Assembly: GCA_051047955.1 (NCBI GenBank)
Contig: JBPGPT010000003.1
Location: forward strand, 558,001 to 622,000
Source of the DNA: Cystobasidiomycetes sp. EMM_F5
Taxonomy: Eukaryota
Length of the DNA stretch: 64,000 nucleotides
Reading direction: 5' to 3'
Made by a program: the position numbers and the translations under genes. The notes below the pieces were generated by a model. It was given only the letters and a program-made list of their open reading frames with translations, was not told the origin of the DNA and made no database searches. Shown piece after piece: positions 1 through 64,000 of this stretch (the stretch's first letter is position 1; every line of letters starts with the position of its first letter).

Positions 1-1861
1 CATCAACGCTTTCGTTGTCCTCCGACTTGCCTCGTCTAGATCCACCTCGAGCACTCCTCGAGCCTGCATGGCTGCGTAACTGACCGACCTCGTCGAGTTC
101 CTCGTCAGAATCGTCCTGCGTTACTCGATAGCTTGTGGTCCGCGTGTCAGAGCTTGGCAGGAAGAGCGTAGCTTCTGGTGCGGTACGCTTTTTATGCGCG
201 TCGAGCGAGTATTGAGTAGCGCTCGGCAAAGCTAGAGGAGGCGTTGCAAGATCGCCATAGGAACCAGCCGCGGAACCCGTTTGAAGTGCTGCGAAGCGCT
301 GTTGCCGCTCTTCAGCAGTCTCACGTCGCGGTGCGGTAGCCGCTGCCGACGTAGTCCCAGGTGCAGGTGCAGACGAGACCCGCTTGCGGGAGGCTCCATT
401 GACTAGCAGACCCGCATCTTCACCAAATTGCGTTGCTCTTGGAGTAGTATTTGCGGATGACACTTGCACTTGCGGTGCCGTAGCCATTGGCTGCAGAGTC
501 CGAGCAGAAGTATCGCCTGGCGAGGTAGTAGAACCATTCTGCTGGGTCGGGAAGGGCATCTGAGAGGCGGTTGGCTGAGAAGCACGCTCCGCTGCAGCTG
601 CCTTCTCAGCCCTCTCACGAGCCTTCTGCTCTGCAATTTCCGCGGGTTTCAGCGGCTTATTGACGTGCACCTGAAACCGCTTGGCGTCGAGCCCGTCAAC
701 ACCGCCTTCGTCAGACGAGCCACCTCGTTCTTCCTCGTTCTCTTCTTGAATAGGTGCAGTTGCACCGAGCATGCGCGATTCGTGCGTTCTCGATCCCTCG
801 TCTTCATAGCCGTATTCGCTGTAATCATCCGGGTAACCTGCGGCTTTGCGAGCCATCTGCGAGGCCGAATGCGAAGGTGCTATGACTGAGCCTTCTGGTG
901 ACTGGAAGATGACCGATCCGTCCATGGTTCGGCTGTCTCGAAAGCGAGTGGATGGCGTTGTTGGCGCAAGCGATTGCGGTGCCTGTGAAGGAACCGGTGC
1001 AGGCTGGAATTGTTGTTGCTGCTGATTCCCAAGGCGCAAGTCGGCTGTAATAGACGAAGACTTCGTCAAACTAGGGTAAGAAGGAATCGCACTTCGATAA
1101 CACATACTCATGCTCCCGCCGTCAATACCAGGCTCAAGACTATCGAGGATCTGCATGCTCTTGTCTGCAGTCGAACGCCATACATCCGCGAGCTGCGCCA
1201 TTGCTCGCATTCTCATTCGTAGAGCTTCTCTGAAAATACGACGCTTGACGCCGACAAGAGCCCGTTCTTCACTCTTGAGGGTAGACTCGCATGCTGCTAA
1301 TTCTGCTCTTGCCTCTTCAAGTTTGGCATTGTGTGACTCCAAGGCAGACTCGGAGTTTGGTGTTCTCTTGCTGTTTAGCTTTACGAGCTGAAGGCAGGAG
1401 GAAGGCGACGTTGGCTAAAGTTGCTTGCTTGTCCAGACTAGTCTGCAATAACTCACCCGGCTAACAAAGATATCACGATCTCGCAAGATGATACGAATCT
1501 CCTGCTCGCGTGCGGCAACGTCTTTGAGGGAAGCGCGGTAGTTTTGCAGGCTTATGAGGTATGTCTTTTGGGCATCCGCTGCGTCATCGAACAGCTCGCA
1601 GACTCTGTTTGAGACGGTCAGGACATCGGCTGTTGCAGGGTAATCCAAGTCAGGAGAAGTCGTTGGTATACTCGGTATTGAGCCAATTCGCTCACGAGAG
1701 TCTCCAGTGTCTGCCGCCGCCCATCCATTCAGAGCATTCGTCGCATTCTCGCAGGATGCTGTATACGTCTTGAACGAGTCGTGGGCTTCCTTCTCCGCTT
1801 TGACGAGGTTGACCAGTAGCCGACTATCGTACGGCGCGCTCCCTCCCCTGCCTAGCACCAT
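1..1861 (-). CDS. Multi-exon protein with N-terminal helical, BAR/eisosome (Pil1/Lsp1)-like region and low-complexity C-terminal part; truncated by the window edge
   Basis: ATG at 1861 (MVLGRGGSAPYDSRLLVNLVKAEKEAH). GT-AG intron ~1388-1457 splices in frame to LVKLNSKR...KLEEARAELAACESTLKSEERALVGVKRRIFREAL (coiled-coil). Family call is from pattern recognition only. Confidence 0.55.
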
Positions 1862-2189
1862 GACGGTCTACGCTTTCTGCTGGAAATGCAGCGGGATGGC
1901 TGAACGAGCTCTGAGGTTGCTGCAGAGTGTCAAGCTTGCGCAGTCTGAGCAGGTGAAGGCAATCAGGTCGACGAACGTGAGAGCTGCAATCTCGAGTAAT
2001 AATGCCAACGCAAAGAGCAAGCCCTGCACTGCTCCCGACTCTTTCAATATCCCGCCCCCGGTCATGGGTGATCGGCCTTCTCGCCACCGGATAGACAGGT
2101 CCCGCGTGCATGGTTTCTGCAAGGCTGTAGACAACGGGCGTACCCAACGATGATACATCCTGGTTCGACAAAGCGACTGTTACGTCTAT

Positions 2190-3412
2190 CTACAACTTGC
2201 TGGCTCGCCGCTTTTCGTTCGCTGAGATGGGCAGAACCAAGGCCATCTGTCGCGCTACGCACAGACAATGTTGTTGCTTCCTCCAGTCCTTGTCTACTTT
2301 TGCTTTCGACTCTCCGAACTCGCTGGGAGCAGTCCAAACCTCCACCGTCGCATCGTGTCTCCCATCTTGCATGTATGTCCCTTGGTGCCATAATCCGACA
2401 GTGCGTTGAGCATGAGCTTTGTCTATCTTGACCTTGAAGTCGACGGTGTAGACCATGGTCCTGCGCAACAGAGATCACAATCCTTGAGCGACAAAGTGAA
2501 GCAAGCAGTGGTAAACTCACGGGTACCAGCTCGGCCCAGGTCGCTGCTCCCGTGGCAAGAGCTCAGGGAGATTAACAAACATGTCGCCCCAGAACGGGCT
2601 GGCCTTATCGTCAGCACGTGCACTCTGCTTTTCTGAAATTTCACTCACAGCGTGCTTGTCGTAATCGCATCTCCATTCTCCGTCACCTGTGCCCAGGCTG
2701 ACCATTCAAGGCCGCCTTCCCCGCTTTTTGCCTTGCCCTTGTTGCGTTTGCGAGTGTCCTTCTCGTTGCCAGACCACGCTATACTATCCCTGAATGTGAA
2801 TTTGCGGATCATTTTCCGTGCAATAGCCCGGGATGGATGTGTCTTGAGCGGTATTAGGCGCGCATAGGGTGAAGGCTGCGTCAAAGTCTGACTAGTCGGA
2901 GTTGGTAGTTGCGGAGAAGGAGCGCTGGGGAGTGTAGTAAACACCATGTGTGCTGTTATCCGAACAGTATCGTCTTGCACAAGTTCACCGATGAGATTCG
3001 TGAAGCCCTTCCCGACGCGCTCCCGCCTAATGCGAACAGTGTACGCTTTGCATAGGGCGCTACGGTAGAAGTGCGCAGTACAGTGACAAACATCTGGATG
3101 CAGAGTCCTTGCTTGTGCCTGCAGTGCAGCATCGACAATCAACCCAAGCGCGTAGCCTAGCATAAAAACGATCAATACATTACGACTGGAAGCTTTTCTG
3201 GAAGACCCACCGCCTTGCGGGATGCTGTGTTTCATGCCCGTCGTATTCTTTCAGCTTTGTTCTTGTCTGCTCCGGAACACCGGCAACTACGAGGATAGAC
3301 TCGAAACCCACGCTGCCACAGTCCACAATGGATCCACTTCGCCCTCGTAGACTTCATAGCCATCGTCGGTGCATTTGTATGTAGTCTTGACTGCTTCACA
3401 TAGCGGTGCCAT
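2190..3412 (-). CDS. Thioesterase-like (double hot-dog, TesB/4HBT-type) protein with peroxisomal PTS1
   Basis: Spliced N-terminus YEGEVDPLWTVA-AIPQG-GYALGLIV...HPDVCHCTAHFY is typical of the family. Last exon ...CVARQMALVLPISANEKRRASKL-stop ends in SKL. Confidence 0.85.
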
Positions 3413-3894
3413 ATTTGTTGTGAACGATACCTTGCTCTCCCACGCACATGATCGATAGCGACATGATGCCCCTTCCTTATCCTTGCACATCAAGTTTGCC
3501 CGCACAACACCCTCGACTATCACAGAGGACCAGCAAGTTCTGGCTTACAATCATCAAGAATTGTCTAAATGAGCACCATTGGTGAGAAAACAGGAGATCT
3601 TCTATTTATGCAGCTGGCCTTCGAAGACATACTGGCACCAAGCGTCCTATTGCAGACCTAGCTGCTGTCGCTACATGGGCATGCACACCTTATGCACACT
3701 GCTAGTAGCTGTTTACTGGCTTGTGACCGACACAACCCTAGAGGTTACACGTGTAGTTTGAGGTGCCGATAGTATACGCGGCTTCCTATCTGCTTACTCA
3801 CCCCCAAGACTACGACTCACATAGCTATTATGCGGTCACTTCTTGGTCCTCTACGTTTCTCTCTCACCATTCATACGCGTATATCCTATCTAGC

Positions 3895-5164
3895 ATGGCC
3901 GCCGCAATAGTAAATTCAGCTCTTGTTGATTGCCTGATCATAGGCGGAGGTCCAGCAGGACTCAGCACGGCACTCACGCTTGGCCGCCTACACCGCTCCT
4001 GTATCATCTTCGATGACGGGGTCTACCGCAATCAAAAGGCGCACCGGGCTCACGGTGTTCTGACTCGCGACCATGTCCCACCATCCGAAATCCGCAAGCT
4101 AGGAAGGGAGGACATCAAGCGATACGATAACACCAAATTCGTTGAAGCTCGCGTAGAGCACGTCAAAAGGCCCGACGTTACTGGCGGCACTTTCACCATC
4201 ACGGACGACAAAGGTAATAAGTACAAGGGCAGGACAGTAGTGCTGGCGACCGGAGCAGCGGATCAGCTTCCTGACATACCTGGCTACGCGGAGAACTGGG
4301 GAAGCAGCATCTACCAGGTAAGCCGCGTTCCTTGAAATCGTCGATGCTACTCACGGTCTGACGATTGTATGCAGTGTCCTATTTGCGATGGTCACGAGCG
4401 AGCTCATCAGCCAGCTGGCGTCTTGGCGTATCCTTCTGTCACTCCCCTGGTATTCAAAATGTCAACCATGCTACACAACCTCTCCAAGCCACCTGGCAGT
4501 GGGACCGAGGAACTCGATCCGAAAGCTGAACCCGATAGCAAGATTACATTATTCACCAATGGTCCAGTGGATGAATCGGACGAGCAGATGGCCAAAGGCT
4601 TGGAGACGTGTAGAGCACACGGGATGTAGGTTGTCCCGCAAATGCCCGTCAAAATTCTTTTAGCTGACACATTCTCAAACATAAAGCACGATCAATCAGC
4701 AGCCAGTCGTCCGATTTGCTCAAGTCGGTAACGGCGAGGGTGTTACTGTGCACCTTAGAGACGGCACTTCGGTGCAACTGGGTTACATATTCCACAAACC
4801 GTCTTTGGCTCTGACAATACCGAACATTATACGAGACTTGGGGCTCAAGACTGCCGAGGCACCGTTCGGTACAATCATAGTCTCGTCTCCGCCTTTTACT
4901 GCCATCGCAGAAGTTTCAGGCGTATATGTGGCTGGGGATAATTCAGTCATGATGGCGTCTGTTACGTCTGCCTTGCTGTCGGGAAATATAGCAGGGGCAG
5001 GGGTAGCACATTACTGCAACGAACTGGACGACCAGAAAGCTCTAGCGAGATGGAAGGGTAGAGCAGCTTCGAGTCAGGATACCGTGGACCTTGATCCCAA
5101 GTTACCGGACGACACTGGCTGTATCACAGCAGTGCAAGCGCCGGCAGTCGCAGCGCAGGCATGA
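3895..5164 (+). CDS. FAD-dependent thioredoxin-reductase-like (GliT/TrxB class II) oxidoreductase
   Basis: IIGGGPAGLS FAD motif, VVLATG, CPICDGHE redox CxxC right after the intron at 4318, VYVAGD second FAD motif; 2 introns. Confidence 0.9.
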
Positions 5165-5460
5165 GAATGCTTGCAAATACCCGGTATGTTTGCGATAGCT
5201 ATACGTGTCTTTGAAGCCATACTTGTATGGTAGCACTGTCGAATACAGCTTGAACCAAATCTTAACGCGTCCATCCGTGTCTGCATACATATTCTCAGCC
5301 ACTTGCGTCTGATAGATCGTCTCGAGCCGTGCGTTTGGCCGTTATTCGCCCTTGCTTCGCCCGCTCATGATCGAGAGGTCGCATGGCCTGTTTCATGCTT
5401 GATATTGTGCATACTCGACTTTCGAGCATCTGCCGCAGCTGTATTTGATCTCGAACAGCC

Positions 5461-8400
5461 ATGTCTCGCCTGTTCAGCAAGATTCATGGCAAGGCGCACG
5501 ACATCAAGCAACGCATCCATGACGAAATCGACGAACTTCAGGGCGATATGTCCCGACTTGGAACGGCCGTCAAAGTGGGCACAATGTGTTCTTGCTCATG
5601 AGCAGATGTCTCAGCTGATCTTGCATGATACTAGACTACGTGGAACCCAAAGTATGTCCGAGTGCGAGAGCATATACCGGGCGCTGAAGCTGATGTACAA
5701 TCTACCTGAAACCCGCTAATCCCGCAGTCACCGCCATGATGAGGAGCATGAGCAAGAGGCAGATCGTTTACGACAGCAATTTATCGATGGTCATCGCTTC
5801 CAATCGTTTGCTACGCCCCGAGACGGAAACGACACCAAGTTCTATTTGGACGGCCACGGCAAGTCGCGTTCTGCACGCACAGCCTACTGTGCCATGGTGT
5901 TAGATATGAGGCTAAATCGCACGTCTGAGTGTAGACTACTTCTACGCGCTATCCGAGATCCTCGAGTCCGCGAGGGAAACCATCTGGATCTTGTATGTCT
6001 AACGATCGATGCCTACATGTCACCCAAGGTTACATTCAGCTGAGAGCACTATTCTCGCATTCAGAGACTGGTGGTTGAGTCCCGAGCTGTACTTGCGCAG
6101 GCCGCCTGCTGAAAACGAAGAATGGAGATTAGATCGCATACTCAAACGCAAGGCGGAGCAGGGTGTGAAGGTGTTCGTTATTGTATACAAGGAAGTGAAC
6201 GCGACGATGACTATGAACAGCAAATACACAAGTATGTGACTACTTTCCAGGTACGGCCAGAAGTATTTGGGCTAAATTCTACTCATGGTGTAGAGCATGC
6301 TCTTGAAGAGCTGCATCGCAACATAGCTTGTATCCGTCATCCTGATCACAGTGGTGGAGAGATAGTGATGTAAGGCCAGTCATTGCTTCGGCAGCTTGCC
6401 TTCTGCCTAACAATCTCGACTTCGCAGGTATTGGAGTCATCACGAGAAGGTGGTAGTAGTAGATTCTGCCATTGCTTGTATCGGCGGCCTAGACATCTGC
6501 TATGGTCGTTGGGATACCCACAATTTTCCCCTAGCTGATGTCTACCCCGAAAACCTGCGATCGATGCTCTTTGTCGGCCAGGACTATAACGATGCAAGAG
6601 TGGCAGACTTTGAAAACGTACAGGCATGGGCTGGAAATCAAGTAAAGCCTAAGGAAATTATCCCTGAATCGGGTCTTGACTGAGATCCTTACCTTTCAGC
6701 AAGCAAGGACAGAGCTTCCTCGTATGCCTTGGCACGATCTACATACTATGCTTGTGAGCAGTTATACTCTGCCGGAAGAGCGCATGTCCGCTGAACCGAG
6801 CATTCCAGGTCGGTCCCGCCGTCATAGATATTGCGCAGCATTTCATCGAGCGCTGGAATTTCACGGTCGAACTCAAGTATAGGCATCAAAGCCGGTATCC
6901 CCTCCTTGATTGGCCCGTTGATGACCCGCTCGAAGAAAGGTGGGATGTATGCAGAGAGCAAGTCGATTGTTACTGACCAGCCAGCAGGCTCGCTCAACAC
7001 CCGCACACTTCGCATCTCCGGCAATTTGGACATCGCTATCGCCCTCATATGGTTCACTTTGAGAATCGCGAAAGAGGCAACATGCGCGTGCAAGTTGTCC
7101 GGTCGGTAGGCGACTGGAGCATTGGATTCAATACAGAGCATTCGATACAGAATGTGCGTACTTAGCAGAGATCCGCGCTCCATCAAGCGACTGAACCGTA
7201 CGATCATGGCTCAGGCCTATATCCAGATGATTCGTGAAGCAAATCACTTCATCTACATCGAAAACCAGGTACGCCGGGAGGTATTACAAGTCAAAATGTG
7301 GAGTCTGACTGTGCGGCTTGCAGTTCTTCGTGTCATGGCCATCCCAGAAGTCGCCTGTCAAGAATGGTATTGCTGCAGCCCTTGTGCAGCGTATACTGCA
7401 AGCCGCTAAGGAAGGGCGGAAATTCAAAGTGATGATCGTTATACCGGAAGTGCCGTGCTTTGCTGGAGATCTTAAAGCCAGCAAAGGTACTCTGTGTATT
7501 ATGGACGCTCAAGTAAGCTTATGACATCCAAGTATGCACAATTTGGGAGAGCACTCATTTGAGTAACTCGCAGTACCGCTCGCTGTGTAGGGGTAGAGAC
7601 AGTATATTCGGCATGATCGCGCAAGCAGGCTACAATCCGTCCGATTATGTGACACTCTTTCATCTGAGACAGTACGATAGGAGTAGGTTCATCTAAGTAT
7701 CAAGCAGTGGCGCTATGAACAAGCACACCTAACGAGACGCCTTCTGTAGTCAAGTACGACCCGCAGATCATGCAAGAAATGGAGCGACTATCTGGCGTGT
7801 CCTGGGGCGAAGTGCAGGCTGCGATGGCTCGCGTCAATGTTGGCGACAATGACGTTCCCGAGCTCGAGAAGGAGGTCAGCACGCTGAGGAGTATTAAGCG
7901 GAAGTGTTGCTGAAAGTCGCGTATATGCAGAACAACGAAACTATTCGCTTCAGGGCTATGAAGTATGGCGACGCTGTCAATGATGCTACTACTGTAAAGG
8001 ACAAGAAGGGCCAAGAAGACATACAAACAATCAGCCTTCCCACTACCGTGCAAGACGCGTTAATGATGATTGAGCGATTCGAGAAGAGTGCTCCCGGTGA
8101 ATACCACAATGTCGCTGGAAGTATCGCCAGAAACACTCTACAATCGGGTCGCTCCGTGCTCGATGAGCCTTGGTTCGGATCCGAGCAGGCTGAGAAGGAT
8201 GCCTTCGTATCGGAAGAGCTATATATTCACTCGAAATGCATGATTGTGGATGATCGGTAAGTTGCTGCTGGACTCTACGTTGACGTGATCTGAAGCCTGG
8301 AATGTCCGCCTTTTCAGTCGATGCATTATCGGTTCAGCAAATCTGAACGAAAGATCACAAACGGGCGATCGCGACTCTGAGATCGCGATAGTGATTGAAG

Positions 8401-9058
8401 ATCAAGAGATGATCTCTTCGTGAGTAGTGAAACGAGAGCGGTCTACCTAGGCAAACGGCTGAGCAGCATGCAACAGATCCATGGACAATCAGCCGTATAT
8501 GGCATCGAGATTTGCTGCGACATTCCGACGTCAAATATTCCGCCAGCATCTTGGTCACATCCCGCCGCAAGATTGCGATCGCACCGGCCAGCCTGATAGC
8601 GCTATGCGACCGGTCGGCGTTCCTGTGGGTCCGAACGAATACGATTTTGGCAGTGAAGAGGATCACTTGGTAGCCGATCCACTCAGCGACAGTTTCCAGC
8701 GTTACTGGAATGAATGCGCAGCGACAAACTCTGCGGTATACGCAGAGCTCTGGCATCCAGTTCCTGCGCAAGGTATCAAGAATTGGGAGCAGTATAGAAC
8801 ATGGGTTACATCGAAGAAGGTTGGGCATATCGTCAACCAAGATCAATTTGAGCTGCGTTATATAAAGGAACAGCTCGCTCGGATCAGGGGCCACCTTGTC
8901 GCGATGCCAACAGACTTCTTGGAGGATGCCGGTCTATTGGAATTGACCGCTGAAGTCAATCCTCTCACATTGCCCAGTACGTGTTTCGTCACTGCTCAAA
9001 GGTTGTCACAAGCTGACAGCCGCTGCAATGGCTCGTATTGTGAACAGTCTACATGTGA
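5461..9058 (+). CDS. Phospholipase D (two HKD motifs; short fungal type with no evident PX/PH domain)
   Basis: [81 protein letters not shown] at 5461; last exon I-Y-M-TGA at 9058; many short introns. Confidence 0.93.
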
Positions 9059-9614
9059 ATATTGTGCAGAACATGGTCAGACTCGGTGCCAGCAGACTTA
9101 GCGCGTCCTATAGTAGCAATCACAGCTGACTTGGAAGTGATGATAAAGCCCATTTTCTGATGCATCGATGCAGCTGCAGTTGGTGTTGCATGTTGACACC
9201 GAGGTGCCAAACGCGCGTACGGGAATTTGCGGAAACTATTGGAACGCGTTGACGGCTGACCGGCTATGACTGCTAAGAGGGTGCACGCGGCTCTCACTCT
9301 GATCTGTCGCGCGAATGTCACCGCAATGTTCGGGGATGGGTGTTCGCGACGCGGGAAGCGAATGATCGACTGATCTGGGCCTCCATTCCGGCCTTGGCAA
9401 AATTGAATTCTGGGGTAGCCGGTAACCCCATAACCGGGGTAGCAGAAAAGCTCAGGCTTCCAAGGCAGATCCAGAGTTGGCTCAAGGCGGCTTTTGCTTT
9501 TGAATCTTCAGTTCCTCTATTGTTCTTGGTATCCATACTCTTCCCTTCAGACGTTTCTGGTTTCTTTGGAGTTTTTGGTCTTTCCCGCAGATCGCCCACA
9601 GCCCACCCGACAGG

Positions 9615-11744
9615 ATGCAGCTCAATCAAGATGACAAGTACGACGACAACCAGCTCGAGAACGCAAGCGCGAGCCACCGTAACAGTGCACAGCACAGCCA
9701 TCGCGGTCATGATGGAACGGTCGTGAATGAAAAGGCTATAGAGGCCGAAGCGACTCTCGACGCCCTTGCTCACTCACACGATGCTAAATGGGAGAAGCGG
9801 ACTATTCGAAAAATCGATATTCGACTTCTTATCATCCTGGGATTATGCTACGCCGTGTCACTCATGTGAGTTCGCCAAGTATCTCATATCTGAAAAGGGC
9901 GTGCTAACATGCTTTTCCAGCGACCGAACGAACATTTCAGTAGCTCGTGTAGCTGGTATGCAAGTGGCGCTTCGCTTGGACATTGGCGAGCGATACTCGA
10001 TTATGTCACTCGTCTTCTTCGTACCGTGAGTTCGTATTGCTCAAGCGATCTTCGGGGCGCGATACGGCCTGCCTCGGGCTTCATCGATGCCTTTCTCACT
10101 TCGATACTGATTGTGTAACTATCGCCTGGATCCCTCTATTTCGATTCGCTGTTGCCAACCACAGGTACATCCTTTTCGAACTGCCTTCCAATATTCTGTT
10201 GCGGAAATTCGGTGCTCGTCACTGGCTTGCGTTCATCGTCTTGGGTTTCGGTGCGGTGATGACTGGAATGGCATTCGTGAGTGTTTCACGCGGAACAGTC
10301 GTATTATCTTGCGTATTAACGCTCAGGCTTGGCAATCTAGGTCAAAACATGGGAGCAGCTGACCGCGTGCCGTGTCATTTTGGGTTTACTCGAGGCTGGA
10401 TTCTTCCCAGCAGTGTGTACACATGATCACCCCACCGACGAAGCAGAGCCTGATTTTTGCGCAGTGTACTTTCCTGATTACGACGTGGTACACTCGTTAC
10501 GAAACGCAAAGTCGTATCGCGGTTTTCTACCTCACAAGTATGGTCATCAGCGGATTCAGCAACATCATTGGATACGGTATGAGCACTCTTGCTGGTACAG
10601 GCGGTCTTGCAGGCTGGCAATGGATTTTCGTAAGTAATGCTTCCAGAGCGTCCAACTTGTTACACTCAGGCAACGACTTAAAACTTACTATCGTGATGGT
10701 TGTAGCTTCTTTTTGGTGTTATTACTATGGCTCTCGCTATTGCAGCATGGTTCTTGATAGTCGACTTCCCCGACAAGGCTACATTCCTCGATGCCGACCA
10801 AACTGCATGGGTTATCGCTAGAGTCAACAAGGATCGAGGTGATGCCGTTGCCGACAGATTGACGTTCCAAACTTTCCGCCGTGATATCTCCGACTGGAAG
10901 ATCTGGGCGTTCGGACTCTGCTTTATGTGCGCAACAACCGGAAGTTATGCATTCGCCTACTTCTTGCGTATGTCCATCGTATTTACTACTAGGTGACACT
11001 CGCTGACCATCAATTGCCTGCCTCCAGCCGTCATTCTCGCCGGACAAGGTTACTCCACTCAGCTGTCGCTGATCCTGTCGGCTCCGCCCTACGTTTTTGC
11101 AGCGATCTATGTAAGAAAAGTCAGATACGTGCGCCGTTGCGATAATCTAATAATATTTCGCTCATTCAGACTTTCATCGTCTCGGTTACCGCCGATAAAA
11201 CGCACAAACGCGCCCCATTCATCGCCTTGTCGGCTTTGGTATGCACAACTGGGCTGCTTATAACAGCATACGCTGGCAATAGCGGAGCTCGATACTTTGG
11301 ATCGTTCTTGACGATCGCAGGGTGCCAAAGCAACGTTCCAGCGGTCATTGCATACGCGCAAAACAATGTCTGCCGACACTCCAAGCGCTCCGTAACGTCT
11401 GCGCTAGTCATCGGTTTCGGAGGTATTGGTGGAATAATTGCAAGCAGTACGCGAAATCATTGCAAGTGCGACCTCGATGAGTCTCACCCAATTCCCATTT
11501 GCAGCTGTATACAGACAAGCCGACTACCCACGCTACATTCCCGGTCTATGTGAGTTCACATTGCGTTCCTTTGAGTCCAATATCCTGACAATCTCTACTT
11601 CTTTTAGGGGCAACTATCGGCTTACAATTTTTGACGCTGATTCTGCTCGCATTGCTCACCCTCAGCTTCAAGAGACTCAACAAAGGCGTAGAAGAGGGCA
11701 CTCAAATTAACGAGGGAACACCGGGCTTCAAGTACACGATTTAA
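9615..11744 (+). CDS. MFS transporter, allantoate/nicotinate (Dal5/Tna1, ACS) family
   Basis: IRKIDIRLL, DRTNIS, FELPSNILLRKFG, EAGFFP, GLAGWQWIF, DFPDKATFL, YRQADYPRY, C-terminal GFKYTI-stop. Confidence 0.9.
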
Positions 11745-12008
11745 TGAGCGCATCGAAATTCGCAAGATGCGTGTATCAATACGATGCGCGACATTGTGTA
11801 AATTTCTGCAAAGTGCAGCAGACAAGTACATCGGGGTACAATTGGGCGACGTTGTATATGTAGGATGATCGGCATAAGAAGGGCATTGAAACGCAATAAC
11901 GCAAGAAAGTGCACGGCTTGAGAGACAAATGAAATGCATTGCATATTACAACGACATGCCCAATGAACTCATGCATCAACTGACCAAAATATGACAAACA
12001 AAGCGTCA

Positions 12009-14802
12009 TCAACGTGACTTGCGGCTCGACTCCGCTCGCGGCACTTTGCGGTTTCTATTCCTGTTCTTGACATTGGCATGAGTATAGAACGACTCGGCCT
12101 TCTTCTTGTTGGTCTTCATTCGAGGCTCTTTGACGCCGCGATGACGCGTTTTGCCATACTCCGCGTCGTTGTCGTCGTCTGTAACTTTGCCACCGGTGGC
12201 CCCAGGCTGCTTGGCGGAGACAGTTGTGTACGATTCTCCCATCAATTCCTCCCAGCCTAATTCTGCATCTGCTTCAGCTGCATCTACCTCGCGCTCGTCG
12301 TCGTTGGCGGCTGTATCGATTGCGTCTTCATCCGCTTCACCGGAGTCGACATCTTCCGACTCTTCATCGAGGTCATTTTCGATGAGTTGCGGTGAGCTGG
12401 CGCCAATACCAGTCCATTCTTGACCATCATCACCATTGTCTTGGTCTTCTTCAACAAACTTTGTCCGATTGACAATCTGGTGTAGGGGCTGCACTACGCC
12501 TGCTATCCTGCCTTCGCCAAACATTTTGTCTTCAGCAGTTTTGGTAGACGTCTCCATCTCGGCATTGCCGGTCGCAGCAGCAGCTTGTCCTGACAGTGAC
12601 ACGGAGTTGTGTTCGAGATCCGGCGGCCTGACGAAGTAGGGTATCCGTCCGCGAATCCAATCATTAAGTACCATCTTCGCCACCGTGTCAATATTGGCTT
12701 CACCGCCCTTGCCTAATTTTCCACGCTTGACGGCAAGCTGAGTAAGAAAATCTTCTGCATCTGTCCAGCTGTCCACACCGTAAGTACGCTTAACGTACTC
12801 CGGCCTGACACGGGACAAGAGTGTGGGTATCGAATCTCCTGGTGCAGAAAGGTGCTCTACCCGGACCACACCCTTCAGGATCTTTTGCGTCTCCGTATCT
12901 CTCGACGAGGGAGGTACAATTCCTGGGCAATCGATGAGATATATCCTCCGCATCAACGTGATGTACTGCCAGACTTTGGTCTCGCCCGGTATCGGTGCAA
13001 CGTTGCAGACTTTCTTGTTCTTGATGGTATTGATGATACTGCTCTTGCCAACGTTGGGATAGCCAACGAAGCCGACCGAAATCTGCTTCTTATCTGACAT
13101 AAGGTTGGAGAATTGACGGAGAAGTTGAATGAGAGAGCCTTTGCCGAAAGAGTTGTTGATGGAAGCGTGGAAAGCGATGGTGGGATGACTTTTAGACAGG
13201 TGTTGAACCCAGCGTGCCTGATGGTAAGCACATACCACAAAACGGATACATTAGCTCACATCGTCTTCAGCGAGAAAGAAAGAAAACAGAAAGGATCAAA
13301 GGAAAGGATTTGCGCTTCCTAACTAAGAAGACCAGAATTCCTCGCTCGAAAGAACGAAGCGTGGGCAATCTCTGACCTCGCTTCCCGTATGTGACCATAC
13401 GGGAAAGTGACAAGGACAAAGACTTGTTTTTATGCCCGTACTGGCGTTCAACTCTTTTAAAGCTGTTTTTACCAGAATTCCCGCAAGATTCGACATAATC
13501 GAATAGTGCAGAAAACATCTAGAGAAATCTCCCATGCTTGTAACGGTCGGATCCGCAACTGATAAGCTGTCACAAGGACAATGCAGCTGACCTGACTTAA
13601 GTCATGGTGTGAAGAGGGATGTAGAGAGGTGGTAGCAGACACGGACAGGACGTGAAACTATCATTTGAAATCTCGCATTTTCGTTCGTTTGAGAGGGGAA
13701 GGAATGAAGGAGGGGCGATGGTACATGGCATCAAACACAGAACAAGCGACTTACAGCTGCCCATCCCGGTATCAAATCGACCTTGTTGAGTATATAAATG
13801 ACCTTTTTCGACTTCTTTTCCTTGGCGAGATAATTTTCGACGGAATGACATCTTGTGCCGATGGGATCTCTAGCATCGAGAACATGCAGTATGATATCGG
13901 ACGAATCTATGACCTTGTATAGTTCGCCCCATATGCGGCGAGAAGTACCGGCTTGAAGGATATAGTCGAGCGGCACATTGGAAAGTTGAGCGTCCGCTGC
14001 TACCCCTCTCTGTGCGTCGTCCAGCTCATCCGCACCAAGATCGTGATCGTGATTCTCGTCCAAGACATCCTCTCCTTGTTCCTCGCCGTCGGCGGTAGGT
14101 ACGTCTGCCGAGGCTGCTTCACCACGTAAGCGCTTCGCAGGAGGGGCTTGGCTGGCTTTCGCAAGTTCCTCAAAAGTGCCTGCTTCTACGCGAGGTCGTT
14201 TACGCTGTGCCCTTGGGCCAAAAGTATCACCAAATGGCTCTGCTGTGGCAAGTTTCGACCGCGAAATCTGCAGACAAAGTGATGAGGAGGGCAAGGATAT
14301 TACTCAAGCTTGAAAGGCACATACCTTGGAGGACTCTTGCAACAGGCTCATTGGCAGCTTGTTTTGCTTTAGAATGACGGAGAATGGGTCTGCCTGCTTT
14401 GCCGCAAGCGAGTCGCGAAAGTGGGTCATTGCGTCTTGCGAGATGACGCGAGTATTGCCTGAGAGTAGTGTAGATGCGTAGGTGGAGGACGTAGGACTGA
14501 ATCAGCCATCAAAAGACCGGGCTGCATCGTACCCTGCTTTGCTCACCGAACCACCTGCGATCTGCCTGGACTCGGCCTATCGGGGCGTCTTTGCTCTGAA
14601 ACTCTGCAGCCTGTATAATCTTGCCGTCCCTGTCTCGAATAGCCTTGCCCCCGCTCGACAGCATCTTGAGATGCTTGATCTTTTTCGCATCTTGACGATA
14701 GAAATTTTCGCCCTTGACATGCTGCTTGGTCTGCGAGTGGGCAGAGCTGCGGCTCTTGCTGCCACTTCCCCCGCTACCACCACTGCTACCCTTAACTGCC
14801 AT
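12009..14802 (-). CDS. NOG2: Nucleolar/nuclear GTPase Nog2 (pre-60S biogenesis)
   Basis: [67 protein letters not shown]; includes a 537-nt intron at 13218-13754. Confidence 0.97.
13306..13610 (-). ncRNA. snR191: Intronic box H/ACA snoRNA, putative snR191/U19 (SNORA74) orthologue
   Basis: Hairpin 1: lower stem CCATGACTT/AAGCATGG and upper stem GGTC/GACC flank pocket AGTCA (13593-13597) ... GTTAC (13540-13544). The 3' hairpin has pocket AGAGT (13451-13455) ... TAGTTA (13320-13325). Both pockets are complementary to LSU rRNA H69 GUAACUAUGACUCU, and each sits 14 nt before an ANA-type box. Yeast snR191 is also hosted in a NOG2 intron. Confidence 0.85.
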
Positions 14803-15335
14803 GTCGTTTGATATTCAGATTGTACGCTGACCCCAGGCAAGGTGGTGCTAATCTCAAGGCAGACCGTCAGAAATTGGGCGTAAAGAGGCGACGGCAATGA
14901 AGACACGAAAGGAGCTGCGACGAACACAGACAATGAGTAGATGAAAGGTGTTCTTGTAATGAGAACAGCAACAAAGCTCCAGGCTCGCTGCTTTGTAGCA
15001 TACTGTAACTCGAAGTGCACTCAGCTCAAGGCAACACGTGCCGCTCGAGGACTTCGGTCATCTAGCTGCAAACAATATCAGCTGCTTCAGATTGACTTGG
15101 ATACACCAGCCAGCCCCAAAGTTCGACTTCTATTATCCCATCTGTCCGGCTCGAAGCAGCTCACTTTCTGCCATCTTCTACCTTTGTGAAAGATGACTCT
15201 TCGATCATTCTCCAAGACGCAATCTAAATTATTTCTGTTGACAGACTCCTGCATTGCGTGTTGACCATACATGATTTAAAGTCGGATACTCAAAACTGCC
15301 GCTGAGTCTGCACATCGGACAACTCCAACGCAGCC

Positions 15336-18300
15336 ATGGCGTCCAGCCGGGCGGAGCAGGGGCGGTCCACGTCTTCAACGAGTGATATCGTACTAAACGC
15401 CGGTACAGAGAGCAGTGCAAGCAATGCGAGCTTGGTGGGAAGTATGCCCATACCTGGCAGGTCGTACTACAAATTTCGCTCGTCTGTCGGCCAAAGCCAC
15501 GGCTCAGGAGCTAGAGACCAGATAGGGATGACACCAGCTTCTGTCGTGACGGCGTCCCATCTCGATATTCGCGAAGGTCGGCCTCACTCCCATTCGATTA
15601 TAGCTTCTATTGCGATGTTCACCTAACAGAATCTGACTTTTCTTGTATCGTACAGGCAGCGCCAGACTTGCTTCGATAGGCTTGGACCGTGATTCTGATG
15701 ACGATGGAGAGGGGTACGGGCCAGACCTTCATGGCCATGCTGTACTGCGACGAGCTTCAACTGGGGGAGTCAATACCGCTCATACTCCGAGTGGTCTATC
15801 CATGCTTCTTCAACGTCATGAACAACGCAAACTGTCGCCAGTCGAAGACACCTCGCCGCCGGATGCAGCCATGGTCAACGATGCTCACGCGCTCCGTGAG
15901 AGCGTCCGTGATACTCTGGACACATCTACCACGTCCTCCCCTGGCGAAGATACCGTTAGCGATACGACGCCACTCGCAGGATCACCAAGTAATCAAAATG
16001 AAGGCATGCGAATGGCACAATCCCCAAGTCCAAGACCGTCAAACGCAATCTTTCAAGAACGAAGTCCGTCTCGCTCTCATGCCGCTTATCCAACCCTGTC
16101 TCTGCCCAGTGCCAGCTTCACCGAACGATCTCCGCTTTTACGAAAGTCGCGACGAAACAGTAAATCCTCTCTGCACGGCAATTCGCAACCCCGGCAAAGA
16201 TCTTCGAGCAGGTCTACATCCTCTCGAGACAAGATGCCACAGTATCCAGTCGCGACGACATGGGTCGACTTTCTCGACAGGACTAAATCCCACATTGTCG
16301 ACCGCGCAGCCTCGTCTGCCCATGCATTGCGGAAGTATACGCCATACGAAATTGCACTCGCTTGTATACTGGAACCCGCAAAGACTCTCCCAGCGGTCAT
16401 ACTCGGTATACTCATGAACCTCCTCGATGGCGTGTCCTACGGCATGGTATGACGCCACTACTAGCTTGTCCGACTCGAAGAGTCTGCTGACCTTAACACT
16501 CATATCCTTACAGATAATGTTTCCCGTATCCTCTCCTGTTTTTGCCAGTTTCGGAGGGATTGGCGTGTCCATGGTGTGTCTGCTTCGCTTCTAGACGATT
16601 TAACATATTTACATGGGCAGCAGCTAATTGGGTCTTGATCCTGTAGTTCTTTGCGAGCTGCTTCGTATCTCAGATTATTTTCTCAAGTCGAAGTATCTTC
16701 AAAGGCGGTAACGGATCAATGATGATTGAGGTCGTACCGTTTCTTCACGTCATCGCCTTTACAATCTCGGACAGACTTGGCGGGATGGAGAATTCTCATG
16801 TCGTCATTGCGACTACAATGGCTGCATATGCTCTCACTGCTATACTTACTGGTCAGTCTCGCATAATTGATTTGGTTCACATCTTATCGCTAAACGTTCC
16901 TGCTTGCAGGTCTAACGTTCTTCCTTCTTGGCTATCTGCGTCTTGGAACTTTTGTGGAATTCTTCCCGCGAGTCGTCCTCGTTGGCTGTATAGGCGGTGT
17001 CGGGGCTTTCCTTGTCATCACGGGTATCCAAGTTTGTGCCGGTCTCGAAAACGAAAAGCTTGAACTTTCCATCCCGCTCATCAAGCGTTTCTTCGAGATG
17101 GATCTATTCGTGTTATGGGTAGGACCAGTTTTTCAGTGTGCCCTGACAACCGCCTGATTGCCTTTCGAACAGTTTATTCCGTTTGTACTCGCAGCCGTAC
17201 TACGTATAATAACTTCTTCGCGCTTCAATCACCCTCTTGTAGTACCGATATTCTTTATTGCAGTCCCTATCGTCTTCTATATTATCGTCTTTGCTGCAAG
17301 AATCCCGATGCAGACACTCCGGGATGGCGGCTGGATCTTCAATCTAGACGGTGTCAATACACCCTGGTACGAATATTTTACGCTATATGGTAAGTCATGT
17401 TTATCGACTGACTGTCTGGGTGGTGCGTGAGTTACATCGTCTGACGCATCTCTGTGATTGCAGACTTCAAAGCAACAGACTGGGGTTCAATCGTGGCTAC
17501 CCTGCCTACGCAAGCCGCACTTGTATTCTTCGCACTTCTTCACGTACCTATCAACGTCCCGGCACTGGCACTCTCAGTCGGCGAGGATAACGTCGAGACG
17601 GACCGAGAGCTTGTCAATCATGGTCTTTCCAACTTTCTCGCTGGATGCGTCGGATCAATCCCAAACTACCTTGTGTACACCAATTCTGTGTTATTCTACA
17701 GAGTGGGAGGGACGACTCGCTTGTCATCATTCATGCTCGCTGCTGTCACGCTCGTAGTCTTTCTGATCGGTCCATGGGTCATAGGTAAGACCTGCACGCG
17801 AAGGCAGTAAGCAAGCGCTAAGTGTGTTTGCGCAGGTTATCTTCCAGTTATGATTGTTGGCACGGTCCGCTCAGGCTCATATTGCAGTGATGAATTCCTG
17901 CTGACTTCTGTGCTTGCAGCTCATTTACATTCTGGGCTACGATTTACTGAAAGAGGCCATCTGGGACACGTACGGAAGAGTAGCTGGCGTGAGCAGTCAA
18001 TTTATCGACGAAGCATCCAGACCTTTTCCTTACCTTGCTTTCTGGATACAGTTTGATTACGCCACTATCTGGATTATTGTCCTGGCCATGACCTATTTTG
18101 ATTTCGTTGTCGGTATCGGCGTCGGCAGTGAGTCTCAGGTCCATGCATTCATAGAGGCTTGCTGATGCTGGCATCGCAGTTGTTGCGGCATGCGTTTCTT
18201 TCGTTGTCGTATCCTCGCAACGCCAACCGATTCGAGCAATCATGAGTGGAGCTTCCGCTTCGTAAGCTGCGGAGAGTAACGCATTACTGGTCCTATACTG

Positions 18301-19807
18301 AAATCTGCCTCCTGCGACATAGCTCTACCGTCCGCAGACAGTAAGATTGCTTAGTTCGGCGGGGAAAGTGTTGCTGAGCTGACGGTCAACCTGTCATTAG
18401 TCCGCGCCAAAGTGCTTTTCTGCGACAGGTTGGCACGCAAGTGCGCATCATAAAGTTGCAATCTTTCCTCTTCTTCGGGACAGTGGTCAAAGTCGAGGCT
18501 AAAATACGTGAACTGCTCGATGCGGCCTCCTGGAATTTGACGCCTATACAGTACTTGATACTGGATTTCTCCCTCGCAAGCGGGGTCGACTTTAGTGCGG
18601 CCGAGGCCTTCTTGCGGATACAAAGGCTGCTTCAGGGTAAACATGTCATCTTGGTCCTCTGCGGTTGTGATCCCGAGACGCCTGTTGGGAAGGCTTTACG
18701 GCAAGTCGACCTCTTTACGACCGGTGACCAATCTACCGTGCGCGTGTTTGCAACGCTCAACGATGCATTGGAGGTCAGTCCAGTCCAATTGAGTACATAG
18801 TCATGAAGGCCCAACTCTCACCGTCTCTCGTTGCTAGCACTGCGAAAACAGCCAACTTCGTAGCTTATACTCCAACAACTTGCAACCGTCTTCGCACGCC
18901 TTACAGCAGCAACAGCCATCTCAGCAGACTCTTGATCCAATCAGGCTCGGTGTTGGTAAGTGTATATAATGCTAACGGCCAATACTAGACTGATGTCCTG
19001 CGTAGATACTGCGTATCGTCCCGGTTCTGGTGGAGTCCCTGCGAATCTGGAAGGCTTCTCGCCCAGACGTGCACAAGTCTTCAAGGCAGGTCAAGCTGCG
19101 TTCCAGCACAAGCGGCCCACAACATCGGAAAGCCAGAATTATACACGATTTGGACTGTCGCCCGCCTCGCCAATCTCCGCTACAGCCGCCAACGGTGATG
19201 CATCAAGCACACCACAAAAGGCAAAGCCAGCAACAACACAGCCTTTGCGGATCATTATGCAATCGCTCAGCGCCCATGCTCCAGACTTGCCAGAAGACTT
19301 TTACCAGCGTCTGACCCCCTATTTCGCCAAGCAGAGCGCAGAGCAAGGTACTTCCCTTTGGACGAGCGGAGATGTTGCAGACGCGTTCTATGTTCTCGAA
19401 AGCGGGATACTACGTGAGCTTGCATACCAACATCACATGCTTACGAAAAGCTGATGTGTGGGTGCATCGTACAGGCGCAATATACGACTTTCCAGACACT
19501 GCGCAAAGCGTGACGGAGTCAATGCTCCCGGGGACAATTGCAGGAGAGATGACCTTTCTCGCTGGATCTAGGCGCAATGCGACAGTTGTGGCCGAACGTG
19601 ACTGCGTACTGTGGCGGATGGACCTGGCGCAACTTGCTGACCTCGAGGTCAAGGAAGGCCCCTTTGTAGCGAGAGCTTTCAGACAGATGCTCTTGCGCAT
19701 AAGCGCAGAGTCTGCAGATGGTAAGTCAAAGATGCTATTTCTTTCCGGAAACGCATTAATTTTTGGTTCGGCCCATAGTACTCATGTTTCATCTCCTCAT
19801 GGGCTGA
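15336..19807 (+). CDS. VSB1: SulP/SLC26 transporter with STAS and C-terminal cNMP-binding/RmlC-like domain (Vsb1/YGR125W-like)
   Basis: LPAVILGILMNLLDGVSYG, GGNGSMMIEVVPF, LFFALLHVPINVPAL, NYLVYTNSVLF, KLQSFLFFGT, LILDFSLASGVDFSAAEAF (STAS), GTIAGEMTF...RNATVVAE (cNMP-like); long Ser-rich N-terminus. Confidence 0.85.
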
Positions 19808-20109
19808 TTAGAAGGATTGCAAATACACGCTGCTCCGCTTACACTCCCTGTATCATACACTCACGCGCGCTATGACTATTTGAGCAAACGACGTAGAAAT
19901 AAAGACTACTTGGATAGGGATGGTGTGCATCTGTTACTTTAGCTATACGTCATCAACATATATCAAAGATAGGTTGGGGTTTGCAAAGTTCATATCCACA
20001 GTCACACTTGCATTCTTTTTCGCGCTCTGCACTGGAGTCCTTCGCACTGGTCTGGGTTTGACGGTATTCTAACGCCACGATTTTCCCGTCCTGTAGGCAC
20101 TGTGGCAAG

Positions 20110-20260
20110 AAAAGCTATGCATTTGGGCGGGAAAGCTATGCGCCAGGCATAGCTTCTGCTACAGGATCTGTCCAATACGCAGATGCATAGCTATTGCTAC
20201 GCAGAAGTCCATAGCAATGTATATGCAGAAGTCAGAGCTATGCATTCAACATAGCCAAAT
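20110..20260. repeat. Left subterminal repeat array (AGCTATGC/GCATAGCT, both orientations)
   Basis: About 7 exact or near copies visible. Confidence 0.85.
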
Positions 20261-21029
20261 TTTGTCGAGATGCTACTGCGTAGCTAGCATAAGGGGTGAA
20301 TATAGAACTACTGAGCAATTTCACGCAATGCTCAGTGTCGCTAAGGATGATGCTGATTGTATGCGAGCAACCTCGTATAAAGGCCACTCTGCCAAAATTC
20401 GACTAAGTTGCAATTGAGTGGCCGCTGGCTTGACCGCCGACAACTCGACACTCAGTACTGCTCACTTCATATGCACACTGACCTCATGGCCACGACTGCC
20501 CGCAGACTCTGGCTATACTGGCCGGCCACGCCGACTGCTCAGGCAGCCTAAGCCTTACCACCAAGGGCGCTGACACTGACTTGGAACGCAACGAATAGAC
20601 CACCGACCAGATCATTGAGCAGGCTTGTCCATAGCTGATGTGCACTTACAAATGCTAACAGCTGCTGTACAGTGCTCAGCACAGAGCACGTCTGCTTATG
20701 ACTGATTGAGCGCCTGTTGCCCCTGACAGCACAGCAGAGGATGGTGATGCTCAGCAGCAGTAACCACACAATGGTAGCACGCAGATGAGTGAGTCCCGTG
20801 GACTATTGCTCGATACTGCTGCATGATGCTTACCACTTCTTGTGTGCTCACAGGCTCCATCACTTCAACAATCGCAAGACCGATCTTGTTTCGAATAATG
20901 CGACATGACAAGACAATTAGGAAGGGATTGCGACATGTTGGGAATGCAAGATTGCTGTACATTACGGTGTTTCTGCTACAAATGTTGTATTGCGTAGAAT
21001 ACAGTAGGCACCGTCTTCTGGTACAGCAT

Positions 21030-21292
21030 ACAAGCATAGCGAACGCTATTCTGATGGCAGAGCAAAAGCTATGCATTTGGCATAGAGTGGCGCGACACGC
21101 CCATTTTTGCATAGCTTTGCTTTGCATTGAGCATAGCTTTCTCTGCTTTTCTATGCCAGATGCATAGCTTTGCTACGTATTTTTAACACGTAGCTTTTCT
21201 ATGCATTGATGCATAGCTTGGTCCTTCTGCGAAAGCTATGCGCGTTGCATATCTTTGGCTAGGCGTTGCGCTATGCGGAATACATAGCTTTT
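21030..21292. repeat. Right subterminal repeat array (GCATAGCTT/AAGCTATGC, both orientations)
   Basis: About 10 exact or near copies visible. Confidence 0.85.
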
Positions 21293-22213
21293 CTTGCCCT
21301 AGTGAGGGTGTCGAAATTGTGATTCCCCGCCAGCTTTGAATCGCCGAACTGAGTTGCTTTCCAACCACTAATGAATGCGACTTGCGCGCAAATACGAGAG
21401 AGGCAAATATCTAGGAATGGATGCTAAGCTGACGATTTTTGAGCCAGCGAGGGGAAAGGGAGCAGCCAGGAGTTTGGCACAATGTTCAAGAGATTCAGCA
21501 TCTGCTTGAGCGAGCGCAAGATGGGGATTGATGGGATGAGCTGATGGCGATGCGACCACGAGAGCTGGACTGACGCTACAGGTCTTGACTGAGGGAAGCG
21601 CACACAGGGTACTTCGAGATTCGTCTACGGCGAGCCTGACCTGGAGGTCCATATCTGGAGGTCCATTCCAATCGTACTCAGCAACAAAGCTGTGCGAGCA
21701 GTGTCGGCAGCTCCAACTGCGCGGATCAGCAGCAGAGAACGGATCGTAACGGCTGTGCGCAACCCGAAATCTGGTCAACGGCTTCAAATCCCTGGCTTGC
21801 AGGCACACTGGGGTGTCATTGAGCCTCAAACAGCTTTCTGCGCTGTCCACAGACTATAATCAACGCCATACGCTGTTGAGCTGCACAATCAACTCCGTCT
21901 ACAGTCCCGTCGAATATCCAGAGCGTCAGCGCCACTGCTATACTCTAGCCGCGCCGCAAAACCCATATCGTCAAAATCCACAACGACAAGCGCGTCACCT
22001 CTACGTATTTAAACCTTGGATTGCATCTAGGGACCGATCCTTTTAACGCCGCTGGCTTCGCGCACAGATACTTTTGCAACGGACAGCTCGGGGACACTCC
22101 GTCGATACTGGCTCGAGACCAGCATAGTCAGCACAAGCCTCGCGAGCACCCTGGCGTTGGCGGCCAAGCAGCGCCAAACGACGCAATCACGGTGCATACT
22201 GTAAAATTCGAGA

Positions 22214-25200
22214 ATGAGCGCAGCTAGTTGCGCTGGTGCAGTCCAACTGTCTGAATTGCCCCCCGGCTGGAAGACCGACTTTGCCCAATCCTTCGATGGC
22301 ATAGAGCAATCTAGGAAGCGCAGCTCGAGCCTGGTTGGATCGAAGAATCTGGCCAATCTCGAGGGTCGGCTTCGCCAGAGAAGTGTCGACCATCTCCGCG
22401 CTCGTCCCGCTACCCCAGCTCGTCAAGGTGCATCGTCTGCTGAAATTGACGCTCGAATGCCGCTATTTGGCCTCATTGGTGGACGACGTATCTCTCTCAA
22501 AGCTGGGAGCGACGGCAGCGATGCATCACCGGGCAAGCAAAAGATTACCGATGCTGCAAAGGCAAGAGACCGTCGCATCTCTGGAAGAGCCGCCATTGTC
22601 ATTTCTTCGCCACCACAGGTACAGCCAGGTCAGCATGTAGTGCCTGCAGGGAGCAGGACTGGTGTGACTTATGCAGTAGGTAAGATACTCAAGGAGTGAC
22701 ATAGTATGTCTGGTCTTCTGATTGAATACTGACGGTGTCGTTTGCCACTTCTGCGTCAATGACAGGTTCGCCGTTACGCTCCGTACAGAGCAAGACTATC
22801 GGCAGCGCTCATACAGCAAGTTCTAGCGATAGCGACGACCATGAAGTACACCAACAGCGTGCGCGGGCGTATGCTGCCCTGACCGGCGCAAGGCTGGCCA
22901 GTCCCGTGTCGGACGACTCCCACTTCGCCCCGTCTCCCGATCTCTCCATGTATGACAGTGCGACACCTTCGCCCTACACCAGCTACTTTGACGCGACAAT
23001 GTCATCGCCAGAACTTGCTCTTGATAATCGTTCAGCTTGGCTTCCGCTTTCCGCAGCATCGAATGTACATTTCGTTCCGCCCAGCAACTCTCTCGTAGAG
23101 GGCTACCCTCTCGCAAACAAGACCGCTAGACGACGGACTTTGTCCATCAAGCGGGATGCAACCAGGGCGCGCGTCCAATCAGCTGCTGAAGCGTCCTCTG
23201 CTCAAACTCCGCCAAGAAGTCGAGTGCAATCTGCGAATGCTGGCTCTACTGCAATGACATCGGTCGCAGTTCCAAGAGCGCGGCAGGTATACCCTACACA
23301 GTTATTTTCACCCGCAGAAACTTCGAACGTGACACCGCAAGCTAGACGTAAACGCCGAAGTTTGAGTCAAAAAAACTCGCTGATTGCAACCCGACTTGCG
23401 CGAGCTTTCATCATACGCGAATTAGGCGAGAGCTCACTTCTCCGCAGACCGGCTACGCTTCCGCGTGACGAATGGTCTTCTCAGGACGAACAAGAACAGA
23501 AGGAGCTGTGGCTTGCTCTTCACGATGGCGTTCTACTTTGCAGGTAAGTACATGCTTTCTTGTCTTGCTATAGATCGGCTGACTGGAGGTGCTTGAACAG
23601 ACTGCTAAATCGCATACTGCCTGATAGCATTATAGCTGTAGACAGAAGGGACACATCGTCGGCCAAGGCTGCGAACATTGCTGCATTCCTCGCTACAGCA
23701 AAATCTCATCTTCCTCTGCAAACCAATGAATACTTTGAATTGGATCATCTGGTATGTGCGGATCTGCACTGAGCAGACATAGATCTTACTTTGCCCATCA
23801 GCTCTTAGGTCGCCCCGGCGGCTTTGACAGGGTCCTTCATACAGTCTGTGCTATTGCCGAATACACGACCCTCATTTCGCAAGCCAACGCGCACCCGATG
23901 CCACGCATATGCTCGCCGGATCTAACCATGTCAGATTCATCGCCCGTATCGGCATCACATGAATCACGAGGAAGCCCCTTGCCAATGAACATGCGACTCA
24001 TCGACGGCTTTCGATCTGCTGAATCCATTCTGCTCCATTCGCCTCAGACACCCGACGTCCTTAGCAGCAGCGTTCCGGCAAGCTTTAGACCCGATGAACG
24101 AAACAGCATACCAAACCATGCCATCACAGTCCGTGAAGGGTCGTCAGACTCGAGCGGCTCCGAGGGCCTATCGCACTATACTACCTCTGAAGTAGCGTCG
24201 ACCGTCGCGAAGCCGCAAATGATTAGAAGCTCTTCGGGTACGCGTATACGGTTGCGCACCAGCTCGAGACTGTCCGGGGCGATGTCCAAGCCTGCTCAAG
24301 GCGCCGAAGCCGGTGCGGTACCGCGCCGTTCTATTATGGTGCGCTCGACCGGTAGTCCATCCCTAGTTGTGCCTTCGGTTTCGCGCAAGCCCTACTTGGG
24401 CGGGGTATACGGAAACTATCCCGATAAGCGGATGAGTGAGTCAGCGGTGGAAATCATGAGTGTAGTACAAGAAGGCGAAGAAATACCGCGGGCCAGGAGA
24501 GCTGTCAGTGATAAGCCCAAGGCTAGCCTACCACAAGATCTCGATCAGTCTCGCTTGAATGACAGCGTACATTTCGCTTCACCTCCGTTTGTAATTGGCT
24601 CATTCGAAGCAGGGACGGAGCAAGAACGCAAAGACTACTTTGAATTGCCAAGGCAGGAATCGCAAGGCGATTCTGCGTTGAATGCAGCCAATTTAACGTC
24701 TAGGGAAGCTGTTCCGCTTCGGACGACACCGAAAGCGAAAAGACGCGTAACGTCGATGGAGCCTGCCCGAAGATCCATGTCAGCATCGCCAACTCCCAGC
24801 TCGCCCCGCATTAAAGAACCCATAGTCCCCTTCCCAACAAGTGCTGTTGAGCGCAGTCGGACGTCTGTCGGCTATACCTCACAATATGGCGATGCCAGTG
24901 CGGTGAATCACGGAGGAGAGGTTAGCTGCCCGCAGCCTACAAACCAAGAGCCAAGTCAATCCGAGCCACCTTCCGATCTTGAGAATATTCCTGCTCTTGC
25001 ATCGCCTCGTCGACACCACAAACGCTGGAATTCAGATGTGCACCACGCCACACCTCTGGCTAACAGAGCGGAGCCTCAACAGCGAAGATCCAGGCATGAC
25101 AGCTACATGTCGCCGTCCCAGCACGACGATGAAGCATTCTTTGCCAACGAGCTTCGACTCTCTCGCAAACCCAATCCTTCACGACGCCGTAGTATGGACA

Positions 25201-27343
25201 AGGCTGCTGCAGAGGCATCACGACAGAGAATTGTGGTGGAAGAGCAGGGAAAGCGCCCGGTGACATATGTGAGCGCAACTTACCATAGTACGTCTAGTAT
25301 GTACTAAATCACTTGTTTGGCAGCAACTTGGAGAATGCATTGGACGTGGACAATTCGGTTCCGTCTACCGTGCTCTAAATGTGTCAACAGGTGGCGTAGT
25401 TGCTATCAAGCGAATCAAACTTGCTGGCAAAACAGAGGACGAAATAGTCCAGCTTCAGCAAGAGGTGTACTTGCTGAAGAGCTTGTCGCATCCCAGTATT
25501 GTCAAATACGAGGGCCTTGTGCGGACCGATCAGCATATCAACATAGTCCTCGAGTAAGAAGCTACAAATTGCATGCACCATCCCTGCTGATCTAAGCGCT
25601 TCTCAGATATGTCGAGAATGGCTCCCTGCATCGCTCCTTGACGATGTTTGGTCTCATGCCCGAGACACTCATTGCTAGTTACGTTCTCCAGATTCTGGAA
25701 GGTCTAGATTATCTGCACAGTGTGCGCGTAATTCATCGAGACCTGAAAGCTGCAAACATATTGTCGACCAAAACGGGCAATATCAAGTTGTCAGACTTTG
25801 GCGTGTCTTTGCAATTGAGTGCGATTCAGGCAACCATCGTCAATGCGGAAGCGACTGGCACACCAAATTGGAGTAAGCGGAAGCTGTCACGGCTTTGATA
25901 TTTGCTGACGGTCCCGCAGTGGCTCCGGAAGTGATCAAACTAGAGCGCGTTACGTATGCCAGCGACATCTGGTCGCTAGCTTGCGTTGTGGTTGAATTGC
26001 TTACGGGGAAGCCGCCATACGCCGAGTACCTGGCGATGTCTGCATTGTACAAGATCGTAGAAGACGAAATGGTCCTGCCAAGGTGCTCCCCAGAGCTTCA
26101 AGATTTCTTGAGAAGGTGCTTCGCCAAAGATCCGAAGGCGAGACCATCTGCGCGGCAGCTATTCGAGCATCCTTGGTTACAGAATTACTGGCAGACTTCA
26201 AAGGTTGGTAGTTTCCGTTTTACACAACTCGCTGCTCACGAATATCGTTCCGTCAGAAAAAGCAAAACCTGCGACCGCAAGACAGCATTCCGTTCCTGCG
26301 CAGAGTGGATCTACTTGGTTTCTCGCACGGTGTTGGCATGAGTGAGAACGACGTATCTGTGGCTGCCGATGGTCTGCCAGAACTCGCTCGCTCAATCTCT
26401 TCCCCTGGAGAAGCCAGTGTCTCCTATGAGGATTCGTTGGCTTCGGTATCGGATCTCTCTAGACCAAAGTACGATCGTGTGCAGATCGCGACTCAGGAGG
26501 ATTCCGCAATGGACTCGGTTGGCTACCTTCCCTTGTCAGAGACGGAAGCTTTACATACCAAGAAGGCGATGGCTGATGCACCGATGCAGCGGCAGGCTTC
26601 TCGGTCCTCAACTTCAGATTCTGCGCGTATTCCCCCAAGGATGCACTCTTTCGTAAAGTCATCCTTTCACAAGCGTAAGTAGCATTTCCCTACTTTGTTT
26701 CACAGTCTGATCTTATGTATCAATAGCTATCGGGTGCAAGCTCTGCAGAGACGACATCAAGAAGTACGCCGTAATCTGCGAGAATTGTGGCGTCATATGC
26801 CATGCCAAATGCAAAGAATTTGTCCCGATACCATGCGACTTCAAGTCCAACATCTTGCAAACACCAATGTCCTCGCCCGTTGCGGCGGTTACAGCATCCG
26901 GACGACCGCAGCTGGCTGCGCAACCGATCTCACCACACCCAGCGAAGAAATTTGGAGTCTCGAAACCCAGGCTCTTCAGATTCTCGACTTCTAATGCTAA
27001 TGATGATTCACAGTGGGCACAAGCTCATCGACGGGTATCTACGGGGAACAATACACGTGGCGTTCTTCTATCACGCAGTATCACAGACTCGCCGCGTCAT
27101 AGCGGTTCAGGCCGTCTGCTCCGCCCGCTGTCGATGACAAGCGATGGAAGCCATGATGCCGTCAGTAGTCCAGCGAGCTCGGTCGAAATACCCTTACCCG
27201 TCAACAAACCTGTCACGGACACTTCTGATAACGTACAAAATGCATCGCGAATCAATCGCACTAGCTTCTCTGGTAGCAAGCTTGCAAGCGCCAAACCCGG
27301 AAAGCGGGCTGGGGAGAGCTCGAGCGATTGTATTGTCTCATAG
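22214..27343 (+). CDS. STE-group (Cdc15/SepH-like) Ser/Thr kinase with N-terminal CH-like domain, C1 domain and C-terminal CaaX
   Basis: [16 protein letters not shown] (CH-like); [44 protein letters not shown] (kinase); HSF...CKLC...[12 protein letters not shown]...C (C1); ends DCIVS-stop. Start codon is less certain. Confidence 0.88.
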
Positions 27344-27600
27344 TCTGCTTGGAACTGAATCCATACACGTACTGCAACGCTCATTCAGACCCACTTCATC
27401 TTGTAGATAAGATACACTGCTACATCACGATGCGATACATGTCGAGCGTTACGAAGTTGTGATAGGCGAGCTAGCCAGACGCGATAATCCACATATGAAA
27501 GAGGTCCGTGATCTTGCTGAAGAAGTGTTGCCACCGGTGGAGATTGCTTGTTTCTGTCAAGCAATGTTGAGCTTCGACTACTGCGAACCCTGACACAACT

Positions 27601-29941
27601 ATGCCTGAAGCCAAGAAAGTGTTGGTCATTGGCGGGGGCGCTGGCGGTCTTGTCACGTTGAAGACCATTCTGGATGCCAGCCGGTCGGACCCTGAACACC
27701 CGCTGGATCCCATTCTCATCGAAGCAGAAGCTAAAATCGGAGGCACATTTCTCTATCGACGCTATGAGAATGCAGAGCTCGTATCGTCTCGACAGCTGAC
27801 AGCTTTCAGCGATTTCCGGATACCTCCCTCCAAGAAGGGCACACACGGCGACCACATCTCCCTAGAAGCATACGTTGAATACCTCCAGGTTCGTTACAAT
27901 TGGTTACTTAGGACTTCTTGAGCTGATTAGGCTATGACTGCAGAGCTATGTAAAACATTTTGATCTCAACGGCGGAGTTGGCTGGGATGGTCAAGCTGGC
28001 CGTTTCAGGATGAATACCCGTGTCGTCAGGATCGAGAAAGACGTGTCTGGAAAGCATCGCGTCCACCTACGAAGAAGACGAGTTCCGTTGAGCCGACCTG
28101 ACTCTGGAACTAATTTGGCCGACAATGCTGTCGAAATCAGTTCAGATGGTACGCCTTAATCGTTGGTCTGCCTTGCGAAATTTGCCTGACGCGTCGTTTC
28201 CAGAATACACGCTGCTTGCGGATGCTATTGCCATAAGCAGCGGTCTCCATGTCACTCCTGCTATCCCCGATCTACCTGGGCTCGAACAACTTCAAGAAAG
28301 TTTCCATAGCAGTGCTTACAAGGGCAGGTCACAGCTCGTCGGAAAGCGCGTCATGATACTTGGCTGCGGGGAGACGGCTATGGATCTGGCCTATGAAAGC
28401 TGCAAAGCCGGGGCAACGGAAGTAACGTTGTGTCATCGTGGAGGCTATCTGTCTTTTCCGAAAGTGCTCAACTCGTTCGAACTATTTGGCATGCGCTTTG
28501 ATGGCGAATTACCTATAGATGGCCTCATCACAAATCTGTTCGAAACAGCTTACGTGCACCGATGGGTGAAGAGGTCTCACTTGAGATGGTTTGTTTCTGA
28601 TTTTGTCATCAAGCGAGTATTGTGGTTCATGACAGGAACACAAGCCGGGTGCAATCAATGGTAAGTTCTTTCCGTCAGTCGGCCGCACTGAGCCCTCTGA
28701 CACGCATCATTTGCAGGGTTGGCGAGCTTCCCCCAGAACGCTTAGGGCGTGCATACGTCTTGTGAGTGGTATCGTGTATTACGACTGTGGGAAACAATAC
28801 ACTGATACCATCAATGACAATCAGTCTCAACAAGAGTCATAAAGCTCAATGCTACATTAATAAGCCCTATAAGCCTGCACGGTCATGGCTCAACCTAATC
28901 TCGCGATACTCTGATCCTCCGGAAGACCTGAACAATCCCATTCATGTCGATCTGGCACCTTTCCCTACACATATCAGAGAAGATGGTTCGGTAGCGTTCG
29001 GAAACTCGCGCGATGGGCGTAAAGAAGCTATACGAATGAAGGATCGAGTAGTGAAACCGGAAGTCCTTATCATGGCGACCGGATATAGGCAGTCCTGGGA
29101 TTGGCTGGGCGAGGGCTACGCGAAAGGTCCACAAGATGTGGATACTCTCGAGATGTTGGATTCGAAAGACATCTCAACATGCTGGATAGGTCATGTCAGA
29201 CCAGGAGTCGTAGGTCATAGCATTTGTGAAAGTGAACGCCATGTGCTGATGTCTTCCTTTGCAGGGCGCGATTCCGCCAATAGCGGAAGAACAGGCTATG
29301 TTATGGGCGCTACTGTTACAAGGAAGGGTGCCTGTCCCGAAGGATCCTGGTCACTACCGGCTTCTTGCCGCTAAGAAAGCACGCATTCAGGTACCAGAAC
29401 GCAAGGCGCTCTGCGACCTTTGCTCGCTGCTTACTCTGCACTCTCATCACAGTACGGCGTTGATCACTCCACGTACTCTCATGCGCTAGCGGTAGCCTTT
29501 GGTGGTGCGCCTTCATTGTGGGAATTATACACGCAGTACGGAATGCAGGTCCTTATGGCCTATTGTTTTGGTGCAGGTGAGCCGAGCGTTCCTGTTGCAT
29601 GCTGTCTTGGCTAACATGGCAGTATGACCAGCGTTCACGCCATTCTATCGACTCGTGGGCCCCTATCGGTCTCCTACCGCGCCGGGAATCATCAAAACTG
29701 AAATATGGGAAGTGATTTGCCGGAGAGGGTTGCTAGGTAACCTTTTCATGGGTTTGGTAGGTCTACCGGAGTCCCAAGGGTTTTTCAAGCTGATCCCGTT
29801 TCTTGATCCTGCCAGATACCCATGATTTTCTACGGAATCGTGTCAGGTATCGCACTGTTGCTGGAATCCATATGGCTGCTTGCGAAGAGCGTGGGTATAG
29901 AAATCCCACTACCCGCAGTCTTGCGCGAGGACATCTCGTGA
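27601..29941 (+). CDS. Flavin-containing monooxygenase (FMO-like, class B)
   Basis: VIGGGAGGL, GGTF, YENAELVSS, FSDF, FHSSAYK, ILGCGETAMD, ATGY; hydrophobic C-terminal exon ending REDIS-TGA. Confidence 0.9.
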
Positions 29942-30920
29942 TTGGCGCTTCCCCAATCTGTCGTTTTTGTCAAGAAGGCCGTGTTGAAGAGCATAGGACA
30001 AGAAGGCGTTTGGCAATGCCGCTTCGACAAGCACGCGTGTATGCTTTCCAGATCTAGTCCAAGTCTAACTAAGAGTCAGCCAGTATCGATGGCCTAAACA
30101 TCACTCGCAGACTGACATCGAAACCCAGCTGGTGACAATGCAACAGATGCCCTTCCATCTGCGGTCCGAGGTAGCCGTACTTGAAGTCCCCAATGATCGG
30201 CGCGTGTAACATCATGCTGCATTGTATTCGCAATTGATGCTTGCGACCAGTCAACGGCGAAAGCTGAAGAAGCGAAAGTTCGCCTTGATGACGCAGGCGT
30301 TTCCAGGTAGTCGAAGCAGGTTTGCCTTCGGTGCCGGGCGCTGGCGACGTGCGTGAAGCGTCAATGGCTAGGTTTTTCGACTTTGCGGAGAGCGAGCGCA
30401 GATACCTAGCATTGGACCACGTTCTGTCAATGTGAATCGACAATCGAGAGTACCGCCTTCACCGGCAGACCAGATTTGCGTGGATCTGACAATTGCGAGG
30501 TATTGCTTGTGGATTGCATTGCGACTGAAGGCAAGGCTGAGATTGCGGCTGACGGGAAGTGATTTTGCCAATATCAAGGCACCGCTAGTCGACTGATGGG
30601 TTGAGTCAGATGGAATGCGACAGATCTGCCTATCCAAGACCCGTCTTACGCAACTGAGTCCAAGCGATGCACCGGTCTCAATTGATTTCCGTCATTGTGC
30701 CGTTCGGCGAGATCTGAAATGGCATGGCGCATCATGAGCGTGCCTCACAATACAGCTATCTAGAAGCTCCCTCACCTGCCAGACTCTCCTCCCATGCTCT
30801 ACTGGATGGCTGGTACGGTCTGCCTTGCAAACTGAATCCGACTGGCTTGTTGACTACAATCTGCCGGGCATCTTGATAGAGCACCTCCAGCTGATGCACA
30901 GCGGCTCTTGACACAGTCAT
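29909..30920 (-). CDS. RluA-family pseudouridine synthase (Pus5-like)
   Basis: VLYQDARQIVVNKPVG, PVHRLD-S-STSGALILAK, KQYLAIV, LTGRKHQLR, PIIGDFKYG, LLHC. Confidence 0.88.
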
Positions 30921-31284
30921 GGAGCGCTACTTTGCTGAAATCCACGGCCATTCGAAGTAACGCGTATAGACGGTCTCGGCCAAGAATCGGGCAGTATAAT
31001 ATCAATGGCCAAGTCAAGACAGAGTTCCAGCGAGCACTGCCTTGAGAAATGCTGCAGGCTTCTTAATGATCGTGCAAATCCTACGCAGCTTCCATCATCG
31101 TTTGCACTGCAAATCGCAATATGCCGCCCAAGCCTATTCCGCCGTAAGGATGCCGTCATCGACTTTCGCAAGCAAAAATTAAAGGTCACTTCTTGAAGCG
31201 TGAAAGCGCAAGGAGGATGACAGCTTCTCTTCCACCCAACCCTTCCACTCTCGACAATTGAATTCCGTCGCTTTAGCAGACAAT

Positions 31285-32408
31285 ATGTTCTTCAAACCCT
31301 CGCTCATTCTCGCTGTCGCTGCCAGTGTGGCGGCATCACCCGTAAAGAGGCAACAGTCTAGCCCGGTAGCCAGCCCGGCGCAGACGACAGCTCTTTTGAC
31401 GACTACTTTGGCAAGCATCACCGACACTGCGAGCATCTCGTCACTTGTTTCTTCCGCAGCTTCTTCCATCTCCTCGGCTGTTTCCTCCGTCGCCAGCTCC
31501 GCTGCAAGCAATACGACTACTGCTCCTGCTCCCACTGGCACTGCACAGACTAGTTCAAATCAAACTCTTCCGTACGGTTGCCCGACAGGATACTCTTTGA
31601 CATATGTGTATGTCTTGCCATCTGTATCTCTTGATTTCACGATTTATACTGACATCCCCACTTGTGAAGTCTTGGCACCAACACCTATCCGGCCATTAAC
31701 ATCACGACCGCTTACAATGCGCTGTTCAACTGGAACTTGGCACTACCTCCGCCTATCATGCTCGTCAATCAGACTGGCAGCGGTCCCGGCGTCGCTCAGC
31801 GGACATGGTCGTTGAACAACCTTACAGTCTCTGAACTTTTGACAAATCAGACTACCAACCAGTCAACGGGCTACTTGGAAGAGATCTGGGTGACAACTGC
31901 CGCCGTTAACGTCACCCCATCGCTCATCATCAGCAATGCCACCAGCGATCTCACAGTCTTCCAGAACGGCACCACCCCAAACAACGTTACGACCGTACAG
32001 CTCTACGTCAATTTCTGCGCCTCGGCGCAGGACGCAGGTCTCACCTTCTATTCTCAAATCGTTTCCAGCTATCTCACTGGTCTAAATGCTCTCTTCCTGA
32101 ATGCTACCAATCCTACTGCGGCTAGTAACACTACAGCCGGCGTTGCCTCAACCGCGGCAAGCTCTGCAAGCGGTGTCTCTTCTAGCATTTCCTCTGGTGT
32201 AGCAGGCGCAACCTCTACTGTAGCTTCCGGTGTCACGGGTGCCGTTACCACAGCTATTTCTGGTGCTTCGAGCGTGCTCAGCACCGCAGTAGGTGGTGCA
32301 ACATCTGTCGCATCAGCCGGAGTCAGCGGGGCTACTTCCATCGTCTCAGCTGGTGTCGGAGGCGCTTCATCCATCGGCAGCGTCGTTGCTGGCCCCTTCA
32401 CGGCATGA
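31285..32408 (+). CDS. Secreted Ser/Thr-rich glycoprotein with a central globular (possibly SRPBCC-like) domain and C-terminal 11-aa repeats
   Basis: Signal peptide MFFKPSLILAVAASVAA, Kex2-type KR site, many N-x-S/T sequons, two Cys, one intron at ~31606-31669. Confidence 0.75.
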
Positions 32409-32682
32409 AGCATCCCGTCAATTTTCTTTTCCAGCAACGCGAGCATCGCTCAGTCCCAATTATACACGCCGACCATGGACAATGCGGTATATAAGCATAC
32501 ACGCTACCGTATCTTACTTCATTATTCTTGGATATGACATGTCGTATCCCTTTGTAGCCAATAGACCATAACCAAAATAGCAGCAGTCGTTTCATAATGC
32601 AATCTTAGACGCGACAGCCACTACAGGTCATTTCTGGAACTTTGCGATAGCTTCATCACACGATCTACACTGCTGCCATTGT

Positions 32683-33755
32683 TTAATTCCCGTAAATGCT
32701 TTGTGCACCCGTCCAGCGGTGACCGGGCTTTATGGAAATTAGATCCACTACGCTGCCCGGTTCAATGCACACAAAGTGTTTCCAGCCGTATTCTTCAAAC
32801 TCTGGCCAGTCCTTGTTGAGCGACATCCCTGGATTCCAGGTAGTTAAGTTTACTATTGCAATACGAAGTCAGTTTTCTTACGCATAGATCGTGCTTAAGA
32901 CACTCTTACCAAGATTTTCAGTCTCGATGCGTACACCTCGTCCCGATTGACCAAAGACAGCTTCCACCTTGTCCGGTTTCGTGAACCATACATTATCAGT
33001 AGGTCCATCCCAGGCAAAGTCGGGTTGCTCCAATGTACGGTGTTCGAAATTGTTGATCTTGTCAATGTACTTGCGCCCTTGCAGGGACTTGCGAACGACC
33101 ACATCCTTGGGCATAACGCCTTCTGGCAAGTGGAAGTAATTGTGAAAGAGAGCGTGGAACTCGAGAGGAACGGACGCGGAGTCCGGGTTGATGACAGTTA
33201 GCGAGCATTCCAGTCTTTCTTGCGAGAGCTAGTAGAGCAAGTCAATTTCACATCATTTGTTTCTGCAATGCTTCATCCCATTACCTTCACAGTGTATTCC
33301 AGTCGAAAGTCGGGTTCGTACATTTTTCGGATGTCATCATTTGGCTCAAGGACTGCTTGTGCCTGTCAGTAGAGATTTCCAACACGTTGAAAAGACGCAC
33401 AGAAGCGAGCAGATGCATCATCTGTCTTGTCCAACAGCTTCCAGTGAAACCTCATTGCGAAGCCGTGAAGCCTCAATTTTCCGAATTGTCCTTCTGACGG
33501 GGGTTCTCTGCGCCACACATTAGTCGTTTATCCATAAAGCGACTCACCATAGACGTACCCGAATACCGGCCAGACGATGGGAATACCGGCACACATGCAG
33601 GAAGGACCAGCCTTATCGAGCGGTGAGGTGCTGCTCCGCCAAAGCCTGTCTACCCCATCTTCGCCGATGTACGAAGTGACGGTCGCGCCGAACAATGAAA
33701 TGGTTGCTCTGGATCTGCCGGATTCCAAGTGCACGAAACCTCCTGCGTCAGCCAT
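32683..33755 (-). CDS. Aldose 1-epimerase / glucose-6-phosphate 1-epimerase family enzyme
   Basis: ATISLFGATVTSY, GIPIVWPVFG, HG/FA, LFHNYF, WNPG, FVCIEPG. Confidence 0.88.
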
Positions 33756-33894
33756 TGCGGTAGATGGCAAAGAAACAGTTGCAGGTGGGATACGGGTCAA
33801 AAGGTCGGCGTAACGCGTTGCGGAATTGGACACGTGACATGGATTTGGACCGACGTGCATCAAAACGGAACAGACTGAGACCGTCACTACCTTA

Positions 33895-36571
33895 CTACAG
33901 TACGTACGTGAAAAAGTCTGCATCGTCTCCATCATCCGTCTGCAGCTCCTTCTGTTGTAGCGTCCACGGCCCCCTTGCGGCGTTTCTGGCATCCTTGCGG
34001 CGGTTGGCTGCCCGGAGATATACCCACATGACGCCTGCAAGTACAGCTGACATCACCAGCCAGGCGAGACACATGGCCAACCCCTTGTAGTATCGCGGAG
34101 CGTCAGTTGCTGGATAAATGAATGAACTGATCTGTGGCATGAGAAAGCGCGTTAGCTACACGGAATCTAGGATTGGCGGTCCGTATGTCACGTACAATAC
34201 CGCCGCCGTTTCCAACAGACACAACTACGGCTATGCCGACACCTCTTTTGATTGCTCCACCTGAAACATTGGAATGTCAGCCAAAGCCATCCCTGCGATT
34301 TTAATGCCCGTACCGATGTTGTTGCTTCCCCAACTCAGTACCAGTGGAATGAGCTGTTTCAACATCACGACTTCAGCGGATATAGACTCTAACATCCGTG
34401 ATTCTAACCCACCGGATACGAGCCCGCAGCTGCCAAGTGTAGCCCGGTGTAATTTACTCCTGGAATGTTAGTACATAGAACCAGCAGGAAACCAATTGCG
34501 CCAACAAGAGCAAAGAAGATGACGAAAGGTGCACGTATCCTGTACTTGTCGCTGAGATAGCCAGCAGTAATCGTAGTGATGGCACCTATGAACGGATCGA
34601 TGAGCTTAAGCAGCGTTTTCATGATGACGGACTAGCCTAAAATGTATGGCGGAACTGAAAGGAGCTGGATCGCCAGGCCATTAGTCTATATTCTAGTGCG
34701 CTCAGATGCCTTCTCACTGACCTGAGCATTTGCAGCGGAATAGCCCAAGTTGGCAGTGAGGGTCGGCGAGAAGCTGGCAAGGAGATGCTCGTCATGAGAC
34801 ATAAACACACTACACGCTGGCGCTTCGACTTACAGAGAAAAGCAGTAAACGGGCATCAAGCCTCCCTGGTACATCAAACTGTTATGCATAGTTAGTTCTG
34901 ATAGACAAATGGTATGACAAGCACCCACGAAAACGCCCAGATCTTCCAGTCAAGTAGACCTTGCAGCACAAACTTTGTCTTGTATTCAGAAGACAGTCCA
35001 TCCTGATCTTGCCTGAGGCGCTGCTGGATGAAGGTACGTTCCGCAGGAGAAAGGAATTTTGCAGTGTCTGCAGTGCACTTCAGTGATGCGGACAAGAATG
35101 GACCCGGTAAGCGTACCTGGATAGTCATACAGCATCCAGAAAGAAGCGAACGCGATCACGACTGAAGTCAAGATGGCGGAGATGTCAGTACAGAAATAAT
35201 GGAATGTAGAAGGCGCTGCACCTGTAGCAATGCCCTCCAGGATGAAAATCCATCTCTATATAATGAGAACTCTACTCAGCAAATGCAGTATAATCACGCC
35301 GAGATTGTGCCGCACCCAACCCTTGCGCAAAACCCTCAGCAAGGATCACAATATAAATTGGCAATACAACGGCGGATGCTCACCTGCAGACCTGAAGTAC
35401 CGTCCATTAGATTAATGAGTCGTCTGCATTGGGCGTAAGTCAGTACGAAAGTTTAGCCAGATACGCAAGCACGGTCTCACGCAAGCAGTCCGCCGAAGGC
35501 GCCTAATCAGATTGCAATCAGCTGGACGTACCAAGCGCTCCACAAGGGATCCTGCTCACCAGCCATGGTAGCTGCCGAAAAGAACAACGCAATACGGAAA
35601 TTGATCTCATACCGTCGATACCACAAAGTGAGAAAGTACGAAACGCCCGGGAATAGACCCTGTTGTACAAGTCAGCCTGACACGCAAAATTTGGTGGAGT
35701 ATCACGGACAGCCTCGGTCAATCCGAGGAGGATCCGGGTCACCAGTAGCTCGGTGAAGTTGTGAACGAAGCCCATGCCTGCAGCGAGGACAGCATAAGAA
35801 AGAGGGCCAGGAACTTGGAAGCAAAAGCGGGCGCACCTATGATCACAGCCCCCCACTGTCATACGACTCTTGTTAGAAGAAGGTCCGGCCTGCAGTCAAC
35901 ATCGAGACTGCCTCACCGCAATCATAATCAATGGGAGCCACATTGAGGGACGCCATATCTTTAGGATGACGTTTGATGGCACTGTAACAGACAGACTCTT
36001 AGTCCCATGCAGCCTCTATCGACTTTCTCGGACTACACTGACCCTCAAAAAGAATGTAAAATGCGAAGAATACCGCCAAGCAAGCCGAGTATTCCGTTAC
36101 CGTCATACCCAAATTGACCCGCAGACCAAAGAGGTTCTATGTATGGACATCCTGTATGTATCAGTAATCAATCGTGTACGGGCGAAATACCGTGGCGCAC
36201 TGCATTGCCAATGTTGGTTCTGCCGGGCCGCAAAAGTCAATTACATTGCCAGACTGATAAGTAACATCAATCTGTATTGCTCACCTATCGAGAAAGCTGA
36301 GCAGATACAGGAGCTGGCATAGAAGTCAGCTAACGATCGATACAATTTAAGGCTCGTCCGGTTAAGGTCCTTCGCGTCGCCAGTATTGCAGGAAAACGAA
36401 ACGGATCAGGCAGTACGTCATTGCACTCACCGACAGCCATGGCAGGATGCGGATGTCACATTTGCGAATTAGGCGCTTCTCGTCTACGTTAAGCGTTTTG
36501 GCGTCGAATTCCGGAGTGGAGTGGCCGTCTTCTATGGCCTCAAAAGCAGGCTTATCCATTATGGGAACCAT
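33895..36571 (-). CDS. MFS transporter, Tna1/Dal5 (ACS) family; heavily fragmented by introns
   Basis: EKRLIRKCDIRILPWL, LDRTNIGNA, GAFGGLLA, GLQGWRWIFILEG, SVPPY, SDKYRIRAPF, DAPRYYKG, FFTYVL-stop. Confidence 0.9.
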
Positions 36572-36956
36572 GCGGGAAACCTTGCGGATCCGCCGAAGAG
36601 GACGGTATTGGGAGTGATTCTGAACGAAGAGCCAGAATAGATGACTCTCTCGTACGAATGGAAGAGACAGTAGAAACAGAAGGATCGCGGTATCCTGACA
36701 AGGGCTTGCAATTGAAATCCGCTGCCGCCCGCGCAATCGAAAATAGGGGCACGCTGGAGAATCCGGGGAAGCTTGGCCCTAGCATGCGCAATAACGTTAT
36801 CTACCAACTTCCCATATTCGCGAATGCATGCATGTCGTTACACATCGGCTGCAACAACGATCAGCGTAAGTGTATAGGACGCCGCATTGGTGCAAGATGA
36901 AGATGGACGAGCCTCATACAATACTTTATTCGCCTCAACCGCTGATAATTGTCCAT

Positions 36957-39900
36957 CTACACCCAACCAGCATCGGAGGCGTCCGTAACAAAAGCCTGCT
37001 TTCCAGGCGACGCCTGTTGTGCTCCGTAATGTCGATGCCGTTCTTCCGAGGCGTCCTCCATATTGTATTCTTCGTGATGCATCTCGTCTTCGTAACCCAG
37101 CTTGACGAAGTAGCCCTGAATCACGATCTTTTCGCTGTCCTCGGCAGTCTGACACATGAAGATGCCGTCCCAAGAGTTTTCACTGATGTGACAGATCATT
37201 CAGCTAATGCGAAAATGCCAACTTTTTCCGGAAGCCTTACTGCGCCAGCGTTGCCATGTGATTAATGACACTTTTCGTACTTACGGTTGAGCCAGTCTTT
37301 GGATATACCTCCTGGAAAGGGGCAGGAGCGGGGTCGGGAAGGATCACCATACCTGGCTCAATCTCCTCTCCTTCCATAAAGACGGGAAATTCTTCCACGT
37401 CCCAGTCGTCTCTGTCATCTCCGAGGCCGTCGTCGATACGTTTCAAAGCTGACTGTGGTGTACGTGCAGCGGCCGCTTGACTAAATACAACGGGGTCTGA
37501 TCCTTTGTTGGCAGTGTGGGGCGTAACAGTTCCATCATCCCAAACAGGTCCTCTGCCATTAGCCGAGTCGCGAGATGGCAAATCGAGACCAAAGGCAGGG
37601 GACGCCCTAGTCGCTACGAATTCTCTGGTTGATGGCTGGCCCCACAATGCCTCTACTGAATGTACAGTCTGATTCGCTGGCGACTCCGCTTGTAAAGGAA
37701 CATTAGGGGTGGCTTGTCTAGCGGACTGTATGAGGTCGGTAGAGCGCCATCCTGTCGCACTGACCGGAGAATTTCTGATTGCGCCTACATCATTAATCGC
37801 AGAAATTGCAGGGGTCGCCTTACGTGAAGGCGTTCGGGCGGGCGAATGGCGCACCGGCGTAGCTGCTGAGAGATCTGCTTCTGTACCAGATGCATTAATG
37901 CCGGCTGCCAGTGTGTTTTTTTGGTCCGTCCTCTGTATAGAGAGATCTGTATAATCTTCCGGCGACGTCCGTCTTGACTCGACAGACCTGACACTGTGCG
38001 TATCGCCAGCCTTCTCAGCATGTGGGAGACTCGTGTTGGACACCAAAGTAGTCTTCGGCGTTCTGAGAGATCCTGAGCCTACTCTGGAAGCTGCTGGAGA
38101 GATTACTGCCAGCAATGGCGAAACCAAACCAGGTACAACTGTTGAATCGATGTGATCTTTTGCATTCGCCGTACCGACTGCTAAAGACTGTCTTGATGGC
38201 GATCTTTCTGTGATTGCGGCAGGAGAAGTCCTAGCGGACGTTACTGACGGTTTGGGTGATAGCTTACTAGATCGAATATCTCCGACCACTCCGCCAGGAA
38301 AAGCATTGTCTACACGCGAATGCAACTCGCTAGTGATAGGAAGCGGTGTTGGTGATGGTACATTTGTTTCCCATGCGTCGGGACCCACGTCTGTGACAAG
38401 GGAAAACAGAGGTTTGTCATCTGATGTCACCGAGATGTTGTCAGAGCTCTGGAATCGTGCAACTGGGTCAACGAGGGGCGAGATCACGCTACGCGATGGA
38501 CTCGATTTATTCTGGATGGGAGGTGCAACGGACGGCGAGCGAGATGCACTGTGCAAGGAAAGTCTCGGATCGGCAACAGAGTGCCGCGCACTCGAAGCAC
38601 CCGAATCCCGCTTGTTGCGGACTTCCCCGCCCGCTGCGGCTGCCGTTGGAGTTTCAGCGGCGACGGACAGCATAGGTGTCTCAGTTGCTCTCTCGTCACT
38701 ATGTATCAGAGCTATCGGCTTAGCAGCTGTACTCATACCCGCCTCATTGACGGGAGGCGTGTCTGTCCGCCTAGATCTTGCCGCCGATACTGGCTCGAGT
38801 TGGTTGCCATCCGCGTCTCTCGGGGATTCAATGGCGGCCCATCGATCTGGTACAGTGGACTCGACGAGTCCTCGCGGAGTCTGCTCTGTTTCATTGGCGT
38901 CGTAATAGTCATTATGCAGTGTGTCTGGCATCGCGCTTGCAGGAGTGTCGCGAGGCCGAGGAGACTTGAGATACATCTGTCCAACATCATCGACGGCCTG
39001 CAGATCCTGAGGTATCGACCTTGGGGTACCTTTCATACGTAGGGGTTCGCCAATGTACGATAATTTAGGGGACGAAGGACTCAATGATTGCTTGAATCTT
39101 GCTATTGGCGTTGGCAATGCGTTCAGCATGTCGTAAACTTGACTGTGCCCTGCATCGCCGGGGCTGATGCCGTCGTTATGCCGTGAGAGACTACGTCTTT
39201 CAGATGCTTGCAGTAGTGGCACAAAGGGTGGGGTTTGCGTCATTTTCGGTATGGTCTTACCGAAACCCGTCAAGTTATAGGCCGCATCGCTAGGACTTTT
39301 GGCAGGAAGTGACTCGCTTACATGTTGTTGCTGAAATTGTTGTGACTCGCCATGTGCAGCCATAGCTTGAAGTGACCGATGTGCCGCGTGTTCAGCCTCA
39401 TCAAGTGAATGGAGATGCATTTGTTCCTTCCTCGCCAGCTCCGCCTCTTGTGCCTCTACTTCAGCTATTTCCCGGCGCAAGGCGGCCGTCTCCTCCTCTG
39501 CTGCCAAAGCTGCTACATTTGCAGCTGGGTTCGGATGACCTACTCTATTTCTCCTGACAGGGTCATCGATGGGAACTGACGGTAAGTGCAAGAGGTCCGC
39601 ACGCGCCACAGGCGCGATCGAGTCCGTCAACACAACCGGTAAAGTCTTCCGTGGGACGGGCGTCGTGGACGATGTTGCGCCAGTAGGAACAATAAGCTGC
39701 TGTCGAGGGTGTCGTGCATGGCTGCGGCCTTCTTCATCGAGCAAGATTTCCTTCTGCCGTAACTCGCTTTCAAAGCGTTCACGCAATGTCAAGGCTTGAT
39801 CAGCTTTAGCCAGGGCCACTGCCTTTCGCAAGAATGCTTGACGTTCCTGCTCCTCCAGGCTTGTGTAGAACTGCAGTTGATCTTGGTGCGGCATCGCTAA

Positions 39901-42021
39901 AAACTCTAGAACACGATCGCGTTTTCGTGCTTTAGATGCAATGGGTGTCGGATCCAATCTGTTCAACTGAGGTCGCTGTGTTGGTAGCTCGTTAATTTTG
40001 GGAACGACTACAGGTGTCCTGCCAGCTGCTATATTCGCTTCGACCTGCTGTAACGCCAAGTCCAGTAATTGGGCGTCTGTCGATTTTGCCAGCCTGTTCA
40101 AATCTAAGCCTGCAATGGAAGCAGCAGGATGTTGTAGCAAAAGAGTCCGCAATTTTTCGAGCCGCTCCTGTTGTAGTACGTGTTTCTCCCGATGCTGCAA
40201 CTCTTGCTGTGGAATCTGTATTTTCTCCAATTCTAAAGCCTCTTTCTTGCGCTTCGCGGCAGCGATCCGTTCTTGTAAACTGGCTGTCGGAGCGGAAGTA
40301 GCTTGTCGCGACGCGTCGATTTTGGCGTTGTTCAATCGGTATTGCTCGTACCGTTGCCGTTCTTCGACTTTGTCTAGTTGAGCATGCTGAGCAGCAAGTC
40401 GCTTCCGCTCTGAAAGATTGTCTGACCGCCGAGCGAGTGACAGCTGCGTCTCCCCATACGAAGGAAGACCTTGGTTGGGCCTTGATTGCTGCGACCGCGA
40501 CTTGCCTCTCGCGTCTGCGACGGGGAACAATGGTGCATCCCAGAGCGGTTTGGCGCGGTTGTCTAGGCTTCCATCAAGCGTGCCCGCACCGACAGGTCGC
40601 GCCAGTAATTCGGTGTCAACAAGAGGCTGCGTTTTTGTAGATTTCCCGTAGGCTGAGCGATGGCTTTGACGGTTACCCGTATTGCGACTCGCAAAATCAC
40701 CGGTATCATCATTTCCAAAGCCACCAAAACCTGAGCCATTACCTGGGCCGAAAAGATCATCGTCATCACTTGTATCGCCGCGCACTGCAGGCGAGCTGCG
40801 AGAGGAGAACTATCGTCAGTACGGACAAGGCAAGTAACGGGAGAGACTCCCCGTACTCGAAGAAAGCATCATCAACCCGTAGATCAGTTGGCATACCAGG
40901 GGTGTGAAGCGTCTTCACTTTATCGGTTGATGGTCTCGATCGATACGCGTCCCCGACGTTATTTGAAAAAATGTCGGCCGTCCCTGGAAGTAGGTGGTAA
41001 TTCTGTCGAAATTGATAAGCACGTAGCTGGAATAGTCGGGACAGAGGCGCACATCAACTACAATTCGAGCTGGAAGGCCCGACTCTTTGAGCTTTTGCTG
41101 CATTCCTTCGAGCTCCTTGCGTGCTTCTTGTCGCCTCAAAATTTGCTGTTCGCGGCTAAGTTTAACTCTGAATCTGATGAGATCAGAGTCGGCTTACCAG
41201 CTTAAGTACCTCCATACGAGCTAATTTGTGTTCCAGCTCCGCCTGTTTCTGCTGCTCTGCGAGTGTCGGCCCGGCATTTTCAAGTTTCTTGCCCGCAGCG
41301 AGCGCTTCCGTCTTCTTCTTCAGTTCCTGTAGATACAACTTCTGTGCTGCGGAAATTTCGGCGTTACTTCCTATGTCTTTCGTACTAGCCTTGTTCCGGA
41401 CGACAAGGTCTGTACTGTTGGCACCTTCCTCATTGGCCCCTTCTACGAGCTTTTTGATGCGCTGTAGTTGTCCATTGGCTACTTGCGCTTGTAAGCGCTT
41501 CCTTTCCAGATCAAGGAGTTGACGTTCCACGTCGACTTGTTCTTCAGTCTTTGCCACCCAGGGTCGAGCGGAAACGTCCGACAGAATGGTTTGGAAGGCT
41601 GTAGCAAGGCGACCGCTGCCCACAGGACGTTGAGGCTCGTTGCTGGCGACAGGCGCGGTATCTTGCTCGTCAGCCCTCTTGGTTGGCCGCCGCGTCGGCA
41701 AGCTGACAATTCGCAATAGTCTGCCAACACCTCTAGATGACGATTGTGCGGGTTTGTCAGCGTTGTCGTTGTGGGTGGTCAGAGGAATGTCAGAGCTGAT
41801 ACTTCGATGTAGCTCTGGTGATGGGGCCTTTCGAGCTGCCTGACGTTGTTCGCGTAGTTCCAGTTGTTGCTGCCTGAAGTTGGCCAATCTGCCATCATCT
41901 CTGTCTCCAAGCTGCACGACAGGCGGAAAAGTGAGTCGTGTTATGGCATGAGTACGGTTGCATGCAATCGCACCTCCTGCATGAGCTGGTCCAGCGCTCG
42001 AGCGGCTTCTGCAGATACCAT
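36957..42021 (-). CDS. Large hypothetical protein with coiled-coil and Ser/Pro-rich disordered regions
   Basis: A 1182-codon open exon plus flanking exons joined by plausible GT-AG introns. No recognised domain; both ends are uncertain. Confidence 0.65.
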
Positions 42022-42585
42022 ACTGTAGTAACGGGATGCTGGCTCGTTCGACACGTCTGTCGCTATTCTGTGGATCTGGTCAGTACATCAGTGCATATTA
42101 CAGTATGCCGAAGTAGTATCGGTGAGGTGTTGAGCGGTAGCCGACGTTGTTTTAGAGCAGCACGCAGCCCCAAAGCCGTACTGCATCGCAACGGCTTTGG
42201 AACATTGGTCATTCTGTCTACTTGAGGTGGAAGAAGTCTGGTCAGGCGTCTATGCAGCAAAGTCCACTGCACTTGCTGGCTGAGGCACCCAGCATCAATT
42301 CATGCCTTCAATGCCGACTGGCCGAGCTTCTGCAATGTTCGAATTCGCGCAAGGGAGCTTGACAGATTGGGTTTCAGACTGGTGACACGTCTTGCTGCGA
42401 TAACTTGAAGCTGAAGCCCGTGTACCGAGGAGTACTGGAGAACCGGTCGGATTGAGAGAAGGAAACGAGCCAAGTATATGTACATCTAATATCCGTTCAA
42501 CACAACCGAGCCGATACATACAACGAAGCAATGCGGAGTAAAATGATGGCTTCCATCGGCACGAAGTGTCCATGGCTGTCAGACT

Positions 42586-43477
42586 TCATCCGACAGTAGA
42601 CATGTAAGGCCTGCTCAGCAGGGTCTTGCCTTCGTCCGCTTGTCGAGCCTTTCGTGACCTAGCGATAGGTTCCATGATAGCCCAGCCTAACAAATATGCT
42701 CCGACAGCAACACCGAGTAAAATCCAATACGCAATGCGAATACCCCGCGGCGTGAGCGTCATTGAGTCCGAACTTTCATCCCATTCGCCGAATCCCGTGT
42801 ACACCTGCGCATACAGGACGGCGGTAGCTGCTATTCCCAAGAAGATGTGCCAGTATCTGAGCACGCTGCGACCACGATTGAACGTCACATCATTAAATGA
42901 GGGAGGTTTGGTGTATCTTGCAGCGATTCCAAACAGATATTGCACCATGAATATGAGAAAGGCCTGAGTATAGCACATTAGCGTATTGGACCCTGCCTCT
43001 ACTGGCGATGCTTGCGTACGGCCAATCCCAACTTGTGATGCAGATCTGAATGTGGACCAAAGTATTGGTTCGGATCACGGAGAGCTGCATTGCCTAGTGC
43101 GAATGTGATGACAATCAAAGCCATCGCCAACGTCTGGAGGGAGAGATGAACGACATTCCAGTGGCGCCAAGTTCTGAGGTACCTTGCGACCAGTATTGCA
43201 GCAGGAATCACGACAAGCGTTGCCAGCGACCCCAGAACAGCTGTGTTCAGGTACGGGAATAAGCGGGCTGCAGACACATTGTCTACGAGATCTCGTACCA
43301 TGGGCAACAATATATCTGTCATGCTTGCTCTGACCGATAGAAGGTGGAGACTGCGCGCTCATGCTCCGACACTTGTTTGTCGAGTCGTGCTGGAAACGGT
43401 GGTGTAAACAAATGAGAGGACTTGGGTACACGTTCTGAATTTCGTGACAGTGAGCGATACGTTGAAAGCATCTCCAT
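42586..43477 (-). CDS. Cytochrome b561-domain (CYBDOM-type) membrane protein
   Basis: Four heme-ligand His in TM context: YIVAH-AVLG, WNVVHLSLQ, DLHHKLGL, RYWHIFLG. Start is uncertain. Confidence 0.8.
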
Positions 43478-43851
43478 TCTGTACGGCACGCTGCTGTCAG
43501 GATCGAGTGGTCGATTAGCTGGAAAACATGTCATTCGCCGCAGCAACGATCTGGCATCGGCGCAGCCGTCGATATCTCGTAAGGGTCCGCGATGACACAT
43601 TATGGAGATTTAGGTCCAAAGAGAAAATCTATAAATAGATTGATCTGCGCAAAACTAGCCGACAGCAAAGCTGACATTATCACTCTCCAACCTCTGCTAT
43701 TAGGGTTCAGATGAGAGGAGTGAAGGCATGGTCGATGAATGGAGGGTCTTGGTCGTTTGGGGCTCGCCTTCGTCTTGACAATCTCCCTGAGGCCTGTTCG
43801 GCTCAGCAGCTCATTGTGGATTCAGATGTAAGGTTTAATGTGACCAGGTAA

Positions 43852-44816
43852 TCAGAGCATTGGAACAACCGAGACTGCGTCACCAATGGCCTGCATCCCG
43901 CCCGCCGGATCTGCATGGATTCGCATATTGACAATTCCGTTCGCACCGACGCCAATGGCTTTGGCAGTGAGCATCTCCATGATGGCCAGTCGAGCGAAGG
44001 TCAAGTCGCCCATATACATTGCTGGAGGATACCATGCTTCTACAGGACACAGGAATACCATTGTTTGGTATCCCACGATAACCTGATCCCAGCAATTAGC
44101 TTGCAATCACTGTGTTCGGATTGGAGAACCCCACCGGTGCTACTGTAACAGGAATACCGTTGAAGACGTCCAATTGCCCGTGCATGTACGGATCAGCAAA
44201 TCCCGGTACAGGAACAGGGACTGGAACAGGGACCGGTAATGCAGCGGGTACCGGGACAGGCGTTGGGACATGCGCAATCGGAGGCGGCAAGGGAGGAAGC
44301 GCAAGGACCATGTCATTCATGGGATTGACCAGGGGCACGGGAAAGGAGGCAATTTGTGGTTCTGTACATTCAACAAGTTAGACGCGTCACGACGACCATG
44401 GAAGAAACCATACTGTACGCAGGAGCAGTAGAAAGCCGCGCCAAGCGGTTGTTGAGCATGCTCATAAGGCTTAATTCGGGCATGTAGCTGGTCGGCCCGT
44501 AATTTGCAACCATCTCTTCAGCATCGATGACATTAGCAAGATCATTTTGCATGACTGATTTGCAACACAAGCTCATCAGCATGAGCAGAACAGCAAGATT
44601 TTTTCTTAGACACCGGAACTCACGCTGTCTGCTAGTTTTCCAATTTTCTTTAGCAATGTGCGAGTTATGACGATCCGTTTCATATTGCAGTTCGGCTACT
44701 CGTCGAGAATAGGACTTAGCATGCCTGTAATGTTGCGAGATAAGCTTGATTCATGGAGAACAACTTGTCATGTCTCACCAGGGTCTAGCGCTGACGATGT
44801 CGAACGATCCGACCAT
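43852..44816 (-). CDS. Hypothetical protein with Pro/Val-rich linker and C-terminal YbjQ/UPF0145-like domain
   Basis: Spliced IPVTVAP-VIVGYQTMVFL...ARLAIMEMLTAKAIGVGANGIVNMR...AIGDAV resembles the YbjQ pattern (A-x-x-x-GANAV...GTAV); PVPVPVPVP repeat. Confidence 0.6.
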
Positions 44817-45085
44817 GTTGCAAGTCACTGGCTGTTTGGTTCACCAACGGCGCACTGTGATGCTTTGGCGAAACGAAGAGAGTGACACATATCACTTCTC
44901 GGATACTCGCGTGTCCTTTATGAATGTTTGTACGATGGACACCTCTCCGCGTCTTTGCCGCCCCTTGTGGAGCAGCAAGGCATTTTGCTGGAAGGGATGG
45001 CAGAGTATCATAGTGTGGGTTTGCCTGAGATTTCAGCTCACACATGCAAAACTAGATTGGGCCCTGCACGGTGTCTGAACGGATA

Positions 45086-45745
45086 TCAGTCCTCCTGCTC
45101 GCCATCCTGGAGGCTGTCATTCGATGAGTGCTCATCGTCATCTCGCGGCTCGGTTTTGACAGCACCAGCTTCTCCACCAGCAGTAGCCTCTTGACCATTC
45201 TTGCGAGCTTTCTTGCGTGGCGGCTCTGAGCGTTGTAGCTATAAATTACCTTAGCACTTCAGCAATCGCAACGTCGGATTGACACCGTAAGGACATACGT
45301 TACGGTACTTTGCCAAGTAGATGAGGAGTACATCAGCGTACGCATCGAAACCTAGCGTTCTAAGTGACGTGAGGATATCGTCTCCGGTGATGGTTTTGCG
45401 TTTTTCATTGATGGCTCGTTCTGCTGCTTCAGACGTGATGAAGCTTATGAATTCCGAAGTGCACTCTTGCACGCATTCTGGCGTTGCAAAATTGAGCATC
45501 CAGACAGACTAGTAATCAGTCTGGATTGCCGTACTTGCATGAGATCAATTAGCCGAACCTTTGGCGTCCTTCGAGATCTTGGAGCTCTCAGGCAAAGCGC
45601 TCTTCATGAGGCGCTGTATGTTGTTGATGGGCAGAAACCTGTCCTGCTCTCGATATCCTCCAATTTCAGTCTCTGTAATTTCTTGCTGTTTCTGCTCGTC
45701 CGGCGTGATAGCGGTCCCGCCGGCTGGAGCCAGTTGACGAGACAT
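45086..45745 (-). CDS. HAP3: CCAAT-binding factor subunit NF-YB (Hap3/HapC), histone fold
   Basis: [56 protein letters not shown]-like PPRKKARK. Confidence 0.95.
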
Positions 45746-45986
45746 CTTCGAGCATATGTCGTCGTAACTGGTTGCACCGAATCGGTTTGCGCGAAAGTGA
45801 CATGCAAGTACAGAACAATCCCGACCTGCCCGCCGTGCTTATCTGATTAGATGTGCAATCGGGATCCTCATTGCATACGACTGCATGCCATTGTGAGCAG
45901 ACACTGAGCGACTACATCAACTAATATGACGAGCGCAACCTCTAAACTTCAGCTCGAAACTTATGGCGCATTGGAGAGTACACGAC

Positions 45987-46813
45987 CTATTTAGACTTTG
46001 GATGCGCGTACTCTGGGTATGTTGGCTTGTAGCCAAGCAGCCGCTGACCGATCCAGTACGCGCATACGTGGTGCAAGGAAGTCAATATGGGGATGGGTAC
46101 CCAAACATCTGGAGTGAGCACAACATCTGCATCGTAAAGGAAGAGCAAAAGCTGAAACAGCGATGGTTCCATTTTGGCCGCCTCGCAATCGACCAGATAT
46201 GAGACCTGTAGCACGATACTTTGTCTATCAGCACATGAGACGAGTCGTCGGATGGGCTATAGGGTGCTCACAAAGTTTCGCAAAAACATCTCGTCAAAAC
46301 CATGGTCGAGATTTTGTGGGCTCACCCAAACTCGAAACTTCAGATCCTCCTTTGACGATGGATCACAATAAAAGGTGTGGCTGAAAGTGTGTACGTGAGT
46401 GGTTGGTAGACCCCTGCACGAGATTGTAAGCTTACCGAATTCCAGGCGGGATGGATATCTCGCCGTCAGCGCTCGTGACTTTGTAAACTTGTCCACCCTT
46501 TCTGACGGCGAGAGTGCCCGAAAGCACCTTGAAAGTCTCGGTCTGTCTCAAATGAACATGGCTGCGAACAAAATGCGCGTCAACTGCCAACCCGTTCACA
46601 ACGCTATCACTATGCTCACAGGGGAGGCCCAGATTTGCCCTCACGGACCATAGGCCGCGCTATATAGTGCGTCTCTGTTGCCGCTGTGTAGCCATCGGCG
46701 GTGGTCTGCCATTGATACAGGATGTTGTTGGACACGCTCGTGAGCTCAGCTCGGTTGACGGAAGCTACTCGAGGAGGACGAGCCGACAGCCAGTTCTGCC
46801 AAGCGTAAACCAT
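45987..46813 (-). CDS. Cupin (RmlC-like) domain protein
   Basis: GPPL-HVHLRQTETFKVLSG (cupin motif 1), IPPGIR-HTF (motif 2), C-terminal LLGYKPTYPEY. Confidence 0.82.
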
Positions 46814-47223
46814 TGTTGCAGAGTCTGGACAAGTAGCGGCAGCTGTTGAGATGCGCAGAGGTGACTGTGTCCGTCAGGCGTCTGCTCAGTCGTCGGCTGT
46901 CATGAAGCGGTGGCTCGATTCGGCGTCCCTCCCCGACAAGTCAGCATGCGGTGAACGAGGCCAGCCCAGCGCAATGCTGTGTGATGACTACTATATATGA
47001 TATCATGTTACAGGCGCAGACTTGTCAAAACATGGCGAGTTTGTCATTCCGAGACAAGGCATCGTCATAGTGGATCAAGCCGGATCTTGAAACTATTTTG
47101 AGCAGACTTCGAGTCGCTAATCGTTTTCGCACAACTCTCACAATAATGATACTGCTCCTGGCACTGCTTTCCTACCTGCCGACGTAACTTTGTACCGGAA
47201 TCCCGAAACTGATTGCGCGAGCC

Positions 47224-49863
47224 ATGCAACGCCTCAACTTGAAGCGTCTGCCAATGCGGCCGGGGCACGTCTTGCACGTCTTCAAGTCGGTATAGTTATA
47301 ATTCACAGAGGATCATTCCCCATTGACATCCTTGTGCAGCTTCTTTAGATGGCATGTCATCATCGGCATTCTCGTGCCCCTTGCAGCCGCAGGAATACTA
47401 TGCGCGTGCAGCACAGCGGACAGTACCATTCCGTACATTGATGCCCTCTTCAGTGAGGTACAATCTGCTTGAGTCGGCTATAGGACATCCTTAACTGAGG
47501 TTACCGTCCCAAGTGTGCACGAGCGCCTTGACTTTGACTGGATTGACCGTCGTTGAAGTGGGACCTCTGTCCTTTGGTCAGTCGTTACATTAACCATCTC
47601 TCACCGCATCGCGCTAAACCCTCCGAAGGCCAGCAATGGATACTATATGTCCTCTTTCAATTTGGATCTCTACCGTCCGTATCGCTGCTGACGCTCATTG
47701 TACGCCGTGCAACATTCAACAAGCGCTTTTCAGAGAACAAGGTATACTTTCCGACTCTGCGCAACCAGTCCAAATCAATCGAAAAGGATATCGAAGCAGC
47801 CGAAGTAGTACTTCGTGACGATAACGAGATGTCTGGTCCTGCCCCAAAGATCAGACAAGGCAGTAAAGAGCAGGACGGGAACAATTCTGACGAACCTCGT
47901 AAAGGCACTTCTCAGCCGCAAAAGCAATCGCCATCTCAGCCGACATCTGGGCGTGGCGGTTTCCCAAATCCGCTGCAGAAGGTCTACTCGGCAGGATGGA
48001 GTCACCTTCGTCGTCGATTCCGAACGAATGCCGAGACTGGGCAGGCGAATGCAGGGCAATTTCGAAAAAAGGATGGTGTGGAGCATACAGGCATGACCCA
48101 GGATGAAGTTAGAAGGGGTATGAAGAAGGAAGGTTACGCAGAGATTGGACACAACATTTGGCAGCGAAACTCGGACGTCAGAGATCTGACCAAAGAACAG
48201 CATATAAAGCTGGCACGACTCGAGGTGAGCACAGACAGGCCTCCAACCGCTCAGGATATTGAACATCACGGCTCCTGGCACAGATCTCAGCAATGACGTA
48301 CCTTCTCTACACGGTCGCCAGCTACTGGATTGGGTTGCAATTGCTGACCCTCATCGTGTGGGCGCCGTACTTTTCAACCGGTCACTACGACTCGACTTTT
48401 ACGACAGCCACGAGTCGGACATGGTGAGCTTGATGCAATTTGGGCCTTTCAGCGTTCCTTACAAGTACCATTGTTCAGGTTCTCCGTCTTTGAAGCTGCT
48501 AGCGCTTTGAACAATTGTGGCATCTCGCTGGTCGATACCAGCTTGACGAACTTTCAAACAGCCTATCTTCTACTCATTCCTATGGTAATCCTCATCTTCG
48601 CTGGAGACATTGGGTTTCCTATCGCGTGCGTGGAAACTTGTCTCGCAATTTGTGGCACAGTCTTAACATTGGTCTCCGTCCAGTCTACGAGCGTACATGT
48701 ACGTGCGAGGCGTCGTCACACGTGGTTCCGTAAAACTAAAGTGTACCTCTCGAGTACAGATACCTCATCAATGCATGTCTGCCAAAGCGTACCGCATTGA
48801 AACGTCTAGGCAGGTTTATACTGGAGCATCCTCGACGTGTCTTCATCTACCTTTTTCCTCCCTATGAGACGATGGCATTAGTGGTAGCCGTTGCCATATT
48901 GACGAGTGTCGACTGGATATGCTTTTACGTGCGTCGCCGTCGTGCTGTTACAAGGTGCATTCGTACTGACAACAGGCACGCAGTTGCTCAATATCGGATA
49001 TCTGGATGATACGATATACAGTCTACCTGGCTTCACAGCTACCGTCGACGGTCTTGTGCAGAGCGTATCTGTTCGCTCAGCTGGATTTTACACAGTCAAT
49101 CTATGGCAAACTGCGCCAGCACTGCACTGTCTTTACATCTTCATGATGATTTTTGCCGTTTATCCGGTAGCTCTCACTATTAGAGCCACGAACGTCTACG
49201 AAGAGAAAGCGCTTGGCATGACAAATACGGAAACCAGCATGGAAACTGGGCTGCAGCATCTTCGCCAGGAAGAAGGGTATGATCTTACATTTTAAGCGCA
49301 TCGCAATGTTCTTTAACTCACGATGTCTGACCCCTTGTTAGATACGTGGGCCTACATCTGAAGGAACAGCTGGCATATGACGTTTGGTTTATCATTTTTG
49401 CAACATGGCTCATTTGCATCGTCGAACGTAACCAGCTTGAAGTTCCGGCAACCTCAAGCTACGGAACCTTCAGTGTCTTTGATGTCATATTTGAAGTTTG
49501 TAGTGCCTATGCTAATGTGGGACTGTCAATCGGGTCACCCTCTGTCAGTCGGTACAAGTTTCTGCAAGGAAAGGAAACTGATACATTCGTCACAGAGCAA
49601 CACATCTACCTCGAGCAATTTTCGTCACCTCAGCAAATTGATATTGTGCCTAGCGATGCTGCGAGGCCGCACTCGCGGCCTTCCAGTGCGCATTGATCGA
49701 AGCATAATGACACCGGTGTGTGCTATTCACTATGGACAGGACGCAAACCAGAGATTGCTAACAAAGAATTTAGCGTGAACTTGATCAGATTGGTGATCCT
49801 CCGGAAACCTGCAGCGGCCTACAAGCTGGCCAAGCAGCCGAAGAGGCTGACGCTGAGAGCTAG
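47224..49863 (+). CDS. TRK: Trk-family K+ transporter
   Basis: PYIDALF; four pore-loop glycines (TLTGL, NNCGI, RSAGF, ANVGL); EHPRRVFIYLFP; MLRGRTRGLP..IDRS. Confidence 0.92.
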
Positions 49864-52800
49864 TACCATGGTGCCCAGCCGACATACATGCCGCCCTGAG
49901 CATGAAGATCTCAGTACAGTCGTGACGCATCGTCCTGGTCGCACACTCACCAAATTTTTCTCGTCGGTCGCTTCCTTGAAGAGATTCTCTACCGTAATCT
50001 CCACGCTTATCACATGGTCCAGTGGCTCCCCGTTTGTCGTGATAAGAGTACCTTTGAGCTTGCTGGAGCTGGTCGAAAGAGCCTTCCGAGCTTCTTCTTT
50101 GCGCATACCCTCAACTCGCTTCCGATGCGTTTCCCTAGATTCGCCTTTCGCGCTGCCTATCCCCTTTCGCTTCGATGTGCCACACACTGAGCATGAATGT
50201 GTAGTACTTGCGCATTGTACAGACTTACCTTTGTGCTTGGAGGCGACAGACCCAGTTCGACGAGTGGATCGTGCACGAAAGATTCCAGAACGCTCACAAG
50301 CGGTGTCCGATTCTCTCGCAGGATCCGCATTGTAATTTCGCAGCATTTCCGGAAGACGCCTTCTACACCAGTAACGCCAAAACCGTCTACGACGTTCTGC
50401 GTCAAACGGAACGGAACCTTCTCTGCAATCTCGAACCACGTAAAACCCTGATGGTGCGTTGTTAATCTCGATGCAACCCAGACCGAGTGTGCACTTACCA
50501 TCCCGAACAGACAGTTGAAATCCACGTGCACGCAATCTCCGTTCGTCGTGTCTAGAAGAATGTTTTCTCCGTGACGATCGCCAAGACTGTCAACAGAGAA
50601 TAAGCTATCGGAATTTGCTCGAGGATTCCGGTCTCGATTCACCCTAGGATGTAGCCGACCATGGCCATGACGGCGTATGTCCGACCATATGCAGTCCTGG
50701 CACGCAACCAGGCGGACGGCTCTGGAAAAGTGTCTAGAAACCATTCGTGGAAGACAGGAGGATACAGGGGCAACACGTTCTCCCTGAAGGCAGCCCCGCA
50801 CTTGGCAAGATCGTTCCTTTGCGCATGTTTGAGGTGATCATATATTCTCTTGAGAGCGTCACTCTTGAAGCCAGGATGAGCTCGATAAGGGTAAACGGAA
50901 GTCAATTTTGCTTACCCATGGCTGTATGCCTTTCGGAGCGTATAACTTTGTCAAGATTGCGCGGAGGCCGGTTGTCTCGGGCACCCATTCGATTAAGCCT
51001 GTTTTCTCGTCAAGGGGCACGACTGCGTAGGTGCGGATATCTGTGGACTGCGTTAATGAACACCAGGCGATGACAGTGTTGCGCTTACGCAAAGAACGCT
51101 TTCGAGACGCAGCGTCTTTCTGCAATAGGCGATTCATCAGGTTGGTGCACTCCATCAAACGTGCATCTTTTCTCAGATCGTCTTGAGGTTTGCACAAGAA
51201 ACGATACGTCTGTCCGTCTGATCCTTTGATGACCAGCTTGCGTGGCCGCGCCACAGAGGGCATGATTTCAATAGTATCGTCGAAGCCTGCGAGGGTGCAA
51301 ATCAGACGGATGCGAGCGTCTTTTAATGTCTGTGATGCAGTCCATACCATGAAAGACAACCAAATTAGGAGGAAACGGCTTGTGTGTCATAACATTTTGG
51401 CGCTCAGTTGGAAAGGTCACTGACATAGCATGCTGAAATGGCATGATAATATCGCACGGAACGTGCTGCTTTAGGCTCGGGAAGTTCCGGCTTATAGAAA
51501 GAGCATCATTGTTTTCGACCTGAAACTGTGCAATATTGAAGAATGCGTTGATTAGGACGTCGAAGACTCCGAAGAGTTGCCCAATTTGCGGGACAGATCT
51601 GTTGCCTTGAATCGCAGAATTGTTTCGCACGCGGTCTAGAAGGATGCGACAGTATCTACGTCGCTCCTCATCATCCGAGTGCAGCGCCGAAATCATCATC
51701 CAATACGCTTGTTGCGGGTATTCTTTCACGGCCTTCTCGCATAATAGAGAAACCATGTCCCGCACCCGCTTGTTCTGATGATTTATCCTTGACAGGAGCT
51801 GCGGCAAAGCGGACAACCACTAGCATTGGCACCAAATTCCGAGTTAGAGTGCGTCATCAGAGATATGCAAAACTCTCACCATATATCCCGGCAGCTTTTC
51901 GCCAGCTCGCCTAATATGAGCTAACATCTTGGCGAAGCTGCTTGCCAGTTGTCTCATCGAAGGGTCGTCAGATTCTTTGGCTCCTTCTTTTCCAGCGCTG
52001 ACTCGCTTGCTTTTACTACGAATCAAGGTTACAGCCGATGTAAGTCACGCTGCGACCCGATTCAACTTACAGAGCTTTGTCACTTTTCTGAACCTCATTT
52101 TCGGCATTTACGGTCTCAGGCCAAGCACCCATATCCAGCCATAACGTCAGTAGGCGCGGTAAAGCTTGATAGATGAACTTGCATCCATATCGGAGGGCTT
52201 TCGAGTATTGATGCATAACTAATTCCATTTGAGACAAAAGCGCCAGGCTGGGTATAGCGGTGAGTACGTGGCTCGACTCTTTGCCTGCATACACCTACTT
52301 GCAGCTAAATTCTTTGGAGCCCAGACTCGCATGACCTTTGTATGGTCCCGTAGCTTGCATTTGCTCATCTGCCCATTGTCCGTAGCGATAGTAGGCCGCT
52401 TCCCACCTAGCAAACTGCATAAGTCGGTTGTCACAAGTGATGAGGCTATTGCGCACTCTGGTGCCAGCAGGCAAGCGCGCTTATAGCGGAAAATTATGTG
52501 CCTTTCATCGAATCGGCCAGTTTCTTGCATCCATTTTGCGCTCTTAAGGATTGCCTATAGCAGAAATGCTGCGTGTTAGTATTCGCTTTGCAAGCCCGGA
52601 ATGAATTAATGCAAGACTGGCTTTTGCTAGCTCTCTTGCAATAACCGGATCTATCTTCTCGAAAGGAGGGTTCTCCTTCAACACGCCAAATTTACCAAGT
52701 CCCAGCTCTAGTTCCTGGTGAGCCCGATGTGTCTGGTTGTTTGATTTGTATAGCTTTGCGCTTTGGACGAATGCAAATTCAGTCTCCAATTGATTCGCCT

Positions 52801-55800
52801 GAAGGATAGCACTATATGCAGTCTGGAGGTGGTCCGCCTTCAATGCAATTTTGGACGTGGATAGCCACAACGAGCCTATACGCGGTTCCGCTGATCCAGA
52901 ACTGCGAAAGATCTTGTCAATTCAGTGTTCAGGATAGGATAAGATAAGGTGAATAACCAACGTGATACGATAAACATTGCGGCGCATGTTTAAGATCGTC
53001 TCACGAGTCTGGAAAGATGGAGCAGTGGATGCTAGTCGCTCCTCAAAATCGTTGACATCGGAACGATGTTGCCTTCGTTGGGATCCGGAAGTCACAAACC
53101 CCCTTGCAAGTGAGTCGAACTCATTCAAGACGTGCAGGTTCACGATCGCAGGATAGAAACGTCTGTACGAGTCTTTGCTGGCAGTTGTGATTGCGTTGCC
53201 CAGAATTTCGGCTGCATCTGTCTTCTTCGCTGCAAATTCGGCTGCATCGCCTGAATGGAGCGCAAGAATCACCGATGCGAAGGCCGACGCAGCGGTGGCC
53301 GATATAGATTCTTCCACAGCCAGCCGAAGTGCAGGTATGTCACCAGCGATTAGAGCACTCTCTATTGCAAAAGGCGCAAGAAGACCAGCCCATTGTCGAT
53401 GACGGGCGTGCAAACCCGAGATATGGGTCCTCATCGAATCTGCACCACAGACATTAGTCGAGTATATCGATTTGTAACGTTACGTACCATAATGCCCCAG
53501 GCTTTGCAGACATCGAAGCAAACCCACATGGGCGGTGGGATCGTCCGGTGATAGCTGCAGCTGTACCTCCCAACAGCTTTGAGCAGATGTCCAACGGCCA
53601 GTCATCTCGTGTTCGCGGATCTGATGCTGTAGACTGGGCGACAAAATTGAAACCGAGACACCCTGCATTCCATCCGGTTCTTCGAGCTCAGCGTATATCA
53701 AGTGAAGCGACTCCCAGTATGATTGAAGCTCGACGAGACGAGTCGGTGTTGCTCGCGGTATAGAGCGATACAGCATTTTTTCATAGTTCAGCAGGGCTCG
53801 AGCATAACTCTTCGAATTTAATGCGGCTGTCGCCAAAGTATCATGCGGTAACAGCTTGAACAGGGTCTCCAAATGCTTGATGGGCTGCAGAAAGCTCTCG
53901 TATTCTTCGATGCTTCTGGATCTCTTGTATCGCTGGGTCAGAAAAACTTGTCTGGATCTTACCCAAGTATTCAGGTGATCCAGAAGTTCGAAAATTGCCT
54001 ACGAAAAGGCCAATCAATGCATGATCACGAATCGTGTACTGCATCTTACCTGCGCGCATAAAGACCTGGATTCCCGTGGCATAGTCTGCGATCCAGGCGT
54101 TATCTGGTCATTGATGATGAACAGCACCTCCGCAGACACGCTGTCCAGAAATTGCCGCTGACCGCTGGTAACCGCATAGAAAACCAAATACGGCAGTATG
54201 AAATAGGCGACGCTTAAGTCATAGCCTTGCCGAACCGCTGCCTGGAAGGGTGCAAAAAGATGAACTGCTTTAATCTTACCGGGCGTGGGTAATCTGACGA
54301 CCTGATCAATTAGATCCGATGTCCACGCCTGCAGCCATTCACGATACGAGGCTTTGTGAGCATACAAGGGATAGAGGTATTTCTCTGAGGAAGATTTGTG
54401 GGATACTTCTATGACGGTTGGTATGACCGCTTCAAGGAGTTCGCGTGTTTTAGGCTGCAAACCGTTCCATTTTGATCGGACTAACGCATTTGCCTTACCA
54501 TCGACTGCTGACGGTTTGAAAAGACGGGAATCGAAACCACAAACGTTGGCAAGACCTTTGATGGCGGCAAATACTACATTTTGCTGACCAGGGTCATTCG
54601 TCGAGCGTAGAACTTTGATTAGTAAGCTCTCTATCGTGAACAAGGCGAATCTGGCGCATTCATCATCATCACGCAGGTCGTGTTGAGGAATGAAGGCATT
54701 CTGTTCACTCGGGAAGTTTAGCCGATCCGGGTCCAGAGCGCCGAGAATGCCCAAGCATTGTAGAGCCAGCGGTCTAGCTAAAGATTCCATCTCCGCACTC
54801 CGTATTGCTGAACTTAGTAGTGCATGCACAACACGGCCGAGTAAGATGTCGAAAGCGCTGCCAGAAGCGAGAGCACGGAAAGCTGCAGATTCTTGGGAAA
54901 GGAACTCGCCAAACTCTTGGAGCGCTTGACATAGTACTGCTTCATTAATGGTATCTATCCGATTGAGGTATCCCTCAACCCGAGTGTGGAGTGATTGCTG
55001 CGATTTGGATGACTTGACGAGTTTATGCAAGCGGTGTAGCTCTGGGATGCCTTCCATATCCGCTACGCCGTGCACGGCCGGACCTAGCTGCTTCGCATCG
55101 GACAGGAGAGCAGTAAGCATACTAGTTGCGATGGATCTCTGATCAGAATCCATGGTGGGCCAAGCTTGGATCAATGTGGCCGTTGTTTGTGCTAAGAGTG
55201 GGCAGACATCCGCCATGGTCAGGGTTGACATAAAGCGTTGCCACAACGATAGAGTCTCCGTCCTCAGTGCTGGGTCCTTGAAGCCATACTGGAGAGTAGC
55301 CATGATCTGCGCAAGGTACTTTTAGCCAAATATCAGAGTCTGGCGGAATCCAGCTTACTTGCGGAGCTACCGAATATATGGGAGCTCCGATGATCTGAAT
55401 GAGCATGTCCAGTCCCTGCAGCAACCTTGCCTGCTCAGTACAATTGATGTCACCTCGCATGCCACGTAGGATATCGCCAGCCATGCCGAATATGGTGAGA
55501 GATGCTCTGGCGAGGTGAGCCTGCACATCCTCCTTAGACTCGTTCGGAAGTATGCTACACGCGCGTGTCAGATTGACACAGAACTGTCACCCGTCGTCAA
55601 GGTCTTTCCGAATACCCTACGCTATGTGGAGACTACTCTTACACTTTTGCGCGCTGTTTCGCTAGAATCGGCTTGCATGGCCATCTCCAGAACTAGAGAA
55701 GGGAAATTTGTTGCCAAGAGCTGACCTAGCGTATAGTTGAGGTTCTCGGCCTGCAAAAACTTGAATATAAAGGCAGTACATCTGTCCAGTCGCTCTTCGG

Positions 55801-58597
55801 GACCGAGGAATAAGGGTGCGAATATGGCATCGGCATCAACTAGGAGCAGTTCCGGGATACTGCGTCTAGTCACATCGGCTATCAGTTTGACGACATCTGC
55901 ACGCAGACCTTGAATAGCGCTGGCGAGCAATTGCCGGGTTACTCCGCGCATGGCCATGAAGGAGTTCAACGACATTTTGAGCATGGTTACCATAGAATCT
56001 AGTAGGGATGCATCGAATTCGGACTCTCGAACAATGATAGGAATGACGTGATTGAAATGGGGCTGGAATATCCTGAACGATGTTGCAGATCTGACGTTGG
56101 TGACCCTGTCCATCTGAAGTCGCATAGTTTGTAAGTGATTGTATGCTCGCTTGTTGAGCAGCTAGACTGACATGGGTTGAGACCAGGGCTTTTAGATAGC
56201 CAGGCTGCGCCATCGCAATCACGAGCAGCCCAAGACCTCGGGCGAGTAACTGATCTTGAGCGACCCTAATGCAACGAGTTAGTCTAGTCTCTCGCTGATA
56301 CAGCGTCTTTTTTATACGCACACAACGAGGGAGACGACAGTACTCAGCGCCGTTGCTTGCGCACTGCGACGAGCTTGGTCCTGCAGTCTGCGTTGTAGAA
56401 TCTCGAAAAAGACGCCGATATGCCCAGTGGGCGCTAGACCGGGTCGCGCATCTTGGTGAGCACGCAGTATAGCATTACACGCTTCTCTGGTCATATTCAG
56501 GGCGATCAGTGCTGATTTAATCTGCTGATGACTTTGACTGACCCAGCTGCCAGCCGCACAGTCTTTTCTCTCTCTTCCAGACACTGCAAGAGGCGGGGTA
56601 GGGATTGCAGAGAAAGGGCAGCGCAACGAGCGTCCATATGATTTATAATCTTCGTGATATTGCGGAGAATGGCAAGCTTTTGAGCAACGGCACAGTCTGC
56701 CGTCAGCTTCTGCTCGGTAGTCCGCACAAGTGCGAGCATGTCTCGAGAAAGGACCCGCTGACAAGGAACTTCATCTGAGAGGGCATATTCGCAGGTAGGA
56801 CACGCAAACTGCGCCGTGTTTGCCGACACGGAATCGCCAGATGCGTATATACATGCTGCTCGAAGGATGACGCTGCCGGCGGCAGTATGACCACGCTGTC
56901 GTAATGAGGATGTTAGCACGCGTTCTAAATCGTCTTCGGTGCATGCTGCAGGCAAATCTTCCTCTGGCAGATGCACGCGCAAGTACGCAAATGCCAGTTG
57001 AATCGACGAGCCTTTCCCAACCGGCACATCTGCTTCTGGCAGTTTTCTTTTCCTACTTTGTGTCAGTACAGCTGGACGTAATTGAGCGCAGACTATGTTT
57101 TCTCGAAGTTCTTTAAGAATTTCTACGGTTTCTGATGGCAAGGCAGCCGTAGTTTCGCCGTCAAGCACCGACGGTCGGCGTATAATGTGATCGAGGCGAT
57201 CCAGTACGATAGCGGGTGTGGTGTAAAGATGGTGGGTAACATCGAATGGCTTTGAAGCGCATTTTGCGATTTGCAGTAAAAGTAAAAAGCAGGGGATAAG
57301 CGGATGTACGTCACGTTGCGAGGCTGCGGTGTGATCTTCTGCATTGCCAACTTGCTCTGACCAAACCCTCTTCAGGGCATCGCCATCGGAGTGTAGAAGC
57401 GCTTGCGCCATCGGCCCTGCTATCGAATTCCTCACGTCAGGACGACAGCGCGATAAGGCAGAGAGGGCGCCGAGCAGCGCAATATACGTATCCGTCGAAT
57501 CCTGTGCGTTTTCGACGTCATCTACGGCGGGATGTGCGGCTTGTACCAGTGCCTGAAAGATCCGCTTTATGATGCGGGGCGCCCATACTTGACACAGAGC
57601 CAATGGGTTAGAAGCCGATAACAGCTTCGTCAGTTGCTGCAGTCTTTGCGATACTGATATCAGAACAGAGTCCGCCCTCTTCTTGCCCTTGGCGAGCTTT
57701 GGACTCAGCCAGTCGTTGTCATCTCCTACCAGTGCAGAAATCATCTCGGGCATGATGTCCGCTGCCCAAGCTGATCCTTTCACTATACATCTCACGAGAA
57801 TTTTGACGATCGTCCAACGAATGGCGACAGCTTCCGATGAGCTATCGATAGTCAGGGTAAATGGACGGTGTTCCTGCTGAGCACCATTTGCATTTGCAAA
57901 AGGATCTTGATTTTCACTACGGCGCAATGCGGCACCTTTTTCAAACATGAGCAGGGACAGAGGCCACTTCATCGGGCTTTGTGCCAGTACGTCAGGGCGC
58001 AGGCCTGCTCGAATAGGGTCACTAATTGTAATGAGCGGTCTTTCTGTGTGTCGTGCAGGACTCACGGTGAAGGATGGCTGTCAGCTCCCTCAGTACCTCA
58101 CGCTGCCTTCTGATGCCGCCTAGATTCTCGGCATAGAAACTCGTAACGAGCCTATCCACCATTCCGACAAGCCAGTCTTCGAGAAGCAACGCTTTACGTG
58201 GGGCGGCATTGGGCCTGATGGCCAGCTGACCCAGCCTCTTGAGCATAGCAGGAAGCATGCAAATGACCATGGGATCAGGAGATACGTGAGCATCGTCTGA
58301 AGATTCCGCATAGTCGCTTTGACCGTTCTCCAGCGGTGGCGCTTGAAACAAGATGTATGCAGGATAGCGAGTTAGGAATTCGAGAGCCTTGTCCCACACT
58401 TCATCCTTGTGTTCAGCCTGAGCGTGGTCAGTGGGATCCTTGCCATTCAGCAGCTCAAGCTTGACCAGCTTCGTAACTACTGGGAACAGCCTGGACCCAG
58501 CTTCAGAAGTGTCGACGCTGGCACTGCGCAGGATTGTTGTAAACAGTCCGATAGTGGACGATGGTGCTCCATTCGCTCCAGGCGAGCTGCTTGCCAT
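49860..58597 (-). CDS. MEC1: PIKK checkpoint kinase ATR/Mec1/Rad3
   Basis: LGILGALDP (UME region), FAT ([11 protein letters not shown]), [63 protein letters not shown]. Confidence 0.95.
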
Positions 58598-58636
58598 GTC
58601 AGAAGCTCAGACTTGCAGATACAGAAGACGCAAAGC

Positions 58637-58642
58637 ACGCGT
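58637..58642. promoter_or_regulatory. Possible MCB (ACGCGT) cell-cycle box 40 bp upstream of the MEC1 ATG
   Basis: Exact ACGCGT in the 175-bp intergenic gap; a hexamer can occur by chance. Confidence 0.35.
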
Positions 58643-58772
58643 AAAATATATCGACATCGTGTCGCAAAACAAAGTCTGGATGCGCCACAGCAGAGCAACA
58701 CAACAGATTCTTTAATCTAGCCCGTTGAAGACACAGTTGCCAGTCGTACGCGATCAGCTTGCGATGGTCTCG

Positions 58773-61700
58773 TCACCAAAATCCATCACCATCATCACCC
58801 TTCGCTTTGCGACCCTTGTTCCCCGAAGCAGCCGCTTGCCTCTGATAGGCTTCTGCGACCTGATGCAGTCCGTCAGCAACGTTTCCTATGCACCCAAAAT
58901 CATGCAACATACAAGTTCGGCCGAGGATGCATCATCCGGATCCTTGTCATCGCGTATGCGGATGAAGCGGGGAAAGCGTAGAGACACTCCCCGAGCGTCG
59001 ATCTGAACACACGAGAGCAAGTACTTAAGGGCTTGGTCAATTTCGAAATGAGTCAACTCACAATGCCTTTGGCTGCAGAGTACACAGGACTGAGCGAGAG
59101 GTCCGCTGCCAGCACTTCCCAAAGCATCTTTGGCTCGAAGAAGACGTCGGGCTTGGCATCACCAATGTCGAAGTAGGCCTTTTTACTGCATTCGAGTGGC
59201 TGCAGGGCTTTGAAGTGCGATTCTAACATTTCCTCGCTGAAGCCGGTACCAATCTTTGTTATCGCTTGATATGTCTCGCTTTCAGGGTCGTAACAAGCCA
59301 AGAGGAAGGCACCGTAAACCGAAGTGCGCTTGCCGCGACCATGATAACCACCGATAACCACAAGGTCGAAGGAATCCCCGATTCCGGCCAGATAATCCTT
59401 CTTCAGCTAACCCGTACTTTTAGTGGAGAATATCATACTTGAGCGCCATTTTCGTACCTTCAGCCAATTCATACTACGGCGACTTGGCTCGTATGTCGCA
59501 TCCTCGCCTTCAAGCATCTTCACCATCAATCCTTCACACGAATCTTTGATGCTTTCATCTAGAAAGTGCTGAATCTCCTCGACGCCGTTTGCGTCTGCGG
59601 ACTTTGCCAACGCGAACTGACCTTCAACGGTCTCGAAGTGATTGCGTAGGTGCTCTCGACGGTGTGCAAGATCCTGCCGCAAGAGAGTCTGCAAAAACCG
59701 CATCATTTCCTTAGTATAACGCAGTGAAAACAGTAGGCCGGACTGACTTCGCCGTTTAAAAATAGCAAATCAAACGCAAAAATGTGCACTTTGACTTTGA
59801 TATCCTCAGCCTTGACGTCTTTACGCTTACGCCTACTGAGCTCCTGGAATGGCAAGATTTTGTGCTCTTCACTGTCCCATGCTACCGCTTCGGCATCCAG
59901 GACAAAGGATTTCGTCTCTGGCTTGATACACTGTCGCAGGGTCTCAGCCCATTGATTGTTATATGATGGAATGCGTTGACTCACCTTTGACATGTGTTCG
60001 ATGAGATCTGGATACTTCACGCTCATGTCTTCGGAATTGCGCGAAAAGACCGAAAGCTTGCCGTCGTAGTAATGGACTTGAGCGCGCTCTCCGTCATACT
60101 TGTATTCACAGGTGAATTTCTTGCCTTCAAAACGGTCTAGTACCTCCGATATGGCCTTCGTAGGTTTTGCCAGCATAGGCTTGAGCGGTATACCTAGATT
60201 GCTAATAATCAGGAACAGCCCCATCACGGTGACCTGATGGAGTCCGCACCTGGGGTAAGCTTGACACGGTCCTGCAGCAGGTTCGGACCGCCTTCAAGCA
60301 AAGGTGGTATGACGAGATCGTAATTTGGACATTCACTGAAGACGGCTTTGACAATCTTGCTGCCTTCTTCCAGATCCTTCGCGACTTTATCGGCAGAGAC
60401 ATGTTTGCCGGACGCATGAAACGCGGCAGTGACTATCGCATGGGCCAGACAGCCGAGAACAGTCTGCTCCGCCAACCCGATCCGTAACTTTCCTTCTAAT
60501 GAGCGAATAATGAACTTGGCCTCTTGGCCTTGACAAGCGGCTAAGAGTCCGTTAATCGTTCCGACCTTTTTATTTTGTGACTGTAGACGCGCGACATATC
60601 AGACTGTCATCCGATGTCTGGAAAGGAGGATACCTACACTCGCTCCCGTTGTTTTGGCAATCTCTTTGAGCTTGTTGAAGACGTGTTGTACTGTGAGGGA
60701 TTTGGGTTTGAACAGGGTTGATTGTGTCGCGCGAGAATTCTATGCAAAATGGTGAAAGTAAGCCGAGTATGCAGCTCGCAATATGCAACGGAACACTTAC
60801 CATTGCGACCAAACCTAAATCCCCGACTTTCTTGTACTCGAGATTGATGTGGTTGACATTGACACCCGTCGCCTGCGCAATTGCTTTCTTGAGCATGCCT
60901 TCGCCAATGCCCAGTTCAAGACCTTCATAGTCTGGGCAAATCTGTAAGGTGCATGCACTCAGCTTCCACGTCTGTCGAAGGCGGCGTAAGATAGCTGCAC
61001 ACTCGATTGATGCACAAATAGATGACTTTCACAAGATCTGCTGGCGTCCTCTCAATGACACTGCACAAAAAGTCGGTGAGGTACGCTGCAATCTCCAATC
61101 GTTTCGTTGTGCTGTCTATTCGTTCGAACACCTCCGCAAGAGCGGAATATGGAACACTGCAATAGTGTGTCAGTAATGCAGGATTTAAAGACAGCTGATA
61201 CTGCTGTTGACGTACGGCTCGCCATCCTTCCACTCAATTGCCTTGCCATACTTTCCTTTACTGCTACCGATAGCCTTCTTCGTAAAGATTTCTGCCCTGT
61301 ATGACAAACAGGTCATCAGTACAGGTCTTTGCGTCGCATCGATGTTGAGAAGTACAGCTTGACAGCCTGTTCTTGCTCCTCCCCGCTTTCGAGCGCTTCC
61401 TCCTCGTCGTCTTCCTCCTTATTCGTTTCTTGGACGCCATCCTCCGCAGCGTGGTCGCCAAGGATACTGCTGCTTGCGACAGGGCCATCTTTGACTACCG
61501 TGTCGTCGGCTCTCGCTTTGCCTTTGCCATTTGTCGTAGACGAGGCAGGCACTGCAGTCGAGGCTGCAGTTGCAGACCCGTTAGTCAGCGTTTCTTCCTT
61601 TTGCTTTGTATTGGGTTTGGGAGGAGCAAAGATGGAAGCGACCTTCTTTACGCCTTTGTCAGCCGACTGTGATGGGTGTGCAGCTGTCAAAATCAAAGGA

Positions 61701-62418
61701 CAATTCAGCTAAACAATCATTAAATAGATTGAATTGCACAGCGGACGCACTCTTTTTGGAGGTAGATACTGATGCTGACGTAGAGGGCTTGCCATTTGAT
61801 GTAGACGATTTTTCGTCATCGTGATTCGTCTTCAGCTTCTTTGACACGTTGCCGTTTTCGGTCTGTCTAAGTTTCGGGCTTGATTTTGCGATGCTCTTGA
61901 CGACCTTGCTTGAATGGTCAGAATGACTTGCTTCGTCGTCCTCACTTGAAGACTGCACGACGCGTTTCTTTGTGCCTGATGATTGGAATTCATATAATGG
62001 CGGAGAATGAGCAATAGTAATGAGATGGAATTCATGATTGCCAACCTTTCGAAGTCTTCTCCTGATCCTGTTCGATGTCACTGGAATCCGCAATCGTTGC
62101 CATTGCTGCAGAAGTTGGAGTATCGTCGCTGATGACTACCGTACTTGTTATCGCTCGAGTAGATTCCGCAGGGGTAGCCTGTCCAGCAACCTGTCTACGC
62201 CAAAGAGAATCTACGCGTGTCTGTATCTGCTCGAGCGGCAGACCAAAGTGTCGATTCAGTGTTCGCTGGCGGAAACGATCTGGAGCTTGGGAGGTCTGGC
62301 TTCTATCAACACGGCTGCTGCTACCCTTCGAGCTGCCCATGCACTGCACAGCAGCTGAAGTGTTTGCAAGGAAGCTCTTCTGCTGTTTAGTCAGTGCCGC
62401 AAGCCAGCTTGTTCGCAT
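58773..62418 (-). CDS. CDC9: DNA ligase I
   Basis: [19 protein letters not shown] active-site Lys, FDLL, CEGLMVK, WLK/KKDYL, SLRFPRF; N-terminal PIP-like QRTLNRHF. Confidence 0.96.
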
Positions 62419-62446
62419 TCGACGTCAAGCTAAAGCGATTCGAGAT

Positions 62447-62488
62447 CGCGTTTATTGATGTCGTCAAAGTGTCAATCTTGATACGCGT
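62447..62488. promoter_or_regulatory. Possible MCB cluster upstream of CDC9 (CGCGTTT at 62447, ACGCGT at 62483)
   Basis: Two CGCG-core boxes within 70 bp of the ATG; yeast CDC9 is an established MBF/MCB target. Confidence 0.45.
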
Positions 62489-62994
62489 AACTAACCCTCG
62501 AAGCAGAAGCAATAGTACAGACCGTATTTACCGCACAAGAACGTTGATGCATCTGATGATTGAGGGCTGACTCTTGGGACTCGTGCGTATCGCGCGTCCC
62601 AGCGCACTGACCGCTCGTCCTTATGCACGTAGGCTTTTCAACGTGCTGAAGTAAGTGCTCAGAAGCTGTGCAGCAGCACTCCAACGACTGCATGTGCTTG
62701 CTGAGATACTAGAAGACAACAGCATGACGTTTCACTGATACTTCGCAGATGGCGCACCGCCTCGCCACCAGTCGCGAGGCACAGCGAAAGGCACTGCAAG
62801 AGGCTGAGCCGGCGAAAATCAAAATTCAGCTCGTCCTTGACTGACTGAGAGTATTTAGGGCAGTACGTCGTAGTCTTTGTCTCCTCTTCTTCCATCCTTC
62901 ACATCTAATAACCTAATTCACAACAAGCTCGGTCCGGTACCAGCCAACCTCATCAGTCTATTTATCAGCTTCAGTCCTCCAATCTACGTACATA

Positions 62995-63653
62995 ATGATT
63001 TTCGCAACATTCATCGCTCTCGTTCTTCCCTTCATCGCCTCTGCTGCCCCGACAGGCTCGCCGCAAGCATGCGTTCCCGACTTTAAGGATTCATCAGTAC
63101 AGATCCGAAACGTACAAAGCGGCAAAATCTGGGCAGTCCCAGAGCACGCAACCGCTGGAGCACAAATATCTGCACAGTCGCCAAACACTGCCTTCACGTC
63201 GTGGAATTTTGTCAATGATAAGTCTGGACACCTGACCATCATGTACGCATCCTCTGTATCTTTCCCGTAGCCAGTTCACTGACAGCTCTGCACCCGTAGG
63301 TTACATGATGAAGAGCACCATAATCTTATTGTCGTGCCCGGCTGGCACGGTAATGCAGTCTTGAAGACTGTTCGCGCGAAAAAGTAAGTTTGAGGAATTA
63401 ATGTGCGCAGAGGTTTGCAAAGGCTGACAGTCCTGTCGTCGTCAGTAACGCTGTGTACGAACTGGTATGCGAGTCGTGTACGTCCAGCAAGATGCCAGAA
63501 TGGGATCTCCGCAGTGTCATTGCCTCAAACTGCGCCATTCTCAATGTCAATACCACAACATTGCAAGCTCAGGAGGAGTCAGCTGGTAACATTCGCTTTG
63601 ATAAGCCGTTAGGTAACAACACTATGCAGCTGTTCGACTTGGTCGCTGCGTAA
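62995..63653 (+). CDS. Small secreted protein, possibly ricin-B/beta-trefoil-like
   Basis: Signal peptide MIFATFIALVLPFIASA, two introns, four Cys, and C-terminal QLFDL resembling QxW/F motifs. Fold call is weak. Confidence 0.6.
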
Positions 63654-64000
63654 TTAGTAGCTTGAACAGAAACGGACAATTTTTAGATACGGACAATCAC
63701 AATATAATCATAATCACATAGACTCGAAGTCATTACGCTGAATGATCACGCAAGTGCAAGGCAGTGAAATGCCTGACGATGACTGTATTGCTGGGATGTG
63801 AATACTAGTCTCAACATAAGATATAAGGAAAGGAGAGCTAACAAGCTTGAAATAGCGAAACCTGTCAGAGTAGTGCAACTATTGACAACACAGACTCGCC
63901 AGCGGGTTACAATGAAGGATCCAGGAGGCCTCAGTTGTAGGCGACATTGGAAGCAGGGATCTCGACTTCGACAATCAAAGGTCCTGCAACGGTAGCAGGG

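Follow-up and report, generated by a model that had tools for sequence, protein, structure and literature searches.

The minus strand of the window (i.e., the whole 64-kb stretch of DNA analyzed) carries a gene for a NOG2/NGP1-type GTPase with the Pfam domains NGP1NT and MMR_HSR1, in agreement with the host gene named in the preliminary description. The encoded NOG2-like protein has 6,408 homologs; where named, these are nucleolar GTP-binding protein 2 or NOG2-type. The nearest named homologs belong to Pucciniomycotina (a Cyphobasidiales MAG, 66%; Cystobasidium minutum, 63%; Mixia osmundae, 58%), which fits the basidiomycete host proposed before. The exons and the third intron are as follows.

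14547..14802, (−) strand: NOG2 exon 1, from the ATG (ORF; NGP1NT, E = 4.2e-11; related contig L002 contiguous across 14546|14459)
14324..14458, (−) strand: NOG2 exon 2 (frame and GT/AG borders; blastn to L001 and L002 covers 14459..14332)
13755..14267, (−) strand: NOG2 exon 3 (ORF; NGP1NT, E = 3.1e-07; its end aligns with exon ends of relatives)
13754..13218, (−) strand: NOG2 intron 3, host of the predicted snoRNA (537 nt, phase 0; GTAAGT at 13754, CAG ending at 13218)
12012..13217, (−) strand: NOG2 exon 4, coding part (ORF; MMR_HSR1, E = 2.4e-16; stop codon just below 12012)

Introns 1 and 2, read by hand, span 14546..14459 (88 nt) and 14323..14268 (56 nt), respectively, and the first is absent from the contiguous sequence of L002, the closest genomic relative. 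Compared with these two introns of the same gene, intron 3 is indeed oversized, as had been claimed, but the 88-nt intron falls outside the ~50 to 75 nt given there for most introns in this region. Removal of intron 3 joins ...IPGWAA to ARWVQHLSK..., and a spliced related contig (L001) is uninterrupted over 13755|13217, joining 13755 to 13217. A likely branch site is CUAAU at 13250..13254 on the (−) strand. Of 80 related loci, 35 have a long and 4 a short GT-AG intron at the junction occupied by intron 3, the short ones measuring 55 to 66 nt; intron 3 lies at the conserved junction of the fungal NOG2-hosted snR191.

Within intron 3, we delimited the following elements. Positions within the intron are counted on the gene strand, with intron position p equal to window position 13755 − p.

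13611..13306, (−) strand: predicted mature H/ACA snoRNA, ~306 nt, with putative ends taken from the span of the matches to models R1 and R2 (see below)
13532..13607, (−) strand: 5′ hairpin (HP1), with lower stem CCAUG-CUU/AAG-CAUGG, a pocket, and upper stem GGUC/GACC
13593..13597, (−) strand: HP1 5′ pocket arm AGUCA (GTCA invariant in 31/31 relatives)
13540..13544, (−) strand: HP1 3′ pocket arm GUUAC (GTTAC invariant in 31/31 relatives)
13525..13530, (−) strand: H box AGAUUU, aligned to the H boxes of Rfam snR191 and of R1
13478..13514, (−) strand: middle stem-loop with no pocket, seen in folds and matched by cmscan with the internal hairpin of the Rfam snR191 model
13314..13463, (−) strand: 3′ hairpin (HP2), with lower stem GCUUU/GAAGC, a pocket, upper stem GAA..CCAG/CUGG..UUC, and a branched apex of ~105 nt
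13451..13455, (−) strand: HP2 5′ pocket arm AGAGU (GAGT invariant in 33/33 relatives)
13320..13325, (−) strand: HP2 3′ pocket arm UAGUUA (T.GT invariant in 33/33 relatives)
13309..13311, (−) strand: 3′ box AAA where ACA is expected; it aligns with the ACA of R2 and keeps the A-N-A form

From 5′ to 3′, the predicted snoRNA thus comprises the first guide hairpin, the hinge box AGAUUU, a stem-loop without a pocket, and the long second guide hairpin. In the constrained fold, this amounts to the hairpin-hinge-hairpin-tail architecture, with a pocket in each guide hairpin and an extra plain stem-loop within the hinge. The snoRNA stretch (13306..13611) folds with a z-score of −5.92, and none of 100 shuffles was equally stable. 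The canonical pockets are absent from the unconstrained minimum-free-energy fold (−110.2 kcal/mol, versus −102.6 kcal/mol for the constrained canonical fold), and all imposed stems consist of standard pairs. On the gene strand of intron 3, the motifs AGUCA, GUUAC, AGAUUU, AGAGU, and UAGUUA occur once each, starting at intron positions 158, 211, 225, 300, and 430, respectively; these include the pocket motifs of the preliminary description, and the canonical fold is feasible under constraint. When the intron was shuffled 200,000 times, the first pocket pair arose 6,092 times, the second 2,164 times, and both together 99 times; when a box at the right distance was also required, the counts were 237 for the first pocket and 93 for the second.

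Alignment of the 5′ hairpins of 31 relatives (plain MAFFT alignment, RNAalifold) yielded a consensus structure in which 7 of 10 pairs show compensatory changes. The same procedure applied to the 3′ hairpin gave compensatory changes in 8 of 9 pairs of the upper stem, while the lower stem was not called by RNAalifold owing to a one-position register shift among the aligned sequences; it is present in most single-sequence folds of the relatives. The pocket arms of both hairpins proved invariant among relatives (31/31 for HP1 and 33/33 for HP2).

According to passages of PMC7075261, the boxes follow an ANA rule, the last A of the H box is weakly conserved, and the spacing is 15 ± 1 nt. Here, AGAUUU keeps the A-N-A of ANANNA and has U rather than A at the last position, and the H boxes of relatives include AGAUUG, AGAACG, and others. 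In the column of the 3′ box, canonically an ACA three nt from the 3′ end, 30 of the 33 aligned relatives have ACA, 3 have AUA, and none has AAA. The upper stem of HP1 lies 14 nt from AGAUUU (intron positions 211 to 224) and that of HP2 lies 14 to 15 nt from AAA (intron positions 429/430 to 443), both of which fit a target U 14 to 16 nt upstream of the box. The 14-nt box distance claimed in the preliminary description holds, but the 3′ box is AAA and not ACA, a deviation that it did not mention. The complementarity claimed there is exact: the pocket arms are perfect complements of its two helix-69 strings (5 + 5 and 6 + 5 pairs), the target being the strings as given in that description. On direct reading, the two pockets agree with each other: the arm of each spells the unpaired dinucleotide that the other implies.

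At gathering scores, Rfam yielded 0 matches in the whole window. When 801 nt were scanned by E-value against 4,227 families, snR191 came out on top (20 bits, E = 0.033; cut-off of 46, the gathering score of RF01263 being a curated detection threshold and not a biological property), with an alignment that covers the 5′ hairpin, both of its pocket arms, and the H box. The other hits look like chance: those to mir-2300 (E = 0.45) and to mir-3204 (E = 4.5) both coincide with the perfect hairpin at the apex of HP2, SNORA16 (E = 1.7) overlaps the snR191 match, and drum (E = 9.2) lies on the opposite strand. Of 20 related NOG2-intron loci scanned, 3 (L076, L054, and L033) scored above the Rfam snR191 cut-off in alignments covering the whole model, which begins with the 5′ hairpin and closes with the ACA that follows the 3′ hairpin, and 17 fell below it.

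We also searched with two covariance models trained on the counterparts of this NOG2 intron from other organisms, drawn from metagenomes, with the window left out: R1, a 5′ hairpin model (31 relatives), and R2, a 3′ hairpin model (33 relatives). In a search space of 128 kb (64 kb, both strands), each gave a single match, R1 at 13611..13520 on the (−) strand (29.9 bits, E = 1.6e-4) and R2 at 13468..13303 on the (−) strand (26.6 bits, E = 0.012); these E-values are rough owing to a shortened calibration, and that of R2 is modest. The R2 match carries an 87-nt apical insertion, and HP2 is also feasible in the constrained fold. The training sets include L033, L054, and L076, and the single match of each model falls where it was expected; the two hairpins are thus homologous to recognized snR191 members and to the NOG2-intron RNAs of other fungi. 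Neither model found a match in the four short introns at the intron 3 junction, which indicates that the link between NOG2 and the snoRNA is not universal.

Among public sequencing runs, we found none recorded as RNA that contained the stretch; three runs, all from one study and with a guessed library type, were considered. In run X1 (library type only guessed), one contig is identical to 13438..13589 (0 differences) and spans the internal ACA. Two related sequences, for which the library type is likewise only a guess, have contigs that keep both HP2 arms around a shorter apex. For two related sequences, the contigs break off at 13312/13313, in one case next to an Illumina adapter, and these ends were not used as 3′-end evidence. 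Exon cover in the contigs consists of short, unlike pieces in X2 only and, coming from one study with a guessed library type, was not used for expression.

Taken together, these data make it very probable that intron 3 encodes an ortholog, here predicted, of yeast snR191 and vertebrate U19, i.e., a box H/ACA guide RNA. Chance resemblance within a long intron, with no RNA made, is extremely improbable: Rfam has no gathering-level match, as this explanation would have it, but R1 and R2 are independent and each match once in 128 kb, the shuffle counts are low, and the position is that of the RNA-bearing introns of 35 of the 80 related loci. It is also very unlikely that intron 3 gives rise to an H/ACA RNA with just two hairpins, ~150 nt long (13609..13461), that ends at the internal ACA (13466..13464) and leaves the long 3′ hairpin outside. 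Such an RNA would explain why the cmscan alignments to snR191 and SNORA16 both stop at that ACA; however, its second hairpin would be a plain stem-loop without an internal loop, R2 places the homologous 3′ hairpin further downstream, the ACA of the model follows the 3′ hairpin in the relatives above the Rfam cut-off, and the identical public contig extends 26 nt beyond the internal ACA.

A partly decayed ortholog, in which the change to AAA and the apical expansion of ~90 nt weaken Cbf5 binding or 3′-end protection, leaving the RNA unstable or restricting function to the 5′ pocket, seems unlikely, though several observations point that way. AAA has no counterpart among the 33 aligned relatives, the RNA is gone from the intron at this site in four related loci, and the window scores below the listed full-model related loci (at least 35.8 and at least 33.4 bits for the two models), with only the truncated match of L041 (31.6 bits) near its range. 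On the other hand, both pockets, the lower stems, and the box distances are intact, AUA in three relatives makes the middle base variable within the family, and the stated Cbf5 contacts are the two box adenines (passages of PMC7075261). Moreover, L002 also scores low and yet has a canonical ACA, so the low scores are attributable to how far a lineage lies from the training set.

For the snR191/U19-type guide RNA that we favor, we infer the steps of processing, RNP assembly, end formation, and pseudouridylation as follows. The snoRNA would be transcribed within the NOG2 pre-mRNA and freed by splicing, debranching, and exonucleolytic trimming, with its ends set by bound proteins of the Cbf5/dyskerin complex; box H/ACA snoRNAs in general accumulate as stable RNAs in association with Cbf5, Nhp2, Nop10, and Gar1. 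The AGUCA/GUUAC and AGAGU/UAGUUA pockets would pair with the overlapping helix-69 strings of the LSU named in the preliminary description, each leaving one unpaired U-N dinucleotide 14 to 15 nt from an A-N-A box. With one such dinucleotide per pocket, we propose that two neighboring uridines are isomerized, the equivalents of yeast Psi2258 and Psi2260.

This RNA adds one unannotated predicted guide to the genome and accounts for NOG2 intron 3 being six to ten times longer than its neighbors. It also exposes a practical gap, as Rfam snR191 at its curated score misses this RNA and 17 of the 20 related NOG2-intron loci; homology-based claims that most H/ACA snoRNAs are absent from some basidiomycetes hence deserve a re-check with lineage-aware models. 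We lean slightly toward the predicted RNA being fully active despite its AAA box and branched ~150-nt 3′ hairpin, which would make it a dual-guide snR191 in a Cystobasidiomycete-like lineage. If so, the near-total H/ACA "loss" reported for such Pucciniomycotina would be a detection failure, at least for the snR191 family, and the second helix-69 guide would be ancestral in Dikarya, in contrast to the target prediction that confines it to Saccharomycotina and Taphrina.

The link between NOG2 and its snoRNA across fungi, basidiomycetes included, is already published, as is the joint expression of a pre-60S GTPase and a guide RNA that serves the same subunit, and the present RNA is a divergent new member of this known kind. 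The ascomycete-to-basidiomycete host linkage of the preliminary description is supported, whereas its implied novelty is not (PMC8476143). Passages of Lim et al. (2021; PMC8476143) report that the NOG2 intron position is kept in 72% of fungal species, the Fig. 7 legend lists H/ACA snoRNAs for the basidiomycetes Ustilago, Pseudozyma, Malassezia, and Meira, and the supplements include rows for S. pombe snR191 and nog2. In Canzler et al. (2018; PMC5824354), snR191 is a fungal family (HACA_42), and ~86% of H/ACA families went undetected in Rhodotorula minuta. The present RNA resembles the NOG2-intron H/ACA snoRNAs of these two sources in host, intron position, and having the same two pockets. It differs from them in its source, a Pucciniomycotina lineage near Cystobasidium/Cyphobasidiales.

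In common with S. cerevisiae snR191 (RF01263, clan CL00043), it is an H/ACA RNA in a NOG2 intron at the same exon junction, and it shares with the Rfam snR191 alignment the GUCA/GUUAC arms of the 5′ pocket, an H box of the AGAU type, and an internal hairpin that lacks a pocket. Unlike the snR191 model, it scores 20 bits against 46 and has a ~90-nt branched insertion in the 3′ hairpin, the 3′ box AAA, and a middle-hairpin loop without the GUYUU-type motif found in the Rfam snR191 consensus and in 26 of 29 relatives. Vertebrate U19 has a non-coding host gene and is not known to lie in a NOG2 ortholog. U19/SNORA74 was not listed in our Rfam scan, from which its absence does not follow, since overlapping matches of the same clan collapse to the best one. 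The literature agrees with the preliminary description that yeast snR191 lies within a NOG2 intron and guides Psi2258/2260, and that U19 acts at equivalent sites: in human U19, two separate stem-loops guide Psi3741/3743 (PMC7075261). Yeast snR191 is a dual guide for two helix-69 uridines, and the RNA described here has two predicted matching pockets; like vertebrate U19/SNORA74, it is one predicted H/ACA RNA with two stem-loops for the two equivalent uridines. The 3′ stem-loop of Haloferax volcanii sR-h45 addresses the homologous pair of helix-69 uridines; as its description has it, however, a single pocket with unpaired UNUN serves both pseudouridines there, whereas the RNA predicted here has two pockets, each with UN.

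The intron that the preliminary description had singled out as oversized lies in a four-exon gene on the minus strand (12009..14802), in which Pfam NGP1NT matched exon 1 (E = 4.2e-11) and exon 3 (E = 3.1e-07) and MMR_HSR1 matched exon 4 (E = 2.4e-16). With exon 4 as the query, a database search gave 6,408 homologues, the named ones being nucleolar GTP-binding protein 2/NOG2-type GTPases, with the closest from a Cyphobasidiales MAG (66%), Cystobasidium minutum (63%), and Mixia osmundae (58%). Since these nearest named homologues are Pucciniomycotina, the window represents a Pucciniomycotina basidiomycete. The proposed intron coordinates coincide exactly with intron 3, which measures 537 nt vs 88 and 56 nt for the remaining NOG2 introns. 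The junction 13755|13217 is bridged without interruption by the intron-free related contig L001. The closest genomic relative, L002 (flanking exon segments 84% and 90% identical at the amino acid level), runs on directly over the first, 88-nt intron. Database protein P0001 of this window (12012-13100, minus strand; 363 aa, 100% identical over 90% of the query) begins at Met40 of exon 4, and the existing gene model appears to be broken at the long intron 3, thereby losing the NGP1NT half of NOG2.

Features of NOG2 intron 3 and its predicted RNA (p, intron position; window coordinate = 13755 - p)
13754..13218, minus strand: NOG2 intron 3, 537 nt, phase 0, GTAAGT at 13754 and CAG ending at 13218
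Minus strand: 5′ hairpin, lower stem CCAUG-CUU/AAG-CAUGG, then pocket, then upper stem GGUC/GACC
13514-13478 (p 241-277), minus strand: plain middle stem-loop, 3′ of AGAUUU
Minus strand: 3′ hairpin, lower stem GCUUU/GAAGC, pocket, upper stem GAA..CCAG/CUGG..UUC, long branched apex

AGUCA (p 158), GUUAC (p 211), AGAUUU (p 225), AGAGU (p 300), and UAGUUA (p 430) each occur once in the intron, and the two pocket hairpins proposed from AGUCA/GUUAC and AGAGU/UAGUUA are feasible: when imposed, the canonical fold uses standard pairs throughout and reaches -102.6 kcal/mol, vs -110.2 for the free fold. The 306-nt stretch has a fold z of -5.92, with 0 of 100 shuffles equally stable. As claimed, the pockets jointly read the two overlapping helix-69 strings of the LSU rRNA that the preliminary description gives (GUAAC-U-A-UGACU and UAACUA-U-G-ACUCU), and they are mutually consistent in that the unpaired dinucleotide implied by each is spelled in the other's arm. 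Both pocket pairs occurred together in 99 of 200,000 intron shuffles, and a pocket pair with a correctly spaced box in 237 (first) and 93 (second). The claimed 14-nt distance from pocket to box holds between the upper stem of the 5′ hairpin and AGAUUU and is 14-15 nt past the top of the 3′ pocket, but the 3′ box reads AAA instead of ACA. An ANA rule, weak conservation of the final H-box A, and a spacing of 15 ± 1 have been described (PMC7075261), as have two separate stem-loops each in U19 (Psi3741/3743) and snR191 (Psi2258/2260).

The suggested Rfam check gave zero matches at gathering scores in the 64-kb window. In an E-value scan of 13100..13900, snR191 was the best of 4,227 families (20 bits against a cut-off of 46; E = 0.033). 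The 5′ hairpin with its two pocket arms aligns well, as do the H box and middle stem-loop, and the alignment stops at an internal ACA (13466..13464) because the 3′ hairpin is skipped. Among 20 related loci scanned, 17 likewise stayed under the cut-off, while three reached it with full-length snR191, from the 5′ hairpin through the ACA beyond the 3′ hairpin (L076, 69.5 bits; L054, 66.4; L033, 62.5). L076 additionally carries a tRNA gene match (4481-4592, minus strand of the locus, 42.4 bits) ~1.5 kb downstream of its NOG2 exon-4 start; as it spans 112 nt, this gene probably contains an intron.

We collected 80 related loci from metagenome contigs with the conserved exon 4 start as query and scored the exon 3/4 junction in each.

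Exon 3/4 junction in the 80 related loci
Long GT-AG intron (249-932 nt): 35
Short GT-AG intron (55-66 nt): 4
Contiguous (spliced or intronless): 27
Locus cut off upstream: 11
No clean score possible: 3

The long introns contain the same two hairpins, from which we built covariance models with the window left out. For model R1, 31 distinct 5′ hairpins were aligned with MAFFT; GTCA and GTTAC never vary, nor do the CCA/TGG ends of the stem or the H-box A-N-A, and RNAalifold gives a textbook pocket hairpin as consensus, in which 7 of 10 pairs show compensatory changes. The 33 distinct 3′ hairpins (model R2) were invariant at GAGT.G and T.GT, with compensatory changes in 8 of 9 upper-stem pairs and a 3′ box of ACA in 30 and AUA in 3. 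Each model found a single match in the window: R1, searched on both strands, at 13611..13520 (minus, 29.9 bits, E = 1.6e-4), and R2 at 13468..13303 (minus, 26.6 bits, E = 0.012), with an 87-nt apical insertion and AAA falling under the model's ACA; these E-values are rough. Together with the three relatives above the Rfam cut-off, these matches bear out the snR191/U19-type identity. R1 and R2 each matched 39 of the 80 loci, in every case on the strand of the gene and shortly before exon 4; most are training sequences, expected by construction, and those outside the training set and its exact duplicates are L006 and L060 (R1) and L041 (R2).

Among the long-intron loci, R1 matched 35/35 and R2 31/35. 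The four with a clear 5′ hairpin and no R2 match at E 0.01 or better (L006, L011, L046, and L075) may reflect the lineage-specific change of second-hairpin target predicted for Pezizomycotina (Canzler et al., PMC5824354). The four short introns (L004, L007, L022, and L040) are GT-AG introns at the same site as intron 3, and neither model matched within the locus DNA searched (0/4); therefore, either the intron can persist after losing its snoRNA or the snoRNA has relocated.

In 26 of 29 distinct relatives (including L012, L014, L016, L023-L026, L033, and L039), the spacer between the H box and 3′ hairpin holds one to three extra hinge hairpins with GUUUUG or GUCUUG loops, a type also present in the Rfam snR191 consensus; the loop of the window's middle stem-loop differs from both. 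To our knowledge, these hairpins have no known function. The 299-nt intron of L002 has the same two pockets, H box AGAUUG, and a normal ACA as 3′ box, with neither a middle stem-loop nor any spacer.

A public sequencing-run search found no runs recorded as RNA that contain intron 3. Contigs came from three runs of one study, of unclear library type; one covers 13438..13589 with zero differences and thus crosses the internal ACA. Contigs from two related sequences preserve both 3′-hairpin arms, in one at 13312..13339 and 13434..13463 (apex of 36 letters vs 94) and in the other at 13313..13335 and 13447..13464 (41 vs 111), which is consistent with a conserved pocket and an unconstrained apex and is no proof of expression. 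The apex includes a near-perfect hairpin (13367-13424, minus strand; 10-bp core CCCGUAUG.../...CAUACGGG) with weak microRNA-family matches (E = 0.45 and 4.5). Since shorter sequence replaces it in the related contigs, it looks like a lineage-specific expansion.

Taken as a sequence-based prediction, the window carries a divergent snR191/U19-type H/ACA snoRNA gene of ~306 nt in a conserved NOG2 intron. The host-gene link from yeast to basidiomycete holds but is known already: Lim et al. (2021, PMC8476143) describe the NOG2 intron as host of the box H/ACA snoRNA snR191, with its position retained in 72% of fungal species and in 8/8 intron-poor fungi examined (Ustilago, Pseudozyma, Malassezia, and Meira among them), place S. 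pombe snR191 inside nog2 (supplement), and already propose coordinated expression of protein and guide. A yeast snR191 deletion phenotype is described in a 2024 preprint (10.1101/2024.02.02.578723). Canzler et al. (2018, PMC5824354) assign snR191 to family HACA_42 and describe the target of its first hairpin as conserved in at least the Dikarya; they predict the target of the yeast second hairpin solely in Saccharomycotina and Taphrina and note that Rhodotorula minuta seemingly lacks 86% of H/ACA families. Modestly beyond this literature, the window has an AAA 3′ box and a branched expansion of the 3′ hairpin, the curated Rfam model fails on it and on most related loci, and the second helix-69 pocket is retained in this Pucciniomycotina lineage.
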